Shown here in pieces: positions 1 through 64,000 of a DNA stretch of 64,000 bases. This DNA is from Phycisphaerae bacterium. GTDB lineage: Bacteria; Planctomycetota; Phycisphaerae; UBA1845; Fen-1342. Each line of letters starts with the position of its first letter. The first letter of the stretch is position 1. The notes under the pieces are model-generated. The model was given only the letters and a program-made list of their open reading frames with translations. It was not told where the DNA came from and made no database searches. The stretch lies in assembly GCA_963675745.2 (NCBI GenBank), contig CAXXWX010000027.1:96001-160000 (forward strand). The letters run 5' to 3'. The position numbers were made by a program, and so were the translations under genes.

Positions 1-988
1 GATCGAGCACGCCGATGGACTTCACGCTCTTGGGCAAGGCGGCGATGAGGTGCTCGGCCGAAAACGGGCGATACAGGCGCACCTTCAACACGCCGACCTT
101 CTCGCCGTGCGCGTTGAGATACTCGACGGTCTCGTGGGCGACCTCGGCCCCCGATCCCATCATGACGATGACGCGATCGGCATCCGGGGCGCCGACATAG
201 TCGAACAGGCGGTACTGCCGCCCCGTGATCTTCGCGAACCGGTCCATGCACTTCTGCACGATCGCCGGGCATTTCTCGTAGAAAGGCGTGATGGTCTCGC
301 GCGCCTGGAAGAATACGTCCGGGTTCTGCGCGGTACCCTTGATCGTGGGCCGATCGGGAGTGAGAGACCGGGCCCGGTGGGCGCGAACCAGCTCCGGGTC
401 GATCATGGCCCGCATGTCGTCGTGCGTCAGTGCCTCGATCTTCATTACCTCGTGCGAGCTGCGGAAGCCGTCGAAGAAGTGCAGGAACGGCACGCGCGCT
501 TCGAGCGTTGAGGCGTGGGATATCAGGGCCATATCCATGATTTCCTGGATAGAGCCCGAGGCGATCAGTGCATAGCCGGTCGAGCGGACCGCCATCACAT
601 CGCTATGGTCGCCGAAAATGCTCAGCGCGTGAGTGGCGATCGTGCGGGCGGTAACGTGAAAGACGGTCGGGGTCAGCTCGCCGGCCATCTTGAACATGGT
701 CGGGATCATCAACAGCAGACCTTGCGACGCCGTAAACGTCGTCGTCAAGGCGCCGCTCATGGCGGCCCCGTGAACGGCGGCCGATGCTCCGCCCTCGCTC
801 TGCATCTCCTGAATGAGTGGAACGGTGTTCCAGATGTTCTTCTCGCCAGCCGCCGACCACTCATCCGACCATTCCCCCATCGGTGAGGACGGCGTGATCG
901 GATAGATGGCGATCACCTCGCTGAGGGGGTGGGCTACGTGCGCGGCGGCCTGGTTGCCGTCAATCGTGACCATGCGCCGGTTGCTCAT
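1..988 (-). CDS. nifJ: Pyruvate:ferredoxin/flavodoxin oxidoreductase, N-terminal part (runs off the left edge)
   Basis: Manual minus-strand translation from ATG at 988: MSNRRMVTIDGNQAAAHVAHPLSEVIAIYPITPSSPMGEW, the YPITPS PFOR signature. Missing from the ORF track because it has no stop in the window. Confidence 0.93.
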   Translation of the reverse strand, partial: MSNRRMVTIDGNQAAAHVAHPLSEVIAIYPITPSSPMGEWSDEWSAAGEKNIWNTVPLIQEMQSEGGASAAVHGAAMSGALTTTFTASQGLLLMIPTMFKMAGELTPTVFHVTARTIATHALSIFGDHSDVMAVRSTGYALIASGSIQEIMDMALISHASTLEARVPFLHFFDGFRSSHEVMKIEALTHDDMRAMIDPELVRAHRARSLTPDRPTIKGTAQNPDVFFQARETITPFYEKCPAIVQKCMDRFAKITGRQYRLFDYVGAPDADRVIVMMGSGAEVAHETVEYLNAHGEKVGVLKVRLYRPFSAEHLIAALPKSVKSIGVLD

Positions 989-1096
989 TGTGTCAGTTCT
1001 CCATAGTGCGTCGCTTGCGACTCATCCAAATCAGGGCTCACGGGAATCGCGCGTCTCGGCCACGCCGGGCCGGCGCCCAGGCCTGTTCCCGCTACC

Positions 1097-1140
1097 GTAG
1101 CGGCCCACCCGAGTGTTGACAACATGGACCGACCGCTACG
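1097..1140. repeat. GTAG-type REP-like palindrome (family A, degenerate)
   Basis: GTAGCGG...CCGCTAC inverted ends; related to the copies at 23270-23351 and 58308-58333. Confidence 0.5.
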
Positions 1141-1595
1141 CCGGCGGCTACTCCAGGCCATGGGCATGGCCCGGGGTGGTGCGGGCATCCAACCAGCGCG
1201 GCCGACCTTTGAGAAACATCGGTGAGCATCAAAACGCCGCCGATGGCAGCCTCGCAGCCTGCGCGCACACTGTTCCCAATGAGCTCATCTAGCAATCGGC
1301 GTTCCGTTCGCCATGTCACGCACTAGCTCCCGTGAAACAAGAGGTTATGCAAGTGGGCGCATCTCCAACCTCCCGGCGCGCCGGCGATTTGGGGATTATC
1401 GCGCAGTCGTCTGGGCGTGATTGCATCCCCGAAACAGCTCCCGCGCGCCACGGCGCGCGCGTTCATATCAGCTTTGACTGCGTGCGGACTCTACAACGCG
1501 ACGCAAATGTGATATCTTCCTCGATTCAACGCGGGTGACATATGCGCCATCCGACGGCGGGTAAAGACTCGATACGACTCAATCGGAGATGGAAC

Positions 1596-3296
1596 ATGAG
1601 CCAGGCTAAGGCATCGGTGGGCAAGAAACGAGTAACCGTCTCGCTAACCGGGCGACTGTTAATGAGCTGCCCGCTACTCAACAAGGGCGCCGCTTTCACC
1701 AAGGGCGAACGCGATCGCGGTAAGCTCCGCGGCTTGCTGCCGTCCAGCCCGCTCACCATCGAACAGCAGGCCGAGCTCGAGATGGAGCACCTGCGCCAAA
1801 AGGGAACCGACCTCGAGAAGTACATCGGTCTCGCCGCTTTGCAGGACCGCGCCGAGACACTTTTTTACCGCGTGCTGATTGAGAACACGGCCGAGCTGCT
1901 CCCCATCGTCTACACACCGACGGTCGGTCACGCCTGCCAGCAGTACAGCCATATTATTCGCCGGCCGCGCGGCATCTGGATTACGCCGGACGACATCGAG
2001 TGCATTCCGGATGTCTTGCGCAACGCGCCGAACCAGGACGTGCGCCTGATTGTCGTGACAGACAACGAGCGCATCCTCGGCCTCGGCGACCAGGGGGCCG
2101 GCGGAATGGGCATCCCGGTCGGAAAGATCGCTTTGTATTGCGCCGGCGCCGGCATCGATCCGGCCAAGTGTCTGCCGATCAGCCTCGACGTGGGTACCAA
2201 CAACGCCGACCTGCTGAACGACCCCTACTATCTCGGTTGGCGCCACCGGCGGCTGCGCGACGAACCCTACGAGCAGTTCATCGAAGCGTTCGTGGACGCC
2301 GTTCAGGAGGTGTATCCACGTGCCCTGGTCCAGTGGGAGGACTTCCACAAGAACATCGCATTCATGGTGCTTGACCGCTACCGCAAGCGCATCACGTGCT
2401 TTAACGATGATATCCAGGGCACGGCCGGCGTCGCTCTCGCCGGCATATACGGCGCGCTGCGCATCACCAAGCAGAAGCTCGCCGACCAGCGCATCGTCTA
2501 CGCCGGGTCCGGAGCTGCGGGTGTCGGCATCGGGCGTTTGATACAGGCGGCGATGTATGAAGAGTGCGACGATCAGCAGAAGATTCGCCGCGCGCAGGTT
2601 TTCACCGACAGTCGCGGGCTGGTACACGACGGCAAGAAGATCGCCGATCCGCACAAGCGGCCCTTCGCCATGACGCAGGATGACATGAAGCACTACGGCT
2701 TCGAGGCCGGTCAGGACCACGACCTGCTGTCGGTGGTCAAGCACGTCAAGCCCACGGTGCTGCTCGGCACCACGACGGTACCGGGCACCTTCAGCGAAGT
2801 GATCATCCGCGAAATGGCCAAGCACGTGGAGCGTCCCATCATTCTGCCGTTCAGCAATCCGACATCGAAGGCCGAGTGTACGCCGCAGGAGGCCTTCGAC
2901 TGGACCGACGGTAAGTCGATCGTCGCCACGGGCAGCCCGTTCCCGCCGGTCGAGCACGGCGGCAGGAAGTACGAGATCGGGCAGGGCAACAATGTATTCA
3001 TCTTCCCGGGAGTGGGCCTGGGCACGATCCTGTCCGAATCGCGCGAAGTGCCGGAGACGTTCTTTATGGTCGCCGCCAACGCGTTGGCCCATTGCCTGAG
3101 CGATGAACGCCTGGCGACCGGATCGATCTACCCCGATCAGAATGACCTGCGGACCGTCAGCAACAAGATCGCCTGCGCGGTCATTCGCGAAGCCAAACGT
3201 CTTAAGATCGGGCGCCTGATTCCCGACGACGATATCGAGAAGGTCGTCGACGATGCGATGTGGTACCCCGAGTATGCCGAGTACTCGTTTGAGTAA
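1596..3296 (+). CDS. maeA: NAD-dependent malic enzyme
   Basis: [32 protein letters not shown] and SNPT motifs; likely start ATG 1596. Confidence 0.95.
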
Positions 3297-3319
3297 CCGG
3301 CCGGGCAGTGGGTGAGTAA

Positions 3320-3727
3320 TTACTCGGAAGGCGGCGGCGCGGCAGGCGCGTCGCCCGGTGGATCATCGCCGAGATCCTCGAGTTCGACCGCTGGCACACC
3401 CAGCAATTGGGCGAGGTCGCGGAGCCTGAACGGCTTTTCGAGTTGCCGCGTGCTGGGGCACGGTCGCTTGGTCGCGCGCATGTTGGCCACGGTCCGAATC
3501 GTCTTCACGGCCGGGTTCCTGGCACGCGCATGGGCTTCGACCTCGTCGATCTGATTCCCCGGCAGCGCCCCCGAGACAACCACCGCCGCCACGTCGCGCG
3601 CGTCCAGCAGCCGCATGGCTTCATCCAGCGATGCCGTCGCATCGACAGTAAACCAGCGCTTCAGGTAGGTGGATAACGACCAGCGCGCCAGCGGGTCGCC
3701 ATCGACAATCAACACGCGTTTGGGCAA
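3320..3727 (-). CDS. Single-domain response regulator (atypical receiver)
   Basis: KRVLIVDGDPLARWSL...LEKPF receiver fold; TTG start at 3727 with AGGA upstream; the phosphoacceptor position reads VVVS. Confidence 0.7.
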   Translation of the reverse strand: MPKRVLIVDGDPLARWSLSTYLKRWFTVDATASLDEAMRLLDARDVAAVVVSGALPGNQIDEVEAHARARNPAVKTIRTVANMRATKRPCPSTRQLEKPFRLRDLAQLLGVPAVELEDLGDDPPGDAPAAPPPSE

Positions 3728-3813
3728 AGCGGTTTCCTGCACGCCACAGCTTCTCAGTTTCCGGTGATTGCAGCGCATTGCCGAAGACCCTCGCAATCGG
3801 CAGGCGGTGCCAT

Positions 3814-3829
3814 TGCACGCGCCGTGCCA
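3814..3829 (-). promoter_or_regulatory. Putative sigma-54 (-24/-12) promoter
   Basis: Minus strand TGGCACGGCGCGTGCA has exact GG-N10-GC spacing; upstream of the receiver gene and next to an NtrC-family activator. Confidence 0.6.
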
Positions 3830-4037
3830 TAACAGCCCCGCCCACCTGAGAATCCATATGCGGACGTCACGGTAATCTGAGCCGCGCGCGGCTATCAATG
3901 GACACGCGTGGCCCTGGCGGCTGTGCATCTATGATCGGCGTTTCTGTCGCAAAATCCTCACCGGATGCGCCAGAATCCACATCCCTCACCCCGCCAGTGC
4001 GTGCCGGGTCGTGAGTTTTCCCGGCAAAGGCAGTACG

Positions 4038-5276
4038 ATGCCCGACATGCCAGCGGCGGTATTCCAGGCGTTGATTCGCTACATCGGGTTCACCAAAACC
4101 GACGCGGATAATGTGCGCTCTCTCGCCTCCATCGTCACGCAACACACGTCGGACATCGCCGACGCCCTGCATAAGCGCATCGCGCGCCATCTGGGAACCG
4201 GGCGCACCATGACCGGTGGCGCGCGGCAGGCCGAACATGTCCGCGAGGTGATGCGCAGTTGGCTCGACCAGCTCTTCCAGGGGGCCTACGACGACGACTA
4301 CGCCCGGCAACGCCTGCTCATCGGAGAGCAGCACGCGGAAAACGGACTGCCGCAGTATTACCTGGTCGCGGCCCAGGAACTGGCCTGGCGGTTTATCGAG
4401 TCGCACGTCCGCGCGGCCAACCTGCCCAAGACCGACGCCAGGCTCGCCTCGCTACGCAAGCTCCTGGCGATCGACCTCGCGCTGATCCTCGAAAGCTACC
4501 GGCAAAGCTACGCGAACCGCGTCCGCCAGACCGAGCGCGCCGCCGTGCGCCAGCGCCTGTACGAGGCCGAGCACCTGGCACACATCGGCCATCTGGCGGC
4601 GTCACTGGCACATGAGATCAAGAACCCGCTGGCGGGCATCAGCGGCGCCGTGCAGGTGCTGCGTGAACCGATGCCCGCCGATCATCCACATCGGCCCATT
4701 CTGACCGAGGTTTTGCGGCAGATTGACCGGCTGGATGGAACGGTGAAGGATCTGCTCGTGTACGCCCGGCCGCGGGCGCCGCGCTTTCAACGCTGTAGCC
4801 TCAACAAGCTGATCGAGCGCGTGCTGGCGTTCCTGCGCGGGGAGCCGGACGTCCAACGTGTCCGCATCGAGTACGTTGACAGCCAGAAACTCGATCTCTA
4901 CGCCGACGAGGGCCAGCTCGAACAGCTTCTGATCAACCTCCTGCTCAACGCCGCGCAGGCTTCGGACGAGGGCGATGTGGTGGGTTTGTATGTCACCTCG
5001 ACAACCGAAGGGCTGCGGTTGACCATCACGGATGAGGGGCAGGGCATGGATGAGGAGGTCGTGCGACAGGCCTTTGAGCCGTTTTACACAACCAAGGCGC
5101 GCGGCACCGGCCTGGGACTCCCCATCTGCCGTAAGATTGTCGAAGCGCACGGCGGCGTGATTTCGATTCAAAGCGTGCCGGGACTACGCACAACCGTGGC
5201 GGTGCGGCTGCCGCGTTTCCCGCCGGCATCAACTGGAGGCCAGAGCCCCGATGAGTATCCGCGTCCTGATCGTTGA
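4038..5276 (+). CDS. Globin-coupled (protoglobin-domain) sensor histidine kinase
   Basis: N-terminal globin sensor (YIGFT..D, IGEQHAENGL proximal His); H-box LAHEIKNPL; N box, DEGQG and GTGLGL ATPase boxes. Confidence 0.88.
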   Translation: MPDMPAAVFQALIRYIGFTKTDADNVRSLASIVTQHTSDIADALHKRIARHLGTGRTMTGGARQAEHVREVMRSWLDQLFQGAYDDDYARQRLLIGEQHAENGLPQYYLVAAQELAWRFIESHVRAANLPKTDARLASLRKLLAIDLALILESYRQSYANRVRQTERAAVRQRLYEAEHLAHIGHLAASLAHEIKNPLAGISGAVQVLREPMPADHPHRPILTEVLRQIDRLDGTVKDLLVYARPRAPRFQRCSLNKLIERVLAFLRGEPDVQRVRIEYVDSQKLDLYADEGQLEQLLINLLLNAAQASDEGDVVGLYVTSTTEGLRLTITDEGQGMDEEVVRQAFEPFYTTKARGTGLGLPICRKIVEAHGGVISIQSVPGLRTTVAVRLPRFPPASTGGQSPDEYPRPDR

Positions 5277-6630
5277 GGATGAGAGCCTCATCCGCTGGTC
5301 CCTGCGACAGAAGCTCGAAGAACGGGGCTTTGTCGTCGCCGAGGCCGGCGACGGGAAGACCGCGCTCGCGGAGTTCTCCGAGGTCGAGCCGGACCTGGTA
5401 ATGCTAGATTACCGGCTGCCCGATACGACCGGCATCGAGCTGTTGCGCGAAATCCGCGACCGGCAAACCGACGCCGTCGTAATCATGATGACTGCCTACA
5501 GCACCATCGAGACGGCCGTCGAGGCGATCAAACTCGGCGCATTCGACTACCTGGCCAAGCCCTTCCAGATGGACCAGTTGATGTTGACCGTCGACCGCGC
5601 GCTCGAAACCACCAAGCTGCGCCGCGAAGTGCGCGAACTGCGCCGGCAAATGCAGCAGCAGTTCGGCATGGACAGCATCATCGGCCAGCACGAGCTGATG
5701 CGCGCCATGTTTGACATCGTCAAGCAGGTCTCCCGCACGGGCGTCTCGACGGTCTTTCTGCGCGGCGATACCGGCACCGGCAAGGACCTGGTCGCACGCG
5801 TCATCCATTACAACTCGGACCGCGGCGCCAAGCCGTTTGTGAATATCACCTGCACCGCGCTCTCCGAGAGCCTGTTGGAGAGCGAGCTGTTCGGACACGA
5901 GCGCGGGGCGTTCACTGATGCGAAGTTGCAGAAGAAGGGGCTCTTCGAGATCGCCGACGGCGGCTCCGTATTCCTCGACGAAGTCGGTGACATGCCCGCC
6001 GGACTCCAGGCCAAGCTGCTGCGTTTTCTCGAGGAGCGGCGCTTTCGACGAGTGGGCGGGACGCGTGAAATCCGCGTCGACGTCCGCGTGATCGCCGCCA
6101 CCAATCGCGATATCGACCAGGCGATTGAGCGTGGCGAATTCCGCCGCGATCTGATGTATCGCCTGAACGTGGTGACCATCCACCTGCCGCCGCTGCGCGC
6201 CCGCGGGGATGACGTCAAGCTGCTGGCCCGGCACTTCCTGACGCGTTTCGCCGAAGAGTTCAAGAAGCCCATCATCGGCATCGACGACAGCGCATATGAG
6301 CGCCTGGCGTCCTACGACTGGCCGGGCAATGTGCGCGAGCTGCGCAACGTGATTGAGCGGGCGGCACTGCTCTGCCACGGCGAGATGATATCCGCCGAGG
6401 ACATAGCGGTGGGCCGTTCGGGCGAACAGCCCTGGGACTGGGATATCGAGCGTATCGCGCTGCCGCCCGAAGGATTCGACTTCGAAAAGCTGCGTGTGCT
6501 CGAGTACCACCTGCTGCGGCAGGCCCTGGAACGCACCAATAACAACCAAACCCAGGCGGCCAAGCTGCTTAACCTGTCACGCGATCGGCTGCGGTACCGG
6601 TTGCAGCGGCACAATCTGTTGGAGAAGTGA
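5251..6630 (+). CDS. Sigma-54-dependent NtrC/AtoC-family response regulator
   Basis: Receiver, GDTGTGKD Walker A, ESELFGHERGAFTDA, WPGNVREL and C-terminal Fis HTH. Confidence 0.95.
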   Translation: MSIRVLIVEDESLIRWSLRQKLEERGFVVAEAGDGKTALAEFSEVEPDLVMLDYRLPDTTGIELLREIRDRQTDAVVIMMTAYSTIETAVEAIKLGAFDYLAKPFQMDQLMLTVDRALETTKLRREVRELRRQMQQQFGMDSIIGQHELMRAMFDIVKQVSRTGVSTVFLRGDTGTGKDLVARVIHYNSDRGAKPFVNITCTALSESLLESELFGHERGAFTDAKLQKKGLFEIADGGSVFLDEVGDMPAGLQAKLLRFLEERRFRRVGGTREIRVDVRVIAATNRDIDQAIERGEFRRDLMYRLNVVTIHLPPLRARGDDVKLLARHFLTRFAEEFKKPIIGIDDSAYERLASYDWPGNVRELRNVIERAALLCHGEMISAEDIAVGRSGEQPWDWDIERIALPPEGFDFEKLRVLEYHLLRQALERTNNNQTQAAKLLNLSRDRLRYRLQRHNLLEK

Positions 6631-6676
6631 CGACGGGGAACGGGGAACGGGGAGCGGACCTGATGGCTGAGGGGAG

Positions 6677-6964
6677 CTAGTTCTCGGGTTTCTCTGTCTG
6701 CTCGGGTTCAGCTTCGGGTTTAGGTTCATGCTCCGGCTCGGTCGAACGCGCGACAGATTGCGCGCCGGCGTCATCCTTGGGCGGATGCAGCCGATGCCGA
6801 TCGTCGCCGTCCAGGTCCATGTCGTCACCGACCTCGCGCAAGCCGCGCTTGAACTCGTTCATCGCCCGCCCCATCGAGCGCGCAACTTCCGGAAGACGGT
6901 TGCCGAAGAGCAGCAACGCCACAACCAGAATGAGTAAGATTCCCCAGTGACTAATCCCAAACAT
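6677..6964 (-). CDS. tatA: Twin-arginine translocase TatA/E subunit
   Basis: N-terminal TM, LLFG hinge, LPEVARSMGRAMNEFKRG amphipathic helix. Confidence 0.92.
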   Translation of the reverse strand: MFGISHWGILLILVVALLLFGNRLPEVARSMGRAMNEFKRGLREVGDDMDLDGDDRHRLHPPKDDAGAQSVARSTEPEHEPKPEAEPEQTEKPEN

Positions 6965-7198
6965 GATTCGTTCCTTCAGGCGCCCGGCAACGGCGCGCGC
7001 CCCAGGTATCCATAACCAACCCGCGCGGCGAGCAGGCCCCGAGCGACCGTAACCATCACTCTATTCTATTCTTGCGGCAAATGGCGGCGGTGTCAAAGCT
7101 GTCACGCCCCCCGCTGCCTCGTGGCCTTGTGGCCTCGTGGCCTCGTGCCCTCATCGCCCCCCCTCTTCCCATCTCCAACAAGCCGCTACACTACCCGG

Positions 7199-8593
7199 AT
7201 GCGACCGTTCCAGCAGTTCCTCCGCACCGACCGCATTCCTCCCGCTGCGCGCCCGAACTACCACGCCGAGTTCAAGCACTACTTCTTGTGGGTGATCTTC
7301 GCCGGCGCGATCGACATGAACCTCAACGGCATCGTCGCCAAGAAAACCTTTGGCGCGTCCGATCACCTCACCACTTTCATCTGGGCAATCCCCGTCCTGG
7401 CCAACATACTCAACGTGTTCTGGGGCGTGATCTGTCGCGGGCGCCGACGCATCCCGATGATGATTGTCGTCAGCAGCGGGATCGTGGCGTGCGTGGCGTC
7501 AATAGCACTGGTGCCCCGCGCATGGCAACCCTGGGCCGGCTGGGTTTTCGCACTGCAGCTTGCGGCGACTTTTGTGCTGTGGTCCGGATTGCTGACCCTG
7601 CGCGTTTCCCTCTGGCAGGCCAACTACCCGGCGGCGAAACGCGCCCAGATCGCCGGTCGCTTCCAGATCCTGCGGCTGCTGAGCATGCTGGCGGTGCCGG
7701 TCAGCCTGGGCTGGCTTTACGACCGCGCCCCGGACTCCTACCGGTTCGTCTATCCCGCCGCGGCACTGATTGGCCTGATCTCACTGATTCCCCTGCGGCG
7801 TGTCCGGGTCAAGGACGAGCACGCGGAGATCAAGAGCTTTCGCGAGCGCCAGGTTGCGCACGGACACGAGTCGCATCATACGCTCGCGGGGCTCTGGAAA
7901 GGCGTAGCCGAGGCGTTGCGGATCTTTCGCGATGACAAGCCTTTCAGAAACTATCAGGTGGCCCAGTTTCTGCTGGGGTCGGCAAACTTCTTCACCGAGC
8001 CGATCCTGATCCTGGTGCTGACGACCGAACTGCGGCTCGGTTACTTCCATTCGACGCTGATCATGACCCTGGTGCGCGCGTTCGTCATGTTGCTGACGAC
8101 GGCGACCTGGTCACGGTTTTTTGATCGCGTGGGGATCTTCCGCTTTCGTGTCTACAACAGCGCCTTCTGGTGTGTTTCCTACGCACTCGTGGCCACCGCC
8201 ATGATCATCCTGGTAACTCGTGACGCAAGCTGGTCACCGGTCGTCATTGGACTGATCGTCACGAGCCGCGTCGTGAGCGGACTCGGCGCCGCGGGTGGCA
8301 TGCTCGCCTGGCCGTTGGGACATCTGGCCTTTGCCCGCGAACACCAGGCGAACCTATATCTCGGCCTGCACGTGGCCCTGACCGGCGTGCGCGGGCTGAT
8401 AATGCCGCAAGTCGCCCAGGCCGCCCGCGCCGCGTACGGCAACTTGGTCGTGATCACGGCCGTTGTGCTCGCCACCACGGCGCACGTGCTGTTTCGCCGC
8501 ATGAAGCACCACGATCGCCGACTCGATGCAAGCCGCGCTGCCAACCCGGATGACGGCGCGGACACGCCTGAACCGCCGCCAACACGCGGATAG
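7199..8593 (+). CDS. MFS transporter
   Basis: About 12 hydrophobic segments with a central hydrophilic loop and a DRVG motif. Confidence 0.8.
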   Translation: MRPFQQFLRTDRIPPAARPNYHAEFKHYFLWVIFAGAIDMNLNGIVAKKTFGASDHLTTFIWAIPVLANILNVFWGVICRGRRRIPMMIVVSSGIVACVASIALVPRAWQPWAGWVFALQLAATFVLWSGLLTLRVSLWQANYPAAKRAQIAGRFQILRLLSMLAVPVSLGWLYDRAPDSYRFVYPAAALIGLISLIPLRRVRVKDEHAEIKSFRERQVAHGHESHHTLAGLWKGVAEALRIFRDDKPFRNYQVAQFLLGSANFFTEPILILVLTTELRLGYFHSTLIMTLVRAFVMLLTTATWSRFFDRVGIFRFRVYNSAFWCVSYALVATAMIILVTRDASWSPVVIGLIVTSRVVSGLGAAGGMLAWPLGHLAFAREHQANLYLGLHVALTGVRGLIMPQVAQAARAAYGNLVVITAVVLATTAHVLFRRMKHHDRRLDASRAANPDDGADTPEPPPTRG

Positions 8594-8728
8594 CGTCGGA
8601 CACTCCCCCGCCTAGAGTTGCCCACCCCGCGGGCCCGACCACCCCGCGGCCCTTTGCCCTCGGAGCGCCGGCGGCTAACATGTGCCCGCGGTCGGTGCCC
8701 GCGCGAGCCGCGCGACGAGAGACGCGCT

Positions 8729-9772
8729 TTGATCAGGCGACCCAGACAGAGCATCCTGCAACGATTGACACCCGGGCTCGTGGCCTTTGTGGGCATTACG
8801 CTGCTCGGCACGCTCGGCATATATTTCATCGAGCTCGACAGTGCCGAGCCGTGGACCTTCATCGATGCGCTTTATCAATCCGTAATCACGGTGACGACCG
8901 TCGGGCTGACCGAGGCTCACGAGCTTGACCAGGCCGGCCGCCTCTTCACAATCATCCTGGCGATCGTCGGCTTCGGCATATACACGTATATTGCCGCGTT
9001 CATCGCGCAGTACCTGATCACGGGGGAATTGCAGGGCATCTGGGGCAGAAGACGCATGCAACGCAAGATCGACTCCGTAACAGACCACTTCATCGTGTGC
9101 GGCTACGGGCGGATGGGGCGGCAAGTGGCCGATGACTTCAGGCGCGAAAACCACAACGTGGTCGTAATCGACCAGTCAGAGGCGGCCCTGCAACGCGCCG
9201 TGGACAGTGGCCATCTCGCCGTTCAGGGTGACGCGGGCGATGATAACATCCTCCGCAAGGCCGGCGTGGCCCAGGCGCGCGCCCTGCTGACCGTCATCGA
9301 CGACGATGCCAGCAATCTGCTGGTCACGCTCTCGGCCCGGGCGCTGAACGAGAAGCTCTTCATCATTGCCCGCGCCAATGCTGAAATGACCGAATCAAAG
9401 CTCGTATCCGCCGGGGCCAATCGCGTGCTGTCGCCCTACGGCATCAGCGGGCGCCGCATGGCGCAAATGGCCCTGCGGCCCAGCGTGGTCGAGTTCCTCG
9501 AGGTTGTGACCCATGATCGCGAGCTGGAGCTCTGGCTCGAGGAGCTGACCGTCGCGTTCGGCTCGCGTCTCGATGACAACCAGATCGGCGGAGCGGCGAT
9601 CCGCGAAAAAACCGGGGCCAATGTGGTGGCGATAAGGCTGCGCACCGACGAGATGGTGGTCAGCCCGCCACCCGAGACACGCGTACACGCCGGCGACATC
9701 CTGATCGCCCTGGGCACGCGCAAGCAACTGGCCGAATTGCGCAAACTCGCGTTTGAACCGGTCACCGAGTAA
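8729..9772 (+). CDS. Potassium channel protein (2TM + RCK/TrkA-N + TrkA-C)
   Basis: DALYQSVITVTTVG pore helix, HFIVCGYGRMG Rossmann motif, C-terminal TrkA-C; start uncertain. Confidence 0.9.
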   Translation: MIRRPRQSILQRLTPGLVAFVGITLLGTLGIYFIELDSAEPWTFIDALYQSVITVTTVGLTEAHELDQAGRLFTIILAIVGFGIYTYIAAFIAQYLITGELQGIWGRRRMQRKIDSVTDHFIVCGYGRMGRQVADDFRRENHNVVVIDQSEAALQRAVDSGHLAVQGDAGDDNILRKAGVAQARALLTVIDDDASNLLVTLSARALNEKLFIIARANAEMTESKLVSAGANRVLSPYGISGRRMAQMALRPSVVEFLEVVTHDRELELWLEELTVAFGSRLDDNQIGGAAIREKTGANVVAIRLRTDEMVVSPPPETRVHAGDILIALGTRKQLAELRKLAFEPVTE

Positions 9773-9825
9773 GCTCGCCGCGGCCGTTGTGGTTCTCGCG
9801 GGCCGATTCCGCTAGAGTAGAGACC

Positions 9826-11361
9826 ATGCAGTTATTTGCCCCCGATTTCGAGCACGTCAAGCGCCTGCGGGCCGAGTACAACCGCGTGCCGATCACCGCC
9901 ACGCTGATCTGCGACGAGTTGACGCCGGTGAGCGCGTTTGCGCGCCTCGAAGCCGGTGCCGAGCACGCGTTTCTCCTCGAGAGCGTCATCGGCGGGGAGA
10001 AGATTGCGCGCTATTCGTTCATCGGCACCAACCCGTCCATGACCTTCGAAGCACAGGGCAAGCTGGCCCGCTTCATCGACCACGGCAACGGCGGCGCGGT
10101 GCGCGAGGTGCCGGCCGACGACCCGCTGCGCGTCTTCGAGGAGCATCTCACCCAATACCGCGTCATGCACCTGCCGGGCTTGCCGCGGCTGCTCGGCGGA
10201 GCCGTGGGCTACGCGGGCTACGACGCGATCCGCTATTACGAAAACCTGCCCAACGCTCCCACAGATGACCGCGGCCTGCCCGATTTGCTCTTCAACGTCT
10301 ACGACACGATGGTCATCTTTGACCACGTCTTCAAAACCGTGCTGGTCGTGGCCCATGCCGATCTGACGGAGTGTGCCGACGAGACGGCGATGCGGGTGGC
10401 GTACGACGCGGCCACGCGGAAAATCCGCGCGCTGGTCGAGCAGATGTCACGCCCACACCCGATGGAGCCGGTTCACGTCGCGCTGCCGATGGAGCCGCTG
10501 ACACGCTACACGAGCAACTTCCAGCGCAGCGAGTTTGAAACGGTCGTCGAGCGCTGCCAGGAATACATCCGCGCGGGTGACATCTTCCAGGTCGTGGTCT
10601 CACAGCGCTTGCTGGTCGAGACCGCGGCGCGCCCGTTTGATATCTACCGCGCGCTGCGCGTCATCAACCCCTCGCCGTTCATGTTCTACCTCAAGTCGCC
10701 GCGGACCATGCTGGTGGGAGCCAGTCCCGAGATCATGTGCCGTGTCGAGGATGGTATCGTGACCAATCGGCCGCTGGCCGGCACGCGCCGCCGGGGTGCA
10801 ACCGAGGAGGAAGATCTACGGCTGCGCGACGACTTGCTCGCCGACCCCAAGGAGCGGGCCGAGCACGTGATGCTGGTTGACCTGGGCCGTAACGACGTCG
10901 GCCGCGTGGCCCGGCCGGGCACGATCGAGCTCAGCGAAGTGATGTCGATCGAGTATTACAGCCACGTCATGCACATATGCAGCAATGTCACGGGCGAGCT
11001 TGCCGAAGGACGCACGGCTTTTGATGCGTTGCGTGCCACCATGCCCGTCGGAACGGTGACCGGCGCGCCCAAGGTCCGCGCCATGGAGATTATCGATGAG
11101 TTCGAGCCGCAGCGCCGTGGTCCATACGCCGGCGCGGTGGGCTATATCGATTTCAGCGGCAACATGGACACTTGCATCGCGCTGCGCACGATGGTGATAC
11201 AGCCGGCCGCGGGCGGCTTGTACAAGACGTACATCCAGGCGGGCGCCGGAATCGTCGCGGATTCCGTGCCCGCCAGCGAATTCGAAGAGACGCTCAGCAA
11301 GGCCAAGGGGATGCTCACGGCGATCAACGTCGCCGAACAACGCTTTCACAAACCCGTGTAG
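9826..11361 (+). CDS. trpE: Anthranilate synthase component I
   Basis: LLES, GDIFQVV, NPSPFM, KERAEHVMLVDLGRND and GAPKVRAM motifs. Confidence 0.95.
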   Translation: MQLFAPDFEHVKRLRAEYNRVPITATLICDELTPVSAFARLEAGAEHAFLLESVIGGEKIARYSFIGTNPSMTFEAQGKLARFIDHGNGGAVREVPADDPLRVFEEHLTQYRVMHLPGLPRLLGGAVGYAGYDAIRYYENLPNAPTDDRGLPDLLFNVYDTMVIFDHVFKTVLVVAHADLTECADETAMRVAYDAATRKIRALVEQMSRPHPMEPVHVALPMEPLTRYTSNFQRSEFETVVERCQEYIRAGDIFQVVVSQRLLVETAARPFDIYRALRVINPSPFMFYLKSPRTMLVGASPEIMCRVEDGIVTNRPLAGTRRRGATEEEDLRLRDDLLADPKERAEHVMLVDLGRNDVGRVARPGTIELSEVMSIEYYSHVMHICSNVTGELAEGRTAFDALRATMPVGTVTGAPKVRAMEIIDEFEPQRRGPYAGAVGYIDFSGNMDTCIALRTMVIQPAAGGLYKTYIQAGAGIVADSVPASEFEETLSKAKGMLTAINVAEQRFHKPV

Positions 11362-11377
11362 AATCTGTCCCAATGTC

Positions 11378-11516
11378 GTGGTACAGGTCTGTAACCTGTG
11401 ATACTCACCGGTTGAAAACCGGTGCCACGGAACTATCCACGGCTGACAATGAGCGGTACGGTGCGGCTCGCCGCACCGGCAACCTGCATCAGCCGTAGGG
11501 TGCGGCTCGCCGCACC
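11378..11516. repeat. Cluster of REP-like palindromes between trpE and rlmN
   Basis: ACAGGT..ACCTGT and ACCGGTTGAAAACCGGT hairpins (11407-11423); two copies of GTA(C/G)GGTGCGGCTCGCCGCACC (11456-11477, 11495-11516). Confidence 0.75.
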
Positions 11517-11548
11517 TGCTGACTGCATCAGACAATGAGTGATCGACC

Positions 11549-12649
11549 ATGACCGACGCGTCCGACAACGCTGCACACGAACCCTCCGGTTTGCCGGACG
11601 ATGACCGCCTGCATCTTCCCGGCGTTGACCTGCCGACTCTGCGCCGCTGGATCGTCGAGCGCGGCCAGGCGCGCTATCGCGCCGAGCAGATCTTCGACTG
11701 GATCTTCAACAAGCACGCCGACTCGTTCGCCGCGATGACCGTGTTGTCCAAGGAGCTGCGCGCCTGGTTGGCCGAACACGCCGACATCTACCGATCAACG
11801 ATCGTGGACGAGGCCTCGGCCGGCGATCTGACGCGCAAGCTGCTGCTGCGCTGGCCCGACGGCGAGTGCGTCGAAACCGTCTGGATTCCGGACGGCCAGC
11901 GCAACACGGCCTGCCTGTCTTCACAGGTTGGCTGCCCGGTCGGCTGCGCGTTCTGCGCCAGCGGAATCGACGGCCTGAAACGCAACCTGACCGCCGGTGA
12001 AATCGTCGAGCAGGCCCTCCGCGTGCAACGCATCATCGAACCCATGCGCGCCACCGACCCGGCCGCCCGGCTGACCAACATCGTCATGATGGGCATCGGC
12101 GAGCCGCTGGCCAATTACGATCAGGTTATCAAGGCGATTCGCATCATCAACGCCCCCTGGGGCCTCAACATCGGCGCACGCCGTATCACGGTCAGCACGG
12201 TCGGCCTGCCAGCGCAAATCCGCAAGCTGGCCAAGGAAGAGCTTCAGCTCAATCTGGCGCTCTCGCTGCACGCGCCCGATGACGAACTGCGCCGCAGGCT
12301 GGTTCCCTGGGGCAAGGTGCCGATTCAGGAGTTGCTGGACGCCTGCAGCTTCTACTTCCAGGAGACCGGGCGCGAGATCACGCTGGAGTACGTGCTGCTC
12401 GCCGGTGTGAATGACCGCTCGACGCACGCCGCCAAGCTCGCGCGGATCGCCAAGCAGTTGCGCGCCAACGTCAACTTGCTGCGTTACAACCCCGTCGCGC
12501 GCTTGTCGTTCGAACGCCCGGATACCGAGAGCTCGCAACGCTTCCTTGAACAGCTCCGCGACCGCGGTGTCAACGCTCATCTGCGCCGCTCGCGCGGGCG
12601 CGACATCAATGCCGCCTGCGGCCAATTGCGTCGGATGCAACAGCGTTAG
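11549..12649 (+). CDS. rlmN: 23S rRNA m2A2503 / tRNA methyltransferase RlmN
   Basis: SSQVGCPVGCAFC, MGIGEP, STVG and DINAACGQL motifs. Confidence 0.95.
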   Translation: MTDASDNAAHEPSGLPDDDRLHLPGVDLPTLRRWIVERGQARYRAEQIFDWIFNKHADSFAAMTVLSKELRAWLAEHADIYRSTIVDEASAGDLTRKLLLRWPDGECVETVWIPDGQRNTACLSSQVGCPVGCAFCASGIDGLKRNLTAGEIVEQALRVQRIIEPMRATDPAARLTNIVMMGIGEPLANYDQVIKAIRIINAPWGLNIGARRITVSTVGLPAQIRKLAKEELQLNLALSLHAPDDELRRRLVPWGKVPIQELLDACSFYFQETGREITLEYVLLAGVNDRSTHAAKLARIAKQLRANVNLLRYNPVARLSFERPDTESSQRFLEQLRDRGVNAHLRRSRGRDINAACGQLRRMQQR

Positions 12650-12677
12650 TGCCACTTCCAATTCAATTGTCTGCACT

Positions 12678-12705
12678 GTAGCGGCCTGCGCCCCGCAGGC
12701 CGTCG
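12678..12705. repeat. GTAG-type REP (family C)
   Basis: GTAGCGGCCTGCG-CCC-CGCAGGCCG; near-identical copies at 63208-63287. Confidence 0.7.
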
Positions 12706-12869
12706 CTGTAGAATCTGTTCCCGACAACAGCCGGCCGGCGAGGCACCGGCCGTCACGCGTTGGGCAAGGCGCAGCGCGAAACACGAGACGCCTCCGGCGG
12801 AAACGGCACTGGTACCCGTCCAGCCGGGGATGCCTGCCGGGCGGCACGTCTGTTACACTACGACACGCC

Positions 12870-13808
12870 ATGCGACACCGTGTGCTATTGGTCGGGGGGC
12901 TGGATTCGCGCGCCGAACAGCGCCTCAGCGCCGGCGCGGATGTCGTGCGCGCCCAAGCCGACGATGAGGAAACGCTGGCCGCCGCCATCGTCGATGCTGA
13001 CGCGCTTGTTGTGCGAACGAATGTGCGCGTGACGCGCGCCATCCTCGCGGCGGGCCGGCGTTTGCGCGTCGTGGGCGTGGCCGGCGTCGGCACTGACAAG
13101 GTGGACATGGCCGCCGCAAACGAGCTGGGCATCGTGGTCCTCAACCGTCCGGGCGCCGCCACCGACGCCGTCGCCGAGTTCACCATCGCCCTGATGCTCA
13201 ACCTGCTGCGTCCCATGGCACGTCTGATGGACCAGTACCGCGCCGGCGGGTTTCGCGCCGCGCGGGCCGCAGCGCACGGCGTCGAGCTGCGCACGCTGAC
13301 GGTTGGCATCGTCGGCATGGGACGCATCGGGTCGGCGGTCGGGCGGATTCTCACCAACGGGTTCGGCGCTTCCGTGTTGTATAACGACATCATCGACGTC
13401 GGCCCGTTCGACTTCGACGCCAGGCGCGTCGACAAACCCGCAATCTGGTCGCAATGTGACATCATCACCCTCCATGTGCCGTTGACCGATCTGACTTACC
13501 GCCTGGTTGATGAAGGCGTGCTGCGCCAGATGCGCCCCGGCGCATTCCTGATCAACGCCGCTCGCGGAGCCGTTGTGGACACCGACGCGCTCGTGCGGGC
13601 GCTACGGGAAGGCTGGATCGCCGGGGCCGGGCTTGATGTCACCGACCCGGAGCCTCTGGCGGCCGACCATCCCCTGTTTGCAATTGAAAACTGCCTGACA
13701 ATGCCACATGCGGCCGCTCGAACGCACGGCGGAATCGAGCGCATGTACGCGGTCGTCGACGATGTGCTCGCATTCCTCCAAAGCGATCGGCCGGAATCCC
13801 GTGGTTGA
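12870..13808 (+). CDS. D-isomer-specific 2-hydroxyacid dehydrogenase (SerA-like)
   Basis: GIVGMGRIG, LHVPLT, INAARG, LDVTDPEP and PH motifs. Confidence 0.9.
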   Translation: MRHRVLLVGGLDSRAEQRLSAGADVVRAQADDEETLAAAIVDADALVVRTNVRVTRAILAAGRRLRVVGVAGVGTDKVDMAAANELGIVVLNRPGAATDAVAEFTIALMLNLLRPMARLMDQYRAGGFRAARAAAHGVELRTLTVGIVGMGRIGSAVGRILTNGFGASVLYNDIIDVGPFDFDARRVDKPAIWSQCDIITLHVPLTDLTYRLVDEGVLRQMRPGAFLINAARGAVVDTDALVRALREGWIAGAGLDVTDPEPLAADHPLFAIENCLTMPHAAARTHGGIERMYAVVDDVLAFLQSDRPESRG

Positions 13809-13888
13809 CACGCGACACACCGAGCGACACTCGCCGACATTCGACTTGGAGTTTTCGCACCGATCATGACGACTCCCGCAAGCAGAAG

Positions 13889-15616
13889 ATGACAATGCCC
13901 CGCCGGCTCGGCTCCCAAGTACTGACGGTCTTTCTGCTCGCGATACTCGCGCTGGTGCTGATCACGCCGATCGTGACGGTGTTGCGTCAGGGCTTCATAT
14001 TAGACGGCCGCTTCACGTGGTTCTGGGTCGAGGAAGTGACGCTGGATCGGCTGTATCGCGATGGGTTGCTGAACAGCGCGCTGATCGCCGTCTGTACCAC
14101 GACGCTGTGCCTGGTCATCTCGGTTCCCCTGGCACTGCTGGCCAACAACCTGGAGTTTGCCGGCAAACGCTGGTGGCTGGCACTGATCCAGGTGCCGCTG
14201 ATCATGCCGCCTTTTGTCGGGGCGCTGGGCCTCAAGGCGCTGCTCTCGCGCAACGCCGGCGTCAACGACGTGCTGGCGGACATGGGGCTGATCGACCCGG
14301 CACACCCGATCGACTTCATGAAATACCCGCTCGCCGCCTGCATCGTGCTGGAAGCCCTGTATCTCTATCCGATCACGTTTCTCAACGTTCAGGCGGCCCT
14401 GGCAAACATGGACCCCGCGCTCGACGAGGCCGGACGAAACCTGGGCGCCGGGGCGCTGCGCCGTTTCTTCCGCATCACGCTGCCGCTGATGCGTCCCGGG
14501 TTGTTCGCCGGCTCGACGATCGTGTTTATCTGGTCATTCACCGAGCTCGGCACGCCGCTGATGGTCGGGCTGGAGAAGGTTACCGCCGTCCAGGTATTCC
14601 GCAGTCTTGAAACCACCAATCCCAGCGGCGACGCGTACGTGCTGGTCGCCGTCTTGTTGGCCAGCAGCGTGCTGCTCTATCTCGTGGGCAAGCTGGTGCT
14701 GGGGCGTCCTCTCGTCGGCATGATGGCCATGGCCACCGTCGCGCCCGAACCGACCAGACTCGGCCGGCTCGGTACACTGGCCGCCACCGCCCCCTTCGCA
14801 ATTGTTTTCTTTATCGCCGTGCTGCCACACATTGGCGTGATCCTCAACAGCGTGTGCCCGGTGGGCGAGCTTACGCTCGACCCCCGGCACATGACGGTCG
14901 GCTATCACGTGGAACTCGCCAAGGATGTCCTCGCCGGGCGCGGCGTTGCGGCGGGCAGTGTGGTCAACAGCTTCAAATACTCTATTACCGCCACACTGAT
15001 CGACATCGTGCTCGGGTTTGCGATTGCCTACCTGATCGTGCGCCGGCGTAGCTGGCTCACCGGACTGCTGGACAACCTGGCGATGCTGCCCCTGGCGGTG
15101 CCCGGGCTGGTATTGGCCTTCGGCTACTTCACGATGACCCAGCCGCACTCGATTTTCGGCGACACCTTCAGCGGGCTGAATCCGCTGAAGAACGACCCGA
15201 CCATGTTGCTGGTGATCGCCTACGCCACACGGCGGCTGCCGTTCATGGTGCGTGCGTGCGCCGCCGGGCTCGAACAGGTCTCGGTGGCGCTCGAGGAGGC
15301 GGCCCTCAACCTGGGCGCGGGGCCGATTCGAACCATCCTGACTATCACGGTGCCGCTGTTGGCGGCCAACCTGATCGCCGGCAGCCTGCTTGTATTCAGC
15401 CGCAGCATGCTCGAAGTTTCGGACAGTCTGATCCTGGCGTTTGACGCAAACACCTACCCGATGACCAAGGCGATCTACGACCTCGCCGACCTGCCGGGGT
15501 CCGGCCCCGAGACGGCGTCGGCGTTGGGCGTCTGGGGCATGGCGATACTGACAATCACCATCGTCGGCGCCTCGCTGGCGATCGGCAAACGGCTTGGCGC
15601 GCTGTTCCGAATCTGA
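13889..15616 (+). CDS. Iron(III) ABC transporter permease (FbpB-like)
   Basis: Duplicated permease halves with EAA loops (LDEAGRNLGA, LEEAALNLGA); start uncertain. Confidence 0.88.
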   Translation: MTMPRRLGSQVLTVFLLAILALVLITPIVTVLRQGFILDGRFTWFWVEEVTLDRLYRDGLLNSALIAVCTTTLCLVISVPLALLANNLEFAGKRWWLALIQVPLIMPPFVGALGLKALLSRNAGVNDVLADMGLIDPAHPIDFMKYPLAACIVLEALYLYPITFLNVQAALANMDPALDEAGRNLGAGALRRFFRITLPLMRPGLFAGSTIVFIWSFTELGTPLMVGLEKVTAVQVFRSLETTNPSGDAYVLVAVLLASSVLLYLVGKLVLGRPLVGMMAMATVAPEPTRLGRLGTLAATAPFAIVFFIAVLPHIGVILNSVCPVGELTLDPRHMTVGYHVELAKDVLAGRGVAAGSVVNSFKYSITATLIDIVLGFAIAYLIVRRRSWLTGLLDNLAMLPLAVPGLVLAFGYFTMTQPHSIFGDTFSGLNPLKNDPTMLLVIAYATRRLPFMVRACAAGLEQVSVALEEAALNLGAGPIRTILTITVPLLAANLIAGSLLVFSRSMLEVSDSLILAFDANTYPMTKAIYDLADLPGSGPETASALGVWGMAILTITIVGASLAIGKRLGALFRI

Positions 15617-15678
15617 CATAAACTACACGTTCACGATGCGCCGTACCGCAGTCAGGCGTAGCGTGCGGAGGTTGACCC

Positions 15679-16794
15679 GTGTCCGAAAAGCCGCCCGAAG
15701 GTGTAGTTGCCCTGGTCGATGAGCTGGTTCGCCGCGCTGTAGCCGCGCGAGCCAGCGACCTGCACTTCGAACCCGCCGACGACGGCCTGCGCGTGCGCCT
15801 GCGCGTCGACGGCCTGCTGCAAGATGATCAAACGCTACCGGCCGGCGTGGCGCCAAATGTGATCGCGCGCCTCAAGGTGCTCTCGGGTCTGCTGACCTAC
15901 CGCACCGACATCCCCCAGGAAGGCGGTATCGAACGCGGGCACGGTCAGTATGCTTGCGATATTCGCGTGGCAACCTTCCCCACCGTGCGCGGCGAGCGCG
16001 CCGTGTTGCGCCTGATGGGCAACGCGCGCAGGCTGCTGGACCTCGACGAACTCGGGCATAGCGCCGAGCTAACCGCGCGCTTCGCCGAGTGTCTGGAGCA
16101 ATCGCAGGGGCTGCTCGTCGTGTGCGGACCCGCCGGCAGCGGCAAGACCACCACGTTGTACGCGGCCTTGAATCACCTGCGTGCGCGGCTGCCCGGCGCC
16201 AGCATCCTCGCAGTCGAAGACCCGGTCGAGGTGCGCATGGACGGGATCACACAGATCCAGGTGACGCCCCACCGCAACCTGACCTACGCGGTCGCGCTGC
16301 GCAGCCTGTTGCGTCAAGACCCACAGGTTTTGATGATCGGCGAGGTGCGTGACGCGGAAACGGCGCAGGTTGTCGTCGAAGCCGCACTGACGGGGCATCT
16401 GCTGCTGACCACGATGCACAGTGGGTCGCCCGCGGCCGCGATCATTCGCTTGCTGGAGCTGGGGATACCGGCTTATCAACTCACGAGCACGCTGCACGCG
16501 GTCCTGGCCCAGCGCCTGCTGCGCACCTGCTGCACGCACTGTGCCGGCGCCGCTGGTAAGACGGACTGCACGTTCTGTCTGGGCACGGGATACGCCGGGC
16601 GATCGGCAATCGGCCAACTGGTCACACTTCACGACGCCCTGCGCCAGGCGATCATGGGCGGGGCGGATGCCGCCGAACTGCGAGAGCCGTGTCGCGGCAC
16701 CGGGACGCTGGCGGATGACGCGCAGCGCCTCATCGCCGCCGGCCATACGACGCAGGCTGAGGCGGAGCGGGTGCTGGGCGGGCCCACTGGCTGA
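15679..16794 (+). CDS. GspE/PulE/PilB-family secretion ATPase (short form)
   Basis: ASDLHFEP, GPAGSGKTT, EDPVE, LRQDP..MIGEVRD, LTGH, tetracysteine motif; no N-terminal extension. Confidence 0.92.
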   Translation: MSEKPPEGVVALVDELVRRAVAARASDLHFEPADDGLRVRLRVDGLLQDDQTLPAGVAPNVIARLKVLSGLLTYRTDIPQEGGIERGHGQYACDIRVATFPTVRGERAVLRLMGNARRLLDLDELGHSAELTARFAECLEQSQGLLVVCGPAGSGKTTTLYAALNHLRARLPGASILAVEDPVEVRMDGITQIQVTPHRNLTYAVALRSLLRQDPQVLMIGEVRDAETAQVVVEAALTGHLLLTTMHSGSPAAAIIRLLELGIPAYQLTSTLHAVLAQRLLRTCCTHCAGAAGKTDCTFCLGTGYAGRSAIGQLVTLHDALRQAIMGGADAAELREPCRGTGTLADDAQRLIAAGHTTQAEAERVLGGPTG

Positions 16795-16854
16795 ACGTGG
16801 CGGCCGCTGCCGAAGCGTGTGCCACCGCTCTCGCGCAGTGCGGTCCAGCGCAAA

Positions 16855-16906
16855 ATGTTAGAAAATTAACTGTTGCAAACCGGTATCCTGTGTTAAACTA
16901 TTAACA
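16855..16906 (+). promoter_or_regulatory. AT-rich promoter region with palindromic operator TGTTAA-N4-TTAACA
   Basis: Perfect inverted repeat at 16891-16906, imperfect copy near 16856-16870, TTGCAA at 16873. Confidence 0.55.
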
Positions 16907-17014
16907 TAAGAGCACCGGAGTGCCGATGAGGTTCTGCGGGGGCGCGGACACAATCACGCGCCCCAACCGGCTGCGACACCGCCCGGCGCCTACGCGATCG
17001 AGGAGTCTTGCATC

Positions 17015-18199
17015 ATGCCGTTATTCGATTACACCGGACAACTCGAATCGGGAGCGGCGTTTCAAGGCACGCTCGAAGCTCCCTCGCGCGAGGCGGCCGA
17101 GAAGCTGCTGCACGAGATGCACGTACGCGTGACGGCGCTCCGCGCCGCGCGCCGTCTGGCCTATGTCGCACCGCTCTCGCTTGACGACTTCCTTTTCCTC
17201 AACGAGCAGATTGCGGCCATGGCGCAGGCCGGCGTTCCGTTCGAGCGCGGCCTGCGCGAACTGGCCGCCGATGTCGGCTCGCGCAAGCTCAAACGGTTGC
17301 TGCTCGACCTCGCCGACGACCTCGAAGCGGGCACCTCGATCGACGATGCGCTGGAGCGGCAGAAACGGCGCTTTCCAACCAACTACGCCGAAGTGGTGCG
17401 CGCCGGACTCCAGACCGGCGACCTCGGCGGAGCCCTGTACGGGCTGACGGCCCAATTGCGGCTGAAAAGCTCGTTTCAGCGCTCGCTGATCGAGATGACG
17501 GTTTACCCACTTGTGGTGCTGGTGCTCATGTTCTGCGTGCTCTCGTTTGCCATGCGCCAGATTGTGCCGCCGATGGCTGAGGTGTATCTCGATTTCGGCG
17601 CAAAGCTCCCCACCGCCACCAGCCTGCTAATCAGTGCGGCGCGGTCGTGGCCGGCCATCGAAATCGGCGTGGGCGTCGTGGCGTTGGTGTTCGCCGTATT
17701 CGTGATTATTGTTCGCCGGACGCCGGCGCTGCGCGAGGCGGTGGTCAGTAGCATTCCCGGGATCGGGCGCGTGTACTGGGCCAGTGTGCTGTCGCGTTTT
17801 GCGCACACGACGGCGCTTGGGGCCTATTCGGGCACGCCGCTCCCGGAGCTGATTGCCGCCGGCGGGGCCGGTTCTGGCAGTGGGCGACTGGCCGCCGCCG
17901 CCCGCCGATTGGCCGAGCGTCTTCAGTCGGGCATGGGGCTCGAGGATGCCGCCCGTGAGGAATCGCGCATCCCCGCCCTGTGGGTCTGCGCCGTGGCGAC
18001 GGCCGCCCCGCGCGGGGATCTGCCGTCCGCGTTGCAGGAGCTCGCGCGGGTCTACGAAGAGCAGGCCCAGCACTGGGCGAGCGTCGTGCGCATCATGCTC
18101 GGGCCGTTCCTGCTGGCGTTTGTCGGTTTGTTCCTGCTGTTCGTTGTATTGAGCCTGTTCCTCCCGCTGATCAGCCTGGTTCAGTGCCTGTCGGGGTAG
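17015..18199 (+). CDS. Type II secretion F / PilC-family inner membrane platform protein
   Basis: MPLFDY..G..GTLEA N-terminus, two T2SSF domains, YP..VL, FLPL C-terminal TM. Confidence 0.88.
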   Translation: MPLFDYTGQLESGAAFQGTLEAPSREAAEKLLHEMHVRVTALRAARRLAYVAPLSLDDFLFLNEQIAAMAQAGVPFERGLRELAADVGSRKLKRLLLDLADDLEAGTSIDDALERQKRRFPTNYAEVVRAGLQTGDLGGALYGLTAQLRLKSSFQRSLIEMTVYPLVVLVLMFCVLSFAMRQIVPPMAEVYLDFGAKLPTATSLLISAARSWPAIEIGVGVVALVFAVFVIIVRRTPALREAVVSSIPGIGRVYWASVLSRFAHTTALGAYSGTPLPELIAAGGAGSGSGRLAAAARRLAERLQSGMGLEDAAREESRIPALWVCAVATAAPRGDLPSALQELARVYEEQAQHWASVVRIMLGPFLLAFVGLFLLFVVLSLFLPLISLVQCLSG

Positions 18200-18201
18200 C
18201 C

Positions 18202-19353
18202 ATGGTAAACGTGCTGTACATCCTGCTGCTGATCGCGCTGCCGCTGCTGCCGGTCCTGTCGATCTGCGCGCTGTGGGCCTGGTTGCGCGCGCGGCGTGAA
18301 CGCGTCCGCATTGTCGTACACACGCTGGCGGCGATTGTGGGGCAGAATCTGCCGCTCACCGCCGCACTGCGCGCCGCGGCCATGCAGGAACGCGGCGCGC
18401 TGCGCCGAATCTTCCGCAGTATGGGCCTGGTTATTGAACAAGGACACACGCTGGCCACGGCGTTGCGGCTGGCCTTCCCGGGTTGTCCAGGGCACGTGGT
18501 TGGCGCCGTCGATGGCGCTGAACGTGGCGGCACGCTGGGTAGCGTATTGCGCTCGCTTTCCGCAGATCTGCGCCGCGGGCGCGGTCAGCCCGGCGTGGGC
18601 GGCACGCTGATCCCCTATTGCGTGATGATGCTGATCGTCGCGCCGACGGTCGTACTGTTCTTCTGTGTACGAGTGATGCCGAAGTACAAAGAGATCTTCC
18701 GCGACTTCGGCACACCACTGCCACCCATCACGGTCTGGCTTTTGAATGCGACGCGCTGGCCGGCTGAATCGCCATGGGCGGTCATGCTCGTTTTTGCCGT
18801 GTTACTGACCGCGCTCTATCACTGGTTCTTCGCGCGCAACTTCCTCGTCCGGGCACCGCAACGCGTGCAGTGGTCTTTGCGCCTGTGGGATGCGCTTGTC
18901 TGGCACGTGCCACTGGCACGGAACGTGGCCAGCACGCGCGCTCTCGCGCGGCAGCTCCCGCTCGTGCTCGCCGGGCTGCGAGCGGGAGCTGATCTGCCTG
19001 AAGCGCTGCGTCAGGCGGCGTGCGTAGGCGTGAATCACCACGCACGCGTGCGGCTGCGCCGGTGGGCCAGCGCTATCGAACGCGGCGCCGAGCCGATCCA
19101 GGCCGCTCGCCTGGCACGTGTGCCTCATCCTGTGCGGGCGGCCCTGGCCGGCGCCGATGACTCACTGGCCATGCGACTCGAGTACCTCGCTCTCTATTAC
19201 CGGGGACTGTGGACCCATTGGGATCAGGTGGCCGCATCCATCCTCGCCCCGCTGGTCGTGATGGTCTGGGCGCTTTGTGTCGGGTTCATCGCGCTGGCCC
19301 TGTTTTTGCCGCTGATCGCGTTGATCCGCGCTGTTTGTGAGACGATCGTCTGA
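18202..19353 (+). CDS. Second GspF/PilC-like protein
   Basis: AERGGTL, VMPKYKEIFRDFGTPLPPIT and ALFLPL motifs. Confidence 0.8.
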   Translation: MVNVLYILLLIALPLLPVLSICALWAWLRARRERVRIVVHTLAAIVGQNLPLTAALRAAAMQERGALRRIFRSMGLVIEQGHTLATALRLAFPGCPGHVVGAVDGAERGGTLGSVLRSLSADLRRGRGQPGVGGTLIPYCVMMLIVAPTVVLFFCVRVMPKYKEIFRDFGTPLPPITVWLLNATRWPAESPWAVMLVFAVLLTALYHWFFARNFLVRAPQRVQWSLRLWDALVWHVPLARNVASTRALARQLPLVLAGLRAGADLPEALRQAACVGVNHHARVRLRRWASAIERGAEPIQAARLARVPHPVRAALAGADDSLAMRLEYLALYYRGLWTHWDQVAASILAPLVVMVWALCVGFIALALFLPLIALIRAVCETIV

Positions 19354-19358
19354 CCGCC

Positions 19359-19793
19359 ATGGAGTTACGGATGTCTGACACAACGGCGGAACTGGTTCGA
19401 TCCGATGGCCCAGCGCGGCGCCCGCCGCGCCACCGCCGCGCTTACCTCCTCGCCGAATTCCTTGTCGCCCTGACGCTCGCTCTTGCCCTGCTGGCGCTCA
19501 TCGCCGCAACGATGGTCGAGTATCAGAAGATGCGGCGTTTCAACGACACGCGGCAGGTGCTGCGCATGGCCGCCGAGGCCCAACTGAACCTGCTGCGCGC
19601 CGGGGTCGAATCAACGCCCGAAGACGTGCGCTTGCCGCGCAGCGCGAAGCTGACTGTTCAGAGAGAGCCGGGCGAAGGTGTTTGGGCGGACTTTACCCGC
19701 GTCACGGTCCGGGCCACCAGGCCGGCGCCACCGCGTGATGATGTAGTCATCGAGCTGTCCACGTACATTCCGACCGCGGAGCTTGCGCCATGA
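19359..19793 (+). CDS. Prepilin/pseudopilin-like protein
   Basis: RRA|YLLAE class III-like signal followed by a hydrophobic helix. Confidence 0.7.
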   Translation: MELRMSDTTAELVRSDGPARRPPRHRRAYLLAEFLVALTLALALLALIAATMVEYQKMRRFNDTRQVLRMAAEAQLNLLRAGVESTPEDVRLPRSAKLTVQREPGEGVWADFTRVTVRATRPAPPRDDVVIELSTYIPTAELAP

Positions 19794-20293
19794 CCGCCCG
19801 TAAAACAAAGCGCCGAGGCTTCGCATTGACCGAGCTCCTGATCTTGCTGGTGAGCGTGACCGTGGTCGTGTGGGCGTTGGGACAGGCTTCGATCCACATG
19901 ATCCACGGTCAGCGGATGGTGGCCAATTGTGCCAATCGCGCGGCGATGATGCGGTCGATAGAAGATCATTTGCGACGCGATTCCGGAAACGCGCGCAGTT
20001 ACACCTGGGACGGGTGTGTGCTGTCGCTCACGTGTCTGACGCCGGACGGCCCGAGTGCGATCGAGTACGAAATCACCGACACCCGGATAACGCGCCACGT
20101 CGATACGACGGTGCGGGATACCTGGGAAGTTCGACGGCTCACGTTCAGCGCTCGCACATCGCACGGGCGCAGTGCCGATCTGTTCTGGATCGAGTTCACG
20201 GAAACGCCATCGGCGGGTGCGCGTCATCTGTCGTCACGGACACACCCGCGTTCTTTCCTGCTGCCATCGGCCGTCACGGAGGGTGACGCATGA
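19790..20293 (+). CDS. Prepilin/pseudopilin (GspJ/PilW-like)
   Basis: KRRG|FALTE class III signal peptide; ATGA overlap with the previous gene. Confidence 0.8.
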   Translation: MTARKTKRRGFALTELLILLVSVTVVVWALGQASIHMIHGQRMVANCANRAAMMRSIEDHLRRDSGNARSYTWDGCVLSLTCLTPDGPSAIEYEITDTRITRHVDTTVRDTWEVRRLTFSARTSHGRSADLFWIEFTETPSAGARHLSSRTHPRSFLLPSAVTEGDA

Positions 20294-20706
20294 GACATCG
20301 GTTGCAACAGCGTCGCCGGGGCATGATCCTGCTGATGGTCGTCGTGTGGTTTGGCGTGTTGGTGATTCTGGTGTCGGTTATCGGTCGCTACGCATTCGAC
20401 GAGATCCACCGTGAGCGTTACGCCGGCCTGCGCGCGTGCGCCGAACAGCTCGAGCACAGCGCCCGCGCATGGGTGCAACTGCACGGCGCGGAGCTGACCG
20501 CCGGCGAGCCAGTCAAGCTGCCAACGGCCGTGCTAGTACCGGGTGGGTTCACGGCCGGACTGACGGTGCAGCGCATGGCGGCCGAAGCTGAGCCATGGGT
20601 GACCTGCCGGGTGAGAGTCTCGCGCGGACCGCTCAACATCGACTGGCACCGCTCGTGGCCACTCGCCAGCGCCACGAAACAGCCCGAAATGCCGCCCACC
20701 CCGTGA
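20290..20706 (+). CDS. Pseudopilin (GspK/PilX-like, lacks Glu5)
   Basis: RRRG|MILLM plus hydrophobic helix; ATGA overlap. Confidence 0.7.
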   Translation: MRHRLQQRRRGMILLMVVVWFGVLVILVSVIGRYAFDEIHRERYAGLRACAEQLEHSARAWVQLHGAELTAGEPVKLPTAVLVPGGFTAGLTVQRMAAEAEPWVTCRVRVSRGPLNIDWHRSWPLASATKQPEMPPTP

Positions 20707-20937
20707 TTTTTCCGTAAATCCACCGCACACGTCCATTTCGCGTTCCCGCACCGACCGGCACGGCGACGCGGTCATCTCGGACGTTGCCCGGTAACCGCTG
20801 ATTATCGACCGCGCCGCCGTCAGGGCGTCGCAGCCGCTTCCACATCTCGATTTGCCTTCGCGCCCCAACACTTTCCATGCTGACAGAGGTTCGTCTGATC
20901 CGTCAATAGGTTTCCTGGCAGCGATGGAGCACTTGAA

Positions 20938-22335
20938 ATGGCGCTGACAATCAGCAATCCCAACGCGATCACATTGATCAACATTCTCAATCGGACATCG
21001 TCGGCACAGAGTGATGCGCTGACGCGTATGTCGACCGGCTCTCGGATCAACAAGGCAAGTGATGATCCGGCCGGTCTTATTGCTTTGCGCAGCGTGGACA
21101 CCGAGATTACCGCGGTGGCCGCCGCCCTCTCGAACAACCAACGCACCGATGCGATGCTCGGCGTGGCTGACAGCGCCATGAGCGAAATCGCGTCGATGCT
21201 CAACGACATTCAGGACCTGGCCCAGAAGTCAACGAACTCCGCCGGGTTGAGCGCGTCGGAACTTGCGGCCAACCAGGCCCAGATCGACAACGCGATCACG
21301 GCGATTGACCGAATCGTCGCCACCACGCAGTTCAACGGTAAAAACCTGATCGATGGTGCTCTGGCGTTGAACACCAGCACCACCAATGGCAGTAGCCGCG
21401 TCACCGACATCAACGTCTTCAGCCGTGGTTCCTCGACCGGGTCCAAGACCCTGACCGTCGAGCTCGACAGCGTGGCCAGCCAGGCCGGCACCAGCGCCAC
21501 GACGTCGACCTACAACGGCGCCGTGACACTCTCGATCCAAGGTACGCTCGGGACGGCGATCATTGAGGTCGCTTCCGGCGCCACAATCAGCGCGGTCGCC
21601 CAACTGATCAACGATGCCGCGGCCCAGACCGGTGTATCCGCCGCTTCAGCCGCCGGCGCCACACTCATGGTTTACAGTCAGGACTATGGCGCCAACGCGT
21701 TCGCGCGCGTCGAGGTGCTCTCCGGAGGTGGCAGCACTTATACCGGCGGCTATGATGCCGGTGTTGACGCTGGTGTGAGAGTTGACGGTCAGGCCGCCGC
21801 GACTGACGGCCTGGAGGTCAGCTATTCACGCGGTGGCTACGACCTGACATTCAACTTGAACTCCGCCTGGGCCACGGCCGGCCAGACCGAAACGATCACA
21901 ATCGCGGCTGATGGCGGCGCAACCTTCCAGCTTGGCACAGATTCGACGACGGTCCAGACTCTCGGCCTGTCGGGCCTTCAGTCCAACCGGCTCGGATCGG
22001 TCAACGACGGATACCTGTCTTCGCTGAAGTCGGGTGGCGGAAACTCGCTGTTCGACAACCCCGGCAACGCCGCCCAGATTGCCGCCGCCGCCTCAAACAT
22101 GCTGTCGATGGCCCAGGGCCGCATCGGCGGGTTCCAGAAGTTCCAGGTACAGACGTCGATCAACGCCCTGGAGGCGACCAACGCGGGTCTCCAGCAGGCA
22201 CGCAGTACCATCGCTGACGTGGACTATGCAACCGAGTCGGCCGAGCTCAACAAGCAGAATGTGCTGATGCAGTCGGCCATGTCGCTTTTGGGTCTGGCGA
22301 ACCAGCAGAGCACGCAGATCCTCAATCTGCTGTAA
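20938..22335 (+). CDS. fliC: Flagellin
   Basis: RMSTGSRINKASDDPAG N-terminal and STIADVDYATES...ANQQ..ILNLL C-terminal flagellin domains. Confidence 0.95.
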   Translation: MALTISNPNAITLINILNRTSSAQSDALTRMSTGSRINKASDDPAGLIALRSVDTEITAVAAALSNNQRTDAMLGVADSAMSEIASMLNDIQDLAQKSTNSAGLSASELAANQAQIDNAITAIDRIVATTQFNGKNLIDGALALNTSTTNGSSRVTDINVFSRGSSTGSKTLTVELDSVASQAGTSATTSTYNGAVTLSIQGTLGTAIIEVASGATISAVAQLINDAAAQTGVSAASAAGATLMVYSQDYGANAFARVEVLSGGGSTYTGGYDAGVDAGVRVDGQAAATDGLEVSYSRGGYDLTFNLNSAWATAGQTETITIAADGGATFQLGTDSTTVQTLGLSGLQSNRLGSVNDGYLSSLKSGGGNSLFDNPGNAAQIAAAASNMLSMAQGRIGGFQKFQVQTSINALEATNAGLQQARSTIADVDYATESAELNKQNVLMQSAMSLLGLANQQSTQILNLL

Positions 22336-22496
22336 CAAGCAACGTGCAATCCGGTAGGGGTTCGCATGTCCAGGCGGGTCGCGCGGCATTGGCCGCACGG
22401 CCCGCCGCCTCTTTGAGTTCGCATTGAACCGACGACCCCGCGCGCAACGTGAGCCTGCCCGGACCATTGTCTCCGCCAGTCCCCAACCCGCCTTAT

Positions 22497-23215
22497 TCAG
22501 TCCTGGACATCCGAGACGGTGAGCGAGAGCTGTACGATCTCGACAATGTCGTTGCGATTGCGTTCGAACTCGCGGTAGGCCTGGGTGGCAATCGGTTCGT
22601 TAGTAGCCGCCGCCACGATGATCAGCCGCTTACGGTCGATGCCGGATCGCACCAGGGCTTCGGCCACGCAACGGGCGCGGGCGTACGCCAGGTCGGTATG
22701 ATCCACAAACTCCGTGCCGTTGACCGGCTTCGCGTTGCAGTGCCCCCGCACTTCTATTTGCGTCCGAAAGCCCCGCAGGTTGGCGGCCAGGCTCGCGAGC
22801 GCCGCCTCCTCGCTGGCGGGCAGCTCGGCCGACAACTCGGCAAACTGTAGTGGCGACCCGACACAGAACCGGTCCGCATCGCGAATCTGGCGGACCTTGT
22901 CGCGCGTGCCGACGATCCCCTCATCTTCGGCCTTGCCCTCGTTTCTGGGGTCGATCGGCACGGTCAGAAAGCGGTCGATGGGGGTGTTTTTCGGCGGGTG
23001 GACCAGGTCTTCGAGCGGTGTCTGCTGCAAGCCGCCCTTATAGCCGAAGGCATCCCGAATCGCCTCCATGAAATCCATCAGCTTATCGTCCTGCTTCATC
23101 TCGCTCATGGAGAGCAGCAGCACGAAGAATGTGAGCAGCAGGGTCACCAGGTCGCCATATGTGACCATCCACTCCGGCGCGCCGCCCCCGCCACCTTTTT
23201 CTTTCTTCGCGATGG
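22497..23215 (-). CDS. motB: Flagellar motor stator MotB (OmpA domain)
   Basis: WMVTYGDLVTLLLTFFVLL TM with conserved Asp; C-terminal OmpA-like domain. Confidence 0.92.
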
Positions 23216-23269
23216 CCACTTTTTCAACCTTGTGCTTGTGCGGGAATCTTCAGCAGCTTGAGTTAGCCC

Positions 23270-23351
23270 GTAGCGTCCGACCCCGAGTCGGACGTGTTCA
23301 GCGAGCGTAGACTCTCCTGAGGTCACGGCCAACTCGGGGGTCGGCCGCTAC
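23270..23351. repeat. Inverted pair of GTAG REP palindromes (family A) between motA and motB
   Basis: GTAGCGTCCGACCCCGAGTCGGACG ... CGGCCAACTCGGGGGTCGGCCGCTAC. Confidence 0.7.
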
Positions 23352-23361
23352 GCTAAGCGCT

Positions 23362-24138
23362 CTAGCCGGCCGCCTGTTCGGCCACCTGACGCTGCTGGGC
23401 GTTGAGGAAGGCGGTCAGCTTCTGGGCGACAACGCGCGGGTTGTCGCCCGCCTGGATGCTCATGACACCTCTGACAATCAGGAGCTTGGAGGCCACCTCC
23501 TGCTCGCTGCGCAGCCCCAGCTTATCGGCGACCGGCATGGCGAAAAGATTCGCGACGACCGACCCGTAAAACGTCGTGATCAGCGCGACCGCCATCGAGG
23601 GCCCCAGCGCGTCCGGGTCGCTCATGTTCTGAAGCATGATGACGAGCCCGATCAGCGTTCCGATCATGCCGAAGGCCGGCGCGTATTTGCCAACCGTGTC
23701 GAATATCGCCTTGCCGCCCGCGTGTCGGTCGACGAGCGCCTCAACCTCGCGCTCCATCGCATCCTGGATCACCGCCGGGTCCTGCCCGTCGATCGCCATG
23801 CGCAATCCGCGTGCCAGGAACTCGTCGTAGTCGCTCTCCTGCAACTTGGATTCGAGACTCAGGATTCCGTCGCGCCGGGCGCATTCGGCCAACTGCACCA
23901 GCGTGTTCACGTACTCGACCGGGTCGAGCGGTTTGCTGAAGAAGGCGTTCTTCACCACCCCGAAGACTTTGAGCACATTGCCCAGCGGAAACGCGATCAA
24001 GGTGGCTGATATGGCCCCGCCGACGACCACGGCCAGGGAGGCCGCGTCGATAAACGGCCCGAGCGACGATTTCATCATAATCGCGCCGCAGATCAGCCCG
24101 AGGCCAAGCACAAACCCGATAACAGTGGCGATATCCAT
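23362..24138 (-). CDS. motA: Flagellar motor stator MotA
   Basis: MDIATVIG, ARRDGILSLE, APAFGMIGTLIGL, ALITTFYG and GDNPR motifs. Confidence 0.95.
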   Translation of the reverse strand: MDIATVIGFVLGLGLICGAIMMKSSLGPFIDAASLAVVVGGAISATLIAFPLGNVLKVFGVVKNAFFSKPLDPVEYVNTLVQLAECARRDGILSLESKLQESDYDEFLARGLRMAIDGQDPAVIQDAMEREVEALVDRHAGGKAIFDTVGKYAPAFGMIGTLIGLVIMLQNMSDPDALGPSMAVALITTFYGSVVANLFAMPVADKLGLRSEQEVASKLLIVRGVMSIQAGDNPRVVAQKLTAFLNAQQRQVAEQAAG

Positions 24139-24507
24139 GATGACTCACACGGGTCTCGGTGGGCGCACGGGCCTCTCGGCGTGCTTCTGAGCGACGTCCC
24201 AATGCGTCCTTGCAAGTCTCATCGGTTGGACCGAAAACCCCGTTCAATAGGGGCATGCTTGTGTCCGGGTCGGCTCGAGGTCCGCGCGCATCCGGCGGGT
24301 TCACAGGCCGGCCGCAGCGTCCGCCATTATCCGCGACCTCTCGTGGGGTATATCGACAGACACCATCGGGCGCATCAACGCGGCCGAAGGGGCATTCTCA
24401 CGTCATTCGGGGCAGCCGAGCACTGCGGCTGGCAGAGGCCTGGCTACAGGTGGCTCAGGCGTGACATGCCGACGGCAGTTGTGATATGGGACCAGCGCGA
24501 GCGCGTG

Positions 24508-25710
24508 TCAGTTATCGGGCATACCAGACCCGCCCGTGCCGGACGCCAGCCGCGCCGTCGCGTCGCGGATTTCCTGCGCGGCCAATTCCCGGTGCGACCG
24601 CGCAGCCAACCCCTCCGCCGCCTCACGCAGAAACTGGATCGCTTCAGCGGGGCGGTGTAGATAGCGGCTCAGGATCAGGCCGATCAGGAGCTTGACCTGG
24701 GTCGTCTCGGGGGACGTCGGATAGGCCTCGAGCAGTGCTGTGTACGCCGCCACCGCACGTACATACTGCTGGGTGTGGTTCAGGTAATTGGCGACGTCCA
24801 GTTGCTGCCGGCGCGGCAATACATGACGTGGATCGTCGGCAACCAACTGCTGATAAAGCGCGCTGGCCTGTTCGAGATTACCCACGGCGGCCGCATCGAG
24901 GATGCGCTCGCGCAATCTCTCCGCCGGTGTGAGTTGCATTTGCCCCATCGGCGTGGAGCCGAGATCCTCGGCGTGAACCGGCCGAGCCGTGCGCGGGTGC
25001 GTCTCGGCAGCCGGGATGGTGAGCCCGCTGCGGCGTCTCCAGCGGTTCCAGAGGGCCAACAGGTCAAACTGGTTGCGCGGCAGCGCGCGGATTGCCAGCA
25101 TCGACATCGCCACGGTGAACCCGAACAGGTATCCGCCAAGGTGAGCGGAGTAGGCCACGTTGGCCGCCATGCCGTGCTGGGAAATCGAGGGCGCAAGGAT
25201 GTTGTCCCATAACACGATCTTGAAAACGATGATGATCAGCGACGGAATCTGAAACCAGGTGATGATTCCGAAGAACAGCAACATCGTGATGTGTACGCGC
25301 GGATACAGCACCAGGAACGCGGTGGTCACGGCGGCAATCGCGCCGGACGCGCCCAGGATCGGGTTGTCGGCCGCAGAGGAAAATACGACGCCGGCGAATA
25401 TTCCGCCCGCCAGATAAAACAACAGGTATACGCGCCCCCCCATCCGATCGCAGACCGCATTGCCGAAGATCCACAGAAACAGCATATTGCCCAGCAGGTG
25501 TGTCAGGTCGCCGTGCAGGAACTGGTAGGTGATGTACTGGTACGGGGACGGCCAGGCGGCGTCCAGCATGTAGAGGTCTTTGAACTCGTGCCCCCATACG
25601 CCGCCGGTGACGTCCGTAATGATGAACACCAGCACATTCAAGGCGATCAGGATGTAATTCGCGTGCGGCGGTTTGCGCGTGCGGACTTCGGTTCCAATCG
25701 GAATAAGCAT
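24508..25710 (-). CDS. Rhomboid intramembrane serine protease with C-terminal TPR-like region
   Basis: FLHGDLTHLLGNMLFL, GASGA and AHLGG motifs; helical-repeat tail. Confidence 0.9.
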   Translation of the reverse strand: MLIPIGTEVRTRKPPHANYILIALNVLVFIITDVTGGVWGHEFKDLYMLDAAWPSPYQYITYQFLHGDLTHLLGNMLFLWIFGNAVCDRMGGRVYLLFYLAGGIFAGVVFSSAADNPILGASGAIAAVTTAFLVLYPRVHITMLLFFGIITWFQIPSLIIIVFKIVLWDNILAPSISQHGMAANVAYSAHLGGYLFGFTVAMSMLAIRALPRNQFDLLALWNRWRRRSGLTIPAAETHPRTARPVHAEDLGSTPMGQMQLTPAERLRERILDAAAVGNLEQASALYQQLVADDPRHVLPRRQQLDVANYLNHTQQYVRAVAAYTALLEAYPTSPETTQVKLLIGLILSRYLHRPAEAIQFLREAAEGLAARSHRELAAQEIRDATARLASGTGGSGMPDN

Positions 25711-25762
25711 GTTGTCCCTGAGGTACAAGCCGCACCGGGCGGCCGCAGGTTGTGGCCGGCGG

Positions 25763-27727
25763 CTAGTCCGATCCGGCCTGGTGCGCGGCACGTATCAGAC
25801 GCTCGCGCCACTCGGATGATAGTGGCGCAGGCTGGTAGTCGCGCAGGCGCTGAATCATCGGCTCTCCACCGGCGGCGAGAACACGGCCGAAATAATCCCA
25901 TTCGGGGGCCTGTGTGGCAAGCTCCACAAACGCCGCGTTCTCCAGGGAGGCCGGCCAGCCGCTGGGCCAGGTCGGTCCGGGCGCATCGAGCGCGCCGAGG
26001 ACGGTGTGGGCCATGCTGCGCACCCACGCCGGCTGATCGGGGGCATGCTGCCACAGCTCCAGCGCACGCCGTGCGCTGCGGGCCTGATTGTCAGCCACAA
26101 TCACCATTGCGGCCGCCAGGAGACTGCTGTTCGGGTTGCGCTGGGTTGGGTCGAGCGCCGCGCGCACGCGATCGGTGAACCCGAGTCGGGCGTCGCGCCA
26201 ACGGTCGATGGCCGGTCCGGCACTTTCCCACCCCCGAGCGAATTCTTGCAGCAGCTCGTTCTCAAGCACGCGACGAGCAGGCACGGTTTCGTAGCTCAGT
26301 TCCGTCCGAGCCGGATAGCGGCGTGGCCGGTAATCTTCGGCGCCCTCCGCAAAACCCCTCTCGCGCATCCACCCGAACACGGCGCGCACCTCCGCCGAAC
26401 CCACTTCGAATGGCTGCCGGTCGTCTGAGTAATCACCGAATCGGCGCCCGGTGATGCGAGCCAATGCCCAGGTCAGCCGCTGCTGATCGCGCGGCGTACA
26501 CTCGGCAAACTGACCGGCCAGGACGCCTTCGATGCGATCACGCGCGCTCTGGTACTGCGGCGCACCGCTTACCAGGGCAATACCGGCCGCAGCCACCGCC
26601 AACGGAGATTGCGCCGTGGCCAGCCGGTCCAGCGCACGCCGCGCGGCGCGGATGTTCTCGACGGTTTCGGCTTCGTCGCGCGCCACCACGCTCGCGCGAC
26701 CGGGGCGAAACGGTTGGGCCAGCGTGAACAACGCCTTGGCATAAGCCTCGCCACGCTGTTGGCCCAGCCACGACCAACTGGGCCAGTAGTCTTCGGCCAG
26801 TGGCGCCAACACGCCGTTGCTGTCTTGCCGGGCCAGCCGCTGAATCGCCCGCGCGTAGCGCTCAACATCCCGCTGGGCATCAGCCAGCGCCGCCTGGGCC
26901 CCGGCATCCTGCGATGCCTTCGCCGCCCTCAACGCGCGCTCGAGAAAGGTCTGGCGACGCAGCGACTCCTCCCAGAGCCCGGCGAGATCGCCGGCCACGT
27001 CGCGATCGCCCAACAGCGCTCGCGCCGCGGTCGCCGCGTCCGCCAACTCATTGTCATGCTGGCAGCGCTCAAGCACGGCCAGCCAGGTGACCTGATCGTT
27101 GTCCGCGTGGTGCGCATGCGCAGCCAGAAACTCGATCGCCACAAGCTGGTTCTGCGTCCGCGCCGCGGCGGATGTCGAAGTTTGCAGCGAGTCATCGAGC
27201 GCGGCGGCGACCGCTGGTATGCACTGCGCGCCCAATTCCACCAATTCCGCATACACGGCGCGGCGCGCGGCAAGATCCTCCGAAGCGAGCAAAGCTGCGG
27301 CCAGTTCGTCGAGGGGCACGGGCGGTGCGGTGGCCACGCCGGCGCCGGGCGGTGAATACTCGTGCGCGCGGCGATGGCTGTCATACAGGCTCGTCACCAT
27401 AACCGCCGCGATCAACAGCGCGATGAGGGCCCCGGCCGAAATCGCCCACCGTTGCCACGAGATAAGCGCCAGCCTGCCGGTCAGCGATGGACGTTTGCCG
27501 CTTTCGATATCCGTGCCACATTTGCGACACGTTTCCGTGCCCGGCGCGTTCTGGTGCTTGCAATGCGGGCATTGGACGGTCACGTCGGTTGGGAGTGGGG
27601 CCTTGCCCATTGGGACCGGTACGCGCAGCACGGTGCCGCACGCCGGGCAGCTCGTCGTGCGGCTGGCCAGCTCGTCGCCGACCACCATCACGTGTCCACA
27701 TGTCAAACAGCGGATTTTGATTGCCAT
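25763..27727 (-). CDS. Hypothetical membrane-anchored protein with N-terminal double zinc ribbons
   Basis: Four CxxC pairs (CLTC, CPAC, CPHC, CRKC), one TM, long alpha-helical C-terminal domain. Confidence 0.7.
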   Translation of the reverse strand: MAIKIRCLTCGHVMVVGDELASRTTSCPACGTVLRVPVPMGKAPLPTDVTVQCPHCKHQNAPGTETCRKCGTDIESGKRPSLTGRLALISWQRWAISAGALIALLIAAVMVTSLYDSHRRAHEYSPPGAGVATAPPVPLDELAAALLASEDLAARRAVYAELVELGAQCIPAVAAALDDSLQTSTSAAARTQNQLVAIEFLAAHAHHADNDQVTWLAVLERCQHDNELADAATAARALLGDRDVAGDLAGLWEESLRRQTFLERALRAAKASQDAGAQAALADAQRDVERYARAIQRLARQDSNGVLAPLAEDYWPSWSWLGQQRGEAYAKALFTLAQPFRPGRASVVARDEAETVENIRAARRALDRLATAQSPLAVAAAGIALVSGAPQYQSARDRIEGVLAGQFAECTPRDQQRLTWALARITGRRFGDYSDDRQPFEVGSAEVRAVFGWMRERGFAEGAEDYRPRRYPARTELSYETVPARRVLENELLQEFARGWESAGPAIDRWRDARLGFTDRVRAALDPTQRNPNSSLLAAAMVIVADNQARSARRALELWQHAPDQPAWVRSMAHTVLGALDAPGPTWPSGWPASLENAAFVELATQAPEWDYFGRVLAAGGEPMIQRLRDYQPAPLSSEWRERLIRAAHQAGSD

Positions 27728-28020
27728 CCCGGTGTTCGCCTGCCCGACAGCATTCTTCGCGGGCGGTCCGCATGAGCAGCCCGCCACTTGTGTGGGACCG
27801 GCGCCCGGCCGGTCAACACGGCCGACTTGGGCGTCGGCCGCTACGTTTACGCGCCAACCACGGCACAATCTGTCGCCGTGCACAACTTCAGCCAACGGCT
27901 ATGATATTTGTAAGGCTCGCCACGCGCGCTGACAAGCCCGCCAGCAAGCAACCGGCGGCACGCCGGTGCCGCCTGACACAGCAAAGGAGATTCGCGGTGC
28001 CGCGATCAGCCCCGGCTTTC

Positions 28021-29184
28021 ATGGATATGTTGTCTCCCGACTTCTTCCAGCTTTCCGAGCTGCTCACCGACGAAGAGCGCCAGGTGCGCGAATTGGTCGG
28101 ACGATTCGTGGACGAGCGCGTGATCCCGATCATCGCCGACTGCTTCGAAGAGGCGCGCTTTCCCGCCGAAATCGTGCCCCAGCTTGCCGAGTTGGGGTTA
28201 CTCGGCCCGACCTTGCACGAGTACGGCTGTGCCGGACTGAGCAACGTGGCGTATGGTCTGATCATGCAGGAACTCGAACGCGGCGACAGCGGCATCCGCA
28301 GCTTCGCCTCGGTCCAGAGCGGGCTTGTGATGTTCCCGATCGAGGCCTATGGATCGGCCGAGCAGAAGAAACGCTGGATGCCGCTTTTGGCGCGCGGCGA
28401 GGCGATCGGCTGCTTCGGCCTGACCGAGCCGGACGGCGGATCAGACCCCGGGGCCATGAAAACACACGCCAAGCGCGACGGCACTGACTGGATTCTGAAC
28501 GGTTCGAAGGCCTGGATCACGAATGGCACGATCGCCGACGTCGCGGTCGTGTGGGCGCGCACCGACGAAGGTGTGCGCGGATTCCTCGTTGAGCGCGACG
28601 CGCCCGGATACACCACGAGCGAAATCAGGCACAAGTTTTCCCTGCGGGCGTCGGTGACGTCGGAGCTGTTCTTGGACGGGGTGCGCGTGCCGGAGCACAA
28701 TCGCCTGCCGGGGGCTGACGGGTTGGCGGCCCCGCTGAGCTGTCTGACACAGGCCCGCTTCGGCATCGCATGGGGCGCGGTCGGCGCCGCGCAGGCCTGC
28801 TACAGGGCCGCGGTCGAATTCGCCGGACAGCGTGTGCTGTTTGGCGAGCCGCTGATCAACAAGCAAACCACGCAACGCCGCCTGGCGGACATGCTGCGGC
28901 GGATCACCGCCGCACAGTTGTTGGTTTGGAAGCTGGCGCGTATGAAAGACCAGGGCAACCTGCATCACGCCCACGTGTCAATGGCCAAGTGGAACAACGT
29001 GCGCGCTGCACTCGACATCGCCCGGGAGGCCCGTGACCTGCTCGGGGCCGGCGGCATCAGTGTCGAATGTTGCCCCATCCGCCACATGCTGAACCTCGAA
29101 AGCGTGGTGACCTACGAGGGCACGGAGACCATCCACGAACTGATCGTCGGCCGCGAAATCGCCGGTGGTCAGGCAGCGTTCTAA
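28021..29184 (+). CDS. Acyl-CoA dehydrogenase (glutaryl-CoA dehydrogenase-like)
   Basis: ERGDSGIRS, GCFGLTEPDGGSDP, LNGSKAWITNG and TYEGT motifs. Confidence 0.92.
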   Translation: MDMLSPDFFQLSELLTDEERQVRELVGRFVDERVIPIIADCFEEARFPAEIVPQLAELGLLGPTLHEYGCAGLSNVAYGLIMQELERGDSGIRSFASVQSGLVMFPIEAYGSAEQKKRWMPLLARGEAIGCFGLTEPDGGSDPGAMKTHAKRDGTDWILNGSKAWITNGTIADVAVVWARTDEGVRGFLVERDAPGYTTSEIRHKFSLRASVTSELFLDGVRVPEHNRLPGADGLAAPLSCLTQARFGIAWGAVGAAQACYRAAVEFAGQRVLFGEPLINKQTTQRRLADMLRRITAAQLLVWKLARMKDQGNLHHAHVSMAKWNNVRAALDIAREARDLLGAGGISVECCPIRHMLNLESVVTYEGTETIHELIVGREIAGGQAAF

Positions 29185-29467
29185 AGCGCCGTCAATCCAA
29201 CCGTGGCAGCGTGCCGGGTGCCCCACGGCTTGCCGTGGGGGACGGAAGCACGCATGAAAACACCCGCCACCGCAACCGCGGTCACGCGGCGGCGTCACAC
29301 AAGCGCGAGAATTGGCTCCAAAGCCAGCACAAAACCAAGCATTTTCTCCCCGCCCACCACCGTTTTCGCCGAAGAAATAGCCAGTGCGCGCTGAGTGCGC
29401 CCACTGGGGCTTGCGCTATTGCCCGGCCGCGCCGGCCGCGCGCAGTTGTCAAGGAGGATCTCACGGC

Positions 29468-30856
29468 ATGAGAGTGCTGCTGGTGGCGTACGATAACGAC
29501 TCGTTCATTCACTGGTTTCCGATGGGATTGGCGTATCTCGCGGCCGCCCTGCGTGACGCCGGGCACGACGTCACGATCTACAACCAGGACGTCTATCACT
29601 ATCCCGAGACGCACCTGACGGAGCATCTGGGCGACACCCACTATGACGTCGTCGGCGTGGGCGTGATCGGCGGGTACTACCAGTATCGCAAGCTGCTCCG
29701 CATCTCCGATGCGATCAACAGCGTCCCCGACCGGCCGCGCTACATCATCGGCGGGCAAGGCCCCTCACCCGAACCCGAGTACTTCCTAAAGCGAACCGGC
29801 GCCGACGTAGTGGTCATCGGCGAAGGCGAGCAGACAACCGTTGAGTTGCTGGATGCCTGGCAGCGCGATCGGGATATCGCCGGCGTCAACGGAATCGGGT
29901 TCTTCCGGGAAAGCACGTTCATCCAGACCGCGCAGCGCCAGGCCCCCAAGGACCTTAGCGCAATGCCGCTGCCGGCGTGGGATCTGTTCCCGATGGACTA
30001 CTACGCGTTGCTGCGCATGCCGCACACGACGAACAGCGACCGCGTACTGCCGGTACTCGGTGGCCGCGGCTGCCCGTACAAGTGCAACTTCTGTTATCGC
30101 ATGAGCAAGGGCATCCGCCTGCGCACGCCGGAGAGCATCGTGGACGAGATCCGGATTCTCAAGCAGCGCTACCAGGTAACCTACATCGCCTTCATGGACG
30201 AGCTGTTGATGTGTTCGGCGGCGCACACCAAGCGTCTGTGCCAGGCGATGATCGACGCGCGGCTGAACGTCAAATGGTGTTGCAACGGCCGACTGAACGT
30301 CACGACGCCCGATGTGCTTGCCATCATGAAGCAAGCCGGCTGCGTGTTCATCAACTACGGCATCGAGGCGATGGACGACCGGATTCTCGAGGTCATGAAC
30401 AAGCGTCTCACGACCGAGCAGGTTGTAGCGGGCATCGAGGCCACGCTCGCGGCCGGCATCTCGCCCGGCTACAACATCATCTTCGGCAACATCGGCGAAA
30501 ACCGCGAGACGCTCAGGAAAGGGGTCGAGTTCCTACTCAAGTATGACGACCACGCGCAACTGCGCACCATTCGGCCCGTGACACCATACCCCGGCTCACC
30601 GCTCTACGAGCACGCGATCGCGCAGGGCATGCTCAGCGGGCCGGAGGAGTTCTATGAGTCGCGACACGTGAACTCAGATCTGCTGAGCGTGAATTTCACG
30701 GAACTGAGCGACGCGGAGTTTCACAAGGCGCTGCTTGAAGCCAACAAGACGCTGCTGGAAAACTACTACGCCTATCAACTGGCCGACCAGTTGAAGGTCG
30801 CCGAGCGCCTCTACACAAGCGGCGACGCAACGTTCCGCGGCTTCCGCCAAACCTAA
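29468..30856 (+). CDS. Cobalamin-binding radical SAM protein
   Basis: PMGLAYLAA B12-binding N-terminus, GEGE, RGCPYKCNFC, PYPGS; AGGAGG RBS. Confidence 0.92.
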   Translation: MRVLLVAYDNDSFIHWFPMGLAYLAAALRDAGHDVTIYNQDVYHYPETHLTEHLGDTHYDVVGVGVIGGYYQYRKLLRISDAINSVPDRPRYIIGGQGPSPEPEYFLKRTGADVVVIGEGEQTTVELLDAWQRDRDIAGVNGIGFFRESTFIQTAQRQAPKDLSAMPLPAWDLFPMDYYALLRMPHTTNSDRVLPVLGGRGCPYKCNFCYRMSKGIRLRTPESIVDEIRILKQRYQVTYIAFMDELLMCSAAHTKRLCQAMIDARLNVKWCCNGRLNVTTPDVLAIMKQAGCVFINYGIEAMDDRILEVMNKRLTTEQVVAGIEATLAAGISPGYNIIFGNIGENRETLRKGVEFLLKYDDHAQLRTIRPVTPYPGSPLYEHAIAQGMLSGPEEFYESRHVNSDLLSVNFTELSDAEFHKALLEANKTLLENYYAYQLADQLKVAERLYTSGDATFRGFRQT

Positions 30857-30892
30857 CCGCTTATTTCTGACTTCTGACTTCCTACTTCTCTT

Positions 30893-32158
30893 TCAATACA
30901 GCGCCATCGGGTTGATTTCGGTGTCGAGATTGTGTCCGGCGGTCCCATTAGTGGCGGACGTGGGCATCACGGGCATTCCCGGAGCGATCGAGCCGCCGTT
31001 ACCACCGGTGCCGCCTGATGCGCCGCCGGCGCCACCGGCGGTACGCAACGTGCTGGTGATGTCGCCGACGATTGTGCCGGCCGCACCGCCGTTGACGTTT
31101 CTGGTGCCCGAGTCGGCGATTGCGGGTGCGATGAAGTGGATGATTCCACCGCTACCGCCGCCGCCGGGTGCGACCGCGCTGCTGCTGTTTCCGCCCTGCC
31201 CTCCATTGGCGATGACGCCGCCGGTGTTTATGACTTGCGTGAACGAGGAGAGCACGATGAATCCGCCGCCACCGCCACCCGCGCCGGGTGCATCGACCGG
31301 GCTCTGCCCATTGGCCTCGATGGTGCCGGCGTTGTTGATGTTGCTCATTGCGATGACGACGAAGGAACCGCCGCCAAGGCCGCCGTTGGCAGTCTCGCCG
31401 GGGCCGCCGCCACCGCCGCCATACAGACCCGGTTCCAGTAGTTGACGTGCCTGAAACGGCTCGAGCCCCTCTCCGCCGGCGCCACCGTCCAGAAGCTGCG
31501 AGGAATCACCACGATCGCCGGCCGTTGCGGGCACCGCGGCGACGCCTGGGTTGGCGGTGATCATCTCCGTGGCGCGTCGTCCACCGGCGGCCGCCGGCAA
31601 CACGACGATTCTGCCGTTGTTGACGAACGTGCTGCTGCAACGAATCACTGCGCCGCTGGGAACCTCCAACGTTGCTCCCGCGTCAACCACGAAGCTGGTG
31701 TACTGAAGATTCGTATCGTCCAGCAGAAGATCGTCGGTGACATGTCGCTCGCCGGCGGAACCATCGCCGAAGATGCGCAGTTGCCCATCAGCACCGGCAG
31801 GCCCCTGCGGGCCCGTCTCACCCTGTGGCCCGGTTTCACCCTGTGGCCCGGTCTCGCCCTGTGGGCCGGTCGCGCCCTGGGCACCGGTGGGGCCGATCGG
31901 GCCCTGCTCACCTGCGACGCCCTGTGGCCCCTGCGGTCCGGTCGCCCCAACCTGACCAGCAGCACCGGGCGCCCCCTGACTGGAGTCGTCCGGCGATGTT
32001 GACGTCCCATCCTGGGCCGGCGTCTCCTGGAATGTCATCGGCCAGACGCAGCCGCCGAGCAGCCAGAGAGCGGCGAGCGATATGCCCAACACACTTACGA
32101 TCCTGATTCGGCGCGCGGCCGATCCACACTGTCCATTGATCGAGTTGCGTAAACGCAT
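30893..32158 (-). CDS. Lipoprotein with collagen-like repeats and glycine-rich C-terminal domain
   Basis: LGGC lipobox; about 22 Gly-X-Y triplets; GGGGGG-rich segments. Confidence 0.8.
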
Positions 32159-32467
32159 GACGTATCCCTCACGTGCAGCGCCCCGGCCGCTCGGCGCTAA
32201 CCGCCGTGCCTGGGGCGACAGAATTCCGAGCGCCGCGCAGCAGACAACACTCCCGCGTGGCGCGTTGGCGACGGTCCAACCCGTACAATATATTGTGCCA
32301 TAATGACTCGATACGTCAAGGGAATGTGTTGCCCCGGCCAACTGCAAAGTTCGCGGCGGCCCTTCGCGCAGCATGATTGACCGGGCCACACGCGACTGGT
32401 ATGCTGTGGTCTACGGTCAGTTGTGTTTAGCGTCAGAACCTGGGACTTGCTGATAGGAGGGCGTTCG

Positions 32468-32515
32468 ATGATTGCGAACTACTCACAACCAGCAAGGAGA
32501 GTGCGCCCCGGTTAG
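32468..32515 (+). CDS. Putative leader peptide MIANYSQPARRVRPG upstream of rsgA
   Basis: AGGAGG RBS 7 nt before ATG 32468; 15 codons then TAG; embedded in a structured leader. Confidence 0.5.
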   Translation: MIANYSQPARRVRPG

Positions 32516-32740
32516 GTTTTGGCCTATGCTGATCGTCAGTTCGAATTGACAGCGGCCGTTCCGGTTCGGGAGCGGCCGATTTTGTATCCACACCAAAACC
32601 CTCGGCCACCGGCGCAGCTCCGTCGCTTGTGGCGAGGCGCGCCGCACAAAACCCTCGCCTTGAGAAATCAGAACCAGGCGACCCTCGACCGGGTTGCCGA
32701 GTAGTACCGTCGCCGGCTTCCCGCCCCGACGGTACGCATG
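32483..32740 (+). promoter_or_regulatory. Structured 5' leader / putative attenuator of the rsgA operon
   Basis: Several nested hairpins; GGTTTTG (~32515) can pair with either of two CAAAACCCTCG repeats (~32594, ~32647). Confidence 0.55.
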
Positions 32741-32756
32741 CGAGGCAAAGCTCATC

Positions 32757-33821
32757 ATGGATTTAAAGTCTCTTGGCTGGTCATCTTCACTTGCTGCACA
32801 GTTTGCGGATTCGGCGCCCGACGGGTTGGTTCCCGCGCGCGTTGCCCGCGAGCACAAGCACCAGTATGTGGTTCTTGGCGAACACGGCGCGCTTGGCGCC
32901 GCCGTTTCGGGAAAACTCCGTCACACCGCCGCCGGCCGCGACGAATACCCCACCGTCGGTGACTGGGTTGCGATCCAACCGCGTGTCGCCGAACGGCGTG
33001 CTACGATCCACCGTGTGTTACCGCGCAGCAGTGCGTTCTCGCGCAAAGTCGCGGGCGAAAACACCGAGGAGCAGATTATCGCCGCCAATGTTGACCGGGT
33101 CCTGCTCGTGAGCGGGCTGGACGGCGAGTTCAATCTGCGGCGGATCGAACGTTACCTCACAGTGGCGTGGGATAGCGGGGCCGCGCCCGTAATCGTGCTG
33201 AACAAAGCCGACTTGTGCGCGGACATCGACGCGCGCGTTGCCGAGGTTGAAGCGATTGCCGTCGGCACCTCCATCCTGGTTGTCAGCGTGCTGACCGGCG
33301 TCGGGCTCGAAGCGCTGCGCGCGTTGGCAGGCCCCGGCACCACTGTGGCTCTGCTGGGATCGTCGGGCGTCGGTAAGTCATCGCTGGTCAACGCGCTGCT
33401 CGGCGAGGCGCGACTGCGCGTCGGCAGCGTGCGGGAAGACGACAGCCACGGCCGACACACGACCACCTACAAGGAGTTGCTGGTCTTGCCCGGCGGTGGC
33501 GTGGTGATCGACACGCCGGGCATGCGCGAGTTGCAGCTCTGGACGACTGATGAAGCGCTGGGCGGCGCTTTTGCCGACGTCGAGGAACTGGCCACGCGCT
33601 GCCGGTTCCGCGACTGCCGGCACGAATCCGAGCCCGGCTGCGCCGTACACGCGGCCCTGGACACCGGCGGATTGAGCGCGGAGCGGTTTCGCAGCTACCA
33701 GAAGCTGCAAAAGGAGCTCGCCCACCTGCACCGCAAGCAGGACGTCGCGGCGCGGTTGGCCGAGCAATCGAAGTGGAAGCGGATCACGATTGCGGCGCGC
33801 AAGCTGAGTCGGCCGGGTTGA
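32757..33821 (+). CDS. rsgA: Ribosome small subunit-dependent GTPase RsgA
   Basis: VGDWV, NKAD, GSSGVGKSS, GRHTT, DTPG and CRFRDCRHESEPGCAV motifs. Confidence 0.95.
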   Translation: MDLKSLGWSSSLAAQFADSAPDGLVPARVAREHKHQYVVLGEHGALGAAVSGKLRHTAAGRDEYPTVGDWVAIQPRVAERRATIHRVLPRSSAFSRKVAGENTEEQIIAANVDRVLLVSGLDGEFNLRRIERYLTVAWDSGAAPVIVLNKADLCADIDARVAEVEAIAVGTSILVVSVLTGVGLEALRALAGPGTTVALLGSSGVGKSSLVNALLGEARLRVGSVREDDSHGRHTTTYKELLVLPGGGVVIDTPGMRELQLWTTDEALGGAFADVEELATRCRFRDCRHESEPGCAVHAALDTGGLSAERFRSYQKLQKELAHLHRKQDVAARLAEQSKWKRITIAARKLSRPG

Positions 33822-33883
33822 CTGGCGGTACGACTTGACGCTTGCTCATCGATCGCTGATGTTCGCACACACAGGGAGCAGTA

Positions 33884-34801
33884 ATGAAAACCACGATCAG
33901 AGGTGAACGCCGGGGTGATGAAGAGGCCATCGAGTCCGTCGTCTGCCAGGCGTTTGCATCCATAGATGAAGCCAATATCGTGAACTTGATGCGCGCCGGC
34001 TATCCGGCCTTTGACCGGCGCTATTCGATCGTTGCCCGTAAAGGCGACGAAATCGTCGGCCACGCGTTGTTCACGCCTTGCACCATCCGGCTGCACGGGC
34101 ACGCGGTCCGCGCGTTGGCGCTCGGCCCGATCGCAGTCCTGCCGGAGCTACAGGGCAACGGCATCGGCGGCGACATGCTGCGCCACGGTCACGAGCTGGG
34201 CCGACGTGAGGGATTCGCCCTCTCGCTGCTACAGGGTCACCCGTCGTACTATCCGCGTCACGGGTACAAAGCGTGCAGCGGCTTTGCGAAGGTCGCCGTT
34301 GATGTGGAGAAGCTGCCGCAGCCGGCGCGCGAGTTTCGCGTGCTGCCGGTGCGACCGGCCGACTTATCGTGGCTGGTTGAGAGGTGGGAGATTGAGTGGG
34401 CGGATGTTGATTTCGCATGGCTGTGGGGGCCGACGTTAAGTGAATGGCGGCTGACAGGTCTACGCACGAACATGCTCTGGACACACGATGGCCGGCGGGC
34501 GGCGTACGTTGCGTGGATGCCCCGCCAGCCGGGCTCGGCGATGATCCTCTCCGACGAACGCGAGCTGGCCCGCGACGTCATCGCCACGCTCAAGCCGAAA
34601 ACGCTGCTGCACCACGCCGACGGCTGGCTGAATCGCGCGGTGCTCGGCGACGACTGGACGCAGCCGGAAGTCAAGCGACATGACGCCGCAATGGCCTACG
34701 AACTCACGCCCGGCGTGCTCACGCGGTGCCTCGAAGCGCTGGAGTCCGGCCAGCGCTCGTGCGGAACGACGATGTTCCCGCTGACGTTCTGGTTGTGTTG
34801 A
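33884..34801 (+). CDS. GNAT family N-acetyltransferase
   Basis: LALGPIAVLPELQGNGIG acetyl-CoA motif, GHPSYYPRHGY. Confidence 0.85.
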   Translation: MKTTIRGERRGDEEAIESVVCQAFASIDEANIVNLMRAGYPAFDRRYSIVARKGDEIVGHALFTPCTIRLHGHAVRALALGPIAVLPELQGNGIGGDMLRHGHELGRREGFALSLLQGHPSYYPRHGYKACSGFAKVAVDVEKLPQPAREFRVLPVRPADLSWLVERWEIEWADVDFAWLWGPTLSEWRLTGLRTNMLWTHDGRRAAYVAWMPRQPGSAMILSDERELARDVIATLKPKTLLHHADGWLNRAVLGDDWTQPEVKRHDAAMAYELTPGVLTRCLEALESGQRSCGTTMFPLTFWLC

Positions 34802-34845
34802 ACCTGCACCGACGGCTGGGACCATTGCCGTGTGCGTAGGCCGGC

Positions 34846-35664
34846 ATGAGGGAACCAACGATGGATGACAGTGAAGTTGCCGCCCATTGGGATGAAAACG
34901 CCGCCGAGTGGGTGCGCGGCGTGCGCTGCGGCTGGGATATCTACCGCACGTACGTGAACAACCCGGCCTTTTTCGCGCTGTTGCCAGAGCTCGAAGGGCT
35001 GCGCGTGCTGGATATCGGGTGCGGCGAGGGCTTCAACACACGGCTTTTCGCCGAGCGCGGCGCGACCGTGGTGGGCATCGACGTCAGCTCAAAGATGATC
35101 GACGCCGCACGCGCTCTGGAGGATCAGACGTCCCCCGCGATCGAGTATCACCACACGCCGGCCAACGATCTCAGCCGATTCGCCGACGCGTCGTTCGATG
35201 CGGCGCTGAGCACGATGGCTCTGATGGACATGTCGGACTACGCCGGCTGCATCGGCGAGACTGCGCGCGTCTTGAAGCCGGGTGGCCTGTTCCAGTTCTC
35301 GATCCTGCACCCATGCATGATGACCCGCGCCTGGCGGTGGGCGCGGGATGAGCGCGGCGAGCGCGTCGGAGTCGTGGCCGGCGATTACTTCGGACTGCTC
35401 ACACCGCCCGGCGGCGACACGTCGGACGTCGATGAGTGGATCTTCACGGGCGTACCATCGGACATGCGCGCCGCGGCGCGGCCGTTTCGAGTCCCGCGTT
35501 TCTTCCGCACGCTGAGCGCGTACATCAACACGCTCGTGGATGCGGGTTTCACAATCGAGCGCCTGGTCGAACCGCACGCGGATGAAGAGGTGGCGGCCAC
35601 ACAACCAGACGTGGCCGACACGCGGATCATCCCATATTTCCTCATCATCGTCGCCCGCGCGTGA
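34846..35664 (+). CDS. Class I SAM-dependent methyltransferase
   Basis: VLDIGCGEG and RVLKPGG motifs. Confidence 0.88.
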   Translation: MREPTMDDSEVAAHWDENAAEWVRGVRCGWDIYRTYVNNPAFFALLPELEGLRVLDIGCGEGFNTRLFAERGATVVGIDVSSKMIDAARALEDQTSPAIEYHHTPANDLSRFADASFDAALSTMALMDMSDYAGCIGETARVLKPGGLFQFSILHPCMMTRAWRWARDERGERVGVVAGDYFGLLTPPGGDTSDVDEWIFTGVPSDMRAAARPFRVPRFFRTLSAYINTLVDAGFTIERLVEPHADEEVAATQPDVADTRIIPYFLIIVARA

Positions 35665-35690
35665 GACACGCCGGCCGCGGGCGTCGGGAG

Positions 35691-36120
35691 CTACCGATTA
35701 ATCAGGTCGATGAACACGTCAATATCACCATTGTTCACCCAGCCGTCCCCGTTGACATCACCCAGCATGATGTCGCAATGCGGATACGCCTCCGGGTAAT
35801 CCTCCGGGTATGACATGGCGAAGACGAATGCGTCTATGTCGCCATTGTTGACCCAACCGTCGCAGTTCATATCGCCGAGCGCGAAATAGGGAACCTGCCA
35901 AAAGCCCCCGATGAGCTCGAAGTCGCCGCCGGTCAATACTTCGCCGGCGTCAGGCTGGCCGATAGTGCCGGAGAGCTCGAAATCGCCGCCGGTGGTGAAC
36001 GCCGCCCCCCCACTATCGACGGTCCACCAGTCGATGGCGAATCCCTGGGCCAGTGCTCCGGCGGCAGTGCTCAGGGTGAGCGCGGCGCTGATCGCGAACA
36101 GTATCGCTTTGCGTTGCATG
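35691..36120 (-). CDS. Small secreted protein with C-terminal dockerin-like Ca-binding repeats
   Basis: Signal peptide; IDWWTVDSGG..LSGTIGQPDAG; GDMNCDGWVNNGD and GDVNGDGWVNNGD. Confidence 0.8.
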
Positions 36121-36177
36121 ATGTCTGACTCCATTGGTGTGCTCAACACAGTTGTCCGTGGACGCTCGCGAGCGGCG

Positions 36178-38103
36178 TCACCGCTTCAGCGCCCGTCCAT
36201 CCGCACCCACCTGCAATTCCTGGTTCCGCCGGCCGGCGGGTGGCACCTGGCGCTGCGTCGGCACAACGTTCTGTTCTTCTCCGGGCTCGGCTTGCGCGCC
36301 GTCATAAGGATCGCCGAGACCCTCGGTCGGGATGTGCATCGAGTGGTCGGCCGGCGGGTTGGGGCCGTCCGCGGCTGGTCGCGTGAAGATCGCCATCCGT
36401 TGACTTTCGTAGCCTTTGCGCTTGCAGATCACCTTATAGTCAAACGTCGCGTCGGATGTGCCGCCCATCAGCTCGTGCACCGTGAAGCGATCGCCGGACT
36501 TCTTCACGTATACGCCGTTGCAGTTGTCGGTCAGCGTAACCATGACGCGCATGGGGTGCTGCTCGCTGATGGTGACGGTTTGCCGGTAGAGCGGGTCGAG
36601 CACGATCTCGGCCACGCCGTTGCGAAGCTGGCCGGAGCCGACCTCCTCGAACCAGAGCTCGGTCGCCTCGGTGCAGTACATGAGGCGCTGCTGGCCTGAA
36701 TCAAGGGTGACCGCGGCGCTCTTGCTGCCGGTCGCGGTGTAATGACCGTCGATCCAGAAGGCCACGCCGTTACCCGAGGCAAAGCCGCTGTCGATTTCGA
36801 GGACTTCGGCACCGTCTTCGGCAAACATCTCAAAGACCGAGCCGTTCTCGCCCCCGTCGAATTCCTCGCCGCGCAGAACGATGCCGTTGGTGCTGTCGTC
36901 CTGGCGCACGTCGATGCGGCCACCGCCGAAGTCCATCCCGTCGATATAAACACGCGTCGAACTGACGTCGTTGCGGACCTCGATGGCGCCGGCGTTGTCG
37001 GTCTCCTGGGCGTCGATGTGGATGGTGGTGCTGCTGTCGGCGGCGAAGACCTCGATCTCGCCGCCATCATCGGCAGCCCCGTCGCCGTCGAGCTCGATGC
37101 GGTAGCTGGCGCTGACGCCATTGGTGACGCCGATCTGGCCCGCATCTGAATTCTCGCTGTCGATGTCGATCGTGAGTATGCCGTCGTCGTTGAACATCTG
37201 GAGATCACTGCCGGTGGTGGCTTCACCATCGAGCAGGATGGTGCGATTGCCGATGTCATTGAACATCTCGATGGTACCGCCGTCGGATGACTCACCGCCG
37301 GCCATCCTGACGCGGGTGCTGCCATCGTTGTTCTGGACTGCGACCTGTCCTCCCAGGCCACCCGTGCCATAGCTGCGCACTTCGATAGCGCCGGCGGTGA
37401 TTCCGTTGTCGGCATCGTCGCCGTCGCCGTCGATTTCGACGCCCATATATCCTTCGCGTGAGCGGAGGTGCAGGACGCCGGCCCCGTCAGCATTGGACGT
37501 GCCCCAGGCGTAGACCGCCGAGCCGGTGACGGCGTTGATCGTATCGAACCAGACGCCCTGGCTAAACGTGTGGCTGGCCATTATCTCATCGATGTCGCCG
37601 TACATATAAAGCTCGCCGTCCAGTCGCGTATCGCCGTCGGCCACGTGCAGCTTCGTCTGCGGATCGGTCGTGCCAACGCCGACGTTCAGAGTGTCGTCGA
37701 CATAGAGGCCGCGCGTCTGTGTCGCGTACGGGACGGCGGTTAATGGCTGGCGCGGCGCGAGCCATGTGTAGGTTCCGCCGCCGGTGGGCACGCGTACGCC
37801 AACCTGTAGCCAGCGCGCGTCACCATCGAAGACGGACACGTCAAATTCGAGCTCGACCACAAAGAGCCCGTCCACAACATCGACGCCGTACACATCAAGA
37901 ATCGAACTGACCTGGCTGCCGCCGGTGTACGCGTCGAAGAGCACGAAGCGGAAGTCGGCGGTATCGGTGACGCGCGCACCATACTGTTTCAATTGTCCCT
38001 GGTAGGTGAATGCCGTCGAGAGCGGCCCTTGCGCCAGGGCGTATTGGCCCCCAATCATGAGTACTACCAAGCACACGTGCGTCAACACTCGCTGGTTTGC
38101 CAT
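36178..38103 (-). CDS. Secreted fibre-like beta-repeat protein
   Basis: Signal peptide, AFTYQGQL..PRQPLTAVPYA domain, VGVGTTDP, ~24-aa acidic beta repeats, TGSKS...E..E C-terminal domain. Confidence 0.75.
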   Translation of the reverse strand: MANQRVLTHVCLVVLMIGGQYALAQGPLSTAFTYQGQLKQYGARVTDTADFRFVLFDAYTGGSQVSSILDVYGVDVVDGLFVVELEFDVSVFDGDARWLQVGVRVPTGGGTYTWLAPRQPLTAVPYATQTRGLYVDDTLNVGVGTTDPQTKLHVADGDTRLDGELYMYGDIDEIMASHTFSQGVWFDTINAVTGSAVYAWGTSNADGAGVLHLRSREGYMGVEIDGDGDDADNGITAGAIEVRSYGTGGLGGQVAVQNNDGSTRVRMAGGESSDGGTIEMFNDIGNRTILLDGEATTGSDLQMFNDDGILTIDIDSENSDAGQIGVTNGVSASYRIELDGDGAADDGGEIEVFAADSSTTIHIDAQETDNAGAIEVRNDVSSTRVYIDGMDFGGGRIDVRQDDSTNGIVLRGEEFDGGENGSVFEMFAEDGAEVLEIDSGFASGNGVAFWIDGHYTATGSKSAAVTLDSGQQRLMYCTEATELWFEEVGSGQLRNGVAEIVLDPLYRQTVTISEQHPMRVMVTLTDNCNGVYVKKSGDRFTVHELMGGTSDATFDYKVICKRKGYESQRMAIFTRPAADGPNPPADHSMHIPTEGLGDPYDGAQAEPGEEQNVVPTQRQVPPAGRRNQELQVGADGRALKR

Positions 38104-38485
38104 CGTTGTCTCTCCTTGCTCCGCCCCCACTGGCCTTCAATCACGGGCCGCCTCAGACGTATTGGAACAATCGGCTGTCACGCGGCCCGTCACCTGGCGC
38201 GCCGAGCCGGCGCCGAGCGTGTACGCAGCGCCGGTCTGGAAATGTCCGATGCGCATCTTGGTCCCCAAAGATAACGTGATCTGCCCGGCGTGAATTACAG
38301 TATATCACCACCCACCGGCAATGGGGCGGTGTTTTGCAGCGTTGCAGACGGCCAAGGCCTCTTACGCCGCACGCGGTGAATGCAAGGCCAAGGCGTTGTC
38401 GCCGCTGATGGAAGAACCCCGAAGCCTCGAACGCATGGCACGGGCAAGCAGTATGAGCCCGCTGAAATCTGATGGCTGATCGCTC

Positions 38486-38527
38486 AAAAAAAGCGGCCCG
38501 CCGAGCCACTTTGTGGGTCGACGGGCC
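38486..38527 (-). terminator. Rho-independent terminator
   Basis: Minus strand GGCCCGTCGACCCAC-AAA-GTGGCTCGGCGGGCC followed by GC and T7. Confidence 0.85.
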
Positions 38528-38797
38528 TATGTAGTGTCGGCTGCCTGTATTACAGCCACGTCCGCTGCAACACATGCAGCCTACTGTTTATCACCCTTCA
38601 CAGACCACCTCCTTTCGCATCGGGCTACTTCCCGATCGGGTCCCTGGTGGGAGGACTCGTCGGGCTTTTACCCGGCCACCGGCCGTCGCCGGCGGCCACA
38701 ACCCGCAACGCGACTCGCGTCGCACGATAGGAAGCCGCGGGGGATCGGACGACACCAGCCTCTTTTGGAGCCGTCCTTACGCTCCTAAACTTCCTAC
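38486..38797 (-). ncRNA. Candidate free-standing structured small RNA with extended SD and 6-codon mini-ORF
   Basis: Upstream TTGACC-N16-GAGAAT; about 8 hairpins; terminator; no long ORF. Confidence 0.6.
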
Positions 38798-38803
38798 ACT
38801 TTC

Positions 38804-38831
38804 ATTCTCGCCCGAAAAAGCCGCAGGTCAA
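38804..38831 (-). promoter_or_regulatory. Putative sigma-70 promoter
   Basis: TTGACC (38831-38826), 16-nt spacer, GAGAAT (38809-38804); A/T tract just upstream. Confidence 0.55.
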
Positions 38832-39124
38832 GAATTTTTCGGGGATTGTGCGAAACCCGCCCTGAAGTGACGCGTAGAAACCCATAGAGTCCGGGGTCAG
38901 GGGTTGTCTGCGCTTCTTGCGCGCGGCATCGATTATCACCCCGTACTTAACCTGATACCGTAGCCCTCCTGACGATCACACTGGATAGAGCCACGGGCAT
39001 CGCCGCCCCAGCCAGCCCGGGCGCGATGATTACCGAGGGCGCAACTTCACCGGCGACGGGCTCGATCCGCGCCGGTTGCATCGCGTAACTCGCCGGAGTA
39101 CAACGCCGGCTTGAGGAGTGTCGC

Positions 39125-39949
39125 ATGGCGCAAAACGGGCTACAGGATCTGATCGCTCACTACTCGTCGTGCGATGAGCACGCCCGCCTCAATGCCGGAG
39201 TGGGTCGGCTCGAGTTGCTGCGCTCGCAGGAGATCATCACGCGCTATCTCCCAGATCCACCCGCCGTCATTCTCGACGTTGGCGGCGCAGCCGGCGTGTA
39301 TTCGTTCTGGCTCACCGAGCGCGGCTATGAAACACACCTGATCGACCCGGTTGCACTGCACGTCGACCAGGCGCGCAGGGGCGGTCAAGGCGGCCACGAT
39401 ACCAGTCTGGCAAGCGTGTCCATCGGTGACGCGCGCCGGCTGGAGTGGCCTGATGCCGGCGTTGACGCGGTTCTGCTGCTGGGGCCGCTGTACCATTTGA
39501 CCTCACGTGAAGACCGCGTGCTGGCGCTGCGGGAGGCACGCCGTGTTCTGAAACCGGGCGGCGTCTTGTTCGCCGCGACCATTTCGCGGTTTGCATCGCT
39601 GCTGGATGCGCTCAACCGAAACCTGCTCGACGACCCGCTGTTTGCGCCGATCATTGATCGCGACCTGCGCGAAGGTCAGCACCGCAATCCAACCGACGAC
39701 CCGACGTATTTCACCACCGCCTACTTCCATCATCCGAGCGAGATTCGCGCGGAAGTCGAAGATGCCGGCCTTGTGCATGAGACGACGCTGGCCGTCGAGG
39801 GTCCGCTGTGGCTGGCGACCGATTTCGATCGTCACTGGGATGATGCCGAACGTCGCCGGCTGCTGCTTGAATTCCTGGCACGCATCGAAGCAGAGCCGTC
39901 GATCCTCGGCGTTAGCGCGCACCTGCTAACCGTGGCGCGGCGTCGCTAG
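39125..39949 (+). CDS. Class I SAM-dependent methyltransferase
   Basis: ILDVGGAAG, LLLGPLYHL and RVLKPGG motifs; GAGGAG RBS. Confidence 0.88.
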   Translation: MAQNGLQDLIAHYSSCDEHARLNAGVGRLELLRSQEIITRYLPDPPAVILDVGGAAGVYSFWLTERGYETHLIDPVALHVDQARRGGQGGHDTSLASVSIGDARRLEWPDAGVDAVLLLGPLYHLTSREDRVLALREARRVLKPGGVLFAATISRFASLLDALNRNLLDDPLFAPIIDRDLREGQHRNPTDDPTYFTTAYFHHPSEIRAEVEDAGLVHETTLAVEGPLWLATDFDRHWDDAERRRLLLEFLARIEAEPSILGVSAHLLTVARRR

Positions 39950-39975
39950 CACATTTTGAGTTATCATCGGGTGCG

Positions 39976-40338
39976 TCAGTCGCCGCGGTATTCAGCGCGC
40001 GCGGTACAGGTTTCCCGCACGACGATCGCCGCCAGCAAGGGCAGCTTGGGTTTGAGGTGTTGCCACAGCCAGCGGGCTAGCATCTCGGCTGTGGGGTTTT
40101 CCAGGCCTTCGATGTCGTTCAGGTGATAATGATCAAGCCGTTCGATGACGGGGCGGCATTGCGTCTTGATCTCGCCGTAGTCAATCAGATAACCCCGGGC
40201 CTCATCGACCTCGCCCTCGACGATCACCTCGACCGCGAAGCTGTGGCCGTGCAAACGCCGGCACTTGTGACCCTCTGGAAACGTCGGCAGCGAGTGGGCG
40301 GCCTCAAACGTAAACGTCTTCGCCAGTCGAATGTACAT
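39976..40338 (-). CDS. queD: 6-carboxytetrahydropterin synthase
   Basis: FEAAH, KCRRLHGH, LDH, ENPTAE and ET motifs. Confidence 0.93.
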   Translation of the reverse strand: MYIRLAKTFTFEAAHSLPTFPEGHKCRRLHGHSFAVEVIVEGEVDEARGYLIDYGEIKTQCRPVIERLDHYHLNDIEGLENPTAEMLARWLWQHLKPKLPLLAAIVVRETCTARAEYRGD

Positions 40339-40995
40339 TCACACGCCTCTTGTCTTGTCCGGCCATATCAACTTGTGCAACTGCAACCCGATGCGCGCAT
40401 CAAGCCGATCAGCCAATACCCAGCTCGCGAGTTCGGCCGGGTCGAGCACGCCATGAACCGGCGCGCAGATTACGGCCGCGCAGCGGGCTGTCAGATCGTA
40501 TCGCGCGATCACGGCGCGCGACCAGTCGTAATCGGCGCGATCGGCCATGACGAGCTTCACCTCATCGCGTCCGGTCAGCAGTTCGATGTTCCGCCACTCG
40601 TTTCGGCCGGCTTCGCCGCTGCCGGGACACTTGATGTCCATGATGCGCACCACGCGCTGGTCGACCCGGTCCATGAGCACGGCGCCCGAAGTCTCCAGCA
40701 GCACCTCGTTGAACTCGTCCGCAAACTGCCGCATCAGCGGGTAGACGGCGGGTTGCAACAGCGGCTCGCCGCCGGTGATTTCAACCAGTTGGCAATCGAA
40801 AGCCCGCACGCGCTCGCCTATCTCGGCGGGCGTCATCCACTCCCCTTCGGTGAATGCGTATTCGGTATCACACCAGGTGCAGCGCAGGTGACAGCCGGTC
40901 AAGCGTACGAAAACGCACCGTGCCCCGACGCGCGTGCCCTCGCCCTGAACCGAGTGGAATATCTCGTTGACTCGCAATCGCCGCTCGTCTGCCAT
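40339..40995 (-). CDS. queE: 7-carboxy-7-deazaguanine synthase
   Basis: EIFHSVQGEG, GCHLRCTWCDT, TGGEP and QLHK motifs. Confidence 0.93.
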   Translation of the reverse strand: MADERRLRVNEIFHSVQGEGTRVGARCVFVRLTGCHLRCTWCDTEYAFTEGEWMTPAEIGERVRAFDCQLVEITGGEPLLQPAVYPLMRQFADEFNEVLLETSGAVLMDRVDQRVVRIMDIKCPGSGEAGRNEWRNIELLTGRDEVKLVMADRADYDWSRAVIARYDLTARCAAVICAPVHGVLDPAELASWVLADRLDARIGLQLHKLIWPDKTRGV

Positions 40996-41131
40996 CGTGT
41001 GGAATTATAGTTTGGCGCAGGGGGGATGAAAGGTGGCAGGAGGCAGGAGGAGGCATCAAGGCAACTAGGCAGCGAGGCAGCGAGGCAATTGGGTTACGTG
41101 GGATGCTCGCGGCGGTCTGGGCTGCTTGCGG

Positions 41132-43054
41132 CTAGTGGGCTGGCGGGCGCTCGAATGCCCTGGCCCCTCGCGTATGCGTCTTCTTCGCCGCGGCGTTTAG
41201 CGGCAATCCGTGCTCGCGGCAGTACGAAACCAGCGCATCGATAAACGCCTGGCCCAGGTCAGCCTGTTTACGGTGCCCCACGCCAAACACTCCCAGCAAA
41301 GCCTCCGGTGAACTCGGTCGCAAGCGCGCCATCTCACGCAACGTGCGATCGCCGAAGATTACGAAAGGCGGGACGCCGCGTTGCTCGGCGATCGCGCGCC
41401 GCACGCCGCGCAGGTGCTCGAACAGACCGCGATCGATCCCCTCCCAGGATTGCGCGAGTTGAGCACCGGTCGTGACGGCCTTTTGCCTGGGAACAACCAG
41501 GCGCACTTCCCGCTCGCCGCGCAGCACCTCCCACGAGCGATCGTTGAGCTTCAGCAGCGGGCGATCGCAGTCTGTCTGCGACAGCAGCCCCTTGCCGATC
41601 AACTGATCGACCAGGCTCATGACGATATTGCGGTCCCAGCCCCTCAGCAGACCGTGCGTGGTCAGCGCGTCGTGGCCAAAGCTGCGGATCGTGCGTCTCC
41701 TTGAGCCGAGCAGCACATCAACCACGTGGCCGCGGCCGAAGTGCTCGTCGACGCGCGCTACGCACGACAGGATCTTCTGCGCCGTAACGGTCGCGTCTTC
41801 CTCATCTTCGCGCTCGCCCAGGCACACATCGCACGCCCCGCAGTTGTCCGGCTCATACGCCTGGCCGAAGTACTCCGAAATCTGCCGGTGCCGACAGCGC
41901 CCGTCAGTGCTCAACGTCCGCATATGGCCGAGCAACTTCTGCCCCGCCTCGAATACCTCCTCGGGAGCCTCGGCTTCTTCGGCGCTCATCCGCAGCAGCC
42001 GCTCCCAGCGCGCCACATCGCGCGGCGAAAAGAGCAATACGCACTCGGCCGGTAACCCGTCACGCCCGGCGCGGCCCGTCTCCTGCTGATAGTGCTCAAC
42101 AGACTTGGGCATGGCGGTGTGAATCACACAGCGCACGTCGCTGCGATCGACCCCCATGCCAAACGCAACCGTGGCCACGATCACGTCGATCTGCTCGTTG
42201 GCGAACGCGTCTTGCGTGGCACGCCGTTCGGCGGCCTCCATGCCGGCGTGATAATACGCCGCCCGCACACGCGTGGCGCGCAGCCAGTTCGCCAGGCTCT
42301 CGGTTTCGCGGCGGCTGATGCAGTAGATGATGACCGCTTCGTTGCGATGGCGTTTGACGATGTCGCCAACCTGCGCATAGAGGTCCACTTCAGGTAGGAC
42401 GCGATAGGTCAGGTTCGGGCGATCGAACCTGCCCACCAGAATCGTGGGCTCGTCAAGCCCGAGTTGGGTGACGATGTCTTCACGCACGCGCTCGGTCGCC
42501 GTCGCGGTGAACGCGTGCACACTGCAACCCGGGAAACGGTTCTTGAGCAGCGAGAGCTGGCGATACTCGCGTCGAAAGTCGTGGCCCCAGTGGCTGATGC
42601 AGTGGGCTTCGTCTATGGCGAAGGCGCGTACATCGGCACCACTGAGTAGCTGCATGAAACGTGCGGTCACGAGGCGTTCCGGTGCGGCGAAGACCAGACG
42701 CAATTGACGATCGCGCAGCGCCTGCTCAGCCGCGTTAATCTCGTCGGCCGTCATGTTGCTGTGCAGCGCGATCGCCGGATAGCCGCAGGCAACCAGCGCG
42801 TCAACCTGGTCTTTCATGAGCGCGATCAGCGGCGAGACGACGACGTCGGTGCGCTCGGCGATCAGCGGCGGCACCTGGTAGCACAGTGATTTCCCGCCGC
42901 CCGTCGGCATCACGACCAGCGAGTCACAACTATTCAGACCCGCCGCAATCGCCCGCTCTTGCAGTGGGCGCAAGCTGTCAAACCCCCAATAACGGCGTAC
43001 CGCGCGGAGGATGTCGGCTTGTTCCGGCGTCTTCAAAGCGTCGGCGAGAGACAT
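41132..43054 (-). CDS. recQ: ATP-dependent DNA helicase RecQ
   Basis: MPTGGGKSLCYQ, DEAH, QETGRAGRDG, Zn-binding, RQC and HRDC regions. Confidence 0.95.
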   Translation of the reverse strand: MSLADALKTPEQADILRAVRRYWGFDSLRPLQERAIAAGLNSCDSLVVMPTGGGKSLCYQVPPLIAERTDVVVSPLIALMKDQVDALVACGYPAIALHSNMTADEINAAEQALRDRQLRLVFAAPERLVTARFMQLLSGADVRAFAIDEAHCISHWGHDFRREYRQLSLLKNRFPGCSVHAFTATATERVREDIVTQLGLDEPTILVGRFDRPNLTYRVLPEVDLYAQVGDIVKRHRNEAVIIYCISRRETESLANWLRATRVRAAYYHAGMEAAERRATQDAFANEQIDVIVATVAFGMGVDRSDVRCVIHTAMPKSVEHYQQETGRAGRDGLPAECVLLFSPRDVARWERLLRMSAEEAEAPEEVFEAGQKLLGHMRTLSTDGRCRHRQISEYFGQAYEPDNCGACDVCLGEREDEEDATVTAQKILSCVARVDEHFGRGHVVDVLLGSRRRTIRSFGHDALTTHGLLRGWDRNIVMSLVDQLIGKGLLSQTDCDRPLLKLNDRSWEVLRGEREVRLVVPRQKAVTTGAQLAQSWEGIDRGLFEHLRGVRRAIAEQRGVPPFVIFGDRTLREMARLRPSSPEALLGVFGVGHRKQADLGQAFIDALVSYCREHGLPLNAAAKKTHTRGARAFERPPAH

Positions 43055-43139
43055 GCGTTACATGCTAATAAAAACCGGACATGCGGGAAAGGCCCCAGAC
43101 CCCAGGGCCTGGTACTATCGCTTGGTTTGTTGTGTTCGC

Positions 43140-43534
43140 GGATGTTGGCAGTTGGCAGTTTCTCGTCGCGGCTGCGCCGCAACATCGTGTTGGCAGTACG
43201 CGCTGCGCGAGCAAATAACAACTGCACACACGAGGCCGCGCAGCGGACGAGCAACTGCCAACTGTTAACACCTGCGAACGAAGTACGGCTGCATCTGCGC
43301 CACCGGTGCTTGCACAATGCTCGGGATCGCTGGTGCGAGAATCCTTTCTCGCACCCACTCTGGCGGGAATCCTTTCCCGCTATGCGGTCGCTGGTGCGAG
43401 ATGGGAATCTCGCACCAGCAACCCCACAACTGCACACACGAGGCCGCGCAGCGGACGAGAAACTGTCAACTGTTGACACCTGCGAACGAAGTACGGCTGC
43501 GTCTGCGCCGCCGTTGCTCGCGTGATGGCCGGGA
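43140..43534. repeat. Composite repeat: two 109-bp direct repeats around three hairpins, plus a partial inverted copy
   Basis: 43218-43326 vs 43426-43534; inverted ~43140-43197; hairpins at ~43332, ~43362 and ~43390. Confidence 0.8.
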
Positions 43535-43595
43535 CTCCACGCGCGCGGGCGGGTATGATGCGGCGTGTCGGGGTCCTGCTATCGTGGGAGATGTT

Positions 43596-44609
43596 ATGCG
43601 TCGCTACGAATTCGATGCGTTCGGCGTCGAGCATGTGAAGCTGATCGACGTGCCAACGCCGCAGCCCGGCGTTGGGGAGGTCGTCGTCGATGTAAAGGCC
43701 ATGAGCCTGAACTACCGCGACCTGCTCGTCATCAAAGGGCAGTACAACCCGAAGCTCAAGCTCCCCGCCGTGCCGCTCAGCGACGGTGCCGGCGTTGTGA
43801 GCGCCATCGGCGATGGCGTCACGCGCGTCAAGCCGGGTGATCGGGTGATCTCGCACTTTGTCGCCGGCTGGATCGACGGGCCATACGAGCTCGACTATCT
43901 GGCGACGACGCTCGGCACGCCCGCAGCGGGGCTCGCCGCCGAGCAGGTCGTGTTGCCGGCCGAAGCGGTGGTGCCTATTCCCGCGGGTTACAGTTTCGCC
44001 CAGGCGGCCACGCTACCGATCGCCGCCCTGACGGCGTGGAGCTGCCTGCGAACCGTATACCACCTCGAGGCCGGGCAGACGATGCTGACGCTCGGCACCG
44101 GCGGCGTGGCGATCTTCGCGCTTCAGCTCGCCAAGGCGCTGGGTGCCCAGGCGATCATCACCTCCAGCAGCGACGAGAAGCTCGCCCGCTGTAGCGAGCT
44201 CGGCGCCGATCACACCGTCAACTACACGACCACGCCGAAATGGGAAAACGCCGTGCTTGAGTTCACCGGCGGGCGCGGCGTGGACGTGACGGTCGAGACG
44301 GCCGGGCCGGCGACGCTGGACCAATCGATCAAGGCTACCAAAGCCGGCGGCACCATCGCGCTGCCCGGCGCGCTCACCGGTCGGGCGGGCAACATCACCA
44401 CCGGCCTGATTCTGATGCGCCGCGCACACATCGCCGGCATCATGGTCGACAGCCGCGCCGCATTCGAAGCGATGAACGCCTTTCTAGCCGAGCACAAAAT
44501 CGAGCCGGTCATCAGCGGGACGTTCACGTTTGAGGAGTTACCCAACGCCCTGCGCCTGATGGAAGCGGGCGGGCATTTGGGGAAAATCGTGGTTGGTGCG
44601 ACTCCGTAA
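43596..44609 (+). CDS. NAD(P)-dependent MDR-family (zinc-type alcohol dehydrogenase-like) oxidoreductase
   Basis: SLNYRD, PLSDGAG, LGTGGVA and HLGKIV motifs. Confidence 0.9.
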   Translation: MRRYEFDAFGVEHVKLIDVPTPQPGVGEVVVDVKAMSLNYRDLLVIKGQYNPKLKLPAVPLSDGAGVVSAIGDGVTRVKPGDRVISHFVAGWIDGPYELDYLATTLGTPAAGLAAEQVVLPAEAVVPIPAGYSFAQAATLPIAALTAWSCLRTVYHLEAGQTMLTLGTGGVAIFALQLAKALGAQAIITSSSDEKLARCSELGADHTVNYTTTPKWENAVLEFTGGRGVDVTVETAGPATLDQSIKATKAGGTIALPGALTGRAGNITTGLILMRRAHIAGIMVDSRAAFEAMNAFLAEHKIEPVISGTFTFEELPNALRLMEAGGHLGKIVVGATP

Positions 44610-44859
44610 TCCTTGGCGACAAAAGTACTTATGGAGCCATGCCCCTAGTGGCACGGGGCCCGTGCGCCGGTGTGCGCCCAAGAGGGAACCGGTGTCGCAA
44701 CGAAAACACCCATTGAGACGCAATAGCTTTGCGCAAGAATGTTGCGTAAAATGCAACGTGGGACTCGTATGTGTGCGATACTACAGGTACGCGATATTGT
44801 ACCAGATGTACAGCACTAGTTGCAGTGTCTGTGCTTAGCACGGATGCAGCCAGTCCAAT

Positions 44860-44920
44860 AGTCCGGTGCCGCTGGTCGGCTTGATAGGGTGCCGCAAGGT
44901 CCCGCCGGACTTCATTTTTT
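44860..44920 (+). ncRNA. Structured element 3' of and convergent with the DUF3800-like gene (ncRNA 3' part or terminator)
   Basis: AGTCCGG...CCGGACT closing stem, internal GCC-GCAA-GGT hairpin, T6 tail. Confidence 0.45.
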
Positions 44921-44924
44921 GCGC

Positions 44925-45770
44925 CTACGGACCGGATGAACTGACCTGGTCGAGCAGTTCCCGCAACGCTGTATCGTCCGGAAAGAGCTTCAATCCATCG
45001 ATCTTCCGGCCGCTGGTGTTCTGGCTGCGATAGAAGAACGGCAGAATTCGCTGGAAATACGGGTAAGACGGCTGCTCGAGTTTGAACGCGCGGTAGACGT
45101 TGTACGCGCACAGGTCGGCAAGCTGAACGCCGTTCGAAAGCTCGCTCCGGACAAAGAACGGCATCTCAACGATGTTGCGTAGGCGGCAGCCGGATGACGT
45201 TCCACCGGCGAGAAAATACGCGTGCTTCATCGCGAGTGAACGGCTGGCTTCTCGACTAACCTGATCCGCGACGACCAAACCGTTGTGCTTGGAATGAAAC
45301 TCCGCCAGGAACAGCTGCATGCGTTCGAGAAGCAGCTCATACGCCTTCCGCTGGAGCTGCGCCGTGTCCATCCACGACCGGAGTTGACGCTTGTCGATGA
45401 CGACCGCAAACAGGTGTGCGTGGCAGGACTCAAATGCCGCGTAGAACCGCTCGGTCAGATCCGTGAGCTGTGCAAGCGGCACATGTTGCCACAACTTGTG
45501 ATGCTCCCTCGCCTTCGGAATGCGGACCACGCTGCTGTGAATCTCTGCATCAGCAAGCTCGAACCGTCGACCTGTTGAACGATGTACGTCGTCGAGGACT
45601 TGCCGTTTTACAGCATTTAGCATTGCCTCGAAGCGGCGCCACCTATGCTCGAACAGCGAGACGGCGACGAGTACATAGACGTGGTCTTGTGCCACGACCG
45701 TTGCATCTGCACGCCGTTGGGCCCCCGCTGGGTTGGGGTTCCCGGATTCGTCAATGTAGAAGAAGTACAC
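44925..45770 (-). CDS. DUF3800-like protein (RNase H-like fold)
   Basis: N-terminal FYIDESG and C-terminal S..SNGVQLADLCAY signature; GTG start. Confidence 0.8.
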   Translation of the reverse strand: MYFFYIDESGNPNPAGAQRRADATVVAQDHVYVLVAVSLFEHRWRRFEAMLNAVKRQVLDDVHRSTGRRFELADAEIHSSVVRIPKAREHHKLWQHVPLAQLTDLTERFYAAFESCHAHLFAVVIDKRQLRSWMDTAQLQRKAYELLLERMQLFLAEFHSKHNGLVVADQVSREASRSLAMKHAYFLAGGTSSGCRLRNIVEMPFFVRSELSNGVQLADLCAYNVYRAFKLEQPSYPYFQRILPFFYRSQNTSGRKIDGLKLFPDDTALRELLDQVSSSGP

Positions 45771-45966
45771 GGTTACCCCTCAACACTCGACAGCCGCCGG
45801 CGTATCGCGCGACATGCTTGGCAAGAAACGCGGTAGCATTGTACCAGACAAGACGTTGGGACGCGTGTCGACTATCGTATCAGGCATGACCGGCCGGAGG
45901 CCGGTCCAACAAGTACTTGGGAGCCGGTCCCACAGTTGCTCCGGAAGGCAACGGCGAGACAGTGAC

Positions 45967-47004
45967 GTGAGTACGACGATCCTTGGCATCGAAACTTCCT
46001 GCGACGAGACTTCGGCCGCCGTCGTTGTTGATGGGCGCGATGTGCGCTCGAACGTTGTCAGCTCGCAGATCGATCTGCACGCCCGGTACGGAGGTATCGT
46101 GCCCGAGATTGCCTCGCGGGCGCACATTGAGAGCGTACGCTCGATTATCGAACAGGCGCTGGCCCAGGCCGGCGTCGGCTACAGTGACCTCGACGCGATC
46201 GCGATCGCCGACGGACCGGGCCTGGTCGGCTCGCTGCTGATCGGCGTGACCGCGGCGAAGACACTCGCGCTGGCGTTTGATCTGCCGCTGGTGCCGGTTG
46301 ATCACATCGAAGCGCACGCCACCAGCGCCGCCCTCGTCGCCGATCCTGCGCCGTGGCCGGCGATCGCACTGGTTGTCAGTGGCGGCCACTCGTCCGTGTA
46401 TCACGTCCGCGACTTCGACAATATCGCCTTGCTCGGCCAGACCATGGACGACGCCGCCGGCGAGGCTTTCGACAAGGTCGCCGCGTTACTCGAACTGGGT
46501 TACCCGGGCGGCCCGCTCATTGACCGTCTGGCTGGCAGTGGCAACCCCACAGCGATCCGCTTCCCGCGCACCTGGCTCAAGAAGCCGCACTACAACTTCT
46601 CCTTCAGCGGCCTGAAGACGGCCGTCCTTTACCACGTTTACGGGCACGGCAGGAAATACGGATCGGTGGACCACCTGTCGAGTGAACAAATCGCCGACAT
46701 CGCCGCGAGCTTCCAGGCCGCGCTGATTGAGCCACTGATCAAAAAAACCGTGGCCGCGGCCACTGATACGGGCGTGGGCACCGTCGTGCTTGGCGGGGGC
46801 GTGGCCGCGAATTCGGCGCTGCGTGCTGGAATGCAAGCAGCCTGTGAGCGCGCCAATCTGCGCCTGCACCTGACGCCGATGAAATACTGCACCGACAATG
46901 CGGCGATGATCGCGGCCCTTGGATACCATCGATTTGCGTCGGGTCTGCGCGCTGGACTGGATCTGGAGCCGCGCGCCGGGCTGGTGCGCACGGGGCGCGC
47001 GTGA
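45967..47004 (+). CDS. tsaD: tRNA N6-threonylcarbamoyltransferase TsaD
   Basis: ILGIETSCDETSA, HIEAH, VSGGH, DDAAGEAFDK and CTDNAAMI motifs. Confidence 0.96.
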   Translation: MSTTILGIETSCDETSAAVVVDGRDVRSNVVSSQIDLHARYGGIVPEIASRAHIESVRSIIEQALAQAGVGYSDLDAIAIADGPGLVGSLLIGVTAAKTLALAFDLPLVPVDHIEAHATSAALVADPAPWPAIALVVSGGHSSVYHVRDFDNIALLGQTMDDAAGEAFDKVAALLELGYPGGPLIDRLAGSGNPTAIRFPRTWLKKPHYNFSFSGLKTAVLYHVYGHGRKYGSVDHLSSEQIADIAASFQAALIEPLIKKTVAAATDTGVGTVVLGGGVAANSALRAGMQAACERANLRLHLTPMKYCTDNAAMIAALGYHRFASGLRAGLDLEPRAGLVRTGRA

Positions 47005-47064
47005 GCGGCGTGTCTTCGAGCGCTTGTTCCACCGGCCCGCGCGGTTTAGACTACACATCGCGGC

Positions 47065-47427
47065 ATGACAGTCGCCGAGTCCCGCCCCAGAGGATTGTCG
47101 ATGATTTTTGGTGAAGATGGATCCGACCTGCCTGACCCCGCTAGTCCGCAGCAACAGAAAGTCCGCCTTGACCCGTCGAGGATGGAGTCGCTGTATGCGA
47201 ACTTCGTTGCGATCGCCGGCTCAGCCGATGAGATCGTTCTCTATCTTGGGGCCAACTCTCCGCTGCCCGGGCAGAAGGAACCGTTGGTGCAGCTTTCGCA
47301 CCGCGTGATCTTCCTGCCGGCGAACGCCAAGCGTCTCATGCTGGCCTTACAGCAGACGGTGACTGCGCACGAAGACCGCTTCGGCCCGATCGAGATCCCG
47401 CCGCCGCCCCGTCCGCGTAAGAACTAG
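47065..47427 (+). CDS. DUF3467-like small protein
   Basis: YAN, RVI..P.NAKRL..AL and E.RFG.I pattern; start may be ATG 47101. Confidence 0.75.
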   Translation: MTVAESRPRGLSMIFGEDGSDLPDPASPQQQKVRLDPSRMESLYANFVAIAGSADEIVLYLGANSPLPGQKEPLVQLSHRVIFLPANAKRLMLALQQTVTAHEDRFGPIEIPPPPRPRKN

Positions 47428-47971
47428 CTCATCCGCAGGTGGACCACATATGTGTTTTTCACGCGGCCGCCACGTGGCTGCGCGGGCGTGTGGTTCCGAT
47501 TATGGTTGCGTCGTAACCGTGTACCATCCGGTAACTTAGCAGACATACCGGGTACTCGTAATCGGTTCCGAAAACGGTGTATAGAGGGCCGTATGTTAGC
47601 GTGCAATTCGGTTAGGGCCGGAGTTTTATGCCGAACGCGATTGACCTGTAAGCGGTTTATATACAAATAGTTATATGATATAGGACAGGAATGCTCCTAA
47701 TTTTATCGTGGATTTTCTGAGTAAGAGTTGCCCCGCCGGTCGGCGTACGTTATACTTCTCGATGAACAGGCTCCCCAATGTTGTGCCGTGTTCCAGCGAT
47801 GTTATTGATGGCTCCCCCCTAAGCTGGACAAACGGCTCCTAGTACTTGGTTAGCGCAGTGTTGCATTTGCGCCCTTGGTGTTGAATGCGCGGTCGCGACG
47901 GATTGCGATCGGGTGGCGATGAGGGACTTTGCGCGCACGGCGCCGGGAAAGGGCATTCAGAGGAGTTGTAA

Positions 47972-48970
47972 ATGCTGTCATCGAAGGAGCCAAAGGGAAG
48001 CCCGTCGCTTCGCAAATACGAGCCGAAAGCCAGATTGCCGGTGGCCGACGCGCTCGCCACGTTTTCCTCCGCCGACAGAAGCCTGCTCGAGCGCAGAGTC
48101 GCCGAAAAGAGCGAGTGCATCTACTGCTCGATCTTCGAACGCGAAGGCGCGGAGCAGATACTGCTCGCACCACCGCCGGAAACCAGCGACCACGGCGCAA
48201 CGCCGGCCAACAGTGACGACAGCGGCGCCAATTTCCTGCTCGGCGACGACCAGCAGGCACTCCTGATCGACCAGGAACGCCACGTGTTTCTGCGTTTCAA
48301 TTACGCGCGTCATCGAGTCATGCAGATTCTGGAGTCGTGCCAGGCGCGCCGTCTGACCGCGGACGCCGCCCGGGAGTTGCTGAAGTGGGAGTCCCTGGTG
48401 GTGGACACGCGCAATGAGCTGGTGCGCATGAACGTCCCGCTGGTGCTGGCGATGGTCAAGCGCACCAAGATCACCGGCGTGGACTATGCCGACCTGATCA
48501 GCGAGGGCAGCTTGGCGCTGATGCGCAGCGTCGACAAGTTTGACTGCGCGCGGGGCTTCAAGTTCAGCACGTATGCCTGCCGCGCCATCCTCAAGGCGTT
48601 CGCCCGTGTGGCCACGCGCACGGCGCGCTATCGCGGCCACTTCCCCACCGAATTTGACCCGGCACTGGAGCGCGGCGACGCCGTCGATCGCAAGCGCGCG
48701 GATGTGACGGACGACTGTGTCGATGAATTGAAGCACATCCTGGGATCAAACCAGGCGCATCTCAATCCTGTCGAGCAGACCGTGATCAAGGCTCGATTCG
48801 CCATCGCCGGTGGCGACGATCCCGCCCCCGAGGATGCCCAGACGCTCGAGCAGGTCGGCCACATGATCGGCGTGACCAAGGAGCGCGTCAGGCAGATCCA
48901 GAACAAGGCCCTGCTGAAGCTGCGTTCGGTCCTGGAGGAAGGCGTCCTGGCCGTCAAAGCCGCCAATTGA
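47972..48970 (+). CDS. Sigma-70 family RNA polymerase sigma factor (group 2/3-like)
   Basis: DLISEG..LMRSVDKFD..RGFKFSTYA region 2; TLEQVG...GVTKERVRQIQ region 4. Confidence 0.92.
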   Translation: MLSSKEPKGSPSLRKYEPKARLPVADALATFSSADRSLLERRVAEKSECIYCSIFEREGAEQILLAPPPETSDHGATPANSDDSGANFLLGDDQQALLIDQERHVFLRFNYARHRVMQILESCQARRLTADAARELLKWESLVVDTRNELVRMNVPLVLAMVKRTKITGVDYADLISEGSLALMRSVDKFDCARGFKFSTYACRAILKAFARVATRTARYRGHFPTEFDPALERGDAVDRKRADVTDDCVDELKHILGSNQAHLNPVEQTVIKARFAIAGGDDPAPEDAQTLEQVGHMIGVTKERVRQIQNKALLKLRSVLEEGVLAVKAAN

Positions 48971-49024
48971 GGCGGTACGCACCAGACAGTTTTCATGTAT
49001 AGCGCTGTGGACTGACGCAGGTTG

Positions 49025-51742
49025 CTACGGCGCCTGATCCGGCGCGTCGCCCTCGGTCGGCGCCTGCTCGGAGACCACCGGCGCGTACTTGTCGCGCCAC
49101 TCGGCGGCCTGATCGGTCTTCTCCCAGCGGTCGTAAATCTGCGCGATCTGCTCGGCGATTTGTCGTGTCGTGGGATGTTGTGAGCCAAGTCGCCCCTCGA
49201 TGACAGGAAACCCGGCGAGTGCCTGCTCCTCCGCTTCTTCAAACCGCTGAAGATCGCGCAGGCACAGGGCATATCCGATGCGGATGACGCCGGTCAGGAT
49301 GTGCTCCTCCGACAGGTGCTTGACGCTGCGCGCGACCAGATCGCGAAACAGCGGCTCCGCCTCGTCTCCGCGGCCGGCTTCGGACAACAGTGACGCCAGG
49401 TTGTTCCACGATGTGAGTGTGTTCGGGTGGCCCGGTCCGAGCACGCCTTCAATCGTCTCGGCAACTTCGCGAAATAGCTGTTCGGCCTCGTCGACCTGCC
49501 CCATTCGTTTCAAGGCCGACGCGAGATTGTTGATCGCCGCCAGCACGCGTGGATGCTCGGGTGGGAATATCCGCCGGTGGATTTTCAGCAACTCCCGCTG
49601 GCAGACGAGGGCCTCCTCGTCCCTGAGTTGACGCGCGTAAAGCTGGGACAGCTCGTTAAGCGCCATCAGGGTGTCCGGGTGCTCATCTCCCAGAACGCGC
49701 CGCAAGCCGGCGACGGCCTGGTCCAGCAGGGGCTCGGCCTCGTCCAACTCGTGCAGCGCGCTGAGCACGGCCCCGAGATTCACCATGGTGACCAGCGTTT
49801 TCGCGTGGGCGGCGCCGTGCAGACGCCGACTGCCATCCAGCGCGCGTTGGAGCACCTGCCGGGCCTCCTGCAATTCGCCGCGTTCGAGCAGGTGAAAGCC
49901 GAGGTTGTTCATCGCGGCAACGGTGGTGGCATCATCCTCGCCCACGTTGGCTTGGAGAATATCGAGCGCTTCACGCAGCAGCGTCCCGGCCTCGTCGGAC
50001 TTGCCGGCCACATCAAGCGTCCCGGACAGGTCCGCGAGTGCATAGGCCGTCTCGTTGGCTCGAGCGCCGACCCGATGCCGTTCAGATTCGAGTATCTGGC
50101 GTCCTAGCCGTTCGGCCTCGTCGAAGCGACCCTGCGCCCGGTAGGTGAGGGCCAACTGGCTCAGGTAGTACAGCGTATCCTCGTGCTCCTTGCCCAGCAG
50201 CGTCCGGGCCTGGTCGACCGCGGTCAACATGTGCTGCTCGGCGACGTCATAGAGTCCCAGACCGCGATACGCCATGCCGATCGTGCCGCGCAGCTCCAAC
50301 GCAACCAGCGGCTGGTCGGCCAACTGGGTGTCGACACGCCGCGCGGCGGCGTCCAACAGCGAGCGCACCGTGAGTTCATCAGCGGACCGATCACCCGGCT
50401 GCGCCGAGGCGAGCATTTCAACCAGGAAGTCGTTGATCGCTTCGGCCTTGCGCGACTCCTGTCGCGCCAAGCTGGCCTGCTGTGCGGCGCTCTGTTCCGC
50501 CGTTTGCGCGCGGTTGCGTTCGGCGGTCGCGACGACCGCTTGCCAGCTTGTGCTCACGATCCCCAACACGAGCACACAAAAGGCCGCGAGCACGCCGCCC
50601 ACCAGGGCCCGATTGCGCCGTGCGAATTTGCGCAGTTGGTACATCGCGCTGGGCGCTCGCGCCGAAATCGGCTCGTCGTCGAGGTGGCGGCGGATATCAT
50701 CCGCCAGTTCGTGCGCCGATTGATAGCGGCGCGTCTTGTCCTTCTCCAGGGCCTTACCGAGGATCGTCTCGAGATCCCCGTGACAGGCGTGGTTGAGCAC
50801 GCTTAGCCGCGTGGGCTCCTGGTGCGTCACGATGCGGGCCACTTCCGCGATTGAACGGTCGCGCAGCTCATACGGCATCTGGCCCGCCAGCAACTCGTAG
50901 CCGATCACACCCAGCGCGTATATGTCCGACCGCACATCCAGTGCACTCGAGTCGCCCGCCACCTGCTCCGGGCTCATGTACTGGAGCGTGCCGACAAGCT
51001 GCCCGATATCCGTCCGGGCAATCGTCACCTGCACGTCGGCGTCGGTAACCCGCGCGACGCCGAAGTCGAGGATCTTGGGCTCTCCGTGGGTGTCAACGAG
51101 GATGTTCTCAGGCTTGAGATCCCGGTGAATGACACCCTGCTGGTGCGCATAATGGACGGCGTCGCACACCCGCGCGAACAGTTGCAGCCGCGCATTGAGC
51201 CCGAGATGCTGCCCGTTGGCGTACTCGGTGAGCGCGCATCCGGCTACGTATTCCATCGCGAAGAACGGCTGCGAGCCGTCCCCGGCATCAGCGGTACCCG
51301 CCTCGAAAATCTGTGCTATGTTCGGATGCTGCAATCGCCCGAGCACCTCGGCCTCGTGCTCGAAGCGGCGTAGCAGCTCCGGCGAAGCCAAACCGCTGCG
51401 AATTACCTTCAGCGCAACGGAACGCCGCGGCTGATCCTGCTCCGCCAGGTACACGACGCCCATGCCCCCGGCGGCAATCCGCTCGCGCACCAGGTAACGG
51501 CCGAAGCGCCGGCCCACAAGCCCGGGCGCCGCGGGCGGCGAAATCCCCTCGTCGCGCACGATCGACAAACCGGCGAGGAAACGCGCGGCGCGCGCATCCG
51601 CTTCAAGCAGTGCGACCACCTCGGTCCGCAGTGACACATCGGAGCCACAGGCCGCATCGAGGAACGTACGCCGCTCGTGCGATGGACGATCCAGCGCCGC
51701 GTGAAAGAGCGCTTCAGCCGGATTGGTTGCTGGTTTGGTCAT
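49025..51742 (-). CDS. Ser/Thr protein kinase with TM and TPR repeats
   Basis: GGMGVVY, VALK, HRDLKPEN, DFG and YMSPEQ motifs; ~42-aa G..HPDTL TPR repeats. Confidence 0.95.
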   Translation of the reverse strand: MTKPATNPAEALFHAALDRPSHERRTFLDAACGSDVSLRTEVVALLEADARAARFLAGLSIVRDEGISPPAAPGLVGRRFGRYLVRERIAAGGMGVVYLAEQDQPRRSVALKVIRSGLASPELLRRFEHEAEVLGRLQHPNIAQIFEAGTADAGDGSQPFFAMEYVAGCALTEYANGQHLGLNARLQLFARVCDAVHYAHQQGVIHRDLKPENILVDTHGEPKILDFGVARVTDADVQVTIARTDIGQLVGTLQYMSPEQVAGDSSALDVRSDIYALGVIGYELLAGQMPYELRDRSIAEVARIVTHQEPTRLSVLNHACHGDLETILGKALEKDKTRRYQSAHELADDIRRHLDDEPISARAPSAMYQLRKFARRNRALVGGVLAAFCVLVLGIVSTSWQAVVATAERNRAQTAEQSAAQQASLARQESRKAEAINDFLVEMLASAQPGDRSADELTVRSLLDAAARRVDTQLADQPLVALELRGTIGMAYRGLGLYDVAEQHMLTAVDQARTLLGKEHEDTLYYLSQLALTYRAQGRFDEAERLGRQILESERHRVGARANETAYALADLSGTLDVAGKSDEAGTLLREALDILQANVGEDDATTVAAMNNLGFHLLERGELQEARQVLQRALDGSRRLHGAAHAKTLVTMVNLGAVLSALHELDEAEPLLDQAVAGLRRVLGDEHPDTLMALNELSQLYARQLRDEEALVCQRELLKIHRRIFPPEHPRVLAAINNLASALKRMGQVDEAEQLFREVAETIEGVLGPGHPNTLTSWNNLASLLSEAGRGDEAEPLFRDLVARSVKHLSEEHILTGVIRIGYALCLRDLQRFEEAEEQALAGFPVIEGRLGSQHPTTRQIAEQIAQIYDRWEKTDQAAEWRDKYAPVVSEQAPTEGDAPDQAP

Positions 51743-52337
51743 CTGTTGTGAACCGTCCCGCACGAGTCTCCCTCTTGGTCATTTCATTAAGCAGCCAGGC
51801 TCGGGCATAACGCCAGTCGCGGGAGACAATCTCGGCCGGCTGTTGCAGAGTAGCCGCGGCCTCGTCAACACTGAGGCCCAGGAAGTAACACAGGTGAACG
51901 ATCTCGGCCTTACCCGGGGCGTGCTCGCGCAAACTGTCGAGCGCGTCCTCAAGCGCGAGAATATCTATCTCGGGCGCCTCGATCGCAATCCCGCTATCGT
52001 CGAAGGCCACGCGCTGCTCCGTGCGTCCCAGGCCCTGTTTGCGAGTCTGCCGCGCGCGCTGCACGAGGACGCCACGAATCGCCTGGGCGGCCAGATTGAA
52101 GAAACGTCGGCGATGCTCCTGGCTGGCGCCCGCCTGATCGACCAGCCGGCTGTATGCATCCTGTACGAGCGTTGTGGGGAGCAATGTCTGACCGCTGGGG
52201 CTGTCGGCCAGGCGCTCGCGCGCGACGCTGCCCAGCTCGGCGTGTATCAGCGGCAGCAATCGGTCCGAAGCGCGCCGATCCCCGGCGCCGAGCGCCGTAA
52301 GCAGTTGTGTCACCTGTGAAGAATCCGCGTGTCCCAT
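51714..52337 (-). CDS. ECF sigma factor (kinase-associated planctomycete type)
   Basis: VTQLL..G, TL.PT.LV..AY.RL and RDWRYARAWL motifs; overlaps the kinase start. Confidence 0.88.
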   Translation of the reverse strand: MGHADSSQVTQLLTALGAGDRRASDRLLPLIHAELGSVARERLADSPSGQTLLPTTLVQDAYSRLVDQAGASQEHRRRFFNLAAQAIRGVLVQRARQTRKQGLGRTEQRVAFDDSGIAIEAPEIDILALEDALDSLREHAPGKAEIVHLCYFLGLSVDEAAATLQQPAEIVSRDWRYARAWLLNEMTKRETRAGRFTTDDQTSNQSG

Positions 52338-52426
52338 CTGGCCCTCAATCAGCAGGGATTGTACCGGATTTCGGCCGCACCGCGGCCATTGCGGTCGAGT
52401 CGATTCCCGGGGACGCGGCGTGGCGC

Positions 52427-55114
52427 TCAGGGCGTCGCGTTATCGCCGGGCTGCGGGGGCGAGGCTGCGTATTCCGCCTTCACTTTCAGGCCATCGAGTG
52501 CCCCGCCGGTGCTGGATCGCAATCGCAGGGCGGCGGCGAATCCCCCGCCACCGTTGGTGACCTTCAGCATCAGTTGGTTCCAGCCGGCTGTGAGCCGGGC
52601 CTCGAACTTGTCCGCGCCGGGCGTGCAGCCGCGCGGTACGTTGTGTGCGTGCACGACCTCGCCGTTAATCCACATTTTCACGCCGTCGTCGCTGCCCAAC
52701 TCGACACGCACATCGCACGCGCTGGGCGAATACACCTGCGTAAAGAGGTACTTGGCGGCGTCACTCGTCGCGGTTGGCAGGTTCAAATCGACCAGCCAAT
52801 AGTGATTATCGCCGTCCACGCGCGGCTGGACCTGCCACTCCGTCCGCCCGGCGCCCGGCTTCTCTGGCGCAAACGGGATATCGTGCAGCTCGTGCCCGTT
52901 CCTGCCCTTTTTCTGGTATGGGCCGGCGACAAGCCAGCGCGTGATGTAGCCCTCAAACTCGTCGGCCCGGCGGGTCAACTGCGCCGCTCGCGCGCTCAGT
53001 TCCTCGGAGATGTCCAGCGCCTCGACGCGCTCGACCGCCGGACGCGCGGCCTCCCAACCGTCGGGCAGCAGACCGTCGACAACCGAAACCAATGCCGCGG
53101 CAGCTTCGTCGCGCAGCTCATCCTCTTCGAGATAGCGCGCGAGCAACGAGACCGTTTCGTCAGCATATACGCCGCCCAACTTGCCGATCAGCAGCTTGCG
53201 TTCCTCGTCCCGCCGCGCCACATCCAACCCACGGGCATACAGCGCCAGCTTGCTGGCCGCAGACCGCTCGGTATCCAGGGCCGCGAGGCGCGCATAGGCG
53301 CGCATGGCCAATACGTGATCGCGCATGGCGGCGGTTTCGGTTGCGATTTCCAGCACCGCCCCCGCAGCCTCGTCATTGGGCCACTCGTTAAATGCGCGAA
53401 TCGCCGCGGTGCTGACATCCTTGCGTTTGTCGCGCGCGGCGTGCGCGACCGCCGCCAGCACTTCCTTTCCGCCGATTCGCGCCAGCACGCGCAATAGCGA
53501 GCAGTACTCGTCGGCATCACCGGGATCGAGCGCGGTCAACAGCGGCGCCGCCGCCCGCACCGGGTCATGCGCGCGCAGAGAGGTGTCCGATAGCGCCTGC
53601 TCAAGCGCGGTTCGTTCGGCCGCGCTTTCGACGCGCGGGAGCAGCTCAATCAGCCGCGGCACGACAGACTCATCGCCGAGTATGCCCACAGCTTCAAACG
53701 CGGCGCGACGAACCTGCTCCTGATCAGCGGTGGTCTGCGCGAGGATTACCTCCAGTTGGTTAACCGCGCGCCGATCGGTTAGTGCACCAAGCAGCGTGAC
53801 GCGCGCCGGCATGGGGGCATCCGTCAGGCGCCCGGCGATTATGTCCGAGGTCTCGGCGGATTCAATCCGCGCCAGCGCCCCACGCACCGCCTCGCGCTCA
53901 GCGGGTTCACACTGCGGCAGAATGTCAATCAGCGGGCCGACCGCGTCAGCTTGACCGAGTGTTGCGGCAGCGGCGATTGCAGCGCGACAGACCGCCGTAT
54001 CAGCGTCCATCAGGCACTTGAGCACGACGGGTAGCGCGGTAACGTCGCCGCGCCGTTCTAGTACATCGAGCATGTTGACGCGCAGGTTCTCATCGTCGGC
54101 ATTCAGCAGATCAACAAAGGCCTGAGTAACACCCTCTCCCTTGATATCCACTGCGAGATACCCCGCCGCGGCGCGCACCTCGGGGCTCGCATCCGTCAAT
54201 GCCGCCACAATGCTGTCGATCGCCTGCGCCCCGCGCGTGCGCGCCAGGCCGTAGAGCACGGCGCAGCGCACGTGGTCATCCTGCATGGCGAACCGCGGCG
54301 GTTCGGCGTTGGCGTTTTTCGACGATGACTGACGCTCAAAGCGGCGCAACGCCGTCGCCACGATTTGCGAGCGATCGAACCATCCGTCAGCACCGGCGGC
54401 CTCCGAGCCATCACCGACAGGCGCGCCAATACTGGCCAGGGCCCATAGCGCCGCCATGCGCGTCACGCCGTCACCGCTATCGAGCTCGGCCATCAGGGCA
54501 TCGGTGGCCATCCGGTCTTGCAGCATGCCCAGCGCGTCGATCACGGCCAGATGACCTCGTCCCCTGGTGCGCGGCAGCGGCTCGCGAAACGCAGCGGCCA
54601 CGGCGTCACCACCGATCGCCAGCAGAGCCTGCGCAGCAGTCAGGCACAGATCATCGTCCTCGAGCAGCGGCGTCAGGTACTCCACGCCGCCGGCGCCACC
54701 AGCCAATTGCAGTTGGCGCACCAGAAAACGCTTGACCTCCGCCGGCGCCTCTTCGCCCAGGGCGCTGCCAAGCGCCGAGGTGTACCGTTCACGCAGCGCG
54801 GCGGCCCCCGGGTCGCCGGCACAGAACGTGATGGCGCTGAGCGCCAGGCGAGCCTGGGTGTCATCGCCGGCACCGGGCTCGACCAACAACGCGCATAACT
54901 CCGCAATGTCCGCGCTGGTCAGCCGAGCCAGTTCGGCGCGCAACGCATCGCGCTGCGCCGGCGTCGCTGCGGGCACGGAATTCAGCACGGACTCGACACG
55001 CTGGCCTGCCAGACCTCGCGCACAGCACGCGAGCATTAGCAGCACCAGGGCGGCGCGCACCGCACCGGCCGAGCCCCGCATGACACGTTGCCGCAACCTG
55101 CCTGAGATCATCAC
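52427..55114 (-). CDS. Secreted HEAT-repeat protein with C-terminal beta-sandwich domain
   Basis: Signal peptide, many HEAT repeats, W..AGP and GSDDGVKMWINGE...GWNQLMLK. Confidence 0.8.
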   Translation of the reverse strand: MMISGRLRQRVMRGSAGAVRAALVLLMLACCARGLAGQRVESVLNSVPAATPAQRDALRAELARLTSADIAELCALLVEPGAGDDTQARLALSAITFCAGDPGAAALRERYTSALGSALGEEAPAEVKRFLVRQLQLAGGAGGVEYLTPLLEDDDLCLTAAQALLAIGGDAVAAAFREPLPRTRGRGHLAVIDALGMLQDRMATDALMAELDSGDGVTRMAALWALASIGAPVGDGSEAAGADGWFDRSQIVATALRRFERQSSSKNANAEPPRFAMQDDHVRCAVLYGLARTRGAQAIDSIVAALTDASPEVRAAAGYLAVDIKGEGVTQAFVDLLNADDENLRVNMLDVLERRGDVTALPVVLKCLMDADTAVCRAAIAAAATLGQADAVGPLIDILPQCEPAEREAVRGALARIESAETSDIIAGRLTDAPMPARVTLLGALTDRRAVNQLEVILAQTTADQEQVRRAAFEAVGILGDESVVPRLIELLPRVESAAERTALEQALSDTSLRAHDPVRAAAPLLTALDPGDADEYCSLLRVLARIGGKEVLAAVAHAARDKRKDVSTAAIRAFNEWPNDEAAGAVLEIATETAAMRDHVLAMRAYARLAALDTERSAASKLALYARGLDVARRDEERKLLIGKLGGVYADETVSLLARYLEEDELRDEAAAALVSVVDGLLPDGWEAARPAVERVEALDISEELSARAAQLTRRADEFEGYITRWLVAGPYQKKGRNGHELHDIPFAPEKPGAGRTEWQVQPRVDGDNHYWLVDLNLPTATSDAAKYLFTQVYSPSACDVRVELGSDDGVKMWINGEVVHAHNVPRGCTPGADKFEARLTAGWNQLMLKVTNGGGGFAAALRLRSSTGGALDGLKVKAEYAASPPQPGDNATP

Positions 55115-55125
55115 ACCAACTCCTC

Positions 55126-56415
55126 CTACAGATGCCACGGCGCCCGCATCGGTACATGCACCAGGCGGTTGGCCTGCTCGTCACCCACAACTTCCTCGCG
55201 CTGTGGATCCCAGCGCAACGTGCGCCCCGTGCGAATCGCGATGATCGCCAGGTTGACCAGCGAGCACGAGCGATGTGACGATCCCTCACTGAGCCCCGAC
55301 TTCTGACGAGTTCGCACCGCCTCTTCGAATTCGAGCAAGCGCGGCGGGTCGGGCACGCCGGCAAGTTGATCAAACAGCCCCGGCGGATCAGTGCGATAGT
55401 TGTCAAACACCCTGCCGCGCGGCCCCTCGATCAACGGCATCCCGGGTGGGTCGGGAGCCCCCCATTCGCCGCTGTTGATCGTGATGGTGTCGCCGTCGGC
55501 GTACTTCATCGTCACCCGTTCCCACATGCCGACCGCGTCCGGGTGTTGCGGCCAGGGCGCGATCGCGGAAACCTCCACCGGCCCGACATCATCCTTACCC
55601 AGTATGTACTGAATCGGATCAAGGTAGTGCTGCCCCATGTCGGTCAATCCGCCGCCATCGTAATCCCAGTATCCCCGGAAACTGGCGTGGACACGGTGAG
55701 GGTGGTAGGGCTTGAACGGTGCCGGCCCGAGCCACATATCGTAGTCCAATACATCGGGAACCGGCCGCGGCGTCAGGTTTTCCCGGCCGCTCCATTCCTT
55801 AATCTTCCAGTTAAAGCCCAGGTTACGACTGAGCCGCACCGTCAAGGGCCGGCCCAGCAGTCCGCTGCTGACCAGCTTTCTGAGCAGCTTGGATGCGCCA
55901 AACTGGTAATAGGTGCGATAGCGGAAAAACGTGTTTACGTGGTAGATGCGACCGTATCGGCGGATGGCTTCACGCAGGGCGATGCCCTCGCCGATGGTGT
56001 GCGACATGGGCTTTTCACCGAGCACGTCAAAGCCGGCCTGCGCGGCGGCGATGCACATCAGCGCGTGCCAGTGGGGCGGCGTGGCGATGTGGATCGTATC
56101 GATGTCGGTGCGATCCAGCACGCGGCGCCAGTCGCTATAAGCCTTGCACGGGCCGCCGGCTTTCTCCAGGCCACGAGCCAGGTGGTTCTGATCGACGTCA
56201 CAAACCGCCAGCGTGACCGGCGGCCGGCCGGCGTCGTTCTTGACAACGTGTCCCATGCCCATGCCGCCCGTGCCGATCACGGCGCGGGTAATGACCTCGC
56301 TTGGCGGCGTATACCCGACTCCGCCAAGTACATGCCGCGGCACGATGTGGAACAGCGCCCCGGCTGTGAGCGCGTGTTTGACAAACTTGCGTCGGGTGAC
56401 TCTCTGGCTGTCCAT
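55126..56415 (-). CDS. Tat-exported Gfo/Idh/MocA oxidoreductase
   Basis: TRRKF twin-arginine signal, IGTGGMG, IATPPHWH, EKP, DMWLGPAP and DMGQH motifs. Confidence 0.92.
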   Translation of the reverse strand: MDSQRVTRRKFVKHALTAGALFHIVPRHVLGGVGYTPPSEVITRAVIGTGGMGMGHVVKNDAGRPPVTLAVCDVDQNHLARGLEKAGGPCKAYSDWRRVLDRTDIDTIHIATPPHWHALMCIAAAQAGFDVLGEKPMSHTIGEGIALREAIRRYGRIYHVNTFFRYRTYYQFGASKLLRKLVSSGLLGRPLTVRLSRNLGFNWKIKEWSGRENLTPRPVPDVLDYDMWLGPAPFKPYHPHRVHASFRGYWDYDGGGLTDMGQHYLDPIQYILGKDDVGPVEVSAIAPWPQHPDAVGMWERVTMKYADGDTITINSGEWGAPDPPGMPLIEGPRGRVFDNYRTDPPGLFDQLAGVPDPPRLLEFEEAVRTRQKSGLSEGSSHRSCSLVNLAIIAIRTGRTLRWDPQREEVVGDEQANRLVHVPMRAPWHL

Positions 56416-56546
56416 ATCATGTCCTCGAATGCGGCGCCCGCGTGACGGAAACGCGTAGCAGGCCATGCTATGCGACGACGCGGCCGGCGGGTAGCGCAAA
56501 ACTCACTGCGAGATTATGGTCTTCACCGGTTTCACCGGTTGAAAAC

Positions 56547-58057
56547 CAATGGTGTCCGGGAGTTTGCCGGACATCGGGTAATACCTAACATTGTCCGTAC
56601 TTGCGCCCGGGGCGCGTTTCTGCTCTACTGTGGCGCATGGCCCACAAGGACACGCAACGCGAACGGACGGTGACGCCGATTCCTCGGCGGCCCGACCAGC
56701 TTGACGGTCGGCGGCTCTTCCGCCAGATCGACGAGCACCTGCGCCATCTCCACAGCTTGCCGGCCCACGGCAACCGCACCTTCTTCTACGACCAACTCGT
56801 GGTCGCCCACCTGCTGGCCTTCTTCAACCCCGTGCTGCACAGCCTCCGCCGTATCGAAGACGCCTTCGACCTGCCCAGCGTGCGACGCCTCTTCGGTATC
56901 CACGCCGCCGCCAAAAGCACCGTCGCCGACGCCCAACGCCTCTTCGATCCGCAACGGTTGCAGCCGATTTTCGAGGACCTCAAGCACCGCGCCAACATCC
57001 AGCCGCACGACGCCCGCCTCGACCAACTCACCCGGGAACTGATCGCCGTCGACGGCACGTTCTTCAACGTCGCCAGCCGCATCCCCTGGGCCCTCTACAA
57101 CCGCAAGTCCGCCGGCGACGCGCCCAAGAAGACCGGCCGCCGCGGAAAGACCACCCGCGGCAACGTGCGCGCCCACGTGCATTTCGACATCCTGCGCGGC
57201 GTGCCGGAGCACTTCACGCTCACCGGCGGAACGGCTTCGGAAGGCGGGCAACTGCAAACCAGTCTGCGGCCCGAACACTGTTACGTGCTCGACCGCGGCT
57301 TTCAGTCTTACCACCTGCTGGGCGACATCATTCAGGCCGACAGCGATTTCGTGGTGCGGCTGCGGAAGAGCGCCCGCTGCGAAGTGCTTGAGCCGCGCGG
57401 GCTGACCGCCGCCGACCTGGCCGCCGGCGTGCAGAGCGACACGCTGGTGCGAGTCGGCTGGCGGACCGAGCGCACGGCGGAGTTGCCGCCCTTGCGGCGG
57501 GTGGCGGTGAGTGTGGCCGACAAGGACGAACCGCTGGTGCTGTTGACCAGTTGCGTAGACCTGCCGGCGGAGCTGATCGCGTTGATCTACAAGCATCGCT
57601 GGCAGGTTGAGCTGTTTTTCCGCTGGTTGAAGTGCATGGCGCACCTGGAGCACTTTTATTCCGAGTCGCCGCAGGGCATGACGCTGCAGCTTTACGTGAC
57701 GCTGATCGCGACGTTGCTGATCGCGCTGGAGACCGGGGCGCGTCCGAGCGTGTATGACTTTTCGTTGATGAGCATGGTGATGAACGGCATGGCCCCGCTG
57801 GAAGAGGCCCTGGCCGTGGCGGCCAAACGCCGCACCGAGCGCGAGCGTGCCGCCCGGCGGCGACGTGAAAAGGCGGCGCAAAAAAGCAGCGACTAGGCCC
57901 CCGCGCCGGTCCGCGCTCGGACCAGCGCGGCCCGGAGTATGCGCCCCAGGCGCTCGCCGCGGCGCTACGCCACGTCGTCGCCCCTTCCATGTTCGCGTCA
58001 ATCTCACCACAATGCACTCAATCTACGCGCCCAGAAAGCAGGTCCCGGACACCATTG
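56547..58057 (+). mobile_element. Complete IS4-family insertion sequence (1511 bp)
   Basis: 15-bp terminal inverted repeats CAATGGTGTCCGGGA; 9-bp direct repeat GTTGAAAAC at 56538-56546 and 58058-58066. Confidence 0.92.
56637..57896 (+). CDS. IS4-family DDE transposase
   Basis: AVDGT, VLDRGF and YKHRWQVELFFRWLK (YREK motif). Confidence 0.95.
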   Translation: MAHKDTQRERTVTPIPRRPDQLDGRRLFRQIDEHLRHLHSLPAHGNRTFFYDQLVVAHLLAFFNPVLHSLRRIEDAFDLPSVRRLFGIHAAAKSTVADAQRLFDPQRLQPIFEDLKHRANIQPHDARLDQLTRELIAVDGTFFNVASRIPWALYNRKSAGDAPKKTGRRGKTTRGNVRAHVHFDILRGVPEHFTLTGGTASEGGQLQTSLRPEHCYVLDRGFQSYHLLGDIIQADSDFVVRLRKSARCEVLEPRGLTAADLAAGVQSDTLVRVGWRTERTAELPPLRRVAVSVADKDEPLVLLTSCVDLPAELIALIYKHRWQVELFFRWLKCMAHLEHFYSESPQGMTLQLYVTLIATLLIALETGARPSVYDFSLMSMVMNGMAPLEEALAVAAKRRTERERAARRRREKAAQKSSD

Positions 58058-58159
58058 GTTGAAAACCGGTACCACACTTGCTGAGATGCGCGGCTTTCAA
58101 GACACGCGCCGCCACGCCGCTGGACACCACCGGCGGCGTGGCGTACCTTTGTCTGCACA

Positions 58160-58233
<74 letters not shown>

Positions 58234-58345
58234 GTCGGGACAGTGCAGCGCACCGACGAACGAAACAACCCCATCGTGGGGCGCGACGGTCCGACATTAG
58301 GCGACAACGTCCGGCTCGGGGGCCGGACGCTACGGCTGCCGCACG

Positions 58346-60094
58346 CTAGCGCAGCGGGATCTTGGTGCTCACGTCTTTTGCGCGCGCGGCGGAGAAGCGG
58401 ATGGTTGCTTCGCCGTCGCCGTGGACCAGCCATTGAAATGTCCGAACGCTTTCGCCGGGGATGCCGTTGTCGATCCAGAGCTTGTGGGGGCTGTGTTTGA
58501 CAAACTCGAACGGGGCGGTGAAGCGATTGTCCAACGTTCCCCCGGCGACAATCTTGGCCGCGGGCGAGGTCAGCGCGATGAAGTCGCGCGGGCCGTAGCG
58601 CCGTTCGGCGGCGCGGACCGTGGTCGTGGGGATGACGCGCGCGTTGTGAACGTCGACGCGCACGCGCCAGAGCTTGTCACCGAGCGACTTGACTTCGACA
58701 TTCTCCAACTCGATCAGCGGCATCTGCTCGGCGTGGTACATCGTGAACGCGAAATTGCGGTGCAGGTCTTCCTCGAGCGCGAAGGCCGGTGGGACGCGCT
58801 CGGTCAGCTTGACCCATCCGCCCAGCTCGATCTCGCCATAGACCGGGTGCTCAAACTTCTTCCAGCCCACGAAGTCCTCGCCGAAGGTCACAAGGTCGTT
58901 GAATTCCATGCGCTCGTGATCCGACGCGTTGTAGTTGCGGTCGTAATACTTCTTGTGCGACCAGAGCTCGTTGGTGAAGCTGATGATGCCCAGGTCTTCC
59001 GCCGTCCAGTCAGAAAACCCGCCGCGTACGACGTACAGATCGCGCCAGGTGATCATGTAGCGGTAAAAGGGAAGCATCTTCTCGCCACGCCGCGCGATGC
59101 GGTCATAGACGGCGACGTCGGCGGGTGGATATGGATGCTCGCTGCCGCCCGGGCCACGCAGGATCATGCCGCCGAAGTTGTGATAGGCCTGCACGGCGGC
59201 GATGTTGGGGTGTGCCAGGACAAAGTCCGCGACGGCCTTTGATTCCGGCAGGCGCAGCGGATATTCGCCCGCGCCATCCTGGACATAGTTGGGCTGCCAG
59301 TCGGCGGGCCAGTCGCGGTTGGGGTCATAGCCGCCGGGGCCGTCCTCGTTGACCTCCCCGTCGCCATCATCATCAACCCCCTCGGTGCCGAGCATCTTGT
59401 AGCGTTTGAACGTCCCTTTTGACTCGGGATCGATCGGCACCATGATGCGCGGATCGTCGGGTGATTCACGCATCTCGCCGTGCGGGTCTTCGCGCCGCAT
59501 CTGAAGGAGCTGGCCGTCGCCGTCGAGGTCGTTGGGCGGATCTTCGTCGAAAAGGCCGTCGCCGTCGTTGTCGACCGGCTTCTGGCCGCCGCGCGAAGTC
59601 CAGGGGTTGTTGGCCTCGCGGAACCAGTAGGCCCGGCCGTCGGGGTTCGCGACCGGCAGGAAGTAGAAGGCGCAGCGGTCGAGCAGCGCGGTCAACTGCT
59701 CGACCTTGCCATAGCTCTTGGTCAGGTACCAGATTGTGTACAGCACGGCCTCGCCGGCCTGGGCCTCGTTGCCGTGGATGTTGCCGTCGATGTACATCGC
59801 GGGCTTGGTGGCCGCGGGCCCCGTCTTGCGGATGTTGAGCGTCACGAGCCAGATGTCGCGGCCTTCGATGCTCTTGCCGATTGATTCGAGCTTTAGCATC
59901 TCGGGATAGGCGGCGGTGAGGTCACGCAGGATCTTCTCAACTTCCTCAAACGTGTTGAGCCGATTCCAGGCGATGTTCACCTTGCTGGGGTACTGGTATT
60001 CGTGCTGCGCGACGGTCGGCGGCACGAACGCGGCGACGGCCATCAGCGCGAGCAGGACAAGCACGCCACCCTTATTGGCGTATGCGCGCATCAT
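58346..60094 (-). CDS. M14 zinc carboxypeptidase
   Basis: GNIHGNE, NPDG, DPNRDWP, YHN and FTNE motifs; signal peptide; DxDxDG repeats. Confidence 0.9.
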   Translation of the reverse strand: MMRAYANKGGVLVLLALMAVAAFVPPTVAQHEYQYPSKVNIAWNRLNTFEEVEKILRDLTAAYPEMLKLESIGKSIEGRDIWLVTLNIRKTGPAATKPAMYIDGNIHGNEAQAGEAVLYTIWYLTKSYGKVEQLTALLDRCAFYFLPVANPDGRAYWFREANNPWTSRGGQKPVDNDGDGLFDEDPPNDLDGDGQLLQMRREDPHGEMRESPDDPRIMVPIDPESKGTFKRYKMLGTEGVDDDGDGEVNEDGPGGYDPNRDWPADWQPNYVQDGAGEYPLRLPESKAVADFVLAHPNIAAVQAYHNFGGMILRGPGGSEHPYPPADVAVYDRIARRGEKMLPFYRYMITWRDLYVVRGGFSDWTAEDLGIISFTNELWSHKKYYDRNYNASDHERMEFNDLVTFGEDFVGWKKFEHPVYGEIELGGWVKLTERVPPAFALEEDLHRNFAFTMYHAEQMPLIELENVEVKSLGDKLWRVRVDVHNARVIPTTTVRAAERRYGPRDFIALTSPAAKIVAGGTLDNRFTAPFEFVKHSPHKLWIDNGIPGESVRTFQWLVHGDGEATIRFSAARAKDVSTKIPLR

Positions 60095-61902
60095 TCACCC
60101 TCCAATCCGGCTCTGACTTCCCGCAGAGTCACGGTCGCGTGCAACTTGCCGTAGGTGCGGCTGTAAGCCGTGAACTCGACACTTTCGCCGCGCGCTCCGC
60201 GCACCAGCCAGCGCAGGGGTACCGAGCCGCCGCTGCCGGGCACATTCTCGACGCGGGCCACCGTTGGCGTGCCCAGCAGTCGCTCGCGCGCGACTTCGGG
60301 CCGCACCACCCAGCCGGGCACGTCCGTGTGCAGCGCGCTGCCACAGTGGGTCGGGAAGTACCCATCATTGGTCAAACGCAGTTCGACCTGCCACACGTCG
60401 CCGCCGGCGTTTGAGATCTCACCGACTTCCAGCCGGACGCGTGGCAGCATCTCGAGCACTTGTTCGAGAAAGCGCAGCTCGCGCTCTGCCAACCCGGTCA
60501 GGGACTCGGGCTTGGGCGCCGTCGCAAAGAATGGGATGAATCCGCCGATTTCGACGCGACCGAGATCGGGGTGCGCCACGGCGGTCCACTCGACAAAAGC
60601 GTGATCTGCGCCCGCTTCATCCGCGAGCGCCAACAGACTCTTGGCCATCTCAGATGATTCCACCAGCGCCGCCACGTCGTCCGCCGGCGCGTCGAACAAT
60701 TTCGGCTCGGCCGGCTTTGCGTCGTCATCTTCGTCGCTATCGCTTGGCGCGGAGGTCGGCTGTGTAGCCGTGGCATCATCCGGATTCGCCTCGGGCCACC
60801 AGACTTGCGTGGCGAAAGTGGGAATCCCGCGTTGGGCGTAAAGCCACGCATAGAAGGCCCCTTCCGGCTTGCAGCCCGTTGACTTCGTCAGGCCGGTGAT
60901 CTCACGGTACTTCTCGCTGACGTGCTTGTAGAGCGGGATGTCGTCAGGGTGCAAATCGCGGTAGGCGATTCCAAGCGGCCCGCGGGCGTCGCCGGTGGGC
61001 ACATTCACGATGTTGTCGTGCCGTCCATACACAATCGCGGCGGCGATATTCGGATGGCTGACGACAAAATCCGCCAGGGCGCGCGTCTCAGGTTCAGAGA
61101 GCTGGTGCGGACCGGTCTCGGGCAGGCCCGGCTCGTAGAAGTGCGGCCAGTTGCGATCCAGATCGACGCCGCCCGCGCCGTCTTCGTTGATCTCACCATC
61201 GCCGTCGTCGTCAACGCCCTCCATGAGCAACCGGTAAACGCCGCGCTCGTCCTTGCCGCGGTTGGCGCGTTTCATCAAACGCGGCTCTTCGGGTTCGGGC
61301 AGCCATTCGGCGCCCGGCTCGCGCACGCGCATGACGGTGATGAAGCCGTCGCTGTTAAGATCGTTCGGACCGTCTTCATCGGTTTTGCCGTCGCGATCGT
61401 CATCAACCGGTCGCAGGTTGCGGTGGTACACACGTTTGGGGGAGGCGAAGAACAGCTCGTCTCCCTCCGGGTTGGCGCGCGGCACGATATAGACGACATA
61501 CCGCCGGAGCAGTCCGGCGACGCCTTCGTGTGTATCCGCAGTCAATGCGTCGAGGACTCCCCGTGTCACGCCCAGCGCCGTCTCAGCACCGGCGGGCCAG
61601 GCCGGGTTCAAGCCGCCGACGACTAACACGCCGACACGTTCGTCAGGTGGCGTGTCACCCGGGGCGGCGATGCGCACGACGAAGATCGGCGCACCGGCCG
61701 TGCTGTGCGTAATGCGCTCGACGCGGACGGCGGCGGGCAAGCGTGTGGCCCAGACTCGCATCGCCTGCTCGAACTCGGAGAACTGGTGGTAGCGCGCCTC
61801 GGTGCCCGCCGCGGCGGCCGGCGGCTCCTGTGCGCGTAATGGCGGGCTGATGGCACATGCCAGGCAGACACCGCCCAGCATAAAGGGAAGCCAACGTTTC
61901 AT
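60091..61902 (-). CDS. M14 carboxypeptidase-fold protein, probably catalytically inactive
   Basis: Same layout as the neighbour (NPEG, DLDRNWP, DDDGDG) but HxxE is replaced by NPAW. Confidence 0.8.
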   Translation of the reverse strand: MKRWLPFMLGGVCLACAISPPLRAQEPPAAAAGTEARYHQFSEFEQAMRVWATRLPAAVRVERITHSTAGAPIFVVRIAAPGDTPPDERVGVLVVGGLNPAWPAGAETALGVTRGVLDALTADTHEGVAGLLRRYVVYIVPRANPEGDELFFASPKRVYHRNLRPVDDDRDGKTDEDGPNDLNSDGFITVMRVREPGAEWLPEPEEPRLMKRANRGKDERGVYRLLMEGVDDDGDGEINEDGAGGVDLDRNWPHFYEPGLPETGPHQLSEPETRALADFVVSHPNIAAAIVYGRHDNIVNVPTGDARGPLGIAYRDLHPDDIPLYKHVSEKYREITGLTKSTGCKPEGAFYAWLYAQRGIPTFATQVWWPEANPDDATATQPTSAPSDSDEDDDAKPAEPKLFDAPADDVAALVESSEMAKSLLALADEAGADHAFVEWTAVAHPDLGRVEIGGFIPFFATAPKPESLTGLAERELRFLEQVLEMLPRVRLEVGEISNAGGDVWQVELRLTNDGYFPTHCGSALHTDVPGWVVRPEVARERLLGTPTVARVENVPGSGGSVPLRWLVRGARGESVEFTAYSRTYGKLHATVTLREVRAGLEGE

Positions 61903-62004
61903 TGCATCCTCGCACAGCAAGTGTTGGTTTGACGGCGGGCGCTATCCGCAAGAGCCGGCACCATGATAGTCGCCCACGTGGAAGAATCCGAGCGCCAGCC
62001 GCGT

Positions 62005-62156
62005 GTGCAGTTTTCAGTTTTCAGAGGCAGAGAGTGAGGGACTAAGGGAATGAGGGACTAAGGGATTAAGATGGGTACTCGATAGCCGGCCCTCATTCCC
62101 TCAATCCCTCATTCCCTCAATCCCTCTGTTCCCCGTTCCCCGTTCCCTGTTCCCTT
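62005..62156. repeat. Short tandem heptamer/octamer repeats forming an inverted arrangement
   Basis: GTTTTCA x2; octamers of the GAGGGA(C/A)T/AAGGGA(A/T)T type facing (CCCTCA(T/A)T)n; (GTTCCCC)n. Confidence 0.7.
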
Positions 62157-63187
62157 TTATCCGCATCATTGGCGTAGCACTCGCGCGGGCCGATGTATTC
62201 GGGCCAGATCCCACGCTCGACCAGGAACTGCCGCACGTCCGTACACAGATGGCATTTGTCGGCGTAACCGTCCGCGCGCGGCGAATATCCGAAGGCCTGG
62301 GCCTGCCGCACAAGTTCGTAGCTGCCGCCGGCGACAACCGCCGCTACGACCGGGTGCTCCCGCCAATTCGCCGCCAGCTCGTGCCACACGTCATCAACAG
62401 CGCGCTGTGCGGCACAACCGAGGATTATTCCGCCACACGTGCCCGGGAAGATGTTGCCGTAGGCATCGATATGTACATGCCGGCTTTGCAGCACCGCGGC
62501 GCGGCAGTTTTCCCCCGCAAAACTCTCCGCGGGCGAACGCGGCAGAAGTCGGGCCAACCGCAGGGCGGCGCGGCCGGTGAGCCGCTCTCTCTGGTGCGCC
62601 AGGGCTTCGGCGAACGCCGCGTCGCGCTGGGCGACGCTCGCGCCACGCACCTCGCGCGGGTGATTGTAGAAGTCCCACCAGCGCACGATATAGCGCCGGC
62701 CTCCCAGCACTTCGCGCGCCCCGTCGACGAGCCGTTGCACGCGCGCAAACGGGATGAACTCCTGGTGATAGACGTCAGCGCTGACGATCAGGCGTTGCAT
62801 CCCCAGGGCGTTGAGCAGCTCGAGCCGCGTGCGCACGACATTGTCATCCGTAGCCCAGAAGGCGTTGGTCTCGATCTTCTCCAAGAAGGTCAAGCCCGCA
62901 TCGCGCGCCGCGCGCATCACGCCGGCGAGTCGAGCCCAGTTGCCAAATGGCTCGCCGCCGGCCAGGTGGATACGCATGGTCTTGCCATGCGTCGCGGCAA
63001 GTCGGTCCAGCTCGGACCAGAGCTTGACCGCGAACTCCACACTCATCTCGCCCCCGCGGTCGGGGCCGCTGTAGACGTAACAGAATGCGCAGCGGGCGTT
63101 GCACCAGTACGTGAGCAGGAGCCCGGCGAACTCCCAAATGGCGAGTTTGCCGGGGGCGCTGGATTCCTTGTCGCATTCGTGTGTCAC
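62117..63187 (-). CDS. Radical SAM protein
   Basis: CNARCAFC, AGGEP, ETNAFWA, SADVYHQEF and C-terminal KCHLC; GTG start inferred. Confidence 0.85.
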   Translation of the reverse strand: MTHECDKESSAPGKLAIWEFAGLLLTYWCNARCAFCYVYSGPDRGGEMSVEFAVKLWSELDRLAATHGKTMRIHLAGGEPFGNWARLAGVMRAARDAGLTFLEKIETNAFWATDDNVVRTRLELLNALGMQRLIVSADVYHQEFIPFARVQRLVDGAREVLGGRRYIVRWWDFYNHPREVRGASVAQRDAAFAEALAHQRERLTGRAALRLARLLPRSPAESFAGENCRAAVLQSRHVHIDAYGNIFPGTCGGIILGCAAQRAVDDVWHELAANWREHPVVAAVVAGGSYELVRQAQAFGYSPRADGYADKCHLCTDVRQFLVERGIWPEYIGPRECYANDADKREQGTGNGEQRD

Positions 63188-63207
63188 GTGTGGCGCCTGC
63201 ACGCGCT

Positions 63208-63287
63208 GTAGCGGCCTGCGGGGCGCAGGCCGTCGATGCACCAAGCTGTTTCCGATACACCGCGGCCTGCGAGGCGCAGGCCGCTAC
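63208..63287. repeat. Inverted pair of GTAG REP palindromes (family C)
   Basis: GTAGCGGCCTGCGGGGCGCAGGCCG ... CGGCCTGCGAGGCGCAGGCCGCTAC. Confidence 0.75.
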
Positions 63288-63320
63288 GCGCCGCGCGAAG
63301 CCGCTTCGGCGGCAGCCTCG

Positions 63321-64000
63321 CTACCGCCGACCGGCCGGCTGTGAAAGATCCACGCCCAGTTGTGCGGCGGCGGCATCGGCCGTCTGGTCAATCAGCATGG
63401 CGATCGTCATCGGCCCCACGCCACCGGGTACGGGCGTGATCAAGCGTGCCTTCTTGATCACGCCGTCAAAATCCACGTCGCCGATGTTGCCCGGGTTATA
63501 GCCGGCGTCAATGACCACGGCGCCTTCCTTGACCCAGTCGGCGCGCACGAATCGGGGCCGCCCCACCGCGGCGATCAACACATCGGCAAACCGCAGAATA
63601 CTGGGCAAGTCTCTCGTGCGCGAGTGACAGAGTGTTACGGTGGCATGCCGGTTGATCAGCAGCGACGCCATCGGGCGCCCCAGGATCGGGCTGCGCCCCA
63701 CAACCATGGCTTCGATGCCGTCGAGGTTCACCGCGTATTCGTCAAGCAGGCGCATAATTCCGCGCGGCGTGCACGGGATATACGCCGGCATCCCCAGAAT
63801 CACGCGTCCCAGCGTTGCGGAGGTGACACCATCAACATCCTTGATCAGCGGGATCGCCTCAAAGGCGGCGCGCTTGTCAATCGGCTGCGGCACGGGGTGT
63901 TGCAGCAAGATGCCGTGTACGCTGGTGTCTGTGCCCAGGGCGTTGATCTTGGCCACCAACTCGTCGGTGGTTGTGGACATGGGCAACTCGAGGCTGATCG
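63321..64000 (-). CDS. folD: Bifunctional methylene-THF dehydrogenase/cyclohydrolase, C-terminal part (runs off the right edge)
   Basis: HGILLQHP, KDVDG, PCTP, GRSPILGRP and TPVPGGVGPMT motifs. Confidence 0.95.
   Translation of the reverse strand, partial: ISLELPMSTTTDELVAKINALGTDTSVHGILLQHPVPQPIDKRAAFEAIPLIKDVDGVTSATLGRVILGMPAYIPCTPRGIMRLLDEYAVNLDGIEAMVVGRSPILGRPMASLLINRHATVTLCHSRTRDLPSILRFADVLIAAVGRPRFVRADWVKEGAVVIDAGYNPGNIGDVDFDGVIKKARLITPVPGGVGPMTIAMLIDQTADAAAAQLGVDLSQPAGRR

Follow-up and report, generated by a model that had tools for sequence, protein, structure and literature searches.

A conserved planctomycete RNA with an extended Shine-Dalgarno sequence and a mini-ORF: a possible translation-released trap for the small ribosomal subunit

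What is encoded in a long intergenic gap of a Phycisphaerae bacterium that lacks any credible long ORF, as had been noted from the sequence alone? The gap lies in a 64,000-nt stretch of contig CAXXWX010000027.1 (the window). It is flanked on one side by a divergent methyltransferase gene (39125-39949) and on the other by an ORF of 650 aa that has no Pfam match (38130-36178). Within it, the initial annotation had placed a free-standing minus-strand RNA of about 310 nt, carrying a 13-nt Shine-Dalgarno (SD) sequence and a six-codon mini-ORF and enclosed by a promoter and a strong intrinsic terminator. The element is real, conserved and structurally elaborate, and its parts are, in 5' to 3' order:

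38804..38831, minus strand: sigma70-type promoter, -35 TTGACC, 16 nt, -10 GAGAAT, from sequence and similar sites in homologues
38486..38797, minus strand: predicted free-standing RNA of about 312 nt, its 5' end near 38797 placed by the promoter
38727..38797, minus strand: P1, long 5' hairpin (fold z -3.11), terminal loop 38765-38758
38703..38726, minus strand: P2, hairpin predicted from folding and homologues
38673..38699, minus strand: P3, hairpin with a GACG tetraloop (38687-38684) in which ACG is paired to CGU in the loop of P6
38621..38674, minus strand: P4/P5, stem-loop (z -3.93) whose loop CCCACCA (38651-38645) contributes the 5' strand to a pseudoknot with the ORF
38601..38616, minus strand: extended SD, 13-nt core 38615-38603, from complementarity to the 16S 3' tail
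38581..38601, minus strand: mini-ORF GUG...UAG (MKGDKQ, then stop), in which the P5 loop has a possible partner at +7..+10 (38595-38592)
38539..38581, minus strand: P6, two-state element (z -6.03), either one long hairpin whose loop is GGACGUG (38563-38557) or two hairpins in tandem
38486..38527, minus strand: intrinsic terminator-like hairpin with U7, from folding (z -4.98)

The proposed promoter is present at 38831-38804 and scores 9 of 12. Since 0.7 such sites are expected in shuffled sequence, the match is not significant by itself; a sigma70-like site lies upstream of 82 of 111 homologues, as against 12 of 320 control windows. The terminator is likewise found as described, as a hairpin followed by U7. 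It is missing from the list of a consensus terminator scanner, and terminator-like 3' ends are also seen in the homologues examined. The expected size holds across relatives, with a length of 294-327 nt in 58 of the 74 homologues whose ends are both callable, and the element region folds much better than shuffled sequence (z -6.21; 0 of 100 shuffles as good). Contigs from RNA libraries that differ by 0-3 letters fall inside the predicted RNA in three metatranscriptome runs from two studies, which is evidence of presence in RNA libraries only and not of transcription, one of four runs being probably DNA. The five contig pieces all lie within 38556-38753, with the flanks uncovered, and are uninformative on the ends.

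The RNA does not correspond to a catalogued family. An Rfam scan of the locus at E<=10 gave no meaningful match, riboswitch families included; matches to mir-598, AS1726, P34 and mir-6096 lie far below cut-off and were treated as chance. The earlier judgment that it is not tmRNA, RNase P, SRP or 6S is borne out, as neither family models nor ARAGORN matched at the locus and a gene for each is found elsewhere in the genome. The element itself is single-copy here. In the surrounding window, a short element directly past the terminator (38461-38484) has one match in the window and resembles both G000:C26 261789-261812 and a stretch in G041; it is possibly a small intergenic repeat. The minus-strand region 35691-38130 holds two ORFs, of 650 and 152 aa, without a Pfam match and with signal-like N-termini, the shorter of which has a C-terminal dockerin-like repeat as judged by eye. 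Upstream of the RNA, 39976-43054 (minus strand) carries RecQ-type helicase, radical-SAM (QueE-like) and PTPS (QueD-like) genes, which are not evident at 17 homologous loci.

Homologues are widespread within the order and patchy beyond it. BLAST finds the element in 16 of 36 same-family genomes. A first covariance model, built on the 3' 162 nt, matches 58 of 72 family genomes and 124 of 151 order genomes, representing all 11 families of the order and nearly always in one copy. The sole genome with two separate copies in these searches (G012:C15 2843-3002 and G012:C16 2599-2758) may reflect duplication or assembly redundancy. A second model matches 46 of 151 class genomes and 36 of 151 from the phylum Planctomycetota, and a third, broader one is no wider in range (44 and 32 of 151, respectively); whole families have no match among the genomes searched, e.g., 0/16, 0/12 and 0/8. 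Of 28 matches outside the class, 24 were inspected, and 23 have the same layout while one (L200) is false. The SD-start pattern has candidate matches in 51 of 151 phylum genomes compared with 14 for a backwards control, and an exact pattern for this subtype has 22 matches in a GTDB-wide collection, all in planctomycetes. At the 17 homologous loci, neighbouring ORFs, judged from raw translations, vary in identity and orientation.

The SD and ORF counts below refer to 136 non-redundant homologues that passed a filter requiring a stop codon. Four false model or BLAST matches (L025, L026, L112 and L200) were removed before counting, the filter rejected L177 as well as L001, which duplicates L062, and L185, although truly homologous, has a variant SD and was excluded from the SD/ORF, pairing, promoter and alternative-fold counts. 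For the loop-loop test, 25 of the 136 whose loop could not be placed were also removed (n=111). A homologue of 61.8 bits is also found in an IMG/VR record (L334, handle G459), at 1501-1666, near the record's end. It begins where a 503-aa large-serine-recombinase-like ORF (6-1517) ends and is followed by a DAHP-synthase-like ORF, both named by eye. tRNA and tmRNA genes act as integration sites, and the RNA gene may serve as one in L334.

As the initial annotation had seen, the SD at 38615-38603 is complementary to the 16S tail, here the genome's own. One further G lengthens the pairing at its 5' end, and G:U pairs lengthen it at its 3' end; the helix comprises 14 bp with one G:U, and reaching 16 bp needs three G:U. 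Across the 136 homologues it spans 11-19 bp with a median of 16, G:U allowed. In this genome the SD is the strongest non-rRNA anti-SD site of 13,902 seeds if the 16S tail runs to CUUUCU, and falls outside the top 12 if the tail ends at CCUUU. A start codon follows the GGAGGUGRU core after 2-3 nt in 132 of the 136 homologues, and is GTG in 96, ATG in 22 and TTG in 18. The mini-ORF MKGDKQ is present as annotated at 38601-38581, and its start, frame and stop are kept. The caveat is that the filter itself required a stop and that frame +2 has one within 18 codons in 116 of 136 homologues as well, the numbers being 135 for frame 0 and 74 for frame +1, and 55% in shuffles. ORFs run to 6-19 codons and end in TAG (82), TAA (36) or TGA (18). 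Length changes mostly preserve the frame relative to the post-ORF hairpin (98 homologues listed), and the stop lies a few bases inside that hairpin in most homologues, and just before it in the subtype of this genome. One same-family homologue (L081, around 1589-1640) lacks the early UAG; its frame, which is shifted, stays open for 14 codons and stops close to the P6 loop. Judging from its sequence, this homologue is a possible intermediate between the two subtypes. A separate lineage (L178-L181) has ORFs of 18-19 codons and an extra conserved 3' extension past the GACG hairpin.

A leader of about 190 nt of structured RNA precedes the SD. Five consecutive hairpins had been described there; the hairpins stand, and their number does not, as three further units lie between the long 5' hairpin and the SD. 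A 5' pseudoknot of GGACG with CGUCC gives way to a nested stem within one long hairpin, and the homologues listed fold likewise. Sequence conservation of this 5' domain is poor, and all 10 pairs of the P3 stem have changes on both sides. The P1 terminal loop, A-rich and then GGC or GGGC, recurs across the order; a pairing of this loop with GCCC before the SD was considered and is unsupported (cognate 4.64 vs 4.56±0.12). Homologues across Planctomycetota, to which the initial annotation had looked for covariation, keep the SD and the mini-ORF and reveal covariation in two contacts, one between a loop and the ORF and one between two loops.

On the ribosome, the P and A sites take up nucleotides +1 to +6 of an mRNA, and the entry channel takes those from +7 to about +12. 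It is on these latter positions that the pairing of the P5 loop with the ORF is centred, with a cognate score of 4.14 against 3.42±0.09 (maximum 3.75) in permutations of 81 homologues and 4.42 against 3.66±0.15 in 31 homologues from outside the order, values that are inflated because the permutation tests ignore relatedness, and the RNA tree resolves few of its branches (2 of 68 starred). The score reaches at least 4.5 in only 32 of the 81, and many single homologues are without convincing pairing. In this copy, the P5 loop can form only 4 bp with the ORF or, alternatively, 5 bp with the SD. The nested P4 pairing is not significant in the same permutation test (4.48 vs 4.35) and rests on the predicted fold together with compensatory cases in L107, L157 and L158.

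The second contact joins the GNCG loop of P3 and the CG-containing loop of P6. Its third pair obeys Watson-Crick rules in 81 of 111 homologues against 49.6±3.7 when shuffled, a test that relatedness likewise inflates; A-U occurs in 59, G-C in 18 and U-A in 1. In alignment A4 (71 rows) the corresponding numbers are 46, 12 and 1, with 9 unpaired and 3 gaps, and two near-invariant CG/GC pairs lie beside this position. The G-C state is confined to one 27-row part of the tree, where it is mixed with A-U rows, and thus few independent changes are shown for the pair. Many distant homologues carry a GACG tetraloop at both the P3 and P6 places. In retroviral RNAs, GACG loops are described as RNA-RNA contact elements (PMC516450). 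The same covariation signal would equally be expected from an intermolecular contact.

The region after the stop can adopt two folds. The initial annotation had drawn two hairpins here; this fold exists and is the less stable of the two alternatives. In this RNA it reaches -21.4 kcal/mol, compared with -29.2 kcal/mol for the long hairpin, and across homologues the long form is also more stable (-28.4 kcal/mol). The two-hairpin fold itself averages -20.3 kcal/mol against -13.2 kcal/mol for pair-shuffled controls, with 100 of 106 homologues below the null mean. Distant lineages form it from differing stem sequences, and in 67 of 76 non-derived cases it does not engage the stop codon in pairing.

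These observations are consistent with an RNA that traps 30S and is released by translation, and so holds or monitors small subunits, a reading that we consider somewhat likelier to be right than wrong. Such an RNA would be a mini-mRNA of the rre type that docks to ribosomes and carries an additional 5' cage, made as its own predicted transcript from a conserved promoter to a conserved terminator. Its unpaired SD and start codon would capture the whole free 16S 3' tail, to which the SD is complementary, with binding expected by analogy to rreB. The covarying P5 loop-ORF helix would lie over the channel-entering codons at about +7..+12, permitting SD docking while hindering accommodation, and the covarying P3-P6 contact would close the RNA around the SD and ORF. 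The 30S subunit would then be docked and slow to start, much as in the 'entrapment' known for S4 and S15. A rare start at the weak GUG or UUG would melt the pseudoknot, yield a sequence-indifferent peptide and stop at or inside P6; start, frame and stop are conserved. P6, both of whose folds are conserved, would flip to the two-hairpin form and the RNA would be freed for decay, comparable to the start-codon-dependent decay of rreB. In this subtype termination may melt only the base of P6, because the stop precedes P6. The most likely purpose would be to hold and shield a fraction of the small subunits, with the RNA's own turnover reporting initiation and elongation capacity.

Other functions could make use of the same features. 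One is that the RNA acts as a chaperone or quality check late in 30S maturation, covering the whole 16S 3' tail, marking or protecting its end and 'test-driving' subunits by one short round of translation. A helix that spans the whole tail at its median length of 16 bp would suit this role, as would the G found opposite the C of CUUUC in 77 of 136 homologues and a single copy like that of housekeeping RNAs. However, the 16S tail is identical in all 44 readable order genomes (of 46 listed) while the 5' end of the SD varies, so that there is no covariation to see between the two and no matched ruler is apparent; no rRNA or biogenesis linkage is evident in the neighbouring ORFs of the 17 loci, and the RNA was not found in many of the phylum genomes searched. 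We regard a maturation role as rather unlikely. Still less probable is an ordinary throttled mRNA whose functional unit is the peptide of 6-19 residues. The preserved start, frame and stop are what such an mRNA would require; among ORFs of more than 7 codons, 75 have Leu as the penultimate residue, and the peptides RreB and RreR are conserved within their clades, according to Hahn et al. (PMC5711450). Here, though, peptide positions 2-6 are near random (entropy 3.0-3.6 bits), and the Leu is encoded by a CUG of the hairpin stem and is lost in this genome's subtype through the earlier stop in another frame. The micropeptide proposed in the initial annotation is thus unlikely to be functional, since both peptide sequence and length vary, and it is the act of translation rather than the peptide that, from the sequences, appears to be conserved.

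The elaborate 5' domain raises a further alternative, in which it would bind a ligand or protein and gate translation of the mini-ORF, and hence the level of a trans-acting RNA. Its pseudoknot and loop-loop contact, the recurrent P1 loop with no assigned partner and the two-state 3' element would all befit such a sensor, whereas its poorly conserved sequence, its absence from short CC2171-type RNAs and the lack of a riboswitch family match in Rfam speak against one. A leader-peptide attenuator or cis riboswitch would be expected beside a constant downstream gene, and none is found among the 17 loci. As with a maturation role, a sensing switch has only a small chance of being correct. Among proteins of interest, the genome encodes HPF, bS21 and CsrA. 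The idea that the RNA substitutes for a missing HPF or bS21 was ruled out, both being encoded; with HPF present, it does not replace a missing hibernation factor. CsrA could in principle be titrated, as the initial annotation had suggested from about seven GGA motifs, but 7 GGA is the number expected by chance (7.6±2.3 in shuffles) and not the many loop-displayed motifs of a CsrB/RsmZ-type sponge. The loop displaying one of them is absent from the favoured fold, and most close homologues have GAACG in the loop of P6; a CsrA-titrating RNA is extremely improbable.

The trap with translation-coupled release, which remains our preferred reading, has its closest counterpart in the alphaproteobacterial rre mini-mRNAs. 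In Hahn et al. (2016, PMC5711450), rreB is described as a 165-nt RNA with a 17-nt SD running into GUG, which co-sediments with 30S and is weakly translated, its long SD and weak start slowing escape. Removal of the start codon extends its lifetime from 10 to 37 min, and 20-fold overexpression leaves growth unaffected, which the authors read against simple ribosome sequestration (PMC5711450). Because of this last result, the simple, abundant 30S sponge that had been among the earlier suggestions is weakened here as well. As is predicted for this RNA, rreB and rreR are, in the same text, stand-alone transcripts with a complement of the 16S tail up to GUG (16-17-nt class) and a short ORF (14-18 codons), in a gene context that is not conserved (for rre, outside Bradyrhizobiaceae). 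The planctomycete RNA has the complementary region directly before a short ORF, with a median of 16 bp including G:U compared with the at least 16 complementary nt of rre, this copy not being a perfect 16-17 nt as in rreB; its leader of about 190 nt and total of about 312 nt are at odds with the short leader and RNA of about 165 nt. According to PMC5711450, rreB begins 8 nt before the complementary region, which is mostly predicted in a hairpin; the long leader of the planctomycete RNA comes with a pseudoknot onto the ORF and a loop-loop clasp. The two also belong to different phyla, and the peptide is not conserved here.

Two Rfam families share parts of this design. CC2171 (RF01867), a Caulobacter sRNA, is expressed and has no condition or function assigned in the accessible text of its report (bioRxiv 10.1101/2022.01.24.477521). 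It has the same SD-start motif, and its consensus pairs ORF positions +7..+13 with a distant partner, as the same ORF stretch is paired here; the partner is 3' in CC2171 and 5' in this RNA, and CC2171-type RNAs have short leaders without the 5' domain. The CC2171 model matches 7 of 20 distant homologue loci and 1 of 20 order loci at 24.6-33.7 bits, with none of these eight reaching the 75-bit cut-off, and it does not hit the present locus. When metagenomes were scanned for the SD-start motif common to both, at least 119 stretches came up, and of 20 tested, 13 match CC2171 and 5 exceed its cut-off; a promoter was called in 32 of 120 pattern hits, and 19 of these promoters lie 11-24 nt before the SD. 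Among 55 non-redundant short-leader CC2171-like RNAs, from 85 chosen by leader motif, the stretch ORF +7..+13 pairs with a partner located 3' of the stop (6.42 vs 5.78±0.13, maximum 6.36), with compensatory cases. The two ORF-stretch pairings thus indicate that one set of ORF positions is occluded from the 5' side in the planctomycete form and from the 3' side in the CC2171-like form. A further metagenome group (L224, L225, L230, L234, L246, L323 and L326) has an extended SD and a GUG that starts a long, signal-peptide-like ORF (MSSRYL...). The actinobacterial sRNA Ms_IGR-5 (RF02471) also carries an extended SD, and its consensus around the stop resembles the post-ORF hairpin of the homologues; its model starts just before the SD, without a 5' domain, and matches 1 of 20 distant homologue loci (L196, 33.8 bits; cut-off 45), with no hit at this locus.

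The RNA probably works as the rre mini-mRNAs do and belongs with the rre, CC2171 and Ms_IGR-5 type. Rfam cut-offs and leader length place it outside the catalogued families, and what is new relative to the known type is the 5' domain of about 190 nt, the loop-ORF pseudoknot, the loop-loop clasp and the two-state stop hairpin. The proposed ribosome-binding regulatory RNA is in keeping with conservation and the rreB data, and is not wholly uncharacterised in kind. A literature search gave no description of the RNA in planctomycetes; subscription papers lay mostly outside it, and a motif catalogue could still list the RNA. Hahn and colleagues term the function of rreB elusive, leave that of the rre mini-mRNAs open and name homologues that are alphaproteobacterial (PMC5711450), and Rfam lists the related RNAs as unconnected sRNAs. 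The planctomycete form offers specific, mutable contacts in its pseudoknot over channel-entering codons, its loop-loop clasp and its two-state stop hairpin, and the CC2171-like alphaproteobacterial form would block the same codons by a different route. With these contacts, what was a curiosity becomes a mechanism for trapping and releasing ribosomes that can be put to the test. Should this mechanism be true, the RNA would represent a widespread, overlooked bacterial regulator acting on the small ribosomal subunit, and it would lend itself naturally to cryo-EM.

Beyond this type, the entrapment pseudoknots of S4 (alpha operon) and S15 (rpsO) also lie at a ribosome-binding region, where 30S binds and productive initiation is blocked, but they are cis operators on r-protein mRNAs that need a repressor protein (PMC10931766), whereas this RNA is free-standing and has no known protein partner. 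The resemblance to 6S RNA is one of function, without homology: both would be substrate mimics, with possible release by a short throw-away product. 6S RNA mimics the substrate of RNA polymerase and is released by synthesis of a short product; unlike the RNA described here, it binds RNA polymerase, and the 6S gene of this genome lies elsewhere. A bolder and on the whole doubtful extension would have this RNA store ribosomes as 6S RNA stores RNA polymerase, with a lock on the 16S tail, a P3-P6 ring around 30S, a pseudoknot plugging the mRNA entrance and release, only once the cell could sustain translation again, as mini-ORF translation opens the clasp; rre, CC2171, Ms_IGR-5 and the planctomycete RNA would then form one cross-phylum class that shares a block at ORF +7..+13.
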